In this document: positions 1 through 64,000 of the stretch, piece by piece | Numbering within the stretch: the stretch's first letter is position 1 | Layout of the letters: the number at the start of each line of letters is the position of its first letter | From: Bdellovibrionales bacterium | GTDB lineage: Bacteria > Bdellovibrionota > Bdellovibrionia > Bdellovibrionales > UBA1609 | Length of the DNA: 64,000 nt | NCBI GenBank assembly: GCA_965199825.1 | Contig: OZ241329.1 | Span: 288,001-352,000 of the forward strand | Reading direction: 5' to 3' | Notes under the pieces: model-generated | Seen by the model: the letters and a program-made list of their open reading frames with translations, nothing else | Told to the model about the DNA's origin: nothing | Databases searched by the model: none | Program-made: the position numbers and the translations under genes

Positions 1-63
1 CATCTGACTGATCGCGAGCGAAATTTTTGTTGTCATTCGTCTGCGCTCTCAGGAACATAAGCC

Positions 64-1026
64 ATGAACTATTTAAGCCTTTTTCTCGTCTTAGGACTTG
101 TCCATTGCGCCCATAAACCAAGCTCAAAAACTCGTGACCAAAGTCCATTTCAATCCGCAGTCGATCAACGAAAGGTCCAAGACTTTTTAACCGCTGCTGC
201 AAAGGGAAATGTTGATGCAGTAAAAACTTATTTAGCTGCCGGTGGTACTGTGGATGCGGCAAACTCAGGCGGAACAACCGCATTGATGGTCGCCTCTCAC
301 CGCGGACACGAATCCATTTTAAATCTGTTGGTTGCAAACAAAGCGAACTTAAATTTAGAAGATCACGACAAATCCACAGCGCTTCATTATGCGCTCAGCG
401 GGGGCCATCCGGCTGCGGTAAAAATTTTGGTCACTGCTGGCGCCCCTCTGAACAAAAGCGATCGCTTTGGTTTAACACCCCTTCATCTCGCCGCCCGATT
501 TGCAGATCAATCCACTTGCCAACTGTTGATTGATAAGGGAGCCCAAATCACCGCAGACGAAGGATTCGGTTGGACACCTATTTTTTATACCATCGCTCGC
601 GGTAAGACCGAACTGCTCAATGTATTTTTGAACGCAGGCTCTAAAGTCGATGCGGTGGACTCCGAAGGATCAACCTTGCTGATCGTTGCGGTCGATTATC
701 ACCAACTCGAAATGGCCAATGCGCTTTTAAAAACTGGTAAGTTGAATGTCGATGCCGCCGACAAGCGAGGCGAGACCGCTTTATTTATGGCAGTCAAAGA
801 GCGCACCCAACCGATGGTGGAGTTGTTAATACAAAAAGGTGCAACACTCGATAAAGCACGAGTAGACGGGCGCACTCCCCTTTACCAAGCGATCGATCAT
901 CGCGATCAAAAAGTGGCACGCCTCCTTTTTAAAAAGGGCGCAAGTCTGACTCTCAAAGATCAAAATGGTTTAGACGGCAACGAGTATCTGCTAAAAAAAG
1001 ATTTAAAATTAAGTTGGCTCAAGTAA
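64..1026 (+). CDS. Exported (probable lipoprotein) ankyrin-repeat protein
   Basis: N-terminal hydrophobic signal ending LVHC; about 8 ankyrin repeats (GTTALMVAS, STALHYA, GLTPLHLAA, GWTPIFY, GETALFMA, GRTPLYQA). Confidence 0.9.
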   Translation: MNYLSLFLVLGLVHCAHKPSSKTRDQSPFQSAVDQRKVQDFLTAAAKGNVDAVKTYLAAGGTVDAANSGGTTALMVASHRGHESILNLLVANKANLNLEDHDKSTALHYALSGGHPAAVKILVTAGAPLNKSDRFGLTPLHLAARFADQSTCQLLIDKGAQITADEGFGWTPIFYTIARGKTELLNVFLNAGSKVDAVDSEGSTLLIVAVDYHQLEMANALLKTGKLNVDAADKRGETALFMAVKERTQPMVELLIQKGATLDKARVDGRTPLYQAIDHRDQKVARLLFKKGASLTLKDQNGLDGNEYLLKKDLKLSWLK

Positions 1027-2467
1027 ATCTTTGGCGAAGGTGATCAAGAAAATATTTTGGATTTAATTGTTCGCCAGTGGCATTAGCGATCAGTTGTTGA
1101 GCCGAATACCTCCGACCCTGACTCCAAATTTTTTGTTTTAAAGCGGCGCCGGTGTTTTGAAACCCCCCTGCCTCGAGTTCTTTTTTATCTAGAAGCCAGT
1201 GCGCCAATTGAGCGGCAATCATCGCCCCTATGGTGTAACTCGGAAAATATCCAAAGAGTCCCGCAGGCCAATGCACATCTTGCATCACTCCATCGCGATA
1301 ATTATTTGTGGTTGAAAGGTTGAGATAGCCTTTCATTTTTTGATCCCATTGATCGGGGAGGTCTTTGCACTCCAAATCTCCGCTAAACAGAGCTTGTTCC
1401 AGCTCGAACCGCAACAGGATATGAAAGGGATAGGTGACCTCATCTGCAGCCACACGAATAAACCCAGGTTTCACCCGTGTTGAAAGAGCATAAAGATTTT
1501 CGACATCTAAACCAGGTCCAGAAAAATGTTTTTGCAATAAGGGCGAAAGAAATTTGGCAAAGCTTTGACTGCGCCCGACCTGCATTTCAAAAAATAAACT
1601 TTGGCTTTCATGAATGCTCATCCCCATCGCATGGCCAAACCCAACAAATTGTTTGGGCAAATTTTGTTCGTACACACCATGACCGGTCTCATGAATGATG
1701 CCCATCAGACTCTCAGAGAAATCATCGGTTTTGTAGCGCGTGGTCATGCGAACATCTTGGCTGACCCCTCCGCAAAAAGGATGGAGCGACACATCGAGCC
1801 GGCCATGATTGAAATCAAAACCAAGAAACTTCATCACCTCAAGCCCAATTGTTTTTTGGGTCTCGATCGCAAAGGGGCCCTGCGGCGTTATAAATTGTTT
1901 TTGTTTGATTTGGGCTTGTTCTAAAATCTGTGGAAGCTCTTGTCTCAGTGGCTCAAACATTTTTTGATAGTATTCGGCACTCCCACCGGTATCCATCTGC
2001 TCGATCAAGGCATCATAAGGCGAACATGAAAGTTCCCGTGCTCGTTGACGAGCCTCTTCACGAGAAAGTTCGACGATCTTTTCTAGATAGGGCAAAAATT
2101 CATCCCAATTATTTTGTGCTCTTAGAGTGCGCCACGCCTGCTCACAACGAAATCGCTCGCGCGTTTGCAGAGCGGTTAGAGCAGGGTCTACCTGGTGCAC
2201 CCGCTTGATCTCACGTCCCATCTCGCGCAAATCAATTTTTTGATCTTCTTCGAGATTTTCAGATTGAGCCTCGGTAAAATGTTCGAGAAGTGCGGGATCA
2301 ATCAGAATCTGATTTTTTATTTTTACGATTTCGGTCAATGCTTCAGCCCGTGCGTCTCCCCCACCCTGCGGCATCATCGCAGCCTCATCCCACTGAAGAA
2401 TCGCCGCCGCATGATTAAGATTTTCGATTTGTTTAAATACCGATTCGAGATGTTTGTAGGATTTCAT
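1019..2467 (-). CDS. M32 family carboxypeptidase (Taq-like)
   Basis: Motifs HPFC, DVRMTTRY, HETGH (HEXXH), HESQS, IRVAADE, QDVHW and GYFPSY; start moved to MKSYKH at 2467. Confidence 0.95.
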   Translation of the reverse strand: MKSYKHLESVFKQIENLNHAAAILQWDEAAMMPQGGGDARAEALTEIVKIKNQILIDPALLEHFTEAQSENLEEDQKIDLREMGREIKRVHQVDPALTALQTRERFRCEQAWRTLRAQNNWDEFLPYLEKIVELSREEARQRARELSCSPYDALIEQMDTGGSAEYYQKMFEPLRQELPQILEQAQIKQKQFITPQGPFAIETQKTIGLEVMKFLGFDFNHGRLDVSLHPFCGGVSQDVRMTTRYKTDDFSESLMGIIHETGHGVYEQNLPKQFVGFGHAMGMSIHESQSLFFEMQVGRSQSFAKFLSPLLQKHFSGPGLDVENLYALSTRVKPGFIRVAADEVTYPFHILLRFELEQALFSGDLECKDLPDQWDQKMKGYLNLSTTNNYRDGVMQDVHWPAGLFGYFPSYTIGAMIAAQLAHWLLDKKELEAGGFQNTGAALKQKIWSQGRRYSAQQLIANATGEQLNPKYFLDHLRQRFT

Positions 2468-2530
2468 TTGCTGAGAATAGCATTTTGTTTGTGATTTGGT
2501 AGGTCTGGTGGCGGTGTGTTGGTTTGTTTG

Positions 2531-2545
2531 AATGACAGTGCCCCC
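2531..2545 (+). repeat. REP-like motif AATGACAGTGCCCC, copy 1
   Basis: Same motif occurs at 2888, 11854 and 11908; the last two lie directly upstream of the RAYT gene. Confidence 0.6.
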
Positions 2546-2887
2546 GAGGGTTGGTCGTAAAATGAATTCGTTGACTGTATAAATCAATGCCATTGAGTTG
2601 GCTTTATTTACCTGGGGTAGGCTAGGAAACCCATGACTTCAATCTATCTTTCTGAAAGTCTGAATTGCATTGGAGTGATGTTTAGCCCTTACCTGTCCAA
2701 CTGGATTTTTCCCTTCAAACATAAAAGGGATAAGCACATAAAGTATTCCTCGTACAAAGCACAATAATTTTATTCGTCATTCTTAGAAAAATCGGTCAGT
2801 CCTAAAGAAAATGGCATTCAAAAATTGTCTATGGTCCACTATCTCTTTGTAAAAGGAGTGAATCGCCGATTCAGTTTTGAAAGCGCT

Positions 2888-2902
2888 AATGACAGTGCCC
2901 CA
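2888..2902 (+). repeat. REP-like motif AATGACAGTGCCCCA, copy 2
   Basis: 14 bp identical to copy 1; intergenic. Confidence 0.6.
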
Positions 2903-3066
2903 CCATCTTCGAATGTAAACTGAGAGTTTTGAAGATAAAAAATCGAGAATGAACAAGAAGGTTTGATTTAAATAAAAGTGGTTACTAATTACTTATTTTT
3001 TAAAAGAAAACTTAATATACATTGTGTGCACAACCCATCCCTATCATTAAACTTAAGGAATTCTCC

Positions 3067-3738
3067 GTGGCTGAACTGTTATTAATCCTTCATGACTCTA
3101 AATCCTGTACGGGTACGACATGGGAATGGTGTACTCAAAGAGCAATTACAAAACAAATCGTACTTGCATCTCATCTCGCAAAGCACTCCAAAAACTTAAA
3201 CTTCAGAGGCGCGATTTTTTTTGGAGGGGACATGGAAACAAATCAGACAATTCGTTATCCATGGCTTTCGAAGGAAAAAAAATTTATTTCTAAATTGATA
3301 ACAAATAAAAAACACATTTTTGGTTTGTGCTTGGGTGCACAGTTAATCGCAGAACAGCTTCAAGGAAAAATCAATCATTCAAAAAAGTGGGAGCTTGGTT
3401 GGTACAATGTCGAACAATCTCACAAATCGGCGTCAGAAGATCTCTTAACACCTCTCCATTGGCATAGCTCAACATTTGACCTCCCCCCGGGATGTCATAA
3501 GCTTGCAGAGAATAAATTTTGGGCAGTTCAGGGATTTCACTTGGCAAATAAGGTTGTTGGCTACCAATTTCACGCAGAAATTAACCAAAGACGTCTTAAT
3601 CACGCAATTAAGGGATATCGAAAAGGTCTAAACGGTAGCGTACAGACAGCTGAAGAAATTCAATCAACTGCAGCACAATACATGGACATCTTAAAAAACT
3701 GGTATTTTTCGAAGCTCGATGAATGGTGGTATTCCTAA
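3067..3738 (+). CDS. Class I glutamine amidotransferase-like protein
   Basis: GLCLGAQ nucleophile elbow, WH and QFHAE motifs; GTG start after AAGGA. Confidence 0.88.
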   Translation: MAELLLILHDSKSCTGTTWEWCTQRAITKQIVLASHLAKHSKNLNFRGAIFFGGDMETNQTIRYPWLSKEKKFISKLITNKKHIFGLCLGAQLIAEQLQGKINHSKKWELGWYNVEQSHKSASEDLLTPLHWHSSTFDLPPGCHKLAENKFWAVQGFHLANKVVGYQFHAEINQRRLNHAIKGYRKGLNGSVQTAEEIQSTAAQYMDILKNWYFSKLDEWWYS

Positions 3739-4047
3739 ATACAAAAAGCTTCATCGTGGATTTTCTCAAAGGCATCAATTCAAGATGTATAATGTTTAGT
3801 CATGCGATCGTATGTAAGTCTGCAGCATAAGGTGTCCGAATCTTAAGCAATGGTTTCTGATTCGTAGGCGCAATCTTGAAAAACTCTATCGATTACATCA
3901 TCAAATGAAATGGGTTAAAGCATTATTTTTGAAGAATAAATTTTTTAGATGAGACTGTATATAGGCAAACTTAAAATAGAGAATACTTTGCGAACGAAGG
4001 TTGAAATTTTCATTATTTGTTTTGCCGTTGACCACATGGAGGACTAA

Positions 4048-4410
4048 TTGCGATTTAAATTTTCCTCGATTATTTTAGCAATTTTAATAACGGTCACGGC
4101 CTCTGCCGCAACTCAAATTGTCAGTAAAAATGAATCTAAAAAGAATGTAGAAATTAAGGCTTCTCCTAAAATACATGAAGTGGAAATCTGTGACGCTTAC
4201 CAAAGCTTGATGCAAGTTGAGAAATTAATTGGACGCGTACGAAACATTAATGAGCAGTCTGGTCCAACTCAAAGACCTGCTTTGTACAACCTCGAACAAT
4301 CGAAGATCAATCTTGAACAACAGCTTCGAGAAAATAAACAAAAATATATTGATGAATTTAAAAAAGATTTTGATGTCACAAACTGTAAAGCCAGCTCTTT
4401 GAAGATCTAG
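4048..4410 (+). CDS. Secreted hypothetical protein
   Basis: GGAGG RBS, TTG start, signal peptide ending ASA, coiled-coil-like body with two Cys. Confidence 0.7.
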   Translation: MRFKFSSIILAILITVTASAATQIVSKNESKKNVEIKASPKIHEVEICDAYQSLMQVEKLIGRVRNINEQSGPTQRPALYNLEQSKINLEQQLRENKQKYIDEFKKDFDVTNCKASSLKI

Positions 4411-4650
4411 GTTAGGGTAAAGGTTTGGCCTCTAATAAGCCAATCAGATAATTTAATTGGTAAACAATAAATTACTGTTGTGCCCGATTAGGTGCTTTCA
4501 AACAAACTGATGATTATCATTTTGATTTGTACTGATTGCTTTCGTTTTCAATCATCCGCATAGCGCAATCAGTATCACTGCTTATTGCTTATTAATTGCA
4601 GAACTACAAAATCCAACAGTATTGCCTTTGCTGATTTGGCAAAATCCGCA

Positions 4651-6660
4651 TCATTTCGATTTCATATTGCACGAACTTTTATTGGCCAAACAACTCAAAG
4701 CTTTTTGCGATTGAGCTGGCTGGCGGACTTGTGTTGCCACATTTGCTCTTTGGTTAATTTGATTCGGAACGTTTTGTAAATGGACTTGCGCCACTTGCTG
4801 AATGGGTTGCTGGATCTGATTTGTATTTAAGGCTGCGGGTGTAGCCTGACTCGTTTGTGCGGGCGCCGCTCCCTTTGCATCATTGTCATGAACGTGCAGA
4901 TAGCGCTCGATATCTGGAGGAAGTTTTCCTTTAAATACTTTTCCTGTTTTGATTTCAACGGGTAGTAGAGGCCGAATAGTTGAGGTCAATATCAGCTCGC
5001 GATCAGGTTCATCGCCTGGCTTCTCGTTCACCATTACAAATTCACCGTTATACCACTTGCGCATATACACTTTATGAAGTCGCTCAAAGATATTTTCTTC
5101 TTTGCTTCCAAGCTCGGGATGATTGAGATTGGAGACAGAAGCCACCGCACGTTTTGGATCTAGTCTGTGGCCTGGAAGATAATCTCTTAAGTCCACGGGT
5201 TTTCCATCTTTGTCGGTACTCATGAAATTACCACCGCCACCGGGACTTCCGTTAACGGGCACGCTACTGACTGTGTATCCGCCACCACCACTTGTGCCGT
5301 TAAGAACATCGGTGTTGTAACCTTGACCGCGACCTTGTCCACCGCGATCAGGCAATCCAAAGTTGGATCCGGCAGAAGCTCCACCCAAAAATTGACCTGA
5401 GTTTGCGGCCACACCTGGGTTGGTGGTCGGAGTCGCTGCACCACCTTGAATATTTTTGGCTGTGCCGTTGCCATCAAGTCCGGCGTTGGCGTTCACGTTT
5501 GCAGCACCAAGGCCCGCACCAAAGTTGGCTTTTGAAGAGAGCGATGACAGGGATCCGTCGCCCAAGCTTTGACCGTTGCTCACAGTTTGAGTTTTACAAA
5601 TGGGGTTGTTGGCATTTTGCGCCTGACCACAGTTGAGGCAGGCAGGATTTGCTTGATTGCTTGGTAAACTACAATCTACGTTAAACACCGCTTGTTTATC
5701 AAGATTTGAGTAGCCTGTGCTTGCTTTTGAAATGTTAGCGCAAAGGCTCGAGAGACTCCCGCCCACTGCACCTTGCATTGCTTGCTTCGACATTTGGGCG
5801 ACTTGTTCGTTGAGTTGTTGGCAACTGCCTGCAGTAGTTGAGGCATCACTCATCGATGTTGTCAGTTTTGCTTTATCATCGGGAGTAAGACCATCCATTT
5901 GATTTTTGTACTGACTTAATTCACACTTGTCCTGACACGAACTTTTCTCGCTATAACAAACACCAGCGAAAGTTGCGTTAGCTCCGGCGCTGCCGTAGCT
6001 GATGTCTTGCATGACATTACAAATTTGTTGAAGTTGTGCGGGATCGCCACCACTTGCACCAAGCATCAGTGTTCCACCGGCTGCAGCAAGCTGAGTAAGT
6101 CCTTGATATGCACTTTGCGCGTCACTTGAGCCAGTCATACAGGCGATAGGATTCGTGCAACAAGTTCTTGCACGTGCAGCTTGTTGGCGACACAAATTTA
6201 AGTCGTTTTGAGCTTGTGCAACGAGGGGACTGGGAGTCGCCGGAGTTGCTGCTGGTTGTTGTGTTTTGTTGGCCTGTTGGTTTGATTGTGATGTAGTCGG
6301 ATCGAATTTTAGGTCGTTTGATCCTGCTCCACCGAAAGAGCTTTCAACGGGTTCGGTATTAGACTTATTTCCCGGTGCTGGTGTTACTCGCCGCTGCGTT
6401 GTTGCCCTGCTTCGTGACGGGGTGTTGCTTCGAGTAGGATGGTAATCAGAATCTTCATCTGAAACGTTAGTACGCGGCTCCGGTCCTAGAGTTCGTTCCT
6501 GGTACGTCGAATTAGATATCGGGGGTATACTGATATTTACATTCGCTGGAGCTGCTGCTGGTTCCCCCGAAAAAGCACCGCCATCTTCAGCGAAGGTCTG
6601 GTGTAGTGGCAAGATTGTGCTGATAAAAAAAATAAACAGTATTCTTGCACAAAATGACAA
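4651..6660 (-). CDS. Large secreted low-complexity, Cys-rich hypothetical protein
   Basis: 669 codons; GGAG RBS; signal peptide; P/T/S/Q-rich linker, multi-Cys helical core, Gly-rich tract, Q-rich tail. Confidence 0.8.
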   Translation of the reverse strand: MSFCARILFIFFISTILPLHQTFAEDGGAFSGEPAAAPANVNISIPPISNSTYQERTLGPEPRTNVSDEDSDYHPTRSNTPSRSRATTQRRVTPAPGNKSNTEPVESSFGGAGSNDLKFDPTTSQSNQQANKTQQPAATPATPSPLVAQAQNDLNLCRQQAARARTCCTNPIACMTGSSDAQSAYQGLTQLAAAGGTLMLGASGGDPAQLQQICNVMQDISYGSAGANATFAGVCYSEKSSCQDKCELSQYKNQMDGLTPDDKAKLTTSMSDASTTAGSCQQLNEQVAQMSKQAMQGAVGGSLSSLCANISKASTGYSNLDKQAVFNVDCSLPSNQANPACLNCGQAQNANNPICKTQTVSNGQSLGDGSLSSLSSKANFGAGLGAANVNANAGLDGNGTAKNIQGGAATPTTNPGVAANSGQFLGGASAGSNFGLPDRGGQGRGQGYNTDVLNGTSGGGGYTVSSVPVNGSPGGGGNFMSTDKDGKPVDLRDYLPGHRLDPKRAVASVSNLNHPELGSKEENIFERLHKVYMRKWYNGEFVMVNEKPGDEPDRELILTSTIRPLLPVEIKTGKVFKGKLPPDIERYLHVHDNDAKGAAPAQTSQATPAALNTNQIQQPIQQVAQVHLQNVPNQINQRANVATQVRQPAQSQKALSCLANKSSCNMKSK

Positions 6661-6785
6661 GATTGCTCCCAGGTAAGAGTAATACTATTTAATCGGCTTA
6701 TTTTGATATGGACTTGACGAATTTCTCGGCTAAAGGCTTAACTCATTCAGCCCACGAATAGTGTTCAGATTTGATACGCTATTGA

Positions 6786-7796
6786 TTAATTTTTTGCGCT
6801 GATGTGCGCCCGCATTTGTTGGGTACAGGCTTTCAGAGTATCGATCATCCCTTGATGTATCTGGATTCCGGAATTGACTGAATTCGATCCTGACCCTTTA
6901 TGAATACCTAATAAGGTTGCTGAATTTCCGTAATCGCAAACCACTGCCCCCCCACTACAAGCCTTTGCTGTATCAACCTTATAGAAGAAATTAAAATTTT
7001 CGTAAGCTTCGTCCATTGTTCCATCACCGAAAAAAAGTCTGCGTCCCGTAATATTCCTATCAACCGCAGAATAATCAGAAAGAGTGCTTCGGTCTTGAGC
7101 GGTACCACACTCAAGACCAGGCGTGAGTGAACATGCCACATGTATCTTTGGACACTGTTTTACTATCCCAATGTCGACAGGTTGCAGTGGGATAGGAGTG
7201 GGTTTTTTATTACATTTAGATTTGTCCACGACCAAGAAAGCGTAATCATTTTTAACCTCAGACAAAGCTCCTGAAGATGTACAAACCGCGAGGACATTCT
7301 GATCTGTACTGCATCCTTCAACGTGAACCTTGAAAAGCGTGGGATCGATTTTCCCCGTCTCGGGATCTATAGTAATGCGCTTTCCATCTTTATCCCTTAA
7401 CCCATGCAAAGCGGTTAGCACCACCCTAGAATTCGAGGCCGAAACACCTGCATCTTCATTGAATATAAATTGACCTGTATCACCGCCTCTAGGCCCGCCT
7501 AAAGCAACTACTCCAGAATATAGCTGATCCTCTTTTGTAGTAGCTTTACGAATATGACACTCGTTTTGAGTGAGAAGACTAACATTTTGTCTTAGGGTAT
7601 CAGAGTTATTTTTTATCACCATATCAGCCTGCGAATTACCACAGCCTTTCTCACCTAGAACGTAATTTCCAATTTTGAAATCTTTGAGCAGAACATCATG
7701 CAACCCCACAATGGAAGAATTCATCGCAGAAGCAAAGACAGGGTTGGATAGTAAATATACAAAAAGATATATCATTCTTGAATGGTTCTTAGTCAT
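6786..7796 (-). CDS. Secreted trypsin-like serine protease
   Basis: Triad-like motifs LTALH, DYAFL and DTAKACSGGAV; signal peptide; AAGGAG RBS before MTKNH. Confidence 0.7.
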   Translation of the reverse strand: MTKNHSRMIYLFVYLLSNPVFASAMNSSIVGLHDVLLKDFKIGNYVLGEKGCGNSQADMVIKNNSDTLRQNVSLLTQNECHIRKATTKEDQLYSGVVALGGPRGGDTGQFIFNEDAGVSASNSRVVLTALHGLRDKDGKRITIDPETGKIDPTLFKVHVEGCSTDQNVLAVCTSSGALSEVKNDYAFLVVDKSKCNKKPTPIPLQPVDIGIVKQCPKIHVACSLTPGLECGTAQDRSTLSDYSAVDRNITGRRLFFGDGTMDEAYENFNFFYKVDTAKACSGGAVVCDYGNSATLLGIHKGSGSNSVNSGIQIHQGMIDTLKACTQQMRAHISAKN

Positions 7797-8049
7797 TGAT
7801 GACTCCTTAGCAAATAGAAAGCCAAAACACATGCGGCATATGCGACCGATGCTATGCTAATTACGTTCGTCTACCATATTATGCAAATTACCAAATGGGT
7901 AAATCAAAGAGACATCAAAACCTAAAAAATTTAGGCCAATAGTTCAAACTCACCATTCTGCCTATTATTAAATTAATGGCCTACCAACTCACCGACTCAT
8001 CCATTTGTTGCGGACTTGGACCTGGGCCCGATGGCTTTGATTTATTCTT

Positions 8050-8420
8050 TTGGAAAGTCTAAGTTGAATTTGAGATAATGGTTAGACCTTTACCACTTAC
8101 CTGGATTATTCCCTCAAAATATAGATGTGATAATTCTCTAGAACCTCTCTGAATTTCTCATGCACATCTTTAGGTATAATAAAATCTAAATACCCCAGTT
8201 CGTCTTTCATCGTTAGAAAGGCAGTAGATGGTCTTTGGAAAACTGGTTTTACACCAGCAAAAATAACGTTTTCACCTTTTCCTTTTTGTCGGATGTCCGT
8301 AGATCTCAACGGCGGAAGATTTTTATTTTCTTCCCGGATGCCAAGCATGATGTTTCCAATGAGAGAATAAGAAAGTGTTCGATAGTCTGAAACGCCCTCT
8401 TCGTTAATTTCGTAAAGATG
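8050..8420 (-). pseudogene. dnaE2: C-terminal remnant of error-prone DNA polymerase III alpha (DnaE2)
   Basis: The frame reads EEGVSDYRTLSYSLIGNIMLGIRE...FAGVKPVFQRPSTAFLTMKDELG, matching the DnaE2 pattern DY..GLSL..HPM / QRP.TA...T.EDE.G; no upstream polymerase domain; boundaries approximate. Confidence 0.7.
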
Positions 8421-8616
8421 GCAGGAACCCTATGCGAACAGTGTTATTGGCAAATACCCGTGAGCGGCATGAAACAGAGAAAATTAATTACTACGCTTCG
8501 AGATTCGATTCCGGTGAAAATGTACACACTCGAAATGTCTGCATTGCTGTTCAAATTTCTCGCCGGCGGTAAATGCTAAGTATCTAATACGAAAATTCTG
8601 TTCTCGGACGTAATTA

Positions 8617-8886
8617 TTAATGTTTAATACGAAAGTGCATTCGCAACATACTGACGACGTGATTTAATTCTTTTAGAGCCGGTTGATCCCAATCCATAGA
8701 ATCAATAATCATGCGGGACAATCTGTCTGAGCTTTGTTGCCGTTTTTCTTCTCGCATTTCAAGTAACTCGCTTTTGATCACGTTCAAGTCTCCAAAGAGC
8801 AGGCCGTCTTGCTTTCGTTTTTTGATGTCATTTTCAACTTGAGTAAGCGCTCGTTCAATCGCTACTTTGATTTCTGCGGGCAGCAC
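8617..8886 (-). CDS. Putative toxin immunity protein, paralog 3 (Tsi6-like size and helical pattern)
   Basis: Shares LP.EIK.AIE.AL, L..I..EL.EM and IIDS.(D/E)WDQP.L.EL with the ORFs starting at 9222 and 9785. Confidence 0.65.
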   Translation of the reverse strand: MLPAEIKVAIERALTQVENDIKKRKQDGLLFGDLNVIKSELLEMREEKRQQSSDRLSRMIIDSMDWDQPALKELNHVVSMLRMHFRIKH

Positions 8887-8909
8887 TATTTAATCCTTAT
8901 TTTTGAAAG

Positions 8910-9222
8910 TTAATCCGCCTGAAGTTTTAAATTGAAGGTTTTTAAAGATTCTCGTTTCGACTGATAATGTTTCCTAAGAATCTTCGTCGCATTGCTAAAC
9001 TCCTTTAGTACAGGGTCATCCCAGTCCACTGAATCAATTGATCATATGGCTCAGCTGTGCAGAAACACCTTTTCTCGTTCCGCTTAACATCTCTAAAAGT
9101 TCTGCTCTCATGTATACCAGAGAGCCGTTGGGTATATTTTCGATCGTGGTGTTTCCAATAGCTTTATTAATTTGAGATAGCACAAAATTAATTGCCGCAA
9201 TTATTTCATCTGGTAGCGTCAC
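8910..9222 (-). pseudogene. Putative immunity protein paralog 2, with a +1 frameshift
   Basis: Removing one A near 9038 turns HMIN* into HMIIDSVDWDDPVLKEFSNATKILRKH, which aligns with both paralogs. Confidence 0.7.
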
Positions 9223-9340
9223 TTCAACCTTTCAACAAATTTTAGGTGTTCAAAAAGCTTTCCCAATATTAGGTACTGTTTACCACTAACCGAATGACAA
9301 AAATTCGGAGTAGTTGTCCCCTCAATTGCTTCGCGTAAGA
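9219..9340 (-). pseudogene. Toxin C-terminal remnant (NADase-like) overlapping the start of immunity paralog 2
   Basis: Translates as EAIEGTTTPNFCHSVSGKQYLILGKLFEHLKFVERLK*; its TGA overlaps the GTG of the next gene. Confidence 0.55.
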
Positions 9341-9512
9341 TGATAATTTAATCTGAGCAAGTCCACTACACTTGCCTGAGCAGTTGCGGGTTATTAAAGT
9401 AAACCTCGTGACTGTAGCAATGAAAATAAACTTGCTTATGTCCCGCTTGATAATGCCAAAAAATAAATCAAATTTAGTCTGTGGATATTTCGATTTTTAT
9501 TTCGCATTTTCA

Positions 9513-9785
9513 TTAGGGTTTTAAATGAAAATGCGACCGTAACAATTCACGGACCTTATTTAGCTCTATCAAAGACGGCTGATCCCACTCTAGAGAATCG
9601 ATAATGATGTAACTCAATTGCGGGGAAACTTGTGTTCTTTTCTCATCACGCATCTCGACCAATTCAGCTCTGATTCTATTTAAAGCACCATAATTTTGAT
9701 TTTCGTTAACGTTTGCTTCGACATCTTTTTCAACCTCCAACAATGCTACTTCGATTGCGGTCTTGATTTTTTCGGGAAGCATCAC
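9513..9785 (-). CDS. Putative toxin immunity protein, paralog 1
   Basis: 90 aa, clearly paralogous to 8617-8886; translationally coupled (GTGA) to the upstream toxin remnant. Confidence 0.65.
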   Translation of the reverse strand: MMLPEKIKTAIEVALLEVEKDVEANVNENQNYGALNRIRAELVEMRDEKRTQVSPQLSYIIIDSLEWDQPSLIELNKVRELLRSHFHLKP

Positions 9786-9890
9786 TTCAACCTTTCAACA
9801 AAGTTAGATTCAGCGAGTTTGCCAAACATAAAAGATTTTTGCCCACCGCCATTATGCCCAAAGTTGGAATAGTCTCACCTTCAAACATTT
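9782..9890 (-). pseudogene. Toxin C-terminal remnant (NADase-like), frameshifted
   Basis: Translates as MFEGETIP/NFGHNGGGQKSFMFGKLAESNFVERLK*; the 21 bp at 9782-9802 are identical to 9219-9239. Confidence 0.55.
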
Positions 9891-10461
9891 CAGGACAAAT
9901 TTACCCAAAACCTGTGTTCGGTTTTAATCTGGTAATGCAAGTTTACTTCCGGGGGTAGAGTGGTCAGAATTGTTCCGGAAGTCCCAAAACGTCCGGTTTG
10001 CCAGTACGCCGGATTTTTAAATTTCAATTCATAAGAAGTTTTCGAGGGCATAATCTGACTTTAAAAACTGTTCGAACGTTACACTAAAGGTGCCAGGAGT
10101 TTATGTCCGACGTCTGGAGAATGATCAGTGGAGCCTCGACGAAATAATTCAGGCGATGCTAAATTTCGTAATGGCTTGCTAGGCAAAGTTTTCTGCAATG
10201 GATTCATAAGAGTGAGAAAAAAACTCCCTTTGATTTTGCAATTTGAAATGCTTCACCAAAGCTCTTCATCGGAAGCGGCATTTGCGGCGAAACACATAGA
10301 TTATTCTCTCAAGTGACACTTGATAAGTGACGACGCCTGTTCGTCACAAAATATAATGGCAGCATTCTGCTTGCTGGATGTGGCACAGGCAATTAACAAA
10401 ATCGTAACCACGAAGGCGACGTGGAAATTATCAAAAACATAGCTTTGACTCAAGCGTTCCG

Positions 10462-11325
10462 TTACTGCTTCGGAGTAATCAAAAATTGGTGAGGGTTAAA
10501 CCGAACACTTTCGAAGATAATCTTGCGGCCGTAATCTTTGACTTCAAAATCTTTTGAAAGTTCATCTATAATAGCTTGGTCGTTTGGGGTGGTGGTTCGG
10601 CCTAATTCATCTTGAAATATCATTTCTGTGTACATCGAGCCGCCCGGAGCCAGTTTCAGTAAAAGAAATTTCCGAGTATCGAAACTGGCTGACACACCCG
10701 TTATCACAATACCACCCAGTTGTATTTCTGCAGTGGATGCTCCGAGTGCGGCCTGAAGGGATTTATCTTTAAATATCTTTTCAAAATTAAGTTGGTATAA
10801 ATAAAAATACTTTGTGAATGATCCTAAAGAATTGACCCACTGAACTCGCCAAACAAAAGGTTCAGGTAGCGGGCCTTCAATACTTTTAAAATTTCGAAGC
10901 GAATCAACGCGTTCGACCGTTGTCGTTGGCGACAAAGATTGAAGACGAGCTTCGATTTCTCCGATGACGTCATCTCGACCTGTGCCCCATTGACTTAGAA
11001 TGTCGATCAAAAAAAAGTTTTGTGCGATCGGATAAAGATACAAGGGTAGAAAGATATCAGGACCCGATCCTAGTGAGATCACCGACAGGCCGAAAGTTTT
11101 CGATGAATCAATTTGTGGTCTTGTACTAATAAAATTGGAAACATTGGCGTTAGGCCGTGCTGATCGTTGATCTATTTTATTTGCTTCAAGTAATTCCTGC
11201 CTTAAAGTTTTGAGTTGTTGTTCACATGCCAAGTTTGCACTTTCTGAATTAAAATAGTCCATGGATAAACAGATTCTACTGATTGAGAGAACTACCAAAA
11301 AAAGAATAGTTTTAGATTTTCGCAT
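10462..11325 (-). CDS. Secreted hypothetical protein, possible SAM-dependent methyltransferase fold
   Basis: Signal-like N-terminus; SLGSGPD motif-I-like loop, FFLID and LAPGG motifs. Confidence 0.55.
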   Translation of the reverse strand: MRKSKTILFLVVLSISRICLSMDYFNSESANLACEQQLKTLRQELLEANKIDQRSARPNANVSNFISTRPQIDSSKTFGLSVISLGSGPDIFLPLYLYPIAQNFFLIDILSQWGTGRDDVIGEIEARLQSLSPTTTVERVDSLRNFKSIEGPLPEPFVWRVQWVNSLGSFTKYFYLYQLNFEKIFKDKSLQAALGASTAEIQLGGIVITGVSASFDTRKFLLLKLAPGGSMYTEMIFQDELGRTTTPNDQAIIDELSKDFEVKDYGRKIIFESVRFNPHQFLITPKQ

Positions 11326-11853
11326 ATTTTTTGATACCAAATCAGAAGCGGCTGTCAATTAGTGACAACTTCGTGTCGTAAAAGTTGAGCGAGATCCAAG
11401 CTCAACTAACATTTATTTAAGCGAAGGGGTAGAATTCCGCTGGAAGTTTTCCTGCCTATCTTTGAATGCGGCTATTAAGATTCAAAATATTTTAGAAATC
11501 TGGCCGGCTAATAAAATCGATTTTACAGAGGCTCATTGGATGGATTTCGCTAGAGGATCTCCAAATCGCACGAATTTAATTGCCCACTGCTACTTTACAG
11601 TCTGATCCAGATTCCGCCATCTTGCACCCGGTGCGGATGGTTTAGATCTATTTTTTGAATGTCTTAATTAAATTTGATTTGATTATTAGAATAGATTTCT
11701 TCCAGCAAGCTCATATCTGAGAAAAAATTGTCCGAAGGATTAGTGTTCGATTGGTATAAAAATGAACTTTGTATTTGATAATTTGATTCAAAAAATGGCG
11801 TGAAGGCTAAAGAATCTCAAAAAAAAATTTACCGCCTGGGCTCTAGAAGTTTG

Positions 11854-11869
11854 AATGACAATGCCCCAA
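11854..11869 (+). repeat. REP-like motif AATGACAATGCCCCAA, copy 3
   Basis: About 110 bp upstream of the RAYT gene; preceded by TTTG, as in copy 1. Confidence 0.65.
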
Positions 11870-11907
11870 TTTTTCCGGACTACACATCAGCGTTTCAAAG
11901 ATCAAAA

Positions 11908-11923
11908 AATGACATTGCCCCAA
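11908..11923 (+). repeat. REP-like motif AATGACATTGCCCCAA, copy 4
   Basis: Direct repeat 54 bp after copy 3. Confidence 0.65.
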
Positions 11924-11940
11924 AATTATTTGAATAAAAA

Positions 11941-11970
11941 TTGATTTAAAATAAAATCAGATTATACAAT
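11941..11970 (+). promoter_or_regulatory. Candidate sigma70 promoter for the RAYT gene (probably leaderless)
   Basis: TTGATT-N18-TACAAT-N6-ATG with no RBS; overlaps the inverted repeat TGATTT-aaaata-AAATCA. Confidence 0.45.
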
Positions 11971-11976
11971 TCAGCA

Positions 11977-12549
11977 ATGAAACAATATAAACTATTTAAG
12001 TTTAACACCTCAAAGTCGCATGGCGGAGCTGTCACTTCTGGAAAGCGAAAGACCGCCCGCCCTCTAAATAAAAAACGCCTTCACCATATCGTTATGAAAT
12101 CAAATTTAGCAAAAGGGCGTTACAGCTTTAAAAGCTTGAGGCATCGACAAAAGATTGAAACTTTAATTCATCGTAAAGCGCAGATTTATGGAATTCGGAT
12201 CGCCGAGTATTCGAATGTGGGAAATCATCTTCATCTTGTTGTCAGATTTCAATGTCCATATTTATTTAAAAACTTTCTTAAAGTCACAATGGGGTTGATT
12301 GCTCGCATTGTCACTCACGCCAAGAAGGGTAAACAGTTTGGACGATTTTGGGATGGACTGGTTTTTAGCCGAATCATTTCGCCTGGGAGAGATCAGGCTC
12401 GTATCTTTGAATACATTGCGGCCAACGTAATTGAATCCGAAATAGGAAATTTTTTTCGTCGTCAGTATGAATTAGAATGTGAGCGTAAATGGAAGAAAAG
12501 ACGACAGGCAGCGACGGATGACTCAAAATCTTTCCGTCCAATAGATTAA
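11977..12549 (+). mobile_element. REP-associated tyrosine transposase (RAYT; IS200-like Y1 HUH family)
   Basis: HHIVMKS, NHLHLVV (HUH), FW....FSR and EYIAAN (catalytic Tyr); no tnpB nearby. Confidence 0.85.
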
Positions 12550-12590
12550 TCTCGATTGGAGCTGCAATGAAGCCCCGCACAGTTCAAAAT

Positions 12591-13130
12591 CTATTTTCTA
12601 CCTTGAGGCAACATCTTCAAGATATTAGCAGCTTCACACACTTCGCGGGTTCTTAGTCTGGAAGAAAATCCTAATGAATAAAGCTCGTCAGTGTCTGGTA
12701 AAAGTTCGCCACACTCTGCATCCGTCAAATCTTTGCTCGAAACAGGAAGCGCATCGGAAGGACCTTTACAATCTTTGGTGAGTTCTTTAAGCGCTGCAAA
12801 TTTTGCGAGTGGAAGAAAATAATCTGCTGTGTCTACAGGATTGAGAACGCTGATATCGACAACATAGCGCGCAACAATCATCGCATCGATGCGGTCCATG
12901 TCTCTTTGTTTTTCGGTATAAATTTTTATTAGTTTCCGAATGCCCGCACGTCCTGGACCATACAATTGAGTGAGATCATAATTTGCGGTAGCATCAATAA
13001 TCGATTGGCTAATCTTTCTCATTTCGATTCTTTTTTCTTTAGCAAATTGAAGTGTGTTTGGTGCAGTTTGGGCAATCGCCGAACAACCAACAAAACTTGC
13101 GCAAAAACATAAGACTTTAATCATTTTCAT
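12591..13130 (-). CDS. Exported hypothetical protein (possible lipoprotein), coupled to the upstream amidase-like gene
   Basis: Signal MKMIKVLCFCASFVGC; TAATG stop/start overlap with the upstream ORF. Confidence 0.7.
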   Translation of the reverse strand: MKMIKVLCFCASFVGCSAIAQTAPNTLQFAKEKRIEMRKISQSIIDATANYDLTQLYGPGRAGIRKLIKIYTEKQRDMDRIDAMIVARYVVDISVLNPVDTADYFLPLAKFAALKELTKDCKGPSDALPVSSKDLTDAECGELLPDTDELYSLGFSSRLRTREVCEAANILKMLPQGRK

Positions 13131-14179
13131 TATTCTTTTCCTTGATCGTTTAAAACAAACACGCCTCTAACACTAGCACGTCGACCGCCCGATTGATGAT
13201 TGAAAGGGACCGGCCAATAAAAATCTGAAATCCATCCGTTTTCTGTTCTCATTTGGACATCACCGTAAGGGCTACCTGGATTGTCATAAACGACGATGGC
13301 AGAAGCAGGAGCGAGTTCTGGATGGAGTTTCAATTGCGCAGAAGTTATTTCTTTAAATTTTTTAGAGTTTCTTAAAGCTGCAATTCGCTCGTTAGGTCCG
13401 TAACCCCTCAATTTTCCAGGAGGTACAATTCCAAGCGCATAGAATGCTCTTTGTACGAAGGTCCAACATCTTTGTTCACCGTTAGACGATCGGCTTCGAT
13501 GATCTAAAGCATATTTGATTAATTTTTGGACGGTCTCAGGTTTTGTATATTCATTTTTTGGAGCTCGAACAAAAACAGTCGATCCCGGAATATCCCAATG
13601 CGAAAGTCCACGGAAGCGACGATAATAAGCGGCAGGAACGTCTGGATCGTACGAATTCCTTCTTCTCGAATTGTATCGTGGAAGTGGGGTATCGTCTTCG
13701 GTACTTTGGGCAAGCGCCTGCGAAATATCCGCCGCATTGGAAGCCAACCGAATTCTGCCGTTTTGGCGGCGAACTGTATTACAGATTTTGCAATCTCCAT
13801 CGCCCTCGGTCTGAGAATTTAATCCGCCCACAATTTTTAATTTACCCTTTTGAGCCAAACTTTCTAGATCAACAATTGCGGGATCGTTTGCGGCCATTTC
13901 GATTCTTCTGCCGTCAAATGGGATCATGTCATTTTTTGGATTTAAAATAGAATTGCTGAGCAAATTAGATATGTTTATTTGATCTAAACCTTTTGAAACA
14001 GGAACGGTGATGATCGAACCTGCGCGCAATATCTTCTGACTCAAAGGCGAGCCACTATATATTGAGGTGTCGGCCAGGATTTTAACCTTTACCGATGGAA
14101 GCTCTGGTGACTGTTCTTGAGACACCGCAGAACCAAGATACAAACCAACCAATACCAAACCCAATGATTTTAAAATCAT
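13130..14179 (-). CDS. Secreted protein with a C-terminal NlpC/P60 (CHAP/Tae-like) amidase-like domain
   Basis: Signal peptide; CWTFVQRAF...APASAIVVY...YGDVQMRT..GWISDF pattern. Confidence 0.65.
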   Translation of the reverse strand: MILKSLGLVLVGLYLGSAVSQEQSPELPSVKVKILADTSIYSGSPLSQKILRAGSIITVPVSKGLDQINISNLLSNSILNPKNDMIPFDGRRIEMAANDPAIVDLESLAQKGKLKIVGGLNSQTEGDGDCKICNTVRRQNGRIRLASNAADISQALAQSTEDDTPLPRYNSRRRNSYDPDVPAAYYRRFRGLSHWDIPGSTVFVRAPKNEYTKPETVQKLIKYALDHRSRSSNGEQRCWTFVQRAFYALGIVPPGKLRGYGPNERIAALRNSKKFKEITSAQLKLHPELAPASAIVVYDNPGSPYGDVQMRTENGWISDFYWPVPFNHQSGGRRASVRGVFVLNDQGKE

Positions 14180-14271
14180 GCGAGTTGTATCAAAATGAGA
14201 AAGTTGGTTTTGAGTTGTCATCTCCAACTTACATTACAAAGGTCAGGCCATCTTCGTGATAGACTTTAAAT

Positions 14272-14595
14272 ATGAGCAGACAGCATTTTAGGGTGATTGC
14301 GCAGTTTGGTGGTGTCGTGGAAGCGCAGATTGTACAAGCATTTTTGAGCGTGCATGGAATCGAGTCAACTGTCGAGGACTTAAGCAGTACCGGGCTTTAC
14401 GCCAATCTTTTAAGTCGCAGTATCAAATTGCGAGTGCATGAGTCGCAGGTCGAAGAGGCCCAAAGCTTACTTGCACAAAAAAATCGAGATCTTGAAATTG
14501 TGACGCCGGAATATATCGAGCCCAAACCACCCAAAAATTTAAAATGGGTGATTATTTTGATTCTTGTTCTATTGGCTATTTATTTTCGATCGTAA
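14272..14595 (+). CDS. DUF2007-like putative signal-transducing membrane protein
   Basis: EAQIVQAFL...GIE...LRVHESQVEEAQSLL pattern plus a C-terminal TM helix. Confidence 0.75.
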   Translation: MSRQHFRVIAQFGGVVEAQIVQAFLSVHGIESTVEDLSSTGLYANLLSRSIKLRVHESQVEEAQSLLAQKNRDLEIVTPEYIEPKPPKNLKWVIILILVLLAIYFRS

Positions 14596-15977
14596 TTGTC
14601 CTGAAATCGCTTGATATCATCTTCACCGAAATAATCTCCGGTTTGAACCTCAACAAAAATCACTTGAGTCGTACCATGATTTGACATGCGATGTTTTTGA
14701 CCTCGCCGAATATAAATATGCTCACCCGGTGCAACGGTATGAACTTGATCATCTAAGGTGACTGAGGCCTGACCTTCGATCACAACCCAATGCTCATCAC
14801 GATGCACATGCGACTGATAAGAAAGCTGCTCTCCAGGATCCACCGTGATCTTTTTGACTTTATATTTTTGGGTGTCCGAGAGAATTTCGAAGCGACCCCA
14901 AGGCCGTGTTTCAAAAGGATGCTCTGTTGCTTGAGGTAAACCTGCTTTCTTTACGGTCTCTACCAGTGTCTTGACGTTTTGACTCTCACCGCGTTTTGAA
15001 ATCAACAGAGCATCGGGAGTGTCCACCACAAGCAGATCATTCACACCAACCAAACCCACAACTTTGTTGGTGATCGAGAACACAAAATTCTCGCCCGAAT
15101 CTTGTGTAAAAACCGAAGCCATCGAATCGCAATTGGTGGTGGTGGCTTCTTCATCAAGCCGTGCGATCTCGTCCCAACTTCCCATATCCGACCAGCCCAT
15201 ATCGCAAGGGATACATGCGATCGAGGAACTGATCTTTTCCATAATTCCGTAATCGATGCTGATCGATTCAAGAGTGGCGTAAGTGTATTTAAGATCTCGC
15301 AAGTCTTCTGAGACGGCCGAAATCTTTTTCCACATCTCAGGAAGATGTTTTTTAAAATGTTCTGCCATCACAGAAGCTTTAAAAATAAACATTCCCGAAT
15401 TCCAAAAATGTTGTCCCGAGGCTAAAAAGTCTTTGGCTTTTTGAGGCGTGGGCTTTTCATGAAAGCCACGAATTTTGTAGGCATGCAGATTTTGATCGTG
15501 TGCCAATTCTTGTTTTTCAACTTCGATATACCCATAACCCGTCTCGGCACTGCGAGGGGTGATTCCCAATGTCACCACAAAACCTTCGCTTGCCACTTTT
15601 TCGCCAAGGCGAACCACTTTTTCAAAAGTTTTAGGTTGTGAGATGAGATGATCAGCAGGAAAAATCCCGATGATCTCATCTTGATTTTGCTGCAACAGCA
15701 AATGGCACATCAAAGCAATCGGAGCTGCGGTGTTTTTTCCGAGAGGCTCATAGATGACTTGGGCCTCGCTCATCTCAAGCTCACGAAACAGTCTGGTAGT
15801 TAAAGGACGCATGCTCTCAAGAGTGATCAATCGTGGAGCGCCAAAGGATTGCACTCGTTCGATCGAAGTTTTTAAAAACGATTGATCATAAAATCCACAA
15901 AACTGCTTGGGATAATTTGCGCGCGAGACCGGCCACAGCCTTGTGCCGCTCCCACCTGAGAGAATGACGGGAATCAT
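14580..15977 (-). CDS. manC: Mannose-1-phosphate guanylyltransferase / mannose-6-phosphate isomerase
   Basis: ILSGGSGTRLWPVSR..YPKQF, EP.GKNTAAPI, FHEKP, WNSGMF, SIDYGIME and C-terminal cupin (RPWG, EHW). Confidence 0.96.
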   Translation of the reverse strand: MIPVILSGGSGTRLWPVSRANYPKQFCGFYDQSFLKTSIERVQSFGAPRLITLESMRPLTTRLFRELEMSEAQVIYEPLGKNTAAPIALMCHLLLQQNQDEIIGIFPADHLISQPKTFEKVVRLGEKVASEGFVVTLGITPRSAETGYGYIEVEKQELAHDQNLHAYKIRGFHEKPTPQKAKDFLASGQHFWNSGMFIFKASVMAEHFKKHLPEMWKKISAVSEDLRDLKYTYATLESISIDYGIMEKISSSIACIPCDMGWSDMGSWDEIARLDEEATTTNCDSMASVFTQDSGENFVFSITNKVVGLVGVNDLLVVDTPDALLISKRGESQNVKTLVETVKKAGLPQATEHPFETRPWGRFEILSDTQKYKVKKITVDPGEQLSYQSHVHRDEHWVVIEGQASVTLDDQVHTVAPGEHIYIRRGQKHRMSNHGTTQVIFVEVQTGDYFGEDDIKRFQDNYDRK

Positions 15978-16048
15978 TGTAGCTCCTCCACTTGATTTCA
16001 CACTGACATTAAGCAAATCTAGCACAAGACTTATCCAAGGAGAAAACA

Positions 16049-17149
16049 TTGATCCCGTTTATCGATCTAAAACCACAATATGAAGCCTTGCGCGATTCAA
16101 TTTCGAATCGAATTCAAAAAGTTTTAGAACATGGTCAATTTATTTTAGGACCCGAGGTCGAAGAGTGCGAAAAGGCTTTGGCCGAATTTGTGGGCGTGAA
16201 ACATGCGATTGCGGTTTCAAGCGGCACCGATGCCGCCATTATGGCGATGATGGCGTTGGGCATTGGTCCAGGTGACGAAGTGATCACAACTCCATTTTCA
16301 TTTATCGCAACCGCCGAAACGATTCTTTTGGTAGGCGCCACTCCGGTTTTGGTTGATATCGATCCACTCACATTCAATTTGGATCCGGCAAAAATTAGCG
16401 AGGCCATCACTGATAAAACAAAAGCGATCCAACCGGTGGGACTTTTTGGTCAGACCGCAGATATGAAATCGATTTGTGATATCGCCAAAAAAAATAATCT
16501 CTACGTTCTCGAAGATGCCGCCCAAAGTTTTGGGGGCACTTATCTTGGTCGTCAAAGTTGTTCACTCGGTGATATGGGCTGCACCAGTTTTTTTCCGGCA
16601 AAACCTTTGGGTTGTTATGGTGACGGCGGAGCGGTTTTTACCGACAACGACGACTGGGCAAAAACTCTAAAAGAAATTCGGGTGCATGGTCAAAGTGCCA
16701 GATACTACCACACCCGGATTGGAGTGAATGGTCGTTTGGATACTCTTCAGTGCGCGATCTTGATCGAAAAGCTTAAACGTTTTCCATGGGAAGTCGAACA
16801 ACGAAATCGCATTGCAAAACGTTACTCGCAAGAACTGAACGGAATTGATGGGATCAAAACTCCCCATGTGAACGAAGGTTGTACGAGCTCATGGGCCCAA
16901 TACACTTTGCGTGTCAAAGAGCGCGATCAATTTGCAAAATATATGACCGAGCAACAAATCCCAACAAGTGTGCACTACCCCCGATGCATTTCGGATCAAC
17001 CCGCCTATCTTGAAAACACCAAGACCGTCTCGGCTGTGGAGGCTCGACGCGCGGCTGACGAAGTGATCAGCCTTCCGATGTATCCCGATATGCCTCAATC
17101 GATTCAAGATCAGGTGATTGCGGCTGTGCGTGGGTTTGGTAAATTATAA
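16049..17149 (+). CDS. DegT/DnrJ/EryC1/StrS sugar aminotransferase (WbpE/WlbC-like)
   Basis: EDAAQSFG, SFFPAKPLGCYGDGG and NGRLDTLQ motifs. Confidence 0.95.
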   Translation: MIPFIDLKPQYEALRDSISNRIQKVLEHGQFILGPEVEECEKALAEFVGVKHAIAVSSGTDAAIMAMMALGIGPGDEVITTPFSFIATAETILLVGATPVLVDIDPLTFNLDPAKISEAITDKTKAIQPVGLFGQTADMKSICDIAKKNNLYVLEDAAQSFGGTYLGRQSCSLGDMGCTSFFPAKPLGCYGDGGAVFTDNDDWAKTLKEIRVHGQSARYYHTRIGVNGRLDTLQCAILIEKLKRFPWEVEQRNRIAKRYSQELNGIDGIKTPHVNEGCTSSWAQYTLRVKERDQFAKYMTEQQIPTSVHYPRCISDQPAYLENTKTVSAVEARRAADEVISLPMYPDMPQSIQDQVIAAVRGFGKL

Positions 17150-18363
17150 TAAAGCACGGTGGTGATCGCCCATAAAAAAATCAGCATGTGATTGACCTCA
17201 CCATCGGTAAAATTACATTGGGTGAGGCCACCGATATGAAAATACACCTGGCCCAAAAATGCGCTTAAGCCCAAAGTTTTAAACCATCCGAGCTCATAGT
17301 TTTTGAAAACCAAAAAGCTTGCGCGCAAAAACCAAAAATTTAGTGCGAGATAAAATCCAAATCCAAAAATTCCGAGTCCCACAAGCATTTGCAAAAGGTC
17401 TGAATGAGGATGGCCAAAAAAGGCGAAATCGGGTTGGCCTAGGTCGGCGTAATATTTTAAGATCATTTCTTTTTTCTGATGAAATCCAATCCCAAACCAA
17501 GGGTGGTCTTTGAAGGCTAAAAAATTAGCACGCCATAAAAAACTACGGGTGGCATTACTAAAATTTTGGCCATCAAAAATACTGTTAAATCGATCGATCA
17601 AAGTTTGATTGGTTAAAGTCACTACCGTCACAACCCCCAAAAATACAGGCACATACTTTAAAAACCATCGACGCGAAACTAAGACGACCCCCAATAAACT
17701 GGCTACGGCGTAAGCAACCCAAGCTCCTCGAGTCATCGAAAGTAAAACGCTTAACCCCACACTCAAATAAGCCAAAAAACTCAGAATAAATTCTTTGTTT
17801 CGCTTTTGTTTGGCCATCTGAAATGAGAGGGCGAGTGTGGTCATCCCCATCATTCCAATGGAATAAGCAAAGGTCAGTCCCATCTTAAAAAAACCCGAAG
17901 CTCTAAAAAATGGACCGATGTGATCGAGCGGCAGATGAGGTCGTGAAATATCGATCCCGGTAAAAAACTGAAACACACTGTTAAAACCAATCGCAATCAA
18001 TAAAAAACAATAAACCAAATGCCAGCGCTCCATTTTTTTTGACAAGATCAATCTCAAAACCCCGGGGAAGGCATAAACAAGAATCGCCCATCTCATCCAC
18101 CCGACCATGTCGATCCATTGACTTCTATTTTCTGAATTGATCGATGCACTCAAAACGACACAAACAAAATATCCGAGCAAAAACCAATCGGGACCGATTT
18201 TAACTTGTTGAAGTTGATGACGAATCCATTTGTATAAAAAGATGGCAGCAATCAATGAAGATGCGATTTCCATTCCGGCCATGGACGTGGCAAGAGTCAG
18301 AGTGTAAATAGCAAAAATAGATGTGATCAGATGAAACCTCTTTAGCAAAAAAGTAGAAAGCAT
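17110..18363 (-). CDS. waaL: O-antigen ligase
   Basis: Multi-TM protein; RASGF, SMTRGAW, HPWFGIG and HPHSDLLQ motifs. Confidence 0.85.
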   Translation of the reverse strand: MLSTFLLKRFHLITSIFAIYTLTLATSMAGMEIASSLIAAIFLYKWIRHQLQQVKIGPDWFLLGYFVCVVLSASINSENRSQWIDMVGWMRWAILVYAFPGVLRLILSKKMERWHLVYCFLLIAIGFNSVFQFFTGIDISRPHLPLDHIGPFFRASGFFKMGLTFAYSIGMMGMTTLALSFQMAKQKRNKEFILSFLAYLSVGLSVLLSMTRGAWVAYAVASLLGVVLVSRRWFLKYVPVFLGVVTVVTLTNQTLIDRFNSIFDGQNFSNATRSFLWRANFLAFKDHPWFGIGFHQKKEMILKYYADLGQPDFAFFGHPHSDLLQMLVGLGIFGFGFYLALNFWFLRASFLVFKNYELGWFKTLGLSAFLGQVYFHIGGLTQCNFTDGEVNHMLIFLWAITTVLYYNLPNPRTAAIT

Positions 18364-18367
18364 ATTT

Positions 18368-19807
18368 GTGATTCGACTTGAAACCAAATCATTTATTGTC
18401 GCAAGCGCTTTTGTTCGAAGCTTTACCCAAGCCCAAGTTTCTTCGGATTCAAAAGACGCAAGCGCTTTTGTGTTTGTCGATCCCACTGATCAAGAGATCA
18501 ACAACTTAAAAGGGCGCATTATTATTTTTGGTGAATTGCCCGCTTCGCTTTTCAAAAATTTAGGAATTCAATCGGTCGCGGCTTTTGATCCCTCTTTGTT
18601 TGAATGCTCGCCTGCAGCCTTTCACTCCGCGAGTCAAAGTGCGGGTGTTGTTCATTATAAAGAACATGAATTAAATAAAAATCTTTTTGATCTCAACCGC
18701 CCTTTATGTCGATTTGATTTTTTGGATGAATGGAACAATTTAAATTTTGGCCGCATCAATAAAAATGATTTATTCGGAATTTCAAGTACGGTCGCAATCC
18801 CAAAAGAAAACGAACTCGCCCACATTGATCACTTAAGTTATGCGGGACTTTGGGATTTTGGGCATCAGTCTATTTTGTGGTTCAACCGCGCTGTGGGTCC
18901 GGTCGACAGTTCCGAGTGGACAATCGTTGAGAACTTTTTAACCGACTACCGGCCCGAATTGGTTGGTACACATCCCCGTTATTTGGAAATTCCCTATGGG
19001 ATGACTGCTGCGGTGACGATGCGGCTGGATTGTGACGAAGATATCCTTTCTGCGCGCCCTTTGTTTGAGCTCTATTCAAAAAAAAACTTACCCTTTTCGC
19101 TAGCAATCAAAACCGATATTCTGAATCAAGACAGCGTTGAATTCTTGAAAAATATTGATGTGCTCTCACATTCCCATTCCCATCCTGCAAACTGGGGGGT
19201 GAATTTTGAGCAGGCTTTGTTTGAAGCACGGCATTCTAAATATGTATTGAAACAAAAACTTGAGCGCCCCATTGAGATGGCGGTCTCGCCTTTTCACACC
19301 AATAAAGACTATTCGATCAAGGCCTTAAGCCGCACTCACTATCGGGCTCTTGTTTGTGGCATAATAAAGAATGATCCCGAATATTTGATTGCGCGTGCAG
19401 GTTATGTTGACGATCCCGATCTGCTTTTGCATTCGCAGCAGTGCATGCTCCATGGGGACTGTGTGCTCGACACCTCAGATCCCTTAAAGATTTACAAACA
19501 GGCATTCATGAATGCTCAAAGGAGCCAAACTTTTTTTGGTTACCTTGATCATCCCTTTAGCCCTCGCTATCAGTACGGCTGGCAGTCCGAAGAGCAACGA
19601 CTGAAACTCCATGATGAGTTTACCGATTTTATGATCAATAACGGTGCACAGTTTTTTTCAGAATCTGAGGCACTCCAATTTTTGATTCAAAAAAATCAGA
19701 GTTCTTTAAGTATGGTCGAACGACCGCTTACAAAATTAAAACCAGGAACCTTTCAATTAGCAGTGCGCTGGCGCGGTCAAACATTTGCCGCAAAGGATTT
19801 GAGTTGA
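18368..19807 (+). CDS. Polysaccharide deacetylase-like protein
   Basis: RLDCDED and SHSHSHP metal-binding motifs (CE4/NodB-like). Confidence 0.7.
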   Translation: MIRLETKSFIVASAFVRSFTQAQVSSDSKDASAFVFVDPTDQEINNLKGRIIIFGELPASLFKNLGIQSVAAFDPSLFECSPAAFHSASQSAGVVHYKEHELNKNLFDLNRPLCRFDFLDEWNNLNFGRINKNDLFGISSTVAIPKENELAHIDHLSYAGLWDFGHQSILWFNRAVGPVDSSEWTIVENFLTDYRPELVGTHPRYLEIPYGMTAAVTMRLDCDEDILSARPLFELYSKKNLPFSLAIKTDILNQDSVEFLKNIDVLSHSHSHPANWGVNFEQALFEARHSKYVLKQKLERPIEMAVSPFHTNKDYSIKALSRTHYRALVCGIIKNDPEYLIARAGYVDDPDLLLHSQQCMLHGDCVLDTSDPLKIYKQAFMNAQRSQTFFGYLDHPFSPRYQYGWQSEEQRLKLHDEFTDFMINNGAQFFSESEALQFLIQKNQSSLSMVERPLTKLKPGTFQLAVRWRGQTFAAKDLS

Positions 19808-20931
19808 AAAAGATTTTGATTCTGTTTGGCACCCGGCCAGAGGCCATCAAACTTTTACCACTCGCTGAGGCTTTAAAAAAAGATGGTCGCTTTCAGATTG
19901 AGATCGGTTCTACCGGCCAACATAAAGAGATGCTGGCCCAAGTTTTTAAGGTGTTTGATCAATTTCCAGATTTTGATCTCGAGGCAATGGAGCCCGCACA
20001 AAGCCTTACTTTATTGAGCTCTCGATTGCTCGAAAAACTCGCTAAAATTTTAACCCAAAAAAGACCAGACCTTGTGATTGTCCAGGGCGATACAACAAGC
20101 ACATTTATCGCAAGCCTTGCTGCTTTTTATCAAAAGATCCCGGTGGCTCATGTGGAAGCAGGACTTCGCACCCACAATAAATCGGCACCCTTTCCAGAAG
20201 AAATCAATCGCCGCTTAACCAGCGAATTGGCTGATCTTCATTTTGCCCCAACCCAAAGAGCAAAACAAAATTTGATTGATTCGCAAATTGAACCCAAAAG
20301 AATTTTTGTGACCGGCAATACCGGGATTGATGCCTTACTTTCAGTTAAAACTAAAATTGAAGGAAACCCCAGCCTCATTGATCCAGAAATTAAAAAGATC
20401 CTTGAACAAAATAAAATGACTTTGATTACTCTTCACCGCAGAGAGAATTTTGGACCTCCGCATATTGCAGCCCTAAATGCGATAAGCAAAATCGCCAAAG
20501 AATTTACTCACAAAATTTTTTTGTTTCCGATGCATCCCAATCCCCTTATTCGTCTTGAAGTCGAAAAACATTTATCGCATCAGCCAAATATTTATCTGGT
20601 CGAGCCGCTGGACTATCCCTCACTTGTTGCGGTTCTCAATCAGAGCGAATTGATTGTGACCGACTCCGGAGGACTGCAAGAAGAAGCGCCAAGCTTTCAA
20701 ATCCCTGTTTTGGTCTTGCGCGAGTGCACCGAGCGGACCGAAGCCGTCGAACAGGGGTTTAGCCGATTGGTCGGCACTGACCCCAAAAAAATTGAGCAAG
20801 AGATGCGATCGGCATTGAGTTCAAACCGTTGGCAAATGAGACTTAAAGATTTGCCAAATCCTTATGGGGATGGTGCGGCTTCGGCAAAAATTGTGGATCA
20901 TTTAAAACAAACAGAGAGTGATCTGTGGTGA
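19804..20931 (+). CDS. wecB: UDP-N-acetylglucosamine 2-epimerase (non-hydrolysing)
   Basis: GTRPEAIK, QGDT, HVEAGLRT, PFPEEINR, TDSGGLQEEAP and PYGDG motifs. Confidence 0.96.
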   Translation: MKKILILFGTRPEAIKLLPLAEALKKDGRFQIEIGSTGQHKEMLAQVFKVFDQFPDFDLEAMEPAQSLTLLSSRLLEKLAKILTQKRPDLVIVQGDTTSTFIASLAAFYQKIPVAHVEAGLRTHNKSAPFPEEINRRLTSELADLHFAPTQRAKQNLIDSQIEPKRIFVTGNTGIDALLSVKTKIEGNPSLIDPEIKKILEQNKMTLITLHRRENFGPPHIAALNAISKIAKEFTHKIFLFPMHPNPLIRLEVEKHLSHQPNIYLVEPLDYPSLVAVLNQSELIVTDSGGLQEEAPSFQIPVLVLRECTERTEAVEQGFSRLVGTDPKKIEQEMRSALSSNRWQMRLKDLPNPYGDGAASAKIVDHLKQTESDLW

Positions 20932-22103
20932 AAGATATTTTACTTTTTTCTACCGCAGATTGGGATTCGCCCTATCTCACTAACAAACAGCATATGGCGC
21001 GGCTCTTAAGAGATCGTGGATTTCGAATTTTATATGTTGAATCCTTAGGACTTCGCTCACCCACAAAAAATAAAAAAGATTTAAGACGTCTCTGGAAGCG
21101 CTTAATTAAGGGACTAAAACCCATTTCTGAGGTCGAAAAAAATATTTTTGTGCTCTCACCCCTCACATTTCCATTTCAACAGCACCGAAAATGGGTTCAG
21201 TCTTACAATGCCTGGTTTTTAAGATTTCGAATTTTTATTTTCGGTATTTTAAGAAATTTTAAATCGCCACTGATCTGGACTTATCATCCCTTTATTTTAA
21301 GAGTGACGCGGCTAATGCCCCAATCAAAAATTGTTTATCACTGTGTGGATGATTTAAGTGCGGTGCCCGGGATTCATCCCCAAAACCTAAAAAATGCCGA
21401 AAACGAACTTGCTCCAAAATGTTTGGCGATATTTACCACTTCCATATTTTTGCAAAATCGAATGAGTGCGCTTGCCCCGGGACGCTGTTTTTATTTTAAC
21501 AATGTTGCCGATATCGAAAAATTTAGTAAAGCTCGCACAATGCCTCAACCTCCCCAGTTAGCCAAAATAAATGGGCTTAAAATTGGTTATGTCGGAGTGC
21601 TGAGTGATTACAAATTAGATTTTGGATTGATCCATGATGTGGTCAAAGCCAAGCCTGAGTGGCAATGGATTTTTGTTGGTGAAGAGCGCGAGGGTCAAAA
21701 TGATTTGGTTTTTAAACGAATTAAAACTTATCCCAATGTTCATTGTCTGGGTCATGTGGCCTATGATCAAATTCCGGCAATTCTTGCAGGATTTGATATT
21801 GCAATCCTTCCGACCTTAATGAATGACTATACCCGCTCGATGTTTCCGATGAAATTTTTTGAATACTTGGCTGCGGGATTACCGGTGGTTGCAACACCGC
21901 TTCCTTCACTTGAGGAATATTCCAATTTTTTTACCGCCGCCTTAGGTGCCTCAACATTCATTTCTGCGATTGAAAGATTAGAGCAGATTCCAAAAGCTCA
22001 AAGATCTTTAGATTTAAAAAAGATAGAAAAACAAAATTGGCAAAGTCGGCTGGATCAGATGTTTGAATTTTTAGATCAAGTCCGAAACAAAGGCATCAAT
22101 TAA
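20925..22103 (+). CDS. GT-B glycosyltransferase (TuaH-like)
   Basis: YHCVDD and PMKFFEYLAAGLPVV motifs. Confidence 0.88.
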   Translation: MVKDILLFSTADWDSPYLTNKQHMARLLRDRGFRILYVESLGLRSPTKNKKDLRRLWKRLIKGLKPISEVEKNIFVLSPLTFPFQQHRKWVQSYNAWFLRFRIFIFGILRNFKSPLIWTYHPFILRVTRLMPQSKIVYHCVDDLSAVPGIHPQNLKNAENELAPKCLAIFTTSIFLQNRMSALAPGRCFYFNNVADIEKFSKARTMPQPPQLAKINGLKIGYVGVLSDYKLDFGLIHDVVKAKPEWQWIFVGEEREGQNDLVFKRIKTYPNVHCLGHVAYDQIPAILAGFDIAILPTLMNDYTRSMFPMKFFEYLAAGLPVVATPLPSLEEYSNFFTAALGASTFISAIERLEQIPKAQRSLDLKKIEKQNWQSRLDQMFEFLDQVRNKGIN

Positions 22104-22928
22104 GCTTTCGGCCGATTTGCCATAATAGGGCGACCACGAAAAATGGGTTTGAAATCGGTTGCAATTGCCAACGATGGATTTGGGTTCGTTTGTGCGCACA
22201 CGAGAATTATCTATTTGGAGTTCGACCAGCTTGTTGCATCTTTGTGATAAAATCATTACAAGCTGCTTTAAATTTTTGGCGACACCTGAGCAGATATTAA
22301 ACACCATGGTTTCTTTAATCTTGTCGGACTGGTCACTTAGAATTTTTAGTGCAGCAATAAGATCTTGCACCGCACCCATATCTCGTTCGATCTCAAGATT
22401 GCCCACATCAATCTGATCTTTTAAAAGTATTTGCTGATACATCGAGGGTAAAAAGAAGTGGGCAGGTTGCGACTTGTGGGTGTGATTGAATAATCTTAAA
22501 ATCGCAAGTCGCCCCCCACACTCATATTGTCTTTTTTTAAGGTTGAACTCACCGTCCAATTTAGATTGAGCATAAAAAGTCTTTGGATCGACAGATGAAT
22601 CTTCAAACAACTCGCCATCAACTTCAGCATAAACATGGGCCGTACTTGGAAAAACAAAAACACAATGAGGATAAACCTCCCACAAAACTTTTGCGATCTC
22701 AGCTGGAGCATCTGAATTGATTTTTTGGCAAAGACCAGGATTGTCTGCACATTCTTTGACCGAACTGATCCCGGCAAAATGGAAATAAATTTTGGGAGTA
22801 TCGGGAAGCGAAGTTAAAAACGATTTAAAACTTTCAAGATCCAGGATATTTTTAAGAAACGGCACAGCGCTTGGCAATTTATTGAGCAAAGCTTGTCCGA
22901 GAAAACCTTGAGCGCCTGAAAGAATCAT
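22071..22928 (-). CDS. NDP-sugar reductase, probably GDP-4-keto-6-deoxy-D-mannose reductase (Rmd-like)
   Basis: GAQGFLG, YAQSK, RLFNH and GNL..ERD motifs; coupled to gmd. Confidence 0.75.
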
Positions 22929-23884
22929 TTTTTTAAATACTCCAAGTCAGCGTCGACCATCATTTTTACAAGTTCATCAAAATGAACCTTGGGTTGCCAA
23001 CCTAAAATTGTTTTGGCTTTGTCCGAATCACCAATCAACAGATCCACTTCGGCCGGTCGATCAAATTTTTTATTGTATTTGACATACTTTTCCCAATCGA
23101 GATCCAGAGCCTTAAACGCCGACTGAACAAACTCTTTGACCGAATGGGTCTCACCCGTAGAAACAACAAAATCATCGGGCTGATCTTGTTGCAACATCAG
23201 CCACATCGCCTCGACATAATCTCCGGCAAAACCCCAATCTCTTTTTGCATCCAAATTTCCAAGCACCAGTTCAGATTGAAGCCCAAGTTTAATACTTGCA
23301 GCCGCATGGCTAATTTTGCGAGTCACGAATTCAAGTCCGCGCCGAGGTGATTCGTGATTAAATAAAATTCCGCTAGTCGCAAAAAGATTAAAAGATTCAC
23401 GATAATTGATCGTGATCCAATGACCAAACAGTTTTGCCACACCATAAGGAGAGCGCGGATAAAACGGAGTTTTTTCGTTTTGTGGGACCGCTTGAACCTT
23501 GCCAAACATCTCTGAACTCGAAGCCTGATAAAATTTGGCTTTGGGCGAAACCTTTCTCATCGCTTCAAGCACTCGGGTCACACCCACCGCGGTAAACTCA
23601 GCGGTTAAAACAGGTTGGGTCCACGAGGTCTGTACAAAACTTTGGGCACCCAGATTATAAATTTCATCGGGACGCGATTCTTCAAGAGCATTTGTTAAAG
23701 AGCTTTGATCCAACAGATCCCCAGTCAAGAGCTCGATGTTGGGCATCAAATGATCAATACGTCCATAAACATTGGTACTTGTTCTCCGAGTGAGACCGTA
23801 GACTTTGTAGCCCTTTTTAAGTAAGAACTCGGCAAGGTAGGATCCATCTTGCCCGGTAATTCCGGTGATCAACGCTGACTTCAT
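22925..23884 (-). CDS. gmd: GDP-mannose 4,6-dehydratase
   Basis: [31 protein letters not shown] and RDWG motifs. Confidence 0.97.
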
Positions 23885-23920
23885 TTTTTTATCCTTTTTC
23901 TTTATAGCCTGCTAAGTTAT

Positions 23921-24700
23921 GTGACAAAGTCTCAAAAGATCGGAGCGCCTTTGGATTTTCAAAGCATCAACGTTGATGCGCTCAAAAAAAGCTTCGACCT
24001 CTTTGGGTCCAATAAGCCATTTAACCATGTGGTTGTCGATAATTTCTTAAATCCAAATTTGGCTCAAGAAATCAGTGATGAATTTATTAATTTCAATTCG
24101 ACACATTGGGTTCACTACCACAGCCCGATCGAAGAAAAAAAAGCCCTTAATGACTGGAATTTATTTCCCCCACTCAGCTATCAAATATTTTCTTTTCTCA
24201 ATTCAGAAACATTTTTGGCTCTTCTTTCCGAACTCACCAAAGAGCATCTCTTTGCCGATCCTGGTTTACATGGAGCAGGTTGGCATATTCACGGCTCTGG
24301 TGGAAATCTCAATCCCCATTTAGATTATTCGATTCACCCAAAGCTGGGGTTGGAGCGAAAATATAATATCATTATTTATGTTTCAAAAGATTTAAGGGAG
24401 CATCATGGTGGTCATCTTGGATTTTGGTCTCACGATAGCAACAATGAACAACCAAAAGAACTGATCACAGAAATTGCTCCATTATTTAATCGTGCAGTCA
24501 TTTTTGATACCACCCAAAATGCTTGGCATGGATTTAGTCGAAAGCTCAACACACCACCGAATGTGTATCGCAAAAGTTTGGCGATTTACTACCTTCGAAC
24601 ACCTTCGCTCAGTGCCCAAAAAAGACAAAAGGCTTTGTTTGCACCACGAGATATCGAAAAAGACGATCCTTCGATTAAAGATGCGATTCGCCTGAGGTGA
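23921..24700 (+). CDS. 2OG-Fe(II) oxygenase family protein
   Basis: HLD...H (NAWHG) triad, FNRAVIF and RKSLAIYY. Confidence 0.85.
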   Translation: MTKSQKIGAPLDFQSINVDALKKSFDLFGSNKPFNHVVVDNFLNPNLAQEISDEFINFNSTHWVHYHSPIEEKKALNDWNLFPPLSYQIFSFLNSETFLALLSELTKEHLFADPGLHGAGWHIHGSGGNLNPHLDYSIHPKLGLERKYNIIIYVSKDLREHHGGHLGFWSHDSNNEQPKELITEIAPLFNRAVIFDTTQNAWHGFSRKLNTPPNVYRKSLAIYYLRTPSLSAQKRQKALFAPRDIEKDDPSIKDAIRLR

Positions 24701-25728
24701 AACGCCCTCAAGTCCTCATCATCAATAGAGCTTCAGTAGTCAAAGGTGCAGCACTTTCACGCAGTGTTGAAGAGCGGTTGTATGAACCGCTACGCGAAAT
24801 CGAACTTAAGCGGTGGATTGATCTTTCGATCGAAAATGAAATGGGTGAGCTTCATCTTAAAGCCTATACACATCTTGTGTTCAATCGAGGTCACAGTGCT
24901 CAATCCTTAACGCTCGCTCTGAAAGCCAAAGCTCTCGGACTTACCGTGATCAGCGATCTTGATGATTTGCCCATTTTTTTGCCCGATGGAGATTCAGCTT
25001 TCCTCGATGATCAAAAACAAAAATATTTTTTAGAGATTCTAAAAGCCAGTGATATTCTGGTTTGCTCCACACCTAAAATCAAAGAGTGGGCCGACTCTCA
25101 TTTTGCTCAAAAGCACAATGTGGTGATCCCAACCGGATTTGATTTCGAAAGATTCGATCAGCAAAGAGAAATCAAGTTTCACGGTTCACAAATTTTATTT
25201 ACCAATGCCGGCTCGCTCAAGCTTGGAAATTTCGGCGGCGACTGGCTCGATACCATGACGACTTGGCTTAAAAAAAATAAGTGGCGTTTGAGTATTTATG
25301 CCGATTTTATAGATTATTTTCCTGACGAATTCCCGATGGTCTCGCACGGCAGTGTGCCCTGGGTAAAACACAAGCTTGAAATCAATCAAAATTATTCTTT
25401 GGCAGTTGTTCCGCTTGCGGCTTCCGAAGATCCGAAGCATCTCAAATATTCAATTTTTAAAACTCCCATCAAATATATTATTTATGGAGGCTTGGGCATC
25501 TGCGGGATCTACTCAAAAACTCCGATCTATCAAAATGAAATTGAGGATCGGGTTCACGGCTATCTTGCCGACAACACTCGAGAGAGTTGGCTCGACGCAC
25601 TCGATGAAGCCGTCAACAACAAGGATCTTACAAAAAAAATTGTGACCAATGCGATGAGTGATGTTCGCCAACGCTACAGCAAAAAGATCGCAATTGAGGG
25701 ATGGAAAAAAGTATTAGAGTTGAATTGA
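24697..25728 (+). CDS. Putative glycosyltransferase (GT-B)
   Basis: DLDD, VCST and FKTPIKY motifs; polysaccharide cluster context. Confidence 0.65.
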   Translation: MKRPQVLIINRASVVKGAALSRSVEERLYEPLREIELKRWIDLSIENEMGELHLKAYTHLVFNRGHSAQSLTLALKAKALGLTVISDLDDLPIFLPDGDSAFLDDQKQKYFLEILKASDILVCSTPKIKEWADSHFAQKHNVVIPTGFDFERFDQQREIKFHGSQILFTNAGSLKLGNFGGDWLDTMTTWLKKNKWRLSIYADFIDYFPDEFPMVSHGSVPWVKHKLEINQNYSLAVVPLAASEDPKHLKYSIFKTPIKYIIYGGLGICGIYSKTPIYQNEIEDRVHGYLADNTRESWLDALDEAVNNKDLTKKIVTNAMSDVRQRYSKKIAIEGWKKVLELN

Positions 25729-26292
25729 CCAAGCATGTTCGGTCACACCAACAAAGGTTGTAAGACTCACATTCGAAAATAAGAAAGCCGGAAACAGATT
25801 GAAATTAATCTTTAAAAGATGACCACAAATACTATTGAGTGGGCCACCGTGAGTGACAATTACAAAATCGTTTTGCTCAACCAATAAAATATTTTGAAAC
25901 CCTTGCCATGCCCGATCGATCATCTCTTGGGTGGTCTCGCCCTTGGGATAACGGGCCAAGCGATCAGTCAAATGGTGGCGGAATTGAGGGTACTCGTGGT
26001 CGACCTCGGTCATCAGACGCTGGCTTAAATCACCCGTGTCGGTCTCCATCAATTCAGGATTGATTTTAATTTTTTTAAAACCGAGCAGTTTGGCAGTGCT
26101 GATACAGCGATTTAATGGCGAACTGTAGCATTGAAGATTTAAAAGCGATCGAAATTCCCTTTGTGTGCTTGCATCGAAGGCCTGCTCTTTGCCTTTTTGC
26201 GAAAGTGGCGAATCCAATTGGCCACAAACAATTTTTTGCACATTGGCTTCGGACTCAGCATGCCGGATCAGGTAAACTTTTTGACCCTTCAA
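25714..26292 (-). CDS. Histidine phosphatase family protein
   Basis: IRHAES, SSPL.R and VTHGG motifs. Confidence 0.9.
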   Translation of the reverse strand: MKGQKVYLIRHAESEANVQKIVCGQLDSPLSQKGKEQAFDASTQREFRSLLNLQCYSSPLNRCISTAKLLGFKKIKINPELMETDTGDLSQRLMTEVDHEYPQFRHHLTDRLARYPKGETTQEMIDRAWQGFQNILLVEQNDFVIVTHGGPLNSICGHLLKINFNLFPAFLFSNVSLTTFVGVTEHAWSIQL

Positions 26293-27155
26293 GAAAGATG
26301 CCCTTTGATTTGCAAATACTCAGCTAAGGCATCATGCCACTCAGGCATTTTGTAATACTGATTCAGTTTATCGGCTTTCAAAACACTATAATGCGGTCGA
26401 CGTGCTCGCGAGCCAAACTCTTTTGCGGTGATTGGCTGAACATCGACCTCCAGATTTAAAGATCGGAATATTTCTGAAGCAAAATCAAACCACGTGCATG
26501 AATCTTGGCTTGTGCAATTGTAAATTCCAAATTCTATTTTTGGATTCTGAATAATTGAGACCACCGATTTTGCAATATCCAGGGAATGGGTCGGACTCAT
26601 AAATTGATCATTCACAACAGAGATCGGGCGATTTTGCTTGGCCAAACGAATCATGGTTTCAATAAAATTGCCCCCCTTGCCACCGGCACCATAAGCACCA
26701 AACACCGACGACACCCTGAGGACGATATGCTTTGAACAATAATTTCTGGCAAAAAAATCACCACTCGCTTTGCTTGCACCATAAACACTCAAAGGATCAA
26801 GAGCCGCCGTTTCACCAATTGGAGATTTGTGATTAGGACCAAAAACATAATCGGTAGAAAAATGGATCAACAAAATATTATTTTTTTGGCAATGAATCGC
26901 AATCTCTCTCACCGCAAAAGCATTGGTCCTAAAAACCAAATCGATTGCGCCTTCAGCATCATCGACCCGGTTATAAGCCACACAATTAATAAGGATGTCG
27001 GGAGTAAGCCAACCCGAAAGAGTCGCAGAAATATCGTTTGCGAAATCAAGATCTGCTCGGGTGACCGAGTGCACTTCGTGCGCTGTTAATGACAGCTGCC
27101 TCACCAAGTCTGAGCCCACCTGGCCGTGCGCACCTAAAATTAGAATTTTCATCAC
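26289..27155 (-). CDS. rfbD: dTDP-4-dehydrorhamnose reductase
   Basis: GAHGQVG, STDYVF, YGASK, DQFMSPT and ARRP.YSVL motifs. Confidence 0.93.
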   Translation of the reverse strand: MMKILILGAHGQVGSDLVRQLSLTAHEVHSVTRADLDFANDISATLSGWLTPDILINCVAYNRVDDAEGAIDLVFRTNAFAVREIAIHCQKNNILLIHFSTDYVFGPNHKSPIGETAALDPLSVYGASKASGDFFARNYCSKHIVLRVSSVFGAYGAGGKGGNFIETMIRLAKQNRPISVVNDQFMSPTHSLDIAKSVVSIIQNPKIEFGIYNCTSQDSCTWFDFASEIFRSLNLEVDVQPITAKEFGSRARRPHYSVLKADKLNQYYKMPEWHDALAEYLQIKGHLS

Positions 27156-27216
27156 TCCGCCCCTTGCAAAACGACTTCTTAAGAAATTAATGTCATTGCA
27201 ATCTAAAAAGGGTCAA

Positions 27217-28530
27217 GTGCGAATCATTCATACCTTAAAAGGTCATTTGTTTTATCCACTGGTTGAAAAAGCAAGTGGGCGACAAATCTCCGAAAAATTT
27301 CAAAGCGCAAAAAATTTTTCGATTTTACCGTCGCAAAAAAGACGCGCACAGATTGAATCCTATCTCGAAGCGATCTTGAGCGAAGCCAAACTCAATGTCC
27401 CCTACTACAAAGATTTATTTCATCAAATTCATTTCGACCCGCGTGAAGTCCGCGGCAATATCAATGCACTTAAACAATTGCCATTTTTAACAAAAGATAT
27501 TGTGCGTGAACAAGGCGACCGACTTTTAAATCGGCGCTATGAACTCTCAAGTTTAGTCAAAATGAATACCGGTGGTTCAACAGGCGCGTGCCTGACGATT
27601 TCTTACGACCGCGAAGCTCTCGATTGGTCGGCTGCGGCCAATCGATTTGCGGTGTCGATGACGGGCGCAAGCTTTTCAACCTCAGAAGTGCATTTGGTCT
27701 CTCGCATATCACAAAAAAACGCTTATAAACAAAAACTTACAAACTGGGTGAAGTGTCAGGCCTTAAATCGAACAAATTTCGAAACTGACTTTATCACTGA
27801 GTCCTCACTCGAGAATTTATATAATACCATCCTTCGGACAAAACCTTTTTTGGTGCAAGGTCATCCCTCAACATTATATGCGCTCGCAACCTATGTCAGA
27901 GATTGCAAACCCACAAAAAAACTTTTTTCTGTTTTTGAGTCCACTGGAGAAACCCTGGATAAAAAGCGATTTCAGGTGATCAAAGACCAACTTCAGTGCA
28001 CCATTTTTAATCGTTATGGAAATGCCGAATTCGGGGTGATTGCCCACAGTATAGATAATCCCTTTCAACTCCAGCTTTTAGATTTTATGGTCTTGCCCGA
28101 GATGGTTCAGCTCGGCAATGGACTGTGTGAGCTGATATTTACTGGCCTGCACAATCGTGCCATGCCGCTAATTCGCTATCGGTCTGGTGATATTGGAAAT
28201 TTGACCGTCGAAAATAATAGGGTTCACATTGCCGATCTTCGGGGACGCATTCATGATCTGATGGAATTCGAGCGAGTTCATTTGCCGAGTCATTATTTGC
28301 TCGATGTCTTTAATCATCGTGGGGATGTGGATGATTTTCAGATTGTGGTACGTTCAGGTCAAAAGCCCGAACTTCGAATCGTTAAAAAAACCGACACTCC
28401 TTCTGAAAAAATCAAATCCGAATTGGCCAATATTTTGTCCAATCAAGTCGAAATCAAATTCGTTAGATCCGATCAATTTATTCTTTCTGGATGGAGAGAC
28501 AAATTTCGTTATATCGTGCGAGCCGATTGA
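27217..28530 (+). CDS. CapK-like / phenylacetate-CoA ligase family adenylate-forming enzyme
   Basis: NVPYY, LPFLTK, TGGSTG, RYGNAEFG and IRYRSGD motifs; start is GTG 27217 or ATG 27190. Confidence 0.85.
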   Translation: MRIIHTLKGHLFYPLVEKASGRQISEKFQSAKNFSILPSQKRRAQIESYLEAILSEAKLNVPYYKDLFHQIHFDPREVRGNINALKQLPFLTKDIVREQGDRLLNRRYELSSLVKMNTGGSTGACLTISYDREALDWSAAANRFAVSMTGASFSTSEVHLVSRISQKNAYKQKLTNWVKCQALNRTNFETDFITESSLENLYNTILRTKPFLVQGHPSTLYALATYVRDCKPTKKLFSVFESTGETLDKKRFQVIKDQLQCTIFNRYGNAEFGVIAHSIDNPFQLQLLDFMVLPEMVQLGNGLCELIFTGLHNRAMPLIRYRSGDIGNLTVENNRVHIADLRGRIHDLMEFERVHLPSHYLLDVFNHRGDVDDFQIVVRSGQKPELRIVKKTDTPSEKIKSELANILSNQVEIKFVRSDQFILSGWRDKFRYIVRAD

Positions 28531-29549
28531 ACAGAAATTTCTTTAAGCCAGCCCGAATTTTCAAGATACCACTCAATAGTTTTTTCAAGCCCCGATTCAA
28601 ATTCTTTAAACATCGGATGATAACCCAGTTCGCTGGCAGCTTTCGTAAAATCGATGGCATATCTCCAATCATGTCCTTTGCGATCTTGAACATGAACAAT
28701 TTGATCGCTATAGGATTTGCCGTCTGAGCGTGGTCGCTTTTGATCGAGCATTTTACAGATTGACTGCACAAGCGCTAGATTTGTTCGCTCATTTTGGCCG
28801 CCAAAGCAGTAACTTTCACCAGGACGACCTTTGTTCACTGCAAGCATGATCCCCTGACAATGGTCACTCACATGAATCCAGTCCCGAATATTAAGTCCTG
28901 TGCCATAGACCGGAAGATCTTTTTGGGCCAAGGCACATTGGAGCATATGCGGAATCAACTTTTCTGGAAATTGTTTAGGACCATAATTATTTGAGCAATG
29001 GGTGATCAGAGTTGGTAGATTGTATGTATGAAACCACGCTCTTGCGAGGTGATCACCGCCGGCTTTTGAGGCCGAATAAGGAGAGTTCGGCGCATAGGGA
29101 GTTTGCTCAGAAAAATATCCCTCATTTTTTAATGATCCAAAAACCTCATCTGTCGAGACTTGGACAAATCTAAACTTTTTTTGTTGATTCACATTCAATG
29201 TTTGCCAGTATTTTAAAGTGGCATTTAACAAAGAAAGTACACCTAGCACATTTGTTTGTACAAATTGTGAGGGATCACTAATTGAACGGTCCACATGAGA
29301 CTCGGCAGCAAAATTGATAACCACGGTGGGTTGAAAGGATTGAATCAAATCGGTCATCTGGTGCGTATGACAGATATTGGCATGAACGAATTCCCATTTG
29401 CCTTTAACGTCCTTGAGGTTCGCTTTATGGCCCGCATAGGTGAGTGCATCGACAATCAGAATCTCGGCATCGGTCTGTGCTGCAAGTGTAACAAAATTGC
29501 TCCCAATAAATCCAGCGCCCCCGGTGACCAAGAATCTTTGCGACGACAT
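28509..29549 (-). CDS. rfbB: dTDP-glucose 4,6-dehydratase
   Basis: GGAGFIGSNF, AAESHVDRSI, STDEV, PYSASK and HDWRYAID motifs. Confidence 0.96.
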   Translation of the reverse strand: MSSQRFLVTGGAGFIGSNFVTLAAQTDAEILIVDALTYAGHKANLKDVKGKWEFVHANICHTHQMTDLIQSFQPTVVINFAAESHVDRSISDPSQFVQTNVLGVLSLLNATLKYWQTLNVNQQKKFRFVQVSTDEVFGSLKNEGYFSEQTPYAPNSPYSASKAGGDHLARAWFHTYNLPTLITHCSNNYGPKQFPEKLIPHMLQCALAQKDLPVYGTGLNIRDWIHVSDHCQGIMLAVNKGRPGESYCFGGQNERTNLALVQSICKMLDQKRPRSDGKSYSDQIVHVQDRKGHDWRYAIDFTKAASELGYHPMFKEFESGLEKTIEWYLENSGWLKEISVQSARTI

Positions 29550-30107
29550 TTAATGTTGTTCCTCAAAATGATTGATCGTTTTTGAGAGTAGCGGAGCGTT
29601 CAAATCCTTTTGGGATAAAATGGGATTCGAAAATGGCCAATCGATATTGATCTCAGGATCATTCCATAAAATCGAACTTTCGGCCGATTTTGAATAGTAC
29701 CGATTTACTTTGTAGCTCACCGCTGTATCGGGCACGAGAGTCACAAACCCATGAGCAAATCCCTCGGGCACATACAATTGACGAAAGTTTTCGCTGCTTA
29801 AAATCTCAGCGATGTATTTTCCAAAAGTGCGACTATTTTTGCGGATATCTACAACGACATCAAGAATTGCCCCTGAAATCACCCTTACAAGCTTTGATTG
29901 GGCCGATGGATTATTTTGAAAATGAAGACCCCGCAAGGTTCCGGCTTTTACACTCATGGAATGATTGTCTTGAACAAATTCATCTTTAATATTCAGGGTT
30001 TTCAAACTGTCGATACGGAAGGTCTCAACAAAATATCCTCGATCGTCCGATAAAATATTTGGCTCCAACAGTTGGACTTGATCAAAAAAAATTTTAAGAC
30101 TTTTCAT
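29550..30107 (-). CDS. rfbC: dTDP-4-dehydrorhamnose 3,5-epimerase
   Basis: DDRGYF.E, QDNHS, LRGLHFQ and GFAHGF motifs. Confidence 0.95.
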   Translation of the reverse strand: MKSLKIFFDQVQLLEPNILSDDRGYFVETFRIDSLKTLNIKDEFVQDNHSMSVKAGTLRGLHFQNNPSAQSKLVRVISGAILDVVVDIRKNSRTFGKYIAEILSSENFRQLYVPEGFAHGFVTLVPDTAVSYKVNRYYSKSAESSILWNDPEINIDWPFSNPILSQKDLNAPLLSKTINHFEEQH

Positions 30108-30164
30108 TCGTCTCCCCTCCAACAATTGGATTGCGGCATCATCAATACCAAGTTAAAAAAAATC

Positions 30165-31073
30165 ATGAAAGCAATAATATTAGCCGGCGGATCGGGCTCT
30201 AGGCTTTATCCGATGACTTCTATTGTCTCAAAGCAATTGCAGCCCATTTACGATAAGCCCATGATCTTTTACCCCTTAAGCTCTTTGATGCTTTGCGGAG
30301 TTAAGGAATATTTAATCATCAGCACCATTCGCGACACGCCATTTATCCAAACACTGCTCGGCGATGGATCGGCCTATGGGATTTCTATTCAATATGAGGT
30401 GCAACTCGTTCCGGCAGGTCTTCCCCAAGCTTTTATTATTGGTGAGAAATTTATTGGCCAAGACGATGTGATCATGATGTTGGGCGACAACATTCTTTAT
30501 GGCGACATCACTTTTTTAGAGCACGCGGTGGACTTACATATCCATCGCTCAGATAAATTTAGAGGGCGAATTTTTGCTTATTATGTCGATGACCCACGCA
30601 GCTATGGAGTGGTGGAATTAGAAAAATCATCGGCTCGGGTGATCAGTATTGAAGAAAAGCCAGAGTCTCCCCGCTCCAATTATGCCATTCCAGGAATTTA
30701 TATTTTTGATTGCACGGTGTCGCAACGGGCAAAGCACTTGCACCGATCGGCGCGCGGCGAACTCGAAATGGTTGATATTATGAAATCCTATCTTGCAGAA
30801 CAAAGCTTAGGAGTTGAAATTATTGGTCGTGGAGTTACATGGTTTGATACCGGCACACCCGAGGCCATGCTCGAAGCAGGACTGATGATTGCCTCCATCG
30901 AAAAGCGCTCGGGGATGAAAATTGCTTCTCTCGAGGAGATTGCATTGCGCAGAAAATATTTGTCTCTCTCCCAATTTGCAAAGCGATTGGAGCAAATCCC
31001 TCACTCTCCCTACAGAAAATATTTAGAAAGAGTCTATACCGAAGTATTCCAAGAGGAGGAGTGCCATTTCTGA
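30165..31073 (+). CDS. rfbA: Glucose-1-phosphate thymidylyltransferase
   Basis: LAGGSGSRLYP, SKQLQPIYDKPMI, EEKP, SARGELE and WFDTGT motifs. Confidence 0.95.
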   Translation: MKAIILAGGSGSRLYPMTSIVSKQLQPIYDKPMIFYPLSSLMLCGVKEYLIISTIRDTPFIQTLLGDGSAYGISIQYEVQLVPAGLPQAFIIGEKFIGQDDVIMMLGDNILYGDITFLEHAVDLHIHRSDKFRGRIFAYYVDDPRSYGVVELEKSSARVISIEEKPESPRSNYAIPGIYIFDCTVSQRAKHLHRSARGELEMVDIMKSYLAEQSLGVEIIGRGVTWFDTGTPEAMLEAGLMIASIEKRSGMKIASLEEIALRRKYLSLSQFAKRLEQIPHSPYRKYLERVYTEVFQEEECHF

Positions 31074-33273
31074 GGTCAATCTCAATTGGTATTCACGGTT
31101 CGCCAATCAGGATTATAGTCCGAGCGATTATTTTTGGACGTGGTTCAATCTCGACTCAAAAACCTACCCAAAAATTATTCATAAGCTTTCGTTTCCTCTG
31201 CGAGAGATCAATCGGATCTTAAGCGAGAATCCCTCTGTTCAGCTCGAGCTTCTCGATCATCTGCAAGAGATCGAAAAAAGTTTGATCGATCTTGCTCAAT
31301 TTAAAAATTCGCACCCGATTCCTTTGACCTTAAAGTCTGCAAAACAAATTTTGGATGATTTTTATTTATGTCAAAATCAACCTGAAAAACAAAAGAGTTT
31401 GTTTTATCAGCTGATCCATAAGCTCCAAATCGAGAGTGCCCAAGATCAAAAGCTTACCGTCTTCCATCTGATTTTTGGAAGCTACCGACATCTAGAGGTA
31501 GCCCTCGAAAAATTAGCCCAACTTGAACATCCGGATTGGGCTCATCAACAAATTAAGAATTTATCTGTACAATATAGAGAACTGATTTTTCCTCAGACCA
31601 CACCCGCTCTCCAACTTTTACATAAGATGCGAACCGATCTCCCTGATGACGAGGCCGAGTATTTGGGTTGGATCTTATTGCAAGGCCCTGAAGAGTATCC
31701 CGATATTTTGGCAAAAATTCCTTTGGCACTTTTTTATCAACAGAAAAAAGGTTTTTGGAGTCATCCCGAAGGGCTTCCCACCTTTGGCGCATTGATGGTC
31801 AAAATGGCAAACTCAGGACAGAACTTACCCACAGAAAATGGGAATCAGGTTTGTCACTCATTGCGCGTGCTACTTGCAGCTTCTCGAAACTTAAGATTTC
31901 CGTTCCCGCCCAACTTTTTTTCATCTTTATTTTCACTCAATGAATTGGGTCAAAGTCGCTTAAGTGAAATTATCGTGGGAGAAGAAACAAGTAATATTGA
32001 TTTTGAATTTTCTGACGAAAGCAATTTTTCTCAAATCTTTTCAACCCAATTAAAGGCTTTATTTTTGTTTCGGCAGAGTTTCCTTAAACAAGAGCTTCCG
32101 CTTTATGAAGAGCTCTTTGAATCGCAGCACAAAGATGAACTGGTGTTTCCAAAGATTACCGACAACAGCATCAATATTATTGGTTACGCTCTCAACGATC
32201 TTGGTATTGGTGAAGATTGCAGGGCTTTGTATCACGCGCTAAATGACGGTAAAAACAATGTGAGGCTCATCGCCTTAAAACCGGCAGGTCGAAATTTTGA
32301 TGCATTTCCTCAACTCAATAAACACTTGAGCCAAGAATTAAAAGGCAAGATCAATATTTTTTGTATGCCGCTCGTTGATTTCATGACCCAGAAATTAAAA
32401 TTTGGAAATCGCATTCTTGATGGCCATTACAATATTTGTTTTGCCCCTTGGGAATTTGATGAATGGCCCAAGGATTATGATTTTTGTGTCAAGGGACTAC
32501 AAGAAATTTGGGGAATTTCAAATTTTGTCACCAAGGCTTACGAACGATTTGATATCAAAGTCTTGAGCATGCCAAATATCGTTTTAAAAGGCGAAACCGC
32601 ACAATTGAGTCGAACCGATTTTGGGCTCGACCCCTCGGCCTTTACATTTATGTTCTGCTTTGATTTTAATTCCTCGATCAAACGTAAAAACCCATTTGGT
32701 GTGATCAAAGCTTTTCAACTGGCATTCCCGCAAAACGAGACCCATGTTCAACTGGTGATTAAAACTATGGGTGGACCTGGATATGACAAGCAGCGGAAAC
32801 ATTTATATCAACTCGCTGAGCAAGATCCGCGAATCCATTTGATTCACGATCAGCTTGAACGCGCCGCTTTTAATTCTTTGATTTCGTTGAGCGATTGCTT
32901 TGTTTCGCTCCACCGCTGCGAAGGTTTTGGTCGAGCATTGGCAGAAGCGATGCTGTTTGATAAGCCGGTGATTGCCACAGATTATTCGGGCTCAAGCGAA
33001 TTTCTTAATTCTCAAACCGGATTTCCGGTGAGTTATCAACTGACCGCAGTTTTGCCAGAGGAATATCCAATGGCCGAAGGTTTATTCTGGGCTGAACCTA
33101 ATTTGGACTGTGCTGCTAGACAAATGCGCGAGGTCAGGCAAAACTCTGAGCGTGCAAGAGACATTGCTCAGCAAGGTCATCGATTTATTACACAAAATCA
33201 TGGGGCCGATACCGCTCGCAAGAAACTACAAAATCGAATCAACGCGATATTTCAAGAAATGGTGATCAAATGA
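31066..33273 (+). CDS. Glycosyltransferase (C-terminal GT4) with a long N-terminal domain; start uncertain (ATT 31066 or TTG 31282)
   Basis: GIGE, WE, RKNP, SLHRCEGFG and WAEP motifs; the frame is open back to 31027. Confidence 0.85.
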   Translation: MSEVNLNWYSRFANQDYSPSDYFWTWFNLDSKTYPKIIHKLSFPLREINRILSENPSVQLELLDHLQEIEKSLIDLAQFKNSHPIPLTLKSAKQILDDFYLCQNQPEKQKSLFYQLIHKLQIESAQDQKLTVFHLIFGSYRHLEVALEKLAQLEHPDWAHQQIKNLSVQYRELIFPQTTPALQLLHKMRTDLPDDEAEYLGWILLQGPEEYPDILAKIPLALFYQQKKGFWSHPEGLPTFGALMVKMANSGQNLPTENGNQVCHSLRVLLAASRNLRFPFPPNFFSSLFSLNELGQSRLSEIIVGEETSNIDFEFSDESNFSQIFSTQLKALFLFRQSFLKQELPLYEELFESQHKDELVFPKITDNSINIIGYALNDLGIGEDCRALYHALNDGKNNVRLIALKPAGRNFDAFPQLNKHLSQELKGKINIFCMPLVDFMTQKLKFGNRILDGHYNICFAPWEFDEWPKDYDFCVKGLQEIWGISNFVTKAYERFDIKVLSMPNIVLKGETAQLSRTDFGLDPSAFTFMFCFDFNSSIKRKNPFGVIKAFQLAFPQNETHVQLVIKTMGGPGYDKQRKHLYQLAEQDPRIHLIHDQLERAAFNSLISLSDCFVSLHRCEGFGRALAEAMLFDKPVIATDYSGSSEFLNSQTGFPVSYQLTAVLPEEYPMAEGLFWAEPNLDCAARQMREVRQNSERARDIAQQGHRFITQNHGADTARKKLQNRINAIFQEMVIK

Positions 33274-34289
33274 ATAAAATATTTTTTACCTCTTCCGCAG
33301 CCAATTACTTTCCAAAAGTAAAACTTCTTTTTGATTCACTTCGCAAATATCAACCCGATTGCACTCTGGTCTGGTTGGTGGCCGAAAAAAAACGTGAGGA
33401 TGCCCAAAAATTAGCAGAGCTCAACCGATACGAAATTCTTTTTGCCGATGATCTTGAAGTGGGCAAACAGTCGGCTTGGCTTTTTGGAATGAATATTGTC
33501 GAATTGGCAACCGCACTCAAACCGTTTGCGGCCCAGGTGCTGCTTGAAAAGTATAATTCTACCGGAGTCATCTATCTTGATCCAGATATTGTGACCTTTC
33601 GAAATCTGGATGAGTTGTCACAGGGTTTTGAGACCTATGATGTTATTTTGACCCCTCATTTGAACAAGCCCGAGACCGATCCAAAATTGGTTTTAGACAA
33701 TGAGCTTTGTGCACTTAAACACGGCGTATTTAATCTCGGATTTTTTGGAGTTAAAAATTCGTTTGAAGGTTTAAGGTTTTTGAGTTGGTGGCAAGAGCGG
33801 GTCTATAAATTTTGTTTTACTGATCTTGCCTCAGGAGTGTTTACCGACCAAAAGTGGATTAACTTTGCGCCCATTTTTTTTGAAAATGTTTGGATCAATC
33901 GCGATCCAACCTTGAACGTTGCGCCATGGAATTTAGGTCAGCGACACTTCAGCGGCGGCATGAAAGAGGGCTATCAAGTCGACGGCAAACCACTTGGTTT
34001 TTATCACTTTACCGGATTCGACAGTGGGGCCCATCTGATTGCGGCAGCCCCTTACCTCACAACCAATCCTTCGCTAAAAAGTTTGGTGACCTGGTATCAA
34101 GAAAAATCTTCTAACTCCGGCAGCACCAAAATCGATCCGCGCTGGGGGCTTGGATTTTACTCAAGTGGTGAAAAAATAAATGATGATGAGCGAAAGATTT
34201 TTCGCGAAACCGCGGAGCTACAAAAAAATTATTCAAACCCCTATGAGGCACGCCCTCATATCCTGGCGCTAAAGGAATCCGTGGTTTAA
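33270..34289 (+). CDS. GT-A glycosyltransferase
   Basis: ELATALKP, YLDPDI, LTPH, GVFNLGF, DQKW, NVAPWN and FYHF motifs. Confidence 0.82.
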   Translation: MNKIFFTSSAANYFPKVKLLFDSLRKYQPDCTLVWLVAEKKREDAQKLAELNRYEILFADDLEVGKQSAWLFGMNIVELATALKPFAAQVLLEKYNSTGVIYLDPDIVTFRNLDELSQGFETYDVILTPHLNKPETDPKLVLDNELCALKHGVFNLGFFGVKNSFEGLRFLSWWQERVYKFCFTDLASGVFTDQKWINFAPIFFENVWINRDPTLNVAPWNLGQRHFSGGMKEGYQVDGKPLGFYHFTGFDSGAHLIAAAPYLTTNPSLKSLVTWYQEKSSNSGSTKIDPRWGLGFYSSGEKINDDERKIFRETAELQKNYSNPYEARPHILALKESVV

Positions 34290-34292
34290 TTC

Positions 34293-35462
34293 ATGGCAGT
34301 TTTGCATATCGGTCACTCCTGGGGAGGTGGACTCAACCGTTGGGTTGACGATTTTATGACCGCAGATGAACGCCAAAGTTTTCTTTTAACTTCCTCAGGA
34401 AGTCTTGCAAGCTATAGCCTCAATTTTATTATCAAAGATAAATATGGTTTGAATATTCAGAGTCTTACCCCAAAAGACCCGATCCACCGGGCGCAACTGA
34501 CCTCGCCCGAGCTTTACCAATGGACCCTCGACTTTATTAAAAAATCAAATGTCGACACCGTGATCTACTCTGCACCCTTTGGGTTTTCATTAAATCTGCT
34601 TCATTTGCCGGTTAAAAAAATTATTGTGCTGCATGATTTTTCTTACGTGTGCGCAGGAACCTACGGTTATTTCAACAAGCCGTGTGTGAAATGCACCTCT
34701 TCTGATCTTAAAACTTGTATCGAGACCAATCCGGGCGCCTCATTGTACTCCGGCGTTAGCTATGAAGACTTCAAGCAGATGCGAGAATTTTTTGTTCAGA
34801 ATCTTTCAGACGTTGTATTGGTTGCTCCATCAACTTCTGCAGCTGAGAGAATCAATATGATCGAAAATCGATTGCTCAACCAAAAGATCAATATCGTCCC
34901 ACACGGATTGAGCCTTCAATTTGAAGATTGTTTTGGTCAAGCCCTGCCCGATCGCAAACTTAAAATTGCGGTGATGGGATCCTACTATTGGCATAAAGGA
35001 TGGGGACTGTTCGATCAGATTCACGAACAATTTAAAGATAGAATTGATTTCTATGCTCTGGGTTGTGGACCACTGGGTCAAGATAAGCTGAAGACCCAGT
35101 GTGTGGATTTGGTGGTCGAATATAAAAATAATGAGCTCCCCGGAATTTTAAAAAAAATAAAACCCGATGCAGGACTTCTGATTTCCCTCGTGCCCGAAAC
35201 TTTTTCTTACACCTACTCTGAACTGTCGGCGGCCCGTATTCCGGTGATTGCCTCGCGTTTAGGTGCCTTGCCTGAGCGCATGGTTGCGGGCACAGGATTC
35301 CTGGTTGAACCTACGGTAGAGTCGATTGCTCAATGTCTTAACGATGTGCTTCAAGATCGATCTTTACTGATCAGCGCTTATCACAATCTCAAAACCCAAA
35401 CTGCGCACTCGGTAAAACAAATGGTAAAAAATTATATAAATTTGCTAGATCCCCAACCTTAA
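34293..35462 (+). CDS. GT4-like glycosyltransferase
   Basis: H..GGG, LHDF, PHG and PETFSYT.SE motifs. Confidence 0.85.
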   Translation: MAVLHIGHSWGGGLNRWVDDFMTADERQSFLLTSSGSLASYSLNFIIKDKYGLNIQSLTPKDPIHRAQLTSPELYQWTLDFIKKSNVDTVIYSAPFGFSLNLLHLPVKKIIVLHDFSYVCAGTYGYFNKPCVKCTSSDLKTCIETNPGASLYSGVSYEDFKQMREFFVQNLSDVVLVAPSTSAAERINMIENRLLNQKINIVPHGLSLQFEDCFGQALPDRKLKIAVMGSYYWHKGWGLFDQIHEQFKDRIDFYALGCGPLGQDKLKTQCVDLVVEYKNNELPGILKKIKPDAGLLISLVPETFSYTYSELSAARIPVIASRLGALPERMVAGTGFLVEPTVESIAQCLNDVLQDRSLLISAYHNLKTQTAHSVKQMVKNYINLLDPQP

Positions 35463-35522
35463 AAGGTTGATACGAGAGACATGAGAGATAAAACAACTGT
35501 CCAATTTTGATAGCTCAAAAAT

Positions 35523-35597
35523 GTGAACCATCAAAAGCGCATCTTCGCAGTCATTCCCTGTTATCGTGTGCGAGATCAAATCATAAACGAGCATTGA
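35523..35597 (+). pseudogene. Orphan N-terminus of a GT2 glycosyltransferase (remainder at 41598-42297)
   Basis: GTG-started frame MNHQKRIFAVIPCYRVRDQIINEH*, a typical GT2 first strand (VIPCY). Confidence 0.65.
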
Positions 35598-36418
35598 TTT
35601 AGACGACCATATGTGGAGTCTTTAAAACATGAACTATTTAGTCCTCAATTTGTTTGGCCGGTCGTTCCTATACTTGAGGTCTGCACACAAAAAAATTAGC
35701 AATACGGTTGAATTTTGATAGTCCATCGCACAACGCTGAGGCAGATAGGCAATGGTTGCGATTCCGTCGATGATTTAAAAATAATGTTTGCGCGTGGGTT
35801 TAGTATTCAGTTTTTTAGCCTCAATCATTTGCCCGTAATCGAATTCATTTTCAATAGCGTTAACTCTCCAAAGGTATCATCATTTAATCCTCAAGAAAAT
35901 TCTAAGCAATAGATCTCGGTAATGGGTTCTGGGGATGTTTCAAGCTTTTGTTTTTAAGATCACCCCCTACTGTTTTAATGTACATTCAAAGTGGTTAGCA
36001 AAAATTTCGATCTTGTATTTATTTCTGAGCGATGACCAGTGACTGGAAAAGGCCACATATGTCGGAGTATTTCACTTATTTCTAGATTAATTTTATTTCT
36101 TATCAGTGACGAAATTTACACCAATGAAATTTATTTTTTATTACAACCATTCGAGTGTATTAGCCGCTACTCTAAAATTAATATGGTCCTGCAAAATAGA
36201 ATCTAAACAATAAACTCAGTGCCAAGTGGTTTTCGATGTGGAATTATTCATAGCACTTGTGCTGGAAATATTTTCTTCTCTATTTTTGCATCCCGCTTTG
36301 ATTCCTTCGATACGGGCTCGACTAGGCGTGACGCCTAGGTGCAGAGAAAGCGGTTGCGCTGATAAAAAAATGTAACATCAAACAGATTTTATTTGATTCG
36401 TTTTTATTCTGTGGATTT

Positions 36419-37843
36419 TTGATTTTCTTTTCGATGCCGCTCGTGACCACTTTTGATTCGGCAGGGTATCATAGGTACGCGCGTATTTTATTTGGCGAAG
36501 ATCCCTGGGAAACCTGGGATTTTTTTAGAGGAATAACGGTCCCGCTTTTTACTGGTTTATCGCAACGACTTTTTGGTTACTCCTCACAAGGATTAGTGTT
36601 GGCGCTATTTATTGTGGGTGTTCTGACCTTAAAATCATTTGCTATGCTTTCCAAGAAAATCACGATGCCCGCCGTTACTGCCTTGACCATTTGCTATTTT
36701 TGTATTGATCCCATTATTCAAGGATATTTTCACGTGTTATTGCCTGAACCGCTTACGGTTCCGCTTTTACTTTTGCTAAGCTCGATGTGGTTAAATCCCA
36801 ACCCGGATAGATTTACTTTGATCGCAACGCCATTTCTCCTGGTATTGCTTTACCAAATTAAAGAACCGCAAATTCTTGTTGGAGTTGGATTCTTGGGGCT
36901 TATTTTACTCAAGCATCTTGCAGAGCGTGATAAGCGCAAGACGGCACAAATTCTTTGCATGTTTGGCGCTTTTTTCATGCTTAACAAAATAGTGAATAAA
37001 ACTTTGATTTACAAAGTTGGTCACGGTTCACTCTTTGGCAACGTGCACATTCTCAACAATGGAATTGGTTTTGCCGGGCTTAGTGGCAATATGTTCGGCG
37101 ACACGGTTGTGCGCGACTACAATTTGCTACAAAAGGTGGAGTCAACCAAACCTTTATCTGGATCTATCAGACGATGTTCGATTGAGTCTGGTAACACAGT
37201 GTTTTATTTTTTAAGTAATGGCGAAATTATTCAGTGTCTTGCTCCAACAACTCTTTTAGAAGCTATTCGCTTACGCGGTTTTTTCACATACTCCTACCCA
37301 CTTGCGACTATAAAATCTTTTGTCTTAAATTTTTTGGAAATTATTCGTGTTCTTCCGAATCGTTTTGATGAGATCAAGACCGTGGGCAATTTTGCTTTCA
37401 ACGCGTCAGATACCAATTCCAATGTTAGCTCAATTCCAAAAGATTATATTTTTCATGACGCCTTCACAAGTTATGTAAAGCCCTACCGTGTGGACTCCTC
37501 GAACCCGGTAGGCTATATGGCAAAAATCGACTCGTATTTGTGGCCGTTGGCCCAATTTGTTTACCCGCTAAGCTTTGTATTGATGTTGATCTGGATCGTG
37601 CTTGTGTCGATCCAAAAAGATCGTAAATCAAATTTGTTTTTTCTAGCTCTGAGCAATTTGCTCTATCTTGCGTTCAATGCATTTTTAGGATTGGTTGATG
37701 ATCGTTATGGATTTATTTGTTATCCTTTAGCATTAATCTTTGCAGTCGATTGCGTGTCTAAACAGATTCCTGCACTATACGGACGGAGTTGGCCATCACG
37801 ATATAAGTCGTCGGCGTCCCCGGAACACTTGTTAAAACACTAG
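36419..37843 (+). CDS. Multi-TM membrane protein, possible GT-C glycosyltransferase
   Basis: DSAGY motif after the first TM helix, LPE, many TM helices, periplasmic domain; the frame is open ~29 codons further upstream. Confidence 0.65.
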   Translation: MIFFSMPLVTTFDSAGYHRYARILFGEDPWETWDFFRGITVPLFTGLSQRLFGYSSQGLVLALFIVGVLTLKSFAMLSKKITMPAVTALTICYFCIDPIIQGYFHVLLPEPLTVPLLLLLSSMWLNPNPDRFTLIATPFLLVLLYQIKEPQILVGVGFLGLILLKHLAERDKRKTAQILCMFGAFFMLNKIVNKTLIYKVGHGSLFGNVHILNNGIGFAGLSGNMFGDTVVRDYNLLQKVESTKPLSGSIRRCSIESGNTVFYFLSNGEIIQCLAPTTLLEAIRLRGFFTYSYPLATIKSFVLNFLEIIRVLPNRFDEIKTVGNFAFNASDTNSNVSSIPKDYIFHDAFTSYVKPYRVDSSNPVGYMAKIDSYLWPLAQFVYPLSFVLMLIWIVLVSIQKDRKSNLFFLALSNLLYLAFNAFLGLVDDRYGFICYPLALIFAVDCVSKQIPALYGRSWPSRYKSSASPEHLLKH

Positions 37844-39329
37844 TATCGACAACATGAACGTTCTTCGTGCCATAAGGACGTCCAAATTCATCAGTCTCAT
37901 AAAGTCCGGGTTTTGTTTTCATCGGAAGAGTCCCGCCGAAATGTTGACTTCGACCTGAAGGGCCCGTCTTTTTGAAAAACGGCAATGGAATGCCGCCGAG
38001 TTTCCACGCATTGCGGATTAAAGTTCTAAACGCCTCGCCAGCAACTTTTTTTGATCGCCTAGACGGGCGCCCCGTTAAGCTTGCTAATTGCTGTGTTTGA
38101 TCAGCATTGATTTTTAACCCAAGACTGCCAGAATCTTCAGAGTGAAGATAAACCATTCCAATCATCAGTCGATCAAATATCGGCTTCAGAAGTTTAAAAC
38201 CCAGATCTGCAAGCACGCCAAATGTGTGACGCAAAGATTCTAAAACAATTTCATTAAACGGATACAGTTGAAAGTGAACAAGTTGGTGGGTTCGCTTAAG
38301 GGTAGCAAGTTGGATAAAAATCTGAGCTAGAGTATTTTGTGGTGCTACCGAAGCTCCGCGCGTGCGTTTAAACGTTATAAATGGAAAATAATATTTTTGC
38401 GAATCACGAATGGTAAATTCATGGCCCGACCATCCCATGGAACGTGCCACCAAAGCTGTTGTTCCTAAAACACCTGCGCCAATAAAAACTTTGTCATAGG
38501 TTTCAGTAAAGTTTTGATGAGTGTCTATGTTTTTAAATTGAACCTCAACGCCCTGTGATTTTTCAGAATATGATAGTGCGAGAGAGTGCGGCTTGTATGA
38601 GATTTTTTTGGCGGAAATAAGTTCTTTTATTACATTGGCCGCATTGAAAATAGCATTGTAAGAGCAGCCATGCATACACATGCCACAAGAGACGCAACCT
38701 TGCGACTCATAAGAATATCGTGTGCCGCAGGCGATTTTTGCCCTCCCTACATGAATCCCTTTAAGCTTTAAAGCAGGCGCCTTTTTATTTGATTGAGTTA
38801 AAACATTTAGCCCCTGGGGCCCTAATGGATATTGAGGTTTCCCGTGAATACGAACACTGTAAAGCTCGTCAACGGCGTCATTTTCGGTTGAGACATCAAC
38901 AAAATTCTCTAGGGTTCGAAATGCATTTTTTAATCGATCACTTTTAAATGGCCAGTGAACCATATCGCGATCGGCAACTGTGCCAACATTCGCGCCCCAT
39001 ACATTGCTTAAGCCGCCAAGTGCAAAAGAAGTTAAAACTTTCGATTTCGAATCAAGCTGAATTGCACCGCCTGGTACGGTCTTGTAAACAAACCTTGACC
39101 CAAAGCACAGCTTTTCTGGAAGTTCGGAACTTGCGCCATCGTGATCTGCACGCCTTTGACGGATTTTTGCTAAGGATTCTTCAGGCGTATGTCCGGGCCG
39201 AGTTAATGATTTTAAATTGTCCTCAAGTTCGTAACCCACGTCATAAACCGTGACGTCAGCGCCTTTTTCCACCAATGCGTACGCGGCCGAAGCGCCCGCA
39301 GGCCCACTTCCAATAACTGCGACTTTCAT
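37758..39329 (-). CDS. GMC-type FAD oxidoreductase with a CxxCxxCxxxC cluster
   Basis: VIGSGPAG, GGLSNVWGA, CVSCGMCMHGC, HFGGTLPM and PT..VMAN motifs. Confidence 0.85.
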   Translation of the reverse strand: MKVAVIGSGPAGASAAYALVEKGADVTVYDVGYELEDNLKSLTRPGHTPEESLAKIRQRRADHDGASSELPEKLCFGSRFVYKTVPGGAIQLDSKSKVLTSFALGGLSNVWGANVGTVADRDMVHWPFKSDRLKNAFRTLENFVDVSTENDAVDELYSVRIHGKPQYPLGPQGLNVLTQSNKKAPALKLKGIHVGRAKIACGTRYSYESQGCVSCGMCMHGCSYNAIFNAANVIKELISAKKISYKPHSLALSYSEKSQGVEVQFKNIDTHQNFTETYDKVFIGAGVLGTTALVARSMGWSGHEFTIRDSQKYYFPFITFKRTRGASVAPQNTLAQIFIQLATLKRTHQLVHFQLYPFNEIVLESLRHTFGVLADLGFKLLKPIFDRLMIGMVYLHSEDSGSLGLKINADQTQQLASLTGRPSRRSKKVAGEAFRTLIRNAWKLGGIPLPFFKKTGPSGRSQHFGGTLPMKTKPGLYETDEFGRPYGTKNVHVVDTSVLTSVPGTPTTYIVMANSVRIVQESV

Positions 39330-40516
39330 AATTTAAACCCTTCATCCAAGTGAGTGTTGATCCATCCGGACCGTGGGAGGTCAACTTGTCGATCTAAATG
39401 CCTTTGCATACAAATATTTTGTCCTTTGCAAGGCGCGTAATCTGCAACATGGATACAAGGCGAACAATACACCTTTCTGTAATGTATTTGCTCAGGCTGA
39501 TCAAAAGGATATGGAGCAAGCCGTGTCGAAGGATCAGTTGGACCCCAGTACGACGTAATTTTTAAGCCTAAAAGACGTGCGATATGATTCAAACCCGAGT
39601 CAATCGTTAGAAGCTCTCCGACTTCGTGTAAAACAGCAACGGACTCTTTAAGGCTTAGCTTTCCAGCGACATTAATTATTTTTAAATTCGGAGCAAGTGA
39701 TAAAAACTCACGCTCGTAATTTTTAGCGCTTTCAACGTCAACCTTGCCTCCTAATAAGTAAATGGCCAATTCCTCACGGGGATATTTGTGTTCGATAATG
39801 TAAATCCATTCTTTCGCTGTAAACATCCGTTCAGGCCCAAGTTCGGAACAAAACGGTGATAGGCAAATACTTCGGCCTGTAGCTCGGAGCACGGAAAGGG
39901 GCAGTTCGGACTTGAACTGCATTCGAAACCTTCGTACACACTCGTAGCGTTGGTCGACATGCCCTCCTAATTCCTCCGCCATTTGGTCGTAGGCTTGATA
40001 TATAGGCGCAATTCCATTGTAAAAAAATGCGTGAGTCGTGAGGCCATATTGCCATCGGCTCCAGACCATAAAAAAACCAAAGCGGTTGCGGGCGCATGAC
40101 AGCAAAGAAAACACCCCCGAAAGCCTTGAGTGCAGTTCAAAATTTAAAATGCAGTCCGCGCGAAACGCAGCCAACAAACACTGCGTGGCAGTTACAACAA
40201 TCCGCCGAACCGAGGATGTTTCGAGCACGTAGATTCGATCAAAACAATTCATCACATCCGCAAAACCTTTAACCGCGGGCGTGCAAATCAAATTTAACTT
40301 TTTGTTTGGATACCTAGTTTTGATTGCGATTAACGCTGGATAGGCAGAAACGACACTTCCTCCGCCAAGGAGCTTAAAAACAAAAACGCTTTTTTGAATT
40401 TCTGAGCTGTGATCTCGCCGCAAAATTACGCCAAGAAATAAAGAAATTGGACGCAAAATTATGATCAGTAAATTCCCAAGATAGTAATCGGCCGATTTCA
40501 TTTGCTCTAAGTTCAT
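39326..40516 (-). CDS. GT9 (heptosyltransferase-like) glycosyltransferase
   Basis: AGKLSLKE, IDSGLNHIA, WGPTDP and CSPC motifs. Confidence 0.85.
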   Translation of the reverse strand: MNLEQMKSADYYLGNLLIIILRPISLFLGVILRRDHSSEIQKSVFVFKLLGGGSVVSAYPALIAIKTRYPNKKLNLICTPAVKGFADVMNCFDRIYVLETSSVRRIVVTATQCLLAAFRADCILNFELHSRLSGVFSLLSCARNRFGFFMVWSRWQYGLTTHAFFYNGIAPIYQAYDQMAEELGGHVDQRYECVRRFRMQFKSELPLSVLRATGRSICLSPFCSELGPERMFTAKEWIYIIEHKYPREELAIYLLGGKVDVESAKNYEREFLSLAPNLKIINVAGKLSLKESVAVLHEVGELLTIDSGLNHIARLLGLKITSYWGPTDPSTRLAPYPFDQPEQIHYRKVYCSPCIHVADYAPCKGQNICMQRHLDRQVDLPRSGWINTHLDEGFKL

Positions 40517-40525
40517 TAATCACTC

Positions 40526-41473
40526 TTAAAGTTTTTGCATATCACGCATACCCGCTTCAATGCTGATTATGGGTTGATAGCCTAAAAAGCGCTGCGCTTT
40601 CGCAGTATTCAATGTGCACGAGTTAATCATCATTTCAACAGGCAGTCGAGCAATGGGCGGCGCAGATCGAAGAGGCAAAAACCGCCAAGCAACCTCAATA
40701 ATACTTGCAAGAATTCTTGCAACTCTCGGTGGAATGGATTTCTTGGGAAGGTGAATTCCCTGAGTCGATGCGTAACGAGCGAGAAAATCATGGGATGAGA
40801 TAATAGGTTCACCGTCTGAAATAAAATAACATTCTCCGCCGCTGCCCTGGGTAAGGCTCAATTCAATAGCATGAACAAGATTTAGAATATGAGTTGTCGA
40901 ACCCAAAGACCTACCATGCCCAATCCAGCGAAATCGCCCATTTTGCGCCATTGCCGCAATCTTTTTTAATCGCTTATCCCCGTTGCCCCAAACTAAGCGG
41001 GGTCGCAATGCGAGAGTGACAAAGTCATCCGAATTGGCCTGGAGCACGAGCCTTTCCGCAATAGCTTTTGATCGGACATATAAAAATTTTGAATCCACGG
41101 CAAGCGGGGTCCCTTCGTCAATTTTCAGTAAATCTCTTGGCTGGAATACAACAGCTTCGGATGAAATATGTATGAAACGCTTTACCCTTGCTTCACGCGC
41201 AATTTGTAACAGATGTTTCGTACAGTCCACATTAGCATGATAAAATTGAGACTCGGAACCCCACCAATCGGTATAGGCAGCACAGTGAATTACAACATCG
41301 ATACCAGTGAGATCGTGGGCGGTTATTTCAAGAAGGTCATTTCGGTGTAGGATTTGACCGAGGACTGCATTTGTTTTGCGCCGTGAAAAACTTAAAATCT
41401 TATGGGAGGACTTTAACTTTTCGACGACAGCCGCGCCAACAAATCCTGTCGCTCCCGTTATGAAAATTTTTAA
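40526..41473 (-). CDS. NAD-dependent epimerase/dehydratase (3-beta-HSD-like); no canonical in-frame start
   Basis: The frame extends 81 codons upstream of the tracked ORF to LKIFITGATGFVG...IHCAA; also YVRSK and LRPRLVWG. Confidence 0.8.
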   Translation of the reverse strand, partial: LKIFITGATGFVGAAVVEKLKSSHKILSFSRRKTNAVLGQILHRNDLLEITAHDLTGIDVVIHCAAYTDWWGSESQFYHANVDCTKHLLQIAREARVKRFIHISSEAVVFQPRDLLKIDEGTPLAVDSKFLYVRSKAIAERLVLQANSDDFVTLALRPRLVWGNGDKRLKKIAAMAQNGRFRWIGHGRSLGSTTHILNLVHAIELSLTQGSGGECYFISDGEPIISSHDFLARYASTQGIHLPKKSIPPRVARILASIIEVAWRFLPLRSAPPIARLPVEMMINSCTLNTAKAQRFLGYQPIISIEAGMRDMQKL

Positions 41474-41597
41474 GGAGCACCCCCGACAAATGAGAAAAAA
41501 GATCCTTTAAGTCTTGTGCCATTGCAACTTGGTTTAGTCTAGTCAATCATTTAGTCGGAACATGTCAATGGGCTGGCCAAGTGCACGCTGCTGATTA

Positions 41598-42297
41598 GTG
41601 AATGATATTTCACCTGTTGATGGTGTAATTGTAGTCGATGACTGTTGTGCTGAAAATTCAGGCGATCTTGTTCAGACCTCAATTACTGATGCAAAGGCAA
41701 CAGTCATCAAGAACGAATTTAACCAAAGCGTGGGTGGCAGTGTCTTAAATAAATTTAGTTATGCCATCAAACAAGGGGTGGAAATTCTTTTGAAAATCGA
41801 TGGCGATGGTCAAATGGATGTGCGCTTAGGTATTGGATTTTGATGGATCCAACAAATGGATATCTTGCAATTGAGAGTTCAACTTTCAAGCAGCTCCCCA
41901 TAAGTAAAACAGCGCGCCGGTATTTTTTTTGGAAGTGATATTTTATTACAACTAAATTTTTTGAGTGCATGAGTGGTTCAAACCTCATGCAGGCGCTCTG
42001 CGCCAATGAGAAGAGTTCCCTTTCTCTAAAGAATATTAAAAATTTCTTTAAACGAATGGTTTTTCCTATTTTGTTCTCGATTTTAATACGGGGTCTATTG
42101 CTTTATTGTGTAGCTTATTTATGTTTGGTCTGGGGCTGAGTATTAGGCTCTACTATTGGATTCCCTCTATATTGAATGGACATCTCGCCACCAGTGGCCA
42201 AGTGAAGATGGCCGCATTGCCAACATTATTGGCATTCCAGAGCCTTTTTTTCTTTTTCCCAATTGCTATTGCTAGTTCGCAAAGGCAAATGAGCTAA
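41598..42297 (+). pseudogene. Degraded GT2 glycosyltransferase (body and C-terminal TM region)
   Basis: Fragments in shifting frames: VVDDCC..NSG, NQSVGG, KIDGDGQMD / YWILMDPTNGY..RYFF.SD / SGQVKMAALP. Confidence 0.8.
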
Positions 42298-42369
42298 AAA
42301 AATTAACACTATCCATATTGATTCTAATTCATCGCTTACGCTAAGGTCGTCACTCTTCTGGAGTCTTAT

Positions 42370-43770
42370 TTGCTATTTGCATCGATGATTTTTATTTTTT
42401 GTTTTTTGCCGCTGACTCTCGCACTCTATTTTTTTCGCCCTTCCATCAACTACCGTAATTCTGTTTTATTAGTCACGAGTGTCTTGTTTTATATTTGGGG
42501 CGAACTGTGGAACGTTTGGATTATTTCCCTCACCGTTTTTGTGAGCTACATTTTTGCGCTCTCTCTTTCAAAAGAAGATCATCATCCGCGGCGACAAATC
42601 AAACTGAGCATGGGCATTGGTCTTATTCTCATAATTCTTATTTACTTCAAATATGCTGGATTTTTGATCGATTTGGTCAATCACATATTACCGCTCAACT
42701 TTTCAATTCCTGTCGTAGTGACAACAATCCCTCTAGGAATTTCATTTTTTTCCTTTCATGCAATTTCATACCTTATTGATGTTTTTCACAATCGAGTACG
42801 GGCAGAAAAACGACCCCATGTCGTGGCTCTCTATTTTTTTCTGTTCCCCCATCAGATTGCCGGTCCCATCGTTCGCTATCAACTTTTCGCAAGCCAAGTC
42901 TTTCAGCGCTCACAGACTCTGGAAGATTTCGCTCAAGGGATTGAGCGCTTTATTATTGGTTTGGCAAAGAAAGTTTTGATCGCCAATTCGGTTGCAAGCA
43001 CAGCCGATGTGGTGTTTGGACTACCCACACATCATCTGAGCACAGCTCTCGCATGGTATGGAATTCTCAGTTACGCACTACAAATTTATTTTGATTTCTC
43101 AGGATACTCAGACATGGCCATAGGACTTGCGCGCGTATTTGGAATTCATTTTCATGAGAACTTTAATTACCCTTATCGATCTTTAAGTGTGACCGAATTT
43201 TGGCGACGCTGGCATATTTCGCTTTCAAGTTGGTTTAGGGATTACCTTTACATCCCTTTAGGTGGAAACCGGCATTCTCCTTTAAGAACTTATTTGAATC
43301 TTCTTGTGGTCTTTTTCTTTTGTGGTCTATGGCACGGGGCGAGTGCGACTTTTATTGTTTGGGGAATTTGGCACGGCCTATTTTTAGTTTTCGAACGTTT
43401 AGGGATTTCAAAAATCCTTAAAAAAATAAAAATCCTCGGCTTCTTTTGGACTCTGCTTGTTGTTTTGTGTGGTTGGGTCTTTTTTAGAGCTGACAGTTTG
43501 AGTTCTAGTTTTGCTTTTCTCAAAACCATGTTCGACGGCTGCGTTGGCGGAGAGGAGGCCCATTACCAGTTGGCCTTATTGTTCTCCAATCAAGTGGCAA
43601 ATCTTGGATTTTTAAGCGGTCTCATTTTTTCTAGCGGTCATGTCGCTCAATGGATCAGACGGCCCAGATCCTCTTACATCTACAATTGTAGTCTATTACT
43701 TCTTTTTATTTTAACTTTAAGTCGTCTTGCTGATGGTACATTTAACCCATTCATTTATTTTAGATTTTGA
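42370..43770 (+). CDS. MBOAT O-acyltransferase (AlgI/PatA-like)
   Basis: PLGISFFSF, IAGPIVRY, DFSGYSDMAIG, FWRRWHISLS, GLWHGA and FIYFRF motifs. Confidence 0.93.
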   Translation: MLFASMIFIFCFLPLTLALYFFRPSINYRNSVLLVTSVLFYIWGELWNVWIISLTVFVSYIFALSLSKEDHHPRRQIKLSMGIGLILIILIYFKYAGFLIDLVNHILPLNFSIPVVVTTIPLGISFFSFHAISYLIDVFHNRVRAEKRPHVVALYFFLFPHQIAGPIVRYQLFASQVFQRSQTLEDFAQGIERFIIGLAKKVLIANSVASTADVVFGLPTHHLSTALAWYGILSYALQIYFDFSGYSDMAIGLARVFGIHFHENFNYPYRSLSVTEFWRRWHISLSSWFRDYLYIPLGGNRHSPLRTYLNLLVVFFFCGLWHGASATFIVWGIWHGLFLVFERLGISKILKKIKILGFFWTLLVVLCGWVFFRADSLSSSFAFLKTMFDGCVGGEEAHYQLALLFSNQVANLGFLSGLIFSSGHVAQWIRRPRSSYIYNCSLLLLFILTLSRLADGTFNPFIYFRF

Positions 43771-44888
43771 TGAAAAACTCTGCTTGTTTTATTTTTGTAA
43801 TTGGTTTTTTGATCTGCATCGGTGTGCCCCCTGTGGTTATGGGGTTTAAGTGGGGACAGCCAATAAATCTCGAAGAAAATCGGACTGCAGCACCACTTCC
43901 GCAGTGGCCCAGACACTTGCAAGAAATCAAAAATTTTTGCACTCAATCTGAAAATTACATTAATGATCATTTTGGTTTTCGTTCTTATTTAGTAAAAATG
44001 AGCAGAGCTTTTATTTTATCTGTGCTTAAAACATCGACCAGCAGTTCGGTAATGATTGGCCAAGAGGGTTGGCTTTTTTTTCGCGGTGATAAAAGTATTG
44101 AATCCTATAGAAACATCGAACCCCTCGATTCGAAAAAAATTGAAGCGTGGAAAACTTTTTTTAATAATTTTAAAGAGCGTGCAGCAGGTCTTGGTATGCA
44201 CTTAGTGATTCTAATTCCGCCTGCTTCAACAACTATTTATCCTCAATATCTTCCTTCTTATGTGAATAAAATTGGCAAAACTTCAGCGCTCCAGACAATC
44301 CATCAAATCTTAAAAGATCTCGATCTCCGATTTGCTGATCCAGCACCTTTGCTCATCGAGCAATCAAAACATCAGCCCGTATTTTTTAAAAGTGATACCC
44401 ACTGGAATTCTCTCGGTGCTTACTTTGGCTACACTGCACTTCTACACAAAATTCAAGAAGCTTATCCCGACCTCACCATTCTTCCATTTAGTTCTTATGA
44501 GCTTACCGATGGTCCCCTCACAAATTGTAATGTAGGAAATTGTGATCTTGCAGTGATGTTGGGTTGGCCGGCACATTACGCACAACAGTTAATTGAGCTC
44601 AAATCTCGCAGAAAATCCTATGCAAAATTGAATAAAGCTGAGGGAGCATTTCAGGGCTCAATCCTTGAATACACCAACGACAAAAGTGCCCCTTATAAAT
44701 TATTGGCCTATCGAGATTCATTTTTTACTCATCTCATCCCATTTGTGAGCGAGCAATTTTCTGAATCTATTTATATCTGGCGCCGTGATATCTCTTGGAA
44801 ACTGATTGCCGAATACAAACCAAATATTATCGTTTTTGAAATTGCCGAGCGTTTTTTGGCCTTTGATCCCCCTCAACATTTGGACTGA
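43767..44888 (+). CDS. AlgJ/AlgX-like SGNH O-acetyltransferase
   Basis: ENR, D.FGFR, G.EGWLF, DTHWN, RDSF and AER motifs. Confidence 0.88.
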   Translation: MMKNSACFIFVIGFLICIGVPPVVMGFKWGQPINLEENRTAAPLPQWPRHLQEIKNFCTQSENYINDHFGFRSYLVKMSRAFILSVLKTSTSSSVMIGQEGWLFFRGDKSIESYRNIEPLDSKKIEAWKTFFNNFKERAAGLGMHLVILIPPASTTIYPQYLPSYVNKIGKTSALQTIHQILKDLDLRFADPAPLLIEQSKHQPVFFKSDTHWNSLGAYFGYTALLHKIQEAYPDLTILPFSSYELTDGPLTNCNVGNCDLAVMLGWPAHYAQQLIELKSRRKSYAKLNKAEGAFQGSILEYTNDKSAPYKLLAYRDSFFTHLIPFVSEQFSESIYIWRRDISWKLIAEYKPNIIVFEIAERFLAFDPPQHLD

Positions 44889-44896
44889 GACATAAA

Positions 44897-45509
44897 TGTA
44901 TAAAACCATTTTTGCATTCTTTTCGTAATTATCGGCCTTCTTTATTTTGTGCTCACCTACCCTGGTCATTTGTCTTTGATTCCGTGATGAATATCATTGA
45001 AGATCTTGGTGGAAAATATATTTCCTTCCATCCGTCCTTTGTTAGTTTTTTATTCGGAAAGCTCTACGGGCTAGTACGAAATCAAGCGATCATTCTCGCA
45101 CTCCATATTGCACTTTTGATTTATGGCGTGAATTCCATTTTTGCTCAGAAATCAAAATTGACTCTGTGTACCTCGCTCATCGTTTTGATTTTCCAGTTGG
45201 ATTTTGGGATTTTACGATACACCGCAGTGCTTGCTGGCTGTGGTCGTTTACAACATTGATTTAGAAAATTCTATTGCTAAAAACCAAACGCAATCGGGGT
45301 TTACAGATTCCCTGCGCACTTACGGGAACTGGGGAATCATATATGGCTTTTTCCAACCCTATTTCTATTTGATTTTATGCCTTCTTGGCGCAATCCTCAT
45401 TTTGTATTTAGGCATTTTAAAATACTGGTATTTTCCATGCTTGGCTTCAACGGTCTGCTTTATTTATGCCGCAGGCGAACTCGAAACTTATTTAAAAGCA
45501 AATCGGTAG
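44897..45509 (+). pseudogene. Fragmented membrane protein
   Basis: Two short overlapping hydrophobic ORFs (44912-45259 and 45204-45509) in different frames. Confidence 0.35.
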
Positions 45510-46447
45510 CCAAGCTCAATATCTTCGGCGGCAAGATCCCAGGTGCAATGAGACCGGATCAGTTCTTGGCCTTCTAAATTTTTTGTTTTTTTTAAAGCTG
45601 CGCTTAAACCTTTTTCGATTGAAGCCTGATCGAGTGGATCCACATAGGTCGCTGACTTACCAAAATATTCTTCGGTGGGCCCCTCTTGTGTGATTAAGAG
45701 AGGTGCCCCTTGGGATACCGCCTCAAGGGCAGCAATGCCCGGAGTTTCGCACAAACTAGGAAGCGCAAAAACCAAACAAGATTGATAGGCCGACTTTAAG
45801 ACCTCAATGTCATTGATCGGACCCAACCAAAAAAAATTATCCATTTTTTGTAAGGATCTAAAATAATCTTTATCGCGAATCTGACCTATCGCCACGACCG
45901 CAACACCCATGTTTTTTGCCGCTAATAAAAGTCGATGGGTATTTTTCCTCTGGTCAATATTGGCCACCGACAGCACAAACTCATCCGGCACCGAATAAAA
46001 ATGTCTAAATCGATCTCCACCATCTCCATCAGTTGAGTACTCGCCGCCAATAGCATTGCGCACTTTAAAGAATTTTTGAGGAGGCAACTCAAACCAATCA
46101 GCAATTTTTTTATTCTCGGCAAGAGAATTGGTTAAAACCACATCGGCCTTTAATAAAAGATCGCGATAGTAGTGAAAATTAAAAATATCTTTCGGTGGCA
46201 TTGTCCACATAATTGGAGCAAGAGCAATTTTTGCTCCACGTTCGCGGTAGCTATTCAAGACATGATGGGTCCCCACCTCAACCGAAAATTGATGGTAAAG
46301 GTCCACTTCTCGCTGTGGACTCCAAACATCAAACAGATTCACTTTATGCCCTCTTTTTTCTAGTGCCTTCTTTGATTGCTCGAGTTGGACTTCGCCCCCA
46401 CCCCGAGTAAAATAGGCTCCGGGCCAGGTATTAAAGACCAATTTCAT
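45488..46447 (-). CDS. GT4 glycosyltransferase
   Basis: GGGEVQ, RKN and ETPGIAALEA motifs. Confidence 0.88.
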   Translation of the reverse strand: MKLVFNTWPGAYFTRGGGEVQLEQSKKALEKRGHKVNLFDVWSPQREVDLYHQFSVEVGTHHVLNSYRERGAKIALAPIMWTMPPKDIFNFHYYRDLLLKADVVLTNSLAENKKIADWFELPPQKFFKVRNAIGGEYSTDGDGGDRFRHFYSVPDEFVLSVANIDQRKNTHRLLLAAKNMGVAVVAIGQIRDKDYFRSLQKMDNFFWLGPINDIEVLKSAYQSCLVFALPSLCETPGIAALEAVSQGAPLLITQEGPTEEYFGKSATYVDPLDQASIEKGLSAALKKTKNLEGQELIRSHCTWDLAAEDIELGYRFAFK

Positions 46448-47744
46448 TTTGAATTTCGGACTTATTAACCACGTGGCGAAATTTACTTCTCCATCCCACC
46501 GTTTTAAATTGATCAAAATTGACAATTTCTACAGCTAGCCCTTTTGGAAATCGCTTAAGAACCTCATTCCGAATCCGCTGATGATCGGAGGGATATTCGG
46601 CTGCAATATTGAGTAGCGGTAGTTTTGAATCTTGAATGACGATTTGAAATTCACGAACGCCCTGCACCCGGTGATCAAGAAAATCCATAATGTAGTGAGT
46701 GGCAAAAACATCTTGATCTATTTTGACCAAATCATGAATACGGCCGCGAAGATCAGAAATAAAAGTGCCATCCTCTCGATTGTTTACCGTAGCCACATCG
46801 CCCGTATCATAGCGGACAAGTGGAAAACCAAAGTTGGTAAAATTGGTCACGATCAAATTTTGAGCCTGGCCTTCTTCAGCATAAAACGCTCGATCAAAAA
46901 CTTTTAATTTTTTGTAATCATCTTTTTCGCTATGAGCGACCACACCAAATTCTGCATTTCCGTAACGGTTGACCACTCGACATTGAAACGCCTTTTTGAT
47001 CTTAATCACCATCTTATCATTTAAGGCTTCACCCGAGGGTTCAAACACCGCACAAAGGGGAATGATTTTGAGATGTTTGCGATCAATATAATTGGCCATC
47101 GCGTAGGCCGATGAAGGGTGACCTTGTAGCAAATAAGGAGGATTTTTTTTTAGCTCACTCACCAAAAGCGAAAGCTGTTGATCACTAAACGAATCAATCA
47201 TGAGTCGCTTTCGGTTGTGGGCGGCCTGAATCACAGCATCTTTGACCTTGGACTTTAGCGTTGTGGGATGGAGTTGAAGTTCTGCTGCGATATGACATTG
47301 CGACTGATATAATTTTTTGCCCGCCATCTCATACGCTCTCAAATTGATTGCTGCGGTCCAATCAAGTCCTTGGGCATCGTAGTAAAACATCACCGAGGTG
47401 CCAGTAGAGCCGCCGGTTTTTCGGAGTACCGATGCCATGGGTGAGCGCAACTGAATTGTATGATCTCGAACCTTATCCTTGGTCAAAAGAGGAAGGTCTT
47501 GAACGTAGCGAATATCTTTCTTAATTTTTTCGAGATCAAGACGGATGGTCTCTCGGTAATAGGGCACATTGGTTTTGCAATAAACCAAAAACTGATACAG
47601 TTGGTTTTTTTGAATTTGAAGTTGTTCGCTGCGAGTGACACTTTCAAAACGATGCAATTCTTTAAGCTTTGATTTCACATTTCGCCCCGAAAATCTTTCG
47701 AGTAAGGGCAGCAAAATGTAAGCATTAAAATGTCCTAAATGCAT
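46431..47744 (-). CDS. CapK-like / phenylacetate-CoA ligase family enzyme (paralog of 27217-28530)
   Basis: NVPYY, TGGSTG, RYGNAEFG, VRYDTGD and GWRSKFR motifs. Confidence 0.85.
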   Translation of the reverse strand: MHLGHFNAYILLPLLERFSGRNVKSKLKELHRFESVTRSEQLQIQKNQLYQFLVYCKTNVPYYRETIRLDLEKIKKDIRYVQDLPLLTKDKVRDHTIQLRSPMASVLRKTGGSTGTSVMFYYDAQGLDWTAAINLRAYEMAGKKLYQSQCHIAAELQLHPTTLKSKVKDAVIQAAHNRKRLMIDSFSDQQLSLLVSELKKNPPYLLQGHPSSAYAMANYIDRKHLKIIPLCAVFEPSGEALNDKMVIKIKKAFQCRVVNRYGNAEFGVVAHSEKDDYKKLKVFDRAFYAEEGQAQNLIVTNFTNFGFPLVRYDTGDVATVNNREDGTFISDLRGRIHDLVKIDQDVFATHYIMDFLDHRVQGVREFQIVIQDSKLPLLNIAAEYPSDHQRIRNEVLKRFPKGLAVEIVNFDQFKTVGWRSKFRHVVNKSEIQNEIGL

Positions 47745-47823
47745 AAGCAGAAGTTTTGCGTGCTGCTCACAAAATTGCAATTCTTAAATGATTCTTATTC
47801 AGTCGCGAGGTAGGCTCTCAACC

Positions 47824-48816
47824 ATGAATATCTTGGTGACAGGCGGAGCGGGTTATATTGGTGCAATCACCTGTCGTCAGCTGATCGAGCAAGGCCACGA
47901 TGTTGCGGTTTTTGATCAATCGCACCTCCGGCCAAATTTAAATTTTATAAAACAATTTGTGTGTGGAGATGTGAGAGACACCGATCTGTTAAGACAAACG
48001 GTTCAAAAATATAAGATCAACACAGTTATCCATTTTGCCGCAAAAATTAATGTGGCTGAATCGATGCTAAAGCCTCTCGAGTATTATTCAAATAATGTGG
48101 GAGGTCTCTTAAGTGTGCTTCAGATTTGTACTGAGTTTAAAATTACCAAATTCATTTTTTCTTCAACCGCTACGGTTTATAAGGGTCAAAGTCTTGATCC
48201 GCTTAAAGAAACAGACGCGCTCGCACCCATCAGTCCTTATGGTTGGTCAAAACAAATGGGCGAAACAATTCTGCTCGACTTCAAGTCGTCGTGGCCACAA
48301 TTTCAACCATTAATTTTGCGCTATTTTAATGTGGCGGGTGCAACTTTAGATAATCAATTGGGCCAACCCGATCAGATGGCGCCTCATCTGATCGCGACCG
48401 CATGCCGTTCGGTTGCTCAGGGCTCTTTGAAGTTAAAAGTTTTTGGTACCGATTATCCAACGCCCGATGGAACCTGCATTCGTGACTACATTCATGTAGA
48501 AGATTTGGCATCGGCACATGTTGATGCTGTAAAGGCGGTAAACTTAAATCATCCCGGAGGAATTTTTAATTGTGGCTACGGTAAAGGGGCAAGTGTCACC
48601 GAGGTGATCGAAGCGGTGCAAAAAGTTGCGGCAAAAAATTTATCGCTACAATATTGTGATCGTCGTGAGGGTGATCCCGCGATTTTGATCGCCGACAACA
48701 ACAAGTTGCGCCAAGAGTTCGGTTGGTTTCCTCAGCATGACTCTTTAGAGGTCATCTGCAAAACCGCTCTTGCATGGGAACAAAAACGCATTCTAGAATT
48801 GGGCTTGAGAGTATGA
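47824..48816 (+). CDS. galE: UDP-glucose 4-epimerase
   Basis: GGAGYIG, YGWSK, LRYFNVAGA and TPDGTCIRDYIHV motifs. Confidence 0.93.
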   Translation: MNILVTGGAGYIGAITCRQLIEQGHDVAVFDQSHLRPNLNFIKQFVCGDVRDTDLLRQTVQKYKINTVIHFAAKINVAESMLKPLEYYSNNVGGLLSVLQICTEFKITKFIFSSTATVYKGQSLDPLKETDALAPISPYGWSKQMGETILLDFKSSWPQFQPLILRYFNVAGATLDNQLGQPDQMAPHLIATACRSVAQGSLKLKVFGTDYPTPDGTCIRDYIHVEDLASAHVDAVKAVNLNHPGGIFNCGYGKGASVTEVIEAVQKVAAKNLSLQYCDRREGDPAILIADNNKLRQEFGWFPQHDSLEVICKTALAWEQKRILELGLRV

Positions 48817-50672
48817 CTGATCTTCGCCAAATTTTAATAAACAACACAACACCTCTCATCGCAGACGGCGGCATGTCCACATCGCTTTATGATCGTGGAT
48901 TTTATATCAATCGCAGTTTTGAAGAGCTCTGTCTCACAAGCCCCCAAACAGTCATTGAGGTCACATCCGAATTTAAAAAAGCGGGCGCAAATCTTTTGCT
49001 CACCAATACATTTAGTGCAACCCTTCCAAAGCTCACCCGTTACGGATTACAAGATCAGCATCAAAAAATAATCCAAGCCGCATGTGAAATTGCAAAACAA
49101 GTGGGCGCCAAGGAATGCTTCGTTTTGGCAAACATGGGCCCATTAGGGATCGTGCTCGAACCTCTCGGCCCGACGAGTTTTGAAGAAGCTGTTGATCACT
49201 TCAAAATAACTGCCGAAATCTTTGAGCACTCTCAAATAAATGGATTTAATTTAGAAGGTTTTCATGATTTAACGGAGCTCGAAGCGGCTGTTCAAGCGGT
49301 GCGTTCGATTTCACAAAAGCCTTTGTTTGTTCACGTAGCTATAAAAGAAAATTTGCGCACCTCTTATGGTCATTCACTGCAAGAGTTTGCCGAACGATTT
49401 AAAAAATACGAAATCGATGTCTATGGAATTTCAGGCGACATTGGACCGAGTGGAATGTTGAGCGCACTCGAAGTTCTAAGACCACTTGTTGAAAAACCAA
49501 TTTCTCTCAAGCCCAATGCGGGCCTTCCCCAATATGTGAATGATCAATACATTTACCTTTGTAATCCCGACTACATCGCAAAATATGCCAAGCGATTTAT
49601 TCAAGCTGGGGCACGCATTGTCGGCGGCGGCTCGGGGGTGTCTGAGTCTCATATCAAAGCGATCAGCAATACCCTTCGCATGCTCGAGCCGCAGTCTCGG
49701 ACGGAAGTAAAAAAAATTGAGATTAACCAAAAACCAACACATAAAACGTTAACCACCAAAATTGAAAATCGATCTAAGCTCGGATCTTATTTTAAAGAGA
49801 AAAAACCGATTTATTCAGTCGAGATCAATCCTCCCAATGGAGTGCGGCTCGACAAATTTTCTGAACATTGTAAGGCACTGGTCCGTGGCGGCGTTGAGTT
49901 CGTCAATATCCCCGATGGGGCAAGAGCAATGGCTCGGATGAGTTCCCTTCAACTGGCAATTTTTGTTAAAAATAATTTTGGTTTAGAACCAATTCCCCAT
50001 TTTACCTGCCGCGATCGCAATTTGATTGGTTTACAGTCTGATCTGTTGGGTTGTTTTGTAAATGGTGTACGAAATGTTTTACTTGTGACCGGCGATCCAC
50101 CAAAATTGGGCAACTGTCCCGATGCCACAGCGGTCTATGATGTCGATGCGATCGGACTCACCCACATCGTTTCACGAATGAATAAGGGACTTGATCTTGG
50201 TGGATCCGATTTTGGTGAGCCCACCCAATTTATGGCAGGGGTCGCATTAAATCCAACAGCTCACAACCAAGAATTAGAAATTAAAAGATTTAAATATAAA
50301 GTCGAAGCGGGTGCAGACTACGCGATCACCCAACCGATTTACGATCTTGAAGCTTATAAAAGATTTCTTGATCGCCTTGGCCCAATTTCAATTCCGATTG
50401 TTATGGGAATTTGGCCATTGGTCAGTTTGCGCAATGCTGAGTTTTTAAAAAACGAAGTCCCCGGAGTGGAAGTGCCCAACTGGGTGATTACAGAAATGGA
50501 AAAAGCAGGAGAATCAAAAGAAGAAGCTCTAAAGCGAGGAATTGAAATTTCGATTGAAACCATCAACGCTGCAAAAGATTTGGTCGATGGCTTTCAAGTC
50601 AGTGCGCCTTTTAATAAAGTCGAAATCGCACTTCAAGTGATTCACTCGGTGTCCAATGCCATTTCGACTTAA
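48813..50672 (+). CDS. YitJ-like fusion of a homocysteine S-methyltransferase-like domain and methylenetetrahydrofolate reductase
   Basis: DGGM, TNTF and PNAGLP in the N-domain; HFTCRDRNLIGLQS, VTGDPP and ITQP in the MTHFR domain. Confidence 0.9.
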   Translation: MTDLRQILINNTTPLIADGGMSTSLYDRGFYINRSFEELCLTSPQTVIEVTSEFKKAGANLLLTNTFSATLPKLTRYGLQDQHQKIIQAACEIAKQVGAKECFVLANMGPLGIVLEPLGPTSFEEAVDHFKITAEIFEHSQINGFNLEGFHDLTELEAAVQAVRSISQKPLFVHVAIKENLRTSYGHSLQEFAERFKKYEIDVYGISGDIGPSGMLSALEVLRPLVEKPISLKPNAGLPQYVNDQYIYLCNPDYIAKYAKRFIQAGARIVGGGSGVSESHIKAISNTLRMLEPQSRTEVKKIEINQKPTHKTLTTKIENRSKLGSYFKEKKPIYSVEINPPNGVRLDKFSEHCKALVRGGVEFVNIPDGARAMARMSSLQLAIFVKNNFGLEPIPHFTCRDRNLIGLQSDLLGCFVNGVRNVLLVTGDPPKLGNCPDATAVYDVDAIGLTHIVSRMNKGLDLGGSDFGEPTQFMAGVALNPTAHNQELEIKRFKYKVEAGADYAITQPIYDLEAYKRFLDRLGPISIPIVMGIWPLVSLRNAEFLKNEVPGVEVPNWVITEMEKAGESKEEALKRGIEISIETINAAKDLVDGFQVSAPFNKVEIALQVIHSVSNAIST

Positions 50673-52128
50673 GGCACAACATGGCCAACTCAATTATGAC
50701 TTGACCGTAAGTCTCGCTGGACCAACCTTGCTTGAGCATTTGCAAAATGCCGAAGTCCCAATCAAATCAAGTTGTTTAGGTAAGGGATTATGCCGGCAGT
50801 GTCGGGTGCAAATTTTAAAAGGAATTGCACCTGTAACCGCAAACGATAAAAAAGCCTTTAGCGACTCTCAACTCAAAAATGGTTGGCGTTTGAGTTGCGG
50901 GATCAGGCCCCGCTCGGCAATGGAATTTCAGTTTCCCCAAATATTTATCTATCAAGAGGACATTAAAAAATCTCGCGAGCCTCATAAGCCTTGGTGGTTT
51001 TGCTGTGATCTTGGTACAACTGGTGTGGAGCTTGCGGGAGTCGACCATCAAGGCATTTGGTGTACCTTAAAGGGATTAAATTCTCAGGTCAGCATGGGGG
51101 CTGATGTGATGACTCGCCTCGAATACACTCAGCGAAATGGAGTCGAGCCATTAACCAGACGGATTCGTTCGCAGCTCACTCATTACACAAAAAAAATATC
51201 TCAGCAGACGTCGATAGAGGCTCAAAAAAAGATGTTTGTTGCGGGCAATTCGGCAGTGACCGCATTTCTAGCTCAGCAACCTGTGGATCAACTTGCGGTT
51301 TCTCCCTACAAACCCAATTCGCTCGAATCTCAAACGTTTTCATTCAATGATTTTGCCATCGAAACATTACCCCTGCTCTATAGTTTTGTGGGTGGGGATC
51401 TCTTTGCCGGTTTATTTTTGATTTGGCAGCGCCCCGAAATATTGGCCGAGCCATGGATTTTGGTAGATGTTGGTACCAACTCCGAAATTTTATTTTGGGA
51501 CAAACAAAAACTATTTGTATCTAGTACTCCTGCAGGTCCTGCATTCGAGGGATCAAGTATTAGCATCGGTATGCGAGCCGAAAACGGCGCAGTGGTGAAT
51601 CCGATTTTTACCACAGACCATTGGCAATTTGATATTTTAGGAAATGATTTAGCTCGTGGACTTTGTGGTACGGGACTTATCCAAATGATTTCGGAGGCGG
51701 TCGACAATGGGATCGTCTCACACGACGGCGAGGTTTTAAAACCGCAACAGCTTTCACTGAATTCAGAACTCTTTTTATCCCAAGATGATATTCGCGAATT
51801 TCAACTCGCCAAATCGGCAATTCAAACCGGCATTGAGCTGGTACAAAGTCAAAGTATCACAAAAGCTAAAAAACTTTTTTTGGCTGGTTCATTTGGTGAG
51901 CACTTGCCTCTAAAGGCGTGCCGTCATCTTCAACTTTTACCTGAGCTTGAATGCGAAACTTTAGGAAACGCGAGCCTTGATGGCACCGTGCTGTGGAGTC
52001 AAAGTTCCTCACAACTCAAAACTCAATATCAAACTTGGCTAGCCCAAGTATTAACTCCCCTTGATCTTGCCTTGTCCGATCAGTTTCAAGAACGATTTGT
52101 AAACAATATGAATTTAGGAGCAACATGA
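50656..52128 (+). CDS. ASKHA-type ATP-dependent corrinoid reductive activator (RamA/RACo-like) with a 2Fe-2S domain
   Basis: SCLGKGLCRQC..RLSC, DLGTT, GADVMTR, DVGTNSEI, PAGPAFEG and DIREFQLAKSAI motifs. Confidence 0.9.
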   Translation: MPFRLKAQHGQLNYDLTVSLAGPTLLEHLQNAEVPIKSSCLGKGLCRQCRVQILKGIAPVTANDKKAFSDSQLKNGWRLSCGIRPRSAMEFQFPQIFIYQEDIKKSREPHKPWWFCCDLGTTGVELAGVDHQGIWCTLKGLNSQVSMGADVMTRLEYTQRNGVEPLTRRIRSQLTHYTKKISQQTSIEAQKKMFVAGNSAVTAFLAQQPVDQLAVSPYKPNSLESQTFSFNDFAIETLPLLYSFVGGDLFAGLFLIWQRPEILAEPWILVDVGTNSEILFWDKQKLFVSSTPAGPAFEGSSISIGMRAENGAVVNPIFTTDHWQFDILGNDLARGLCGTGLIQMISEAVDNGIVSHDGEVLKPQQLSLNSELFLSQDDIREFQLAKSAIQTGIELVQSQSITKAKKLFLAGSFGEHLPLKACRHLQLLPELECETLGNASLDGTVLWSQSSSQLKTQYQTWLAQVLTPLDLALSDQFQERFVNNMNLGAT

Positions 52129-54632
52129 ATCCGCGCTACACTTTATTTCGTGAAGCTCTCGCGAATCGACTTCTTCTGCTCGATGGTTCGATGGGCGCCC
52201 TACTGCAAAAAAGAAATTTGCCCGCAGGCTATGCCCCAGATCTGTGGAATCTTGAAAAACCCGAAGTGATCGAACAGGTCCATCGAGAATATATTGAGGC
52301 CGGTGCCGATATCCTTATCACAAACACCTTTGGAGCCTCAAAACTTCGCCTGCAAGAGTACGATGCCTACGATAAATTAACCGCAATCAATACCGCAGCG
52401 GTTCGTCTCGCACGACGTGCGGCCGGAAATAAATTTGTGGCGGGCGACATCGGCCCTTGTGGTGACACGATATTTCCCACGGGATCTCGTCCATTTGGCG
52501 AAGTGGTCGAGATTTTTAAGGAACAAGCCACTGCTCTGATCGATGCCGGTGTGGACTGCATCATCATTGAGACCATGTTTGATTCTCTCGATTACAAGGC
52601 GGCCTTGTCTGCGGTTCGAAGTGTCAGTCAGCACATTCCGATTATTGCGCTGATGACATTCAATACCGACACTGTGTCTGATACAGGCATCACTCCAGAA
52701 TCTTGTGTGGCGATTGCTGAGGGATTCCATGCCGACGTGGTCGGTGCCAACTGCTCGGTGGGTCCCGATGCGATGATCGAAGTGATAAAAAAAATGAAGG
52801 CCATCAGCAATTTGCCTTTATGTGCCCAACCCAATGCCGGACTTCCCGTCTTAAAAAATGGCGAAACAGTTTTTCCGCTCGATGCCGAAAACATGGCGGG
52901 ATTTGTTGAGAATTTTTTTAAAGCTGGTGCGCGAATTTTGGGAGGCTGCTGCGGAACAACTCCTGAGTTTATAAAAAAACTAAGACACATCGTCGATTCA
53001 CACCAAAATCTTTTTCAATATTCCAAAACTGAACATCGTCAAAGGGTCTTACTCTCGTCAAAAATGCGAACAGTCTGCATTGGATCCGATTATCCGTTTG
53101 TCATGATTGGCGAAAAAATCAATCCCACGGGTCGAAAAAAAGTTGCCGAAAATATTCGTAAGGGAAATATCGAAGCTCTTTTAGCCGATGCTCATGCCCA
53201 ATTTCTTGCAGGCGCTCATTGTCTCGATGTTAACGTGGGAGTGCCGCTCATCGATGAGCCCGAGATGATGTCCACAGTGATTTGTGCGCTCCAAAATTCG
53301 ATCGAAACCCCTCTCGTGATCGACTCCAGTTTTTCTGAAGCATTGTTAAAAGGCGGCCAGGTGTATTACGGCAGACCCCTCTTAAATAGCGTCAATGCCG
53401 AAGACGAAAAGATCGAGGAAGTTTTGCCCATCGCAAAAGCGGTGGGTGGAGCTGTGCTTGCGCTTGTCACCGAAACCGAAGTGCCCGAAAAAGCCGAAGA
53501 CCGCCTAAAATACGCACAAAAAATACTAGATCGATTTTTGGCTGCGGGCTTTCATCGCAACGATATTGTGTTCGATGTTTTAAGCCTGACCGTTTCGGCG
53601 ATGAGGCAAGGCAGTATTGAAACTTTTAAAACAATCGAGCTCATCAAAAACGAACTCGGGTGCGCCACCACCTTTGGTCTTAGCAACTCTTCGTTTGGAT
53701 TGCCCAATCGTCGTTTTGTTCACCAAGCCTACCTGATGATGTGCATTCAACGTGGGCTTACATCCGCGATCATGAATGTGCTCGAAAAAGATATCGTCAC
53801 ACGTGTGGCTGCGAGTGACCTCTTCACCCAAAAACAAAATGCGGTATCTGAATATCTGCAATCCTGGTCCTCTCCCATTGCCGAAGGAGAAAGTTCAAAC
53901 ACACAACCGACTTTACAATCCACAGAAGAAGACCCTACCCTCAAACTCAATCTTGATCCCCTCCAAAAAGAAATCTTTTGGGATATTGCCGAAGGCAAAA
54001 AAGATAAGATTGAAAATGATGTGAACGAGTTTATTAAGACCAGGAGCTCTCAATCTTTCGAATTATTTTTGAATGTGATGACTCCAGGAATTCGCTATCT
54101 TGGCGAACTTTTTGGTAAACGCAAAAGGTTTATTCCGCATCTCGTCGCAGCCGCCGAAGCAATGAAGATTGGAGTCAAAATTCTTGAGCCCCACTTCAAT
54201 CGCAATGAAAATGAAGTTCAAAAAGGCACGGTGATCTTTGCTACTGTTAAAGGGGACATTCACGACATCGGAAAAAACATCTGTGTTTTAATGCTCAAAA
54301 ATTTTGGCTACAATGTGATCGATTTAGGACGAAACGTTGCAATGGACACCATCTTTAATGCGGCTCGCGAAAACAAAGCCGAGATCATCGCACTCTCTGC
54401 ACTGATGACCACCACAATGATCCAAATGAAACTCTTGATCGAAGAAAATCGAAAGCAAGGGTACGGCTACAAGGTGATGATCGGTGGAGCTCCTGTCACT
54501 TCAGAATTTGCAAAAGAGATCGGGGCAAATGGACATTGCGAAGATGTGGGCGGAATTGTCAACCAGACCGAATTGCTGTTTAGCGCCCTTGGTTTTCAGA
54601 GCGTTTCATCTGGCAAACACCCCACCATGTGA
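52125..54632 (+). CDS. metH: Cobalamin-dependent methionine synthase core (Hcy, folate and B12 domains; no AdoMet reactivation domain)
   Basis: GANC and GGCCG Zn ligands, IGEKINPTG, GDIHDIGKN (DxHxxG) and SALMTTT; ends after the B12 domain. Confidence 0.9.
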   Translation: MNPRYTLFREALANRLLLLDGSMGALLQKRNLPAGYAPDLWNLEKPEVIEQVHREYIEAGADILITNTFGASKLRLQEYDAYDKLTAINTAAVRLARRAAGNKFVAGDIGPCGDTIFPTGSRPFGEVVEIFKEQATALIDAGVDCIIIETMFDSLDYKAALSAVRSVSQHIPIIALMTFNTDTVSDTGITPESCVAIAEGFHADVVGANCSVGPDAMIEVIKKMKAISNLPLCAQPNAGLPVLKNGETVFPLDAENMAGFVENFFKAGARILGGCCGTTPEFIKKLRHIVDSHQNLFQYSKTEHRQRVLLSSKMRTVCIGSDYPFVMIGEKINPTGRKKVAENIRKGNIEALLADAHAQFLAGAHCLDVNVGVPLIDEPEMMSTVICALQNSIETPLVIDSSFSEALLKGGQVYYGRPLLNSVNAEDEKIEEVLPIAKAVGGAVLALVTETEVPEKAEDRLKYAQKILDRFLAAGFHRNDIVFDVLSLTVSAMRQGSIETFKTIELIKNELGCATTFGLSNSSFGLPNRRFVHQAYLMMCIQRGLTSAIMNVLEKDIVTRVAASDLFTQKQNAVSEYLQSWSSPIAEGESSNTQPTLQSTEEDPTLKLNLDPLQKEIFWDIAEGKKDKIENDVNEFIKTRSSQSFELFLNVMTPGIRYLGELFGKRKRFIPHLVAAAEAMKIGVKILEPHFNRNENEVQKGTVIFATVKGDIHDIGKNICVLMLKNFGYNVIDLGRNVAMDTIFNAARENKAEIIALSALMTTTMIQMKLLIEENRKQGYGYKVMIGGAPVTSEFAKEIGANGHCEDVGGIVNQTELLFSALGFQSVSSGKHPTM

Positions 54633-55326
54633 GGCCCGGAATAAATCGAACAAAACTCAAAATTTTTGCATCGAATACTAACATCGCGGTAATCAACTTG
54701 GTGAGCAGTGGCCCCCCACCCCAACCGGCGATCGTTTTTTGTTTGGCATTTTTGGATTCTTTTAATTTTTCCAATATGCGAACAAGCAGCGCGATCACAA
54801 AAATTTGGCCAGTTTTTTTGGTCTCCAAACCACAGTTGATAATCAAATTTTTAATTTCTTCAGGCGAATATCTTCGAAAATGCTCGAGTCCGGTATCATG
54901 AGCGGTAAATAATTTTTGCCACTCAGGAACTGTAATGATCACCGATCCTTTTGGTTTTAGAGAATGAGTCACAAGATTTTTTAAAAAACTTCGGTCATCT
55001 TCAATGTGTTCCAAAATATCACATAAAAAAATCAGATCGAATTTTTGATTAGGCTGTTGGGTGACAAATTGAACATTTGCACTTCGGAGTGATTTTAATT
55101 GTTTGATATCATTTTGTTCATAGTTTTTGTCCCAACAGGTGATTTTCGAAATCGAGGTCGAATTTATTTTTAACTGATCGGCAAGCCATGCATCCCCCGA
55201 ACCCACGTCGAGGGCTTCAAGATCTTGCCCCTCAATTTGACTCACCAAGGATTGCAAAAATTTGGCGCGAGCCAACTCCCAAGGATGCCTCTTTGTTGGA
55301 TGAATTCGAAACTCTTTTAAATCCAA
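54580..55326 (-). CDS. Class I SAM-dependent methyltransferase
   Basis: LDVGSGD, DILEH, ITVP and H.RRY motifs. Confidence 0.88.
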   Translation of the reverse strand: MDLKEFRIHPTKRHPWELARAKFLQSLVSQIEGQDLEALDVGSGDAWLADQLKINSTSISKITCWDKNYEQNDIKQLKSLRSANVQFVTQQPNQKFDLIFLCDILEHIEDDRSFLKNLVTHSLKPKGSVIITVPEWQKLFTAHDTGLEHFRRYSPEEIKNLIINCGLETKKTGQIFVIALLVRILEKLKESKNAKQKTIAGWGGGPLLTKLITAMLVFDAKILSFVRFIPGLTWWGVCQMKRSENQGR

Positions 55327-55403
55327 TGATCACCTCGCATCGTAGTGTTTCATCACAGTGTTTTTGTTGCAATGATTTTTGGATTCACACATACTCGGGC
55401 CTC

Positions 55404-56138
55404 ATGGCAACTCTTCTTGTTATTCCATGCTACAACGAAGCTCAACGCATCCGCATTGAAGCTATCCAAGAGCTATTGCAAAATAAAGACTTACAAATTT
55501 TATTTGTTGATGATGGTTCAAAAGATTCTACTCTTTCAATTCTTAATGATTTTTGCCGACGCTTAGAACGCATTGAGATTTTGACCCTCAAACAAAATAG
55601 TGGCAAAGCCGAGGCAGTCCGTCAGGGGTTGCTCAAAGCTTTAGAAAGTTCGACGGAGCTCATTGGGTATTGTGATGCTGACTTTGCAACACCCCCAAAA
55701 GAGGTTTTAAGAATTATCGACGAGTGCCTTTTTCACCACGAACGTCAGTGTGTGATTGGATCAAGAATACGACTCCTCGGTTTAGATGTGAATCGCAGTT
55801 TTTTTCGCCATATCTTAAGTCGGATCTTTGCAACTCTTGGCTCTTGGACACTTCAAATGACGGTCTACGATACTCAATGTGGTGCAAAGTTTTTTAGACC
55901 AAGTCCCCTCTTAAAATTTGTTTGTACTGAGAAATTTATTTCTCGTTGGGCTTTTGATGTTGAACTGCTCGGACGTTTAAAAAAGGGTTCGGCTCAATTT
56001 CAAGGTCTTCAGCCTAAGGATTTTTTAGAAATTCCTCTTAAACAGTGGAGCGAAGTATCGGGATCCAAAATGACCTTGAGAGCCGCATTGAGAATGGGCT
56101 TTGATCTTTTTAAAATTGCGAGACGACTTCACCGTTGA
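55404..56138 (+). CDS. GT2 polyprenol-phosphate glycosyltransferase
   Basis: IPCYNE, VDDGS, GKAEAVR, DAD, DTQCGAK and FDVE motifs. Confidence 0.9.
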   Translation: MATLLVIPCYNEAQRIRIEAIQELLQNKDLQILFVDDGSKDSTLSILNDFCRRLERIEILTLKQNSGKAEAVRQGLLKALESSTELIGYCDADFATPPKEVLRIIDECLFHHERQCVIGSRIRLLGLDVNRSFFRHILSRIFATLGSWTLQMTVYDTQCGAKFFRPSPLLKFVCTEKFISRWAFDVELLGRLKKGSAQFQGLQPKDFLEIPLKQWSEVSGSKMTLRAALRMGFDLFKIARRLHR

Positions 56139-57187
56139 AGAAGTTTTTGGCTTCCCTTCTCCTTTTTTTACTGGCAATCGGTATTGATCATCGAAGGGAC
56201 TGGAGCTGGATCTACACCCATTGGCTTTTTGATTATCATTTTGGATTTATCAAGCGCGGCTTGGTCGGCGCAGGTCTTCATTTAATTTCATCCTCACTGC
56301 CGTTACTCGAAGTGCAAATTTTGTCTATCCTAATGGCTGCAGCAGTGACGATTTTCTTTATTAAATTTTTTTGGGATTTGCGCGCTTGTTGGAATCATTC
56401 AATCTTAATTTTTGCGGTCTTCGTCTTTTTCTCACCACTTTCAGTCAGAAACTATTTTTACGACTTGGGTCGATTTGATCAACTGAGTATGGTTTTGATC
56501 TTACTTCAGTGGTTCAATATTCCTCTGCTAGTTACTGCTGCTTTGGCCACAGCCCTGGTGGCGGTGCATGAGAACTTCTTTTTTATTTTTCTTCCTGCCC
56601 TCTCATTTATTTTGTACCAAAAGCACGGACTCAAAAAAACGATGGCTGTCATCTTCAGTGTCACGATGGCCACATTTTTTGTTTTTATTTTCGGCCACCC
56701 CAGTGTTGGGCGCTCGACTTTATTTGAATATCTCCAAAGCAAGGCCACAATCGCTCTCGACGACAATCTGGATCTTTTTTATGTCAATGCTCAAGAACAG
56801 TTCAAAGCAAATATGGCGCATTTTGAAATTCAAAAACATTTTTGGTACGGCTATTTATTGTATGCGAGCTTTTTGATTCCACTGGTCCTCACCCTAAAAT
56901 CAATCACAACCGATAAATTTGAAAAACTAATTTTTGCCGGATTGGTCAGCGGTTATCTCTTTATTTTTATTTTCACCTGCGACTGGTGTCGCCATCTCAC
57001 CAATCTCTTTCTGATCTTGGCCTTTCTCATTTTGTATTTGTACCGACAAAAAAAATTGGTGACCGACTTTGAATTTTTCAAATCCCGATGGCGCTACTTT
57101 TATTTCGTTTTATTTTTATTGCCCGCGGCGGGAGTCGAGATCCCAAGGCTGGTGAAGTTATTTCCCGTATTCGCGAAGTACCTCTGA
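56135..57187 (+). CDS. Multi-TM membrane protein, possible GT-C transferase
   Basis: GFIKRGLVG, GRFD, VHE and DWCR motifs; about 9-10 TM helices; coupled to the GT2 gene. Confidence 0.6.
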   Translation: MKKFLASLLLFLLAIGIDHRRDWSWIYTHWLFDYHFGFIKRGLVGAGLHLISSSLPLLEVQILSILMAAAVTIFFIKFFWDLRACWNHSILIFAVFVFFSPLSVRNYFYDLGRFDQLSMVLILLQWFNIPLLVTAALATALVAVHENFFFIFLPALSFILYQKHGLKKTMAVIFSVTMATFFVFIFGHPSVGRSTLFEYLQSKATIALDDNLDLFYVNAQEQFKANMAHFEIQKHFWYGYLLYASFLIPLVLTLKSITTDKFEKLIFAGLVSGYLFIFIFTCDWCRHLTNLFLILAFLILYLYRQKKLVTDFEFFKSRWRYFYFVLFLLPAAGVEIPRLVKLFPVFAKYL

Positions 57188-57886
57188 AGAGGTAGAATCA
57201 ATTTTTAGCCGATGCTGATCAATCCAAATAGCTCGATCACACATCCGCTCCACATCTCCAGCCGAATGCGAAACCAAAACGATTGTCACTCCGGTTTTTT
57301 TAAAAGCGAGCATCCGGTCCATGCACTTGGCTTGAAACGCAGAATCCCCTACCGCCAAAACCTCATCGACCAATAGGATCTGAGGATCAAGATTCGCCAC
57401 CACAGAAAATCCTAGACGCGCCAGCATGCCAGAAGAAAATGACCGAACCGGCTGGTCAATAAATTCTTCCAACTCAGAAAACTCAATAATCGCATCCACT
57501 TTTTTGGCAACTTGCTTTCGCGAAAGTCCGAGCAACACACCATTGAGTCTTATATTTTCAAGCCCGCTCAAGTCGGGATGAAATCCTCCACCCAATTCTA
57601 AGAGTGGTGAAACTCGTCGGTTCACCACCACATCGCCAAGGCTTGGCTTGAGCACTCCGGCAATCAATCCTAATGTTGTACTTTTGCCAGCACCATTTCG
57701 CCCGACAAAGGCCACCGACTCGCCCTTTTGAATTTCAAAGGAAATATTTTCGAGCGCGGTAAACCGGGTTTGCCGCATCTCCTTTATTGCCCGAGGCAAA
57801 TTAAAAATCAGGCGTTTAAGTCCTGAGGTCATATGATGATAAAGCGGATAATGCTTGGTCACATTTCGAAATGAAATATCGGTCAT
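57158..57886 (-). CDS. wzt: O-antigen ABC transporter ATP-binding subunit (no C-terminal carbohydrate-binding module)
   Basis: GRNGAGKST, FSSGM and DEVLAVGD motifs; 242 aa. Confidence 0.93.
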   Translation of the reverse strand: MTDISFRNVTKHYPLYHHMTSGLKRLIFNLPRAIKEMRQTRFTALENISFEIQKGESVAFVGRNGAGKSTTLGLIAGVLKPSLGDVVVNRRVSPLLELGGGFHPDLSGLENIRLNGVLLGLSRKQVAKKVDAIIEFSELEEFIDQPVRSFSSGMLARLGFSVVANLDPQILLVDEVLAVGDSAFQAKCMDRMLAFKKTGVTIVLVSHSAGDVERMCDRAIWIDQHRLKIDSTSSEVLREYGK

Positions 57887-58641
57887 CAAAGTACCTCCGC
57901 AAAACGCCACTGAAGCCTTTGATAAATAACTTGAGAAATCAAAACACAAACGAGCACCCACACGCTCGTCCAAAATACAAAACTCCAATTCAGACCTGAA
58001 CCCATCAGGATATTTCGCCAGTTGATAATCAACATGGCAAAGGGCTGATAAACTAAATAAGACCTATATTGATCAGGAATCATATCGGCGCTGTAAATTA
58101 CGGGGGTAAAATAAAAAATTGCGGTCATCGAAAGTTGCAAAAGCCGCTCGAGATCGCGCAAAAAAAGATTCATGGTTCCCAGAAACAACATAAAGGCATA
58201 GGTCAAACCAAACTGCAGAATGCACAGTAGAGGGATTTGATAAAGCCAAGAAAGATGAAGCGGCATCTTAAATAGAACAAGGAAAAACACAATCACCGGC
58301 ACCGAGACCAAAAAATGAATCGCATCTTGCAGCACCTGCACAAATGCAATCAGATAACGGGGGAAATTGGTTTTTTTAATCAGCTGTGCATTGCCATAAA
58401 AAATCATCGGCCCGATTGCCAGTGAATTGCTCACCCACTGCCACGGAAATAATCCACAAATCAAAAACACCGGAAAATTTGGAGTTTGAACTTTTAAAAT
58501 TTGACCAAAAACAACGAAGTACAAAAACGCATGGGCAAGTGGGCTTGCCACCGACCACACATAACCGAGTGCCATGTGCTTGTATCTGACACGCAACTCT
58601 TTCATCAAAAGAGCCATCACGATGTCATAAAACCGTATCAT
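57886..58641 (-). CDS. wzm: O-antigen ABC transporter permease
   Basis: RYK...LGYVWS..P, GLFPWQW, RD and TPVIY motifs. Confidence 0.93.
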   Translation of the reverse strand: MIRFYDIVMALLMKELRVRYKHMALGYVWSVASPLAHAFLYFVVFGQILKVQTPNFPVFLICGLFPWQWVSNSLAIGPMIFYGNAQLIKKTNFPRYLIAFVQVLQDAIHFLVSVPVIVFFLVLFKMPLHLSWLYQIPLLCILQFGLTYAFMLFLGTMNLFLRDLERLLQLSMTAIFYFTPVIYSADMIPDQYRSYLVYQPFAMLIINWRNILMGSGLNWSFVFWTSVWVLVCVLISQVIYQRLQWRFAEVL

Positions 58642-59765
58642 TTTCGAAATTTCTGCCAAGAGGAATTCACCATTGCTGTCATTTCATTTTGAAATCGAGA
58701 GCGAGAATAAAACCCCAACCGCCCAACATCAATCTTATAAGTTTTGCGATCAAAGGACTTTACCGCACCCATCAGGCTATTGACTGTTGGCTCATTAAAA
58801 AAATGGGTATCGGCATCGGTCAATGTCTCAAGCACTCCGCCTGCACGGTAAGCAATCACCGGCGTATTTGAGGCGAGGGCCTCGAGCGGAGCAATTCCAA
58901 AATCTTCGACTCCAGGAAAAACAAATGCTTGAGCTCGACCAAAATAACTAGCTACTTCGGCGCGAGACAACTCACCCAAAAATTCTATTTGGGGGCCCGC
59001 CATTTTTTTTAAAGCCAGCTCCTCTTGACCGCCACCAATAATTTTAAGTGGCAAATTTAATCGCGAAAATGCGTCGATCGCCAGATCCACCCGTTTGTTG
59101 GGAGCAAAAGCTGTGACCATCAAAAAAAAATCCTCTTTTTTCCAATCAAACTTAAAATCAGAGAAATCCACAAAGGGATAAATAATCTCAGCATCACGAT
59201 CCCAATATTTTCTGATTCTCTCGCGTACGAATTTTGAAATGGCCACAAACTGATCAACATTTTGGTTCGAACTCTTATCCCACCAAGTCAGTGCGGGCTT
59301 GAGCATCTTTGCAACTCCGCGAAGAGGACCGCGCGGAAAATACTGATCAAACTGGTCGTACATATACCGCATTGGCGAATAGACATACGACACATGAACA
59401 CTTCCCTTGGGCTTTTTCACACCTTTGATCACACAATGATGCGAACTTAAAAGCACATCCGTTTTTTTTATGTTCAAACTTTTTAATGCCATCGGCATCA
59501 TCGGCAAAAATTGGCGGTAGCGACTGGCAATATTGGGTATCCGGTTGAGCACACTTGTGGTGATCTGACGAGACTCAATGATGTCAGAGGTGCTCTTCAA
59601 TTTATGAAGAAGAGTGTAGATCGAGGCTTGCGGATAAATTTCGCACAAAGCCTCAAGACATCGTTCACCACCGCGAAAACCAACCAGCCAATCGTGAGCC
59701 AATGCCACCTGCGGCCCAACTAAAGAATTCTCATCTTTTTTCATTTTGAAAATCAAAGGTGTCAT
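58638..59765 (-). CDS. GT4 glycosyltransferase (WbaZ-like)
   Basis: HDWL...RGGE, SPMRY and EDFGIAPLEA motifs. Confidence 0.9.
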   Translation of the reverse strand: MTPLIFKMKKDENSLVGPQVALAHDWLVGFRGGERCLEALCEIYPQASIYTLLHKLKSTSDIIESRQITTSVLNRIPNIASRYRQFLPMMPMALKSLNIKKTDVLLSSHHCVIKGVKKPKGSVHVSYVYSPMRYMYDQFDQYFPRGPLRGVAKMLKPALTWWDKSSNQNVDQFVAISKFVRERIRKYWDRDAEIIYPFVDFSDFKFDWKKEDFFLMVTAFAPNKRVDLAIDAFSRLNLPLKIIGGGQEELALKKMAGPQIEFLGELSRAEVASYFGRAQAFVFPGVEDFGIAPLEALASNTPVIAYRAGGVLETLTDADTHFFNEPTVNSLMGAVKSFDRKTYKIDVGRLGFYSRSRFQNEMTAMVNSSWQKFRK

Positions 59766-59847
59766 GACTCAAACCTCTTTTCAATAATCATCCAAGTTGT
59801 TTTGACCGACGTGCCGATGTACGTTCCTTTTTTTATGGGAGAGTTTC

Positions 59848-61164
59848 ATGTCAACCTTTCTGGTGGCAACGATAGACGGCGCGTTTGTCCTCCTCTCATG
59901 GACACTTGCAATTCATATCCGAGCTCTCTTTGGCGAAACCCCGCCCGACATTCCGACCTCTCTTAAATTCGGAATTCTCCTGGGTTCACTGACCATCACC
60001 ATTTTTTCGCGTTTCGGTTTTTATGAAGATTCGGTCCTTCGCTCGCTCACAGCGCGTCCTTATGGAATCCTACGCGGCCTGATCGCTTCACTTTTTTTGT
60101 TTATTCTTTTCAATTATTTTTTTGGATTGGAACGTCTCTCGCGCGCAACCTTGTTGCTCTATTTGCCCATCAGTTTTTTTTTGGTTTATATTTTTCGGCT
60201 TTGTTACAGCAAATTTTTGCGGAAGACCATTAAGGATATTTTGCTTGTAGGTGGAGGAGAGCCGCTCAAAGAATATCTCGACCGAATTTTAAATCTGCCA
60301 AACTTAGGCTTTCGACCTATGGGCTGGTATGACCCTCCAGAATGGGCCAAACAATACAGTATCCCAACCGTGGGCGAAGAAATTGTAAATCAACCAAAAC
60401 CCTCGGCCTACGTGATTTCTTATTCTGCCGAGCAGTCTAAAAATATCGATACCTTCGTTCGCGATTTCTATAACGATGTGACCCGAATTTATATTCTTCC
60501 CACTTTTAACAGTTATGCATTACTCGGTGTTTACCTCGAGCAAATTGCGGGCGTTTCGATCTTAAGCATCAATCAACCCCGCCATGCCGCAATCGATCTG
60601 GCAATCAAGCGCACCATCGACCTATTGGGGTCCGTGATACTCATTATTTTTCTCTCACCTTTTTTGACATTTATCGCACTTGCGATTCGGCTCACGAGCC
60701 AAGGCCAAATTTTTTATTCACAAGAACGAATCGGTCTCGACGGCCTCACCTTTAAAATGTGGAAATTCCGCACCATGATCAACACGAATGATGCTCCTCA
60801 ATGGACTGTGGCCGATGATCCCCGCCGCACGGCCTTGGGCGCTTTCCTGCGCAAAACCTCGATGGATGAGCTCCCACAACTTTGGAATGTTTTTATCGGA
60901 CAGATGAGTCTGGTAGGACCTCGACCCGAACAGCCTTTTTTCGTAGGCAATTTTCGCAAAGAAATTCCTGCTTATATGCTTCGCCACAAGATGAAGGCCG
61001 GAATCACGGGTTGGGCGCAGGTCAACGGTTGGAGAGGAAATACCTGTCTCCATAAACGGATCGAGTGCGACATCTACTACATCAAAAACTGGTCACTCTG
61101 GCTCGATCTCAAAATTTTATGTTTAACTTTATTTAGAGGATTTTTTCATAAAAACGCTTATTGA
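59848..61164 (+). CDS. Undecaprenyl-phosphate sugar-1-phosphate transferase (WcaJ/WbaP-like)
   Basis: [32 protein letters not shown] and [10 protein letters not shown] motifs. Confidence 0.93.
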
Positions 61165-61721
61165 TTGAGTTGCGAAAAGTAATCGAGCGCATTTGGATCA
61201 TTCCACTTTTGGGCTCCTGCAATCTTTCGAATCAACCCGCCTGTTTTTGAAAACACATAGGACTCCGGCAAAACATCTGCACCGTAAAGATGAGCGACCC
61301 GCTGATCCGAATCCACCACGACCACCATATTTTTGGGCCGCTTTTCAAATGCTTTCAAAAAAGCATTTAAACTCTGCAAATCTTTATCACCAGAAATAGC
61401 CACGATCAAAAGTTGAGGCTGCTTTTTGGCAAGCTCAATCAACGAGGGAAATTCCTCAACACAAGGCCCACACCACGACGCCCAGAAGTTTAAAAGAACC
61501 ACATGCCCACTCAAAGACTTCGACGAATATGTCCCGCCTTCAAGGCGTGGCAATTCAAAACCAAACAGGCCTTCACGCTCAAGTTTTTCTAAGTATTGGT
61601 GGGAATCAGGAACAGATGAATCTTTGTCAAAAAAACTATAAAAACGTTTGTAACCAAAAAGTAAAACGGCAAGGATTCCGAAACAAATCAAAATCGCTTG
61701 CCCATGTTTAGACTTGAACAC
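61158..61721 (-). CDS. TlpA/ResA-like thiol-disulfide oxidoreductase
   Basis: N-terminal anchor; LNFWASWCGPCVEE motif. Confidence 0.9.
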   Translation of the reverse strand: MFKSKHGQAILICFGILAVLLFGYKRFYSFFDKDSSVPDSHQYLEKLEREGLFGFELPRLEGGTYSSKSLSGHVVLLNFWASWCGPCVEEFPSLIELAKKQPQLLIVAISGDKDLQSLNAFLKAFEKRPKNMVVVVDSDQRVAHLYGADVLPESYVFSKTGGLIRKIAGAQKWNDPNALDYFSQLNQ

Positions 61722-61725
61722 GTCT

Positions 61726-62226
61726 TTAAGCGCGCGCGGCTTGTCGTGCTTTGCTTTGTAGAGTTCGTAGGTGACGACGTTTTTTATCAGCCAATCTCAA
61801 AGTTGAGCGAACCAATTTTTTGCTTTCAACATCACCTTGAACAGTTTCTTCAGCCGATTTTTTTGGCAGCTTGTAATCAACAAATTCAATGAAAGCCATC
61901 TCTGCACAATCACCAGGCCGTTGTCCAAGTTTGATGATGCGAGTATATCCACCTTGGCGAGCTTTAAAATGAACAGCAAGCTTATCCATAATTGTTCCGG
62001 CCGCATCTTGACTTCCAATTCGGGAAATCAAAAGACGACGAGAATTCAAAGTTCCTTTTTTACCAAGAGTAATTGCGCGTTCAATATGTCGGCGCAATTC
62101 TTTTGCTTTAGCGACGGTCGTACGGATGCGCCCGTGCTCTACAAGTGAGCTCATCAAGCCCTTAATTAACGCCAATCGCGGCCCTTGACGCCGGCTAAAA
62201 GAATGACTGTGTGACTTGTGTCTCAT
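61726..62226 (-). CDS. rplQ: 50S ribosomal protein L17 with a C-terminal extension
   Basis: MRH..., IRTTVAKAKELR and GGYTRIIK motifs. Confidence 0.97.
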   Translation of the reverse strand: MRHKSHSHSFSRRQGPRLALIKGLMSSLVEHGRIRTTVAKAKELRRHIERAITLGKKGTLNSRRLLISRIGSQDAAGTIMDKLAVHFKARQGGYTRIIKLGQRPGDCAEMAFIEFVDYKLPKKSAEETVQGDVESKKLVRSTLRLADKKRRHLRTLQSKARQAARA

Positions 62227-62249
62227 AAGTAAAGCTCCTTAAAAATATC

Positions 62250-63323
62250 TTAGGGTGTGGGACGTGTTTGTTGTGCTGCTGCGGGTGCGGCAGGTACTGC
62301 CATTGGCGCTGGTTTTTGAGGATTATTTGGATCCCAACCTGCAGGAGGCCATCCATCAATCTTCATTCCCAAAGACAAACCCATTGTCGACAAAATTTCT
62401 TTAATTTCATTCAACGATTTGCGACCGAAATTCTTGGTTTTCAACATTTCGGCTTCAGATCGGCAAACGAGTTCACCAATGTAGCGAATGTTTGCATTTT
62501 TTAAGCAATTTGCAGAACGCACCGAAAGCTCAAGATCATCCACCGAACGAAAAAGATTTTCGTTCAACTGGGGAGATTTTGTTTCTTCCTCTTCGTGCAT
62601 GGGCTCCATGCTCTCGTCGAAAGTCAAAAACACCTGAAGTTGTTCTTTTAAGATTTTTGATCCCAAAGAAATCGATTCTTCTGGCCGAAGCGAACCATCA
62701 GTCCAAATCTCAATCGTTAAAGCATCATAATCGGTTCTTTGAGCCACTCGTGCTTGAGAAACATTGTAGTTCACCCGTCGAATTGGACTGTGCAATGCAT
62801 CCACCGCAATGTAACCAATCGGTAAACTTTTTGATTGCGTACTTGCTTCCATGTAACCACGGCCAAAGCTCACAATTAACTCGACATCAAACCGACCTTC
62901 GCGACCCAAAGTTGCGATATGTTGATCCGGATTTAATACCTCAACATTATCTGTCAGTTGAATATCGGCAGCCGTGATAGGGCCAGCACCTTGCTTAGCG
63001 ATGCGAAGAGTTTTTGGTTCAGAATCATGTTGTTTAAAACGAATCTCTTTAAGATTTAAAATAATATCCGTCACGTCTTCAAGAACGTCAGGAATTGTGC
63101 TGAACTCATGGAGTACGCCTTCAAACTTCACCGCACTCACGGCAGAACCCATCATTGAACTCAAAAGAATTCGACGAAGAGAGTTACCAAGAGTAACGCC
63201 AAAACCTCTTTCCAAAGGTCGAACGTGAAATTTGCCGTAACGATCGGTGAGACTTTCTTTCTCAACTTCAAAGCCCTTTGGCTTAATCAGATCGCGCCAG
63301 AATTTGTAGTAGTGGGGCTGCAT
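62250..63323 (-). CDS. rpoA: RNA polymerase alpha subunit
   Basis: [32 protein letters not shown] and NFGRKSL motifs. Confidence 0.98.
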
Positions 63324-63371
63324 ACTTAATTCTCCCACAGAGAACCTCGCTTCATTTTAGGGATTAAAAAA

Positions 63372-63770
63372 TTAAATTCTTCTTCGTTTTGGTGCACGGC
63401 AACCGTTGTGAGGTACCGGTGTAACATCTTTAAGAGTGGACACTCTCAGTCCCGCGGCTGCTAAAGCGCGAATGGCAGGCTCACGTCCTGCCCCAGGTCC
63501 ACTTAACCAAACATCAACACTTTTCATTCCATTTTCGAGAGCTTTTTTTGCAGCATCTTCAGCCGCAACCTGCGCCGCAAATGGAGTTCCCTTACGACTA
63601 CCTTTAAAACCTAACATTCCAGCAGACGACCAACAGACCGTGTTGCCATTGACATCTGTCATGGTCACGATAGTGTTCCCAAATCCAGCTTGGATGTAGC
63701 ATTTGCCGGTAGGCACGTTTTTCTTTGATTTTTTCTTGGTTGGCTTTGAGCCCGATTCTGGTTGCTTCAC
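63372..63770 (-). CDS. rpsK: 30S ribosomal protein S11
   Basis: [14 protein letters not shown] and [17 protein letters not shown] motifs. Confidence 0.98.
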
Positions 63771-63790
63771 TCTACAAAACTCCTAAAAAA

Positions 63791-64000
63791 TTAAACAGCC
63801 ATTTTTTTGTTGGCAACAGTTTTACGAGGTCCTTTACGGGTTCTCGAATTCGATCGAGTCCGTTGTCCTCTTACAGGTAAACCTTTTTTGTGTCGCAATC
63901 CACGATAGCAACCCAAATCCATCAAACGCTTGATGGACATTCCGACTTCCCGGCGCAGATCACCTTCAACTTTAAAACTTTTTTCGATGATGGCTCGGAT
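63791..64000 (-). CDS. rpsM: 30S ribosomal protein S13 (3' part; cut by the window edge)
   Basis: The minus strand reads [59 protein letters not shown]. Confidence 0.96.

Follow-up and report, generated by a model that had tools for sequence, protein, structure and literature searches.

The 64,000-nucleotide stretch analysed here (the window) probably holds three immunity alleles as an orphan array on its minus strand. Each allele lies behind the remnant of its own former toxin tip, and the array likely protects the cell against lipoprotein toxins with NADase tips that other Bdellovibrionota carry. A sequence-only reading of the same DNA had proposed an orphan immunity array behind decayed tips, and this is supported by intact toxin-immunity pairs elsewhere, by the ranks of the remnants in a profile scan and by a genome in which no intact toxin was found.

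The array and its toxin-tip remnants

The three minus-strand paralogs, the middle one frameshifted, hold at the coordinates first given for them. imm1 (9513..9785) is an intact gene coding for a four-helix immunity protein of 89-90 amino acids, starting with the GTG at 9785 or the ATG at 9782, and imm3 (8617..8886) is likewise intact, with 89 amino acids. Between them, imm2 (8910..9222) is frameshifted near 9040: it reads in one frame from 9222 to 9034, then in another from about 9040 to the stop at 8910, with the homology ending near 8955. All three carry the IIDS.(D/E)WD.P.L.E motif noticed previously, the other two paralogs are 41% and 53% identical to copy 1, and they are the only members of the imm family in the genome (2.84 Mb, 100% complete). 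No differences over the breaks were found between contigs from two runs of one study (one of which is possibly the source), so the breaks are not the error of a single assembly.

The remnants in front of imm1 and imm2 had been described as NADase-like (TNT/Tse6-like) tips. This agrees with a scan of both strands of their contig (C1), for which nine intact homologous tips were made into a frameshift-aware profile: of 18,516 bins, the two remnants rank first (80.1) and second (54.1), ahead of a next best bin at 43.4, the background having a mean of 20.5 (sd 3.2). Each of the two ends at a stop overlapping an imm start, and both do read FVERLK at their end, with the TGA overlapping the imm GTG. 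Remnant 1 (about 9782..10000, minus strand) covers the catalytic half of a TNT/Tse6-fold NADase-like domain; according to the traceback it is about 72 codons long, which is longer than first noted, and contains four breaks (three frameshifts and one stop). Remnant 2 (9219..9323, minus strand) consists of the last 34 codons only, with a degenerate glycine motif, and is 44% identical to the end of an intact tip (locus L016, described below). While the placement of two paralogs behind remnants is correct for both, it is incomplete, as imm3 too has a tip end of 12 nt (8886..8897, minus strand), which reads R-I-K-stop and overlaps the imm3 GTG. This pattern occurs at 139 of the 160,535 ATG/GTG sites on C1, and it matches the ends of the intact toxins in L016 and L017. 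Since each start is preceded by a purine-rich stretch that includes the conserved arginine codon, the junction probably serves as the ribosome-binding site (RBS) of the imm gene, and tip end 3 has likely been kept as that of imm3.

The 21-bp direct repeat reported earlier was found again at 9782..9802 and 9219..9239 (minus strand). Both copies comprise the toxin end, the purine-rich RBS-like stretch and the imm start, and they are identical despite the saturated synonymous sites of the imm genes; a 52-nt repeat (79% identical) encloses them. Further upstream, a stretch resembling a lipoprotein signal (about 10350-10440) scores 27.4, compared with a mean of 19.5 (sd 2.9, maximum 28.1) for the bins of the window, and a search at the array for a remnant of the N-domain of the parent toxin (see next section) gave no significant match. 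A weak profile hit at C1:135,131 has no continuous ORF on that strand.

The surroundings of the array contain several other features. A fragment of the error-prone polymerase gene dnaE2 is located right after it (8106-8405, minus strand), with an intact dnaE2 elsewhere. A short repeat at 7686-7750 has copies near C1:487,000-489,700, with about 1.6 kb between two of them; it flanks 1,541 letters in contigs of other runs and is possibly the end of an element. An IS200-like or REP-associated tyrosine transposase is encoded at 11977-12549 (plus strand), and the three flanking, probably secreted proteins (4651-6660, 6786-7832 and 10462-11358, all on the minus strand) have no Pfam or NCBIfam match.

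Intact homologs and the parent toxin family

The pattern used for finding imm homologs gave 144 matches in metagenome contigs and 37 in genome contigs, of which 2 and 3, respectively, were confirmed; one of these five, L019, was then dropped as a chance motif match. Upstream DNA is absent from L015 and limited to 63 bases in L014. At L016 and L017, the imm homolog overlaps the stop of an intact toxin gene (578 or 573 aa), as at the array, and the expectation that homologs would be located downstream of toxin domains is thus confirmed. L018 contains a tip remnant fused in frame to an imm homolog, and belongs to a genome (G119) whose record is labelled Oligoflexia/Bdellovibrionota, the same phylum as the array genome. 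Three further toxin/immunity pairs are suggested solely by contigs of equal size (45,983, 4,046 and 36,402). The L017 contig (44% GC) comes from a record titled as a Streptomyces griseus MAG, in which it is likely mis-binned, and DarT/DarG-like genes are seen by inspection just upstream of its toxin pair.

The intact parent toxin (about 575 aa) has a lipobox, an N-domain of about 300 residues belonging to no known family, a PT-TG domain (PF14449) and a tip with the TNT/Tse6 fold. An RHS, PAAR or filamentous parent had been anticipated; the parent is instead a lipoprotein with PT-TG, and no RHS, PAAR or VgrG Pfam domain was found in 54 family members. The L016 tip taken alone reaches 28.7 bits with Pfam TNT (cut-off 27), the L017 tip and the whole proteins being below the cut-off, and PF14021 (TNT) matches 18 of the 54 members at E 0.01. 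For the tip, Foldseek retrieved Tne2 (E 2e-5) and Tse6 (E 3e-4), with the folds of fungal NADases and Rhs1-CT also matching; the comparison with Tse6 in VIA gave Z 11.6 and rmsd 5.3 over 141 aligned residues. The GG.RQ of the tip aligns, weakly, with GG.QQ of Tne2, which suggests an equivalent of the active-site glutamine, a residue described as conserved in section 8 of PMC10539506. By profile and fold, the parent tip would therefore be a TNT-like NAD(P)+ glycohydrolase, with predicted NADase activity.

Using the N-domain (residues 20-330) as a query, 66 homologs were found among 2,914 candidates, and the four that carry organism labels are all Bdellovibrionaceae or Bdellovibrionales. The whole protein matches 34 of 401 Bdellovibrionota genomes; for 24 of them the match includes the N-domain, and for the other 10 it is confined to PT-TG or the tip. 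With one query and this one other phylum, the N-domain was found in 0 of 301 Pseudomonadota genomes; plasmids and phages gave no match either, and viral contigs gave one weak hit, over the PT-TG region. No clear match to the N-domain fold was obtained in a search within the model of the whole 573-aa protein, so that the fold may yet be a known one, and the ESM Atlas returned only unnamed clusters (0.77-0.78). The lipobox pattern is present in 49 of the 66 proteins, and its Cys in at least 90% of 54.

The tips are polymorphic. The last 125 residues form 14 clusters, about four of which consist of truncated proteins, leaving about ten tip classes, and the class of the array accounts for 9 of the 66 family proteins. 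There are several TNT-like classes as well as DUF6973 tips, which by their motif we take to be lipocone-like, and others are unassigned. At most of the fetched loci a small gene abuts the toxin stop; it differs with the tip class and is mostly unrelated from one class to another. The imm family of the array follows its own tip class only (40 loci scanned). In L063, L064, L069 and L086, whose members have DUF6973 tips, the overlapping downstream gene is metallophosphoesterase-like and not a small immunity gene, and for some members with this tip the next gene has an N-terminal hydrophobic stretch. A scan of 43 loci for a second copy of any of the 66 known tips found none, and no upstream partner gene is conserved. 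Inspection of the neighbourhoods often shows toxin-antitoxin genes, resolvases and IS elements and, behind the toxin-immunity pair of L053, genes resembling SRAP, umuD and umuC.

As for delivery, none of the 25 carriers searched, nor the array genome, gave a match to the T6SS sheath protein VipB, with the E. coli control being detected; TraA (TIGR04566) was found in 0 of 26 genomes, in a search where no positive control was detected either. The array genome itself (G000, 100% complete) has no TNT, PT-TG or parent-family match, and no intact toxin was found in it. The closest described systems differ from the parent family in several respects. SitA lipoprotein toxins, according to the available text of PMC5562445, are found only in TraAB-bearing myxobacteria; they resemble the parent family in having a lipobox, a conserved N-region, a variable tip, a downstream immunity gene and a mobile-element neighbourhood, whereas the parent family has no conserved sitB-like upstream gene, carries PT-TG, and has many tips that are TNT-like rather than nucleases. 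Lipobox-bearing lipocone toxins and CapCone-2 systems of Bdellovibrionota are described in the available part of PMC12419801. These toxins share the lipobox with the parent family, some members of which carry DUF6973 tips, but have cystatin-like or linker-only N-termini (sections 29-30) in place of the N-domain of about 300 residues and PT-TG. Literature searches gave no account of the parent family, and it and its delivery route appear to be undescribed, although subscription journals or an unread supplement could describe the family.

The immunity protein and its predicted complex

Scans of the imm proteins against Pfam, NCBIfam and PDB sequences gave no significant family, consistent with the earlier suggestion that the immunity family may be unnamed. 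A search for homologs of a single protein returned only the query itself, while a profile search of 1.84 billion representatives yielded 14 proteins, two of them from the window, and a second search added five; P0013 and P0014, which are long and repeat-like, were left out of the imm homologs. Profile A2 had no match in 60 related genomes, and profile A4 matched 2 other genomes of 400 in the phylum. One protein, P0012 (257 aa), has the imm family fused to a putative second immunity domain, which is 45% identical to the gene found in L053 behind another tip class.

The model of imm1 is a four-helix bundle (pLDDT 80.9). The proposed fold likeness to Tsi6 was seen in part: Tsi6 chains are at ranks 3, 6 and 14 of the Foldseek results and VIA gives Z 8.9 (rmsd 3.4, 80 aligned), but all the Foldseek E-values are about 1 or worse, so that the match is not significant, and the VIA score is tied with those of unrelated helical bundles. 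Tsi6-containing clusters in the ESM Atlas, at 0.82-0.83 and so below 0.9, are a lead only. None of 12 imm members passes the cut-off of the Pfam HMM for Tsi6 (PF18660, 26.9 bits), nor is there a match at the locus, and hhalign comparisons with fetched PF18660 members are marginal, with a probability of 2.2% (P 0.021, 3 rows) or 0.2% (P 0.37, 7 rows). In a weak alignment, the position of the basic residue of the Tsi6 family (Lys62 in Tsi6, which lies in the ..KEF motif and is placed in the active site of the toxin) is occupied by M, L or V in the imm proteins. Two PF18660 genes of one genome (L087 1477-1830 and L089 1393-1830) have no Tse6-like tip directly upstream. PDB 7DMS, a 93-aa protein encoded at the end of a T6SS cluster, ranks beside Tsi6 against the imm model, and Tsi6 is not mentioned in the available main text of its paper (PMC13079257).

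The model of imm1 with the intact tip from L016 (P0062) scores 0.85, the best of three controls scoring 0.00; 116 of 157 solved complexes attain the mark used for a complex, as do 2 of 215 mismatched pairs. At least 92% of contacts are shared between runs, and the partner pLDDT is at least 86. In the model, residues 57-66 of imm1, which comprise the IIDS.xW motif at the end of helix 3, face G498-R499-F500 of the tip, with D62 making the closest predicted contacts. Of the 22 predicted interface residues, imm1 and imm3 have 10-12 in common with the cognate proteins, and imm2 has 4-6, while conservation is no higher in the interface columns (0.54) than in the others (0.59). The complex resembles the solved one of Tse6 and Tsi6, and this resemblance may account for the passing of the mark; the score indicates likeness rather than binding by this copy of imm.

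The Tse6 (Tne1)-Tsi6 pair of Pseudomonas aeruginosa (PDB 4ZV0) has the same layout as the array, an NADase-fold tip followed by a four-helix immunity protein of about 90 residues, and here too the end of helix 3 is predicted to face the cleft. It differs in that the imm proteins are not PF18660 and that the parent has neither a PAAR domain nor a T6SS; in addition, M, L or V replaces the aligned basic residue of Tsi6, and it is the acidic D62 that is closest in the model. The imm protein may thus be Tsi6-like in its working, yet we do not file it in PF18660.

History and meaning of the array

Orphan CT/immunity cassettes occur in Rhs and CDI systems, classically downstream of the intact gene for the parent toxin. 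Such orphans, and those of Serratia rhs1 as presented in the available text of PMC10539506, share with the array divergent immunity genes standing in tandem without a cognate toxin, and one Serratia orphan immunity gene is reported there as shown to protect against a foreign NADase. The array differs from them in having no intact parent toxin upstream or elsewhere in the genome, for which reason its tips cannot be a swap reservoir, and in its other toxin carrier.

The values of pN among the three alleles (0.33-0.40) are similar to those obtained with distant cognate genes (0.36-0.44), and synonymous sites are saturated, which indicates that the three are old alleles rather than products of a recent triplication. 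That 21 bp are identical between two of the junctions suggests either a more recent recombination there or RBS constraint. A tree of 20 imm rows does not discriminate between one and several origins, and a promoter scan gave no signal above shuffles.

The array could also be the debris of three cassettes on a decaying mobile island, in which the imm genes merely outlasted toxins that broke first and protection is gone. We consider this unlikely, though it would account for the frameshift in imm2, the dnaE2 fragment just downstream of the array when an intact dnaE2 is present elsewhere, the broken family members at L055, L058, L062 and L018, and the lower GC content at the array (38.8% vs 42.5%). 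It fits less well with remnant 1 having four breaks in 72 codons when no break is found in the 89 codons of the neighbouring imm1 or in imm3, or with the toxin-end/RBS junction being kept in all three units when nearly all other toxin sequence is gone. Overall, there are 4 breaks in 106 tip codons and 1-2 in 267 imm codons, a weak contrast (p 0.025-0.06) which is moreover biased, because the toxin has to be the first of the two to break, with or without a later benefit. Retention of the imm genes for protection is therefore plausible, with one of the three copies being a pseudogene.

The target of the protection is likely to be related bacteria rather than prey. Cross-reactivity of the imm proteins with NADase effectors of prey (Tse6/Tne-type T6SS), by which they would protect a putative predator, is very improbable: the imm fold does resemble that of Tsi6, and the tip fold is common to Tse6, Tne2 and Rhs1-CT, but by hhalign the imm sequences are only marginally linked to Tsi6 (P 0.02 and 0.37), the remnants fall within the lipoprotein clade of Bdellovibrionota, and the immunity proteins of Tne families are reported to be mutually unrelated in the available text of PMC10539506. 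The earlier proposal of protection against prey toxins accordingly finds no support, the cognate toxins being in the same phylum and in 0 of the 301 Pseudomonadota genomes. It is highly improbable that the imm proteins are small helical proteins with some other job which merely adjoin toxins, for instance metal binding as in the four-helix SfeP (7DMS). This protein, described in the available text of PMC13079257 as an Fe(II)-binding effector, is the top fold match (Foldseek E 0.77; VIA Z 9.3, rmsd 2.9, 81 aligned), but generic four-helix bundles score alike, the homologs with readable upstream DNA (L016, L017 and L018) follow a toxin tip, and both the overlap of stop and start and the complex model speak against it.

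Under the preferred reading of an orphan immunity array, each intact pair would be a cassette of two translationally coupled genes, situated on a mobile or defence island, and its toxin would be exported in lipoprotein form and transferred to related neighbours. There, the cytoplasmic four-helix protein of about 89 residues would bind the tip through the end of its helix 3, against the G-R-F motif, and is predicted to block the NAD-binding cleft. Divergent cassettes may have been stacked by recombination at the conserved toxin-end/RBS junction, after which the tips would have decayed, with imm1 and imm3 being kept and imm2 lost. A wider and more tentative reading, which we hold to be quite possible but would not yet favour, is that Bdellovibrionota use a class of polymorphic lipoprotein toxins of their own as weapons against one another, the N-domain of about 300 residues delivering them without a T6SS or TraA/B, and that the array genome represents an unarmed lineage which keeps a set of immunity alleles to several variants of the NADase warhead.

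Orphan immunity arrays being already known, it is the parent toxin family, present in about 6% of the sampled genomes of the phylum (24/401), that is worth following. If the proposed reading is true, the family would represent a new route of lipoprotein toxin transfer, accompanied by an unnamed immunity family against TNT-like NADases, and would help in studying how bacterial predators and their relatives compete or discriminate kin.
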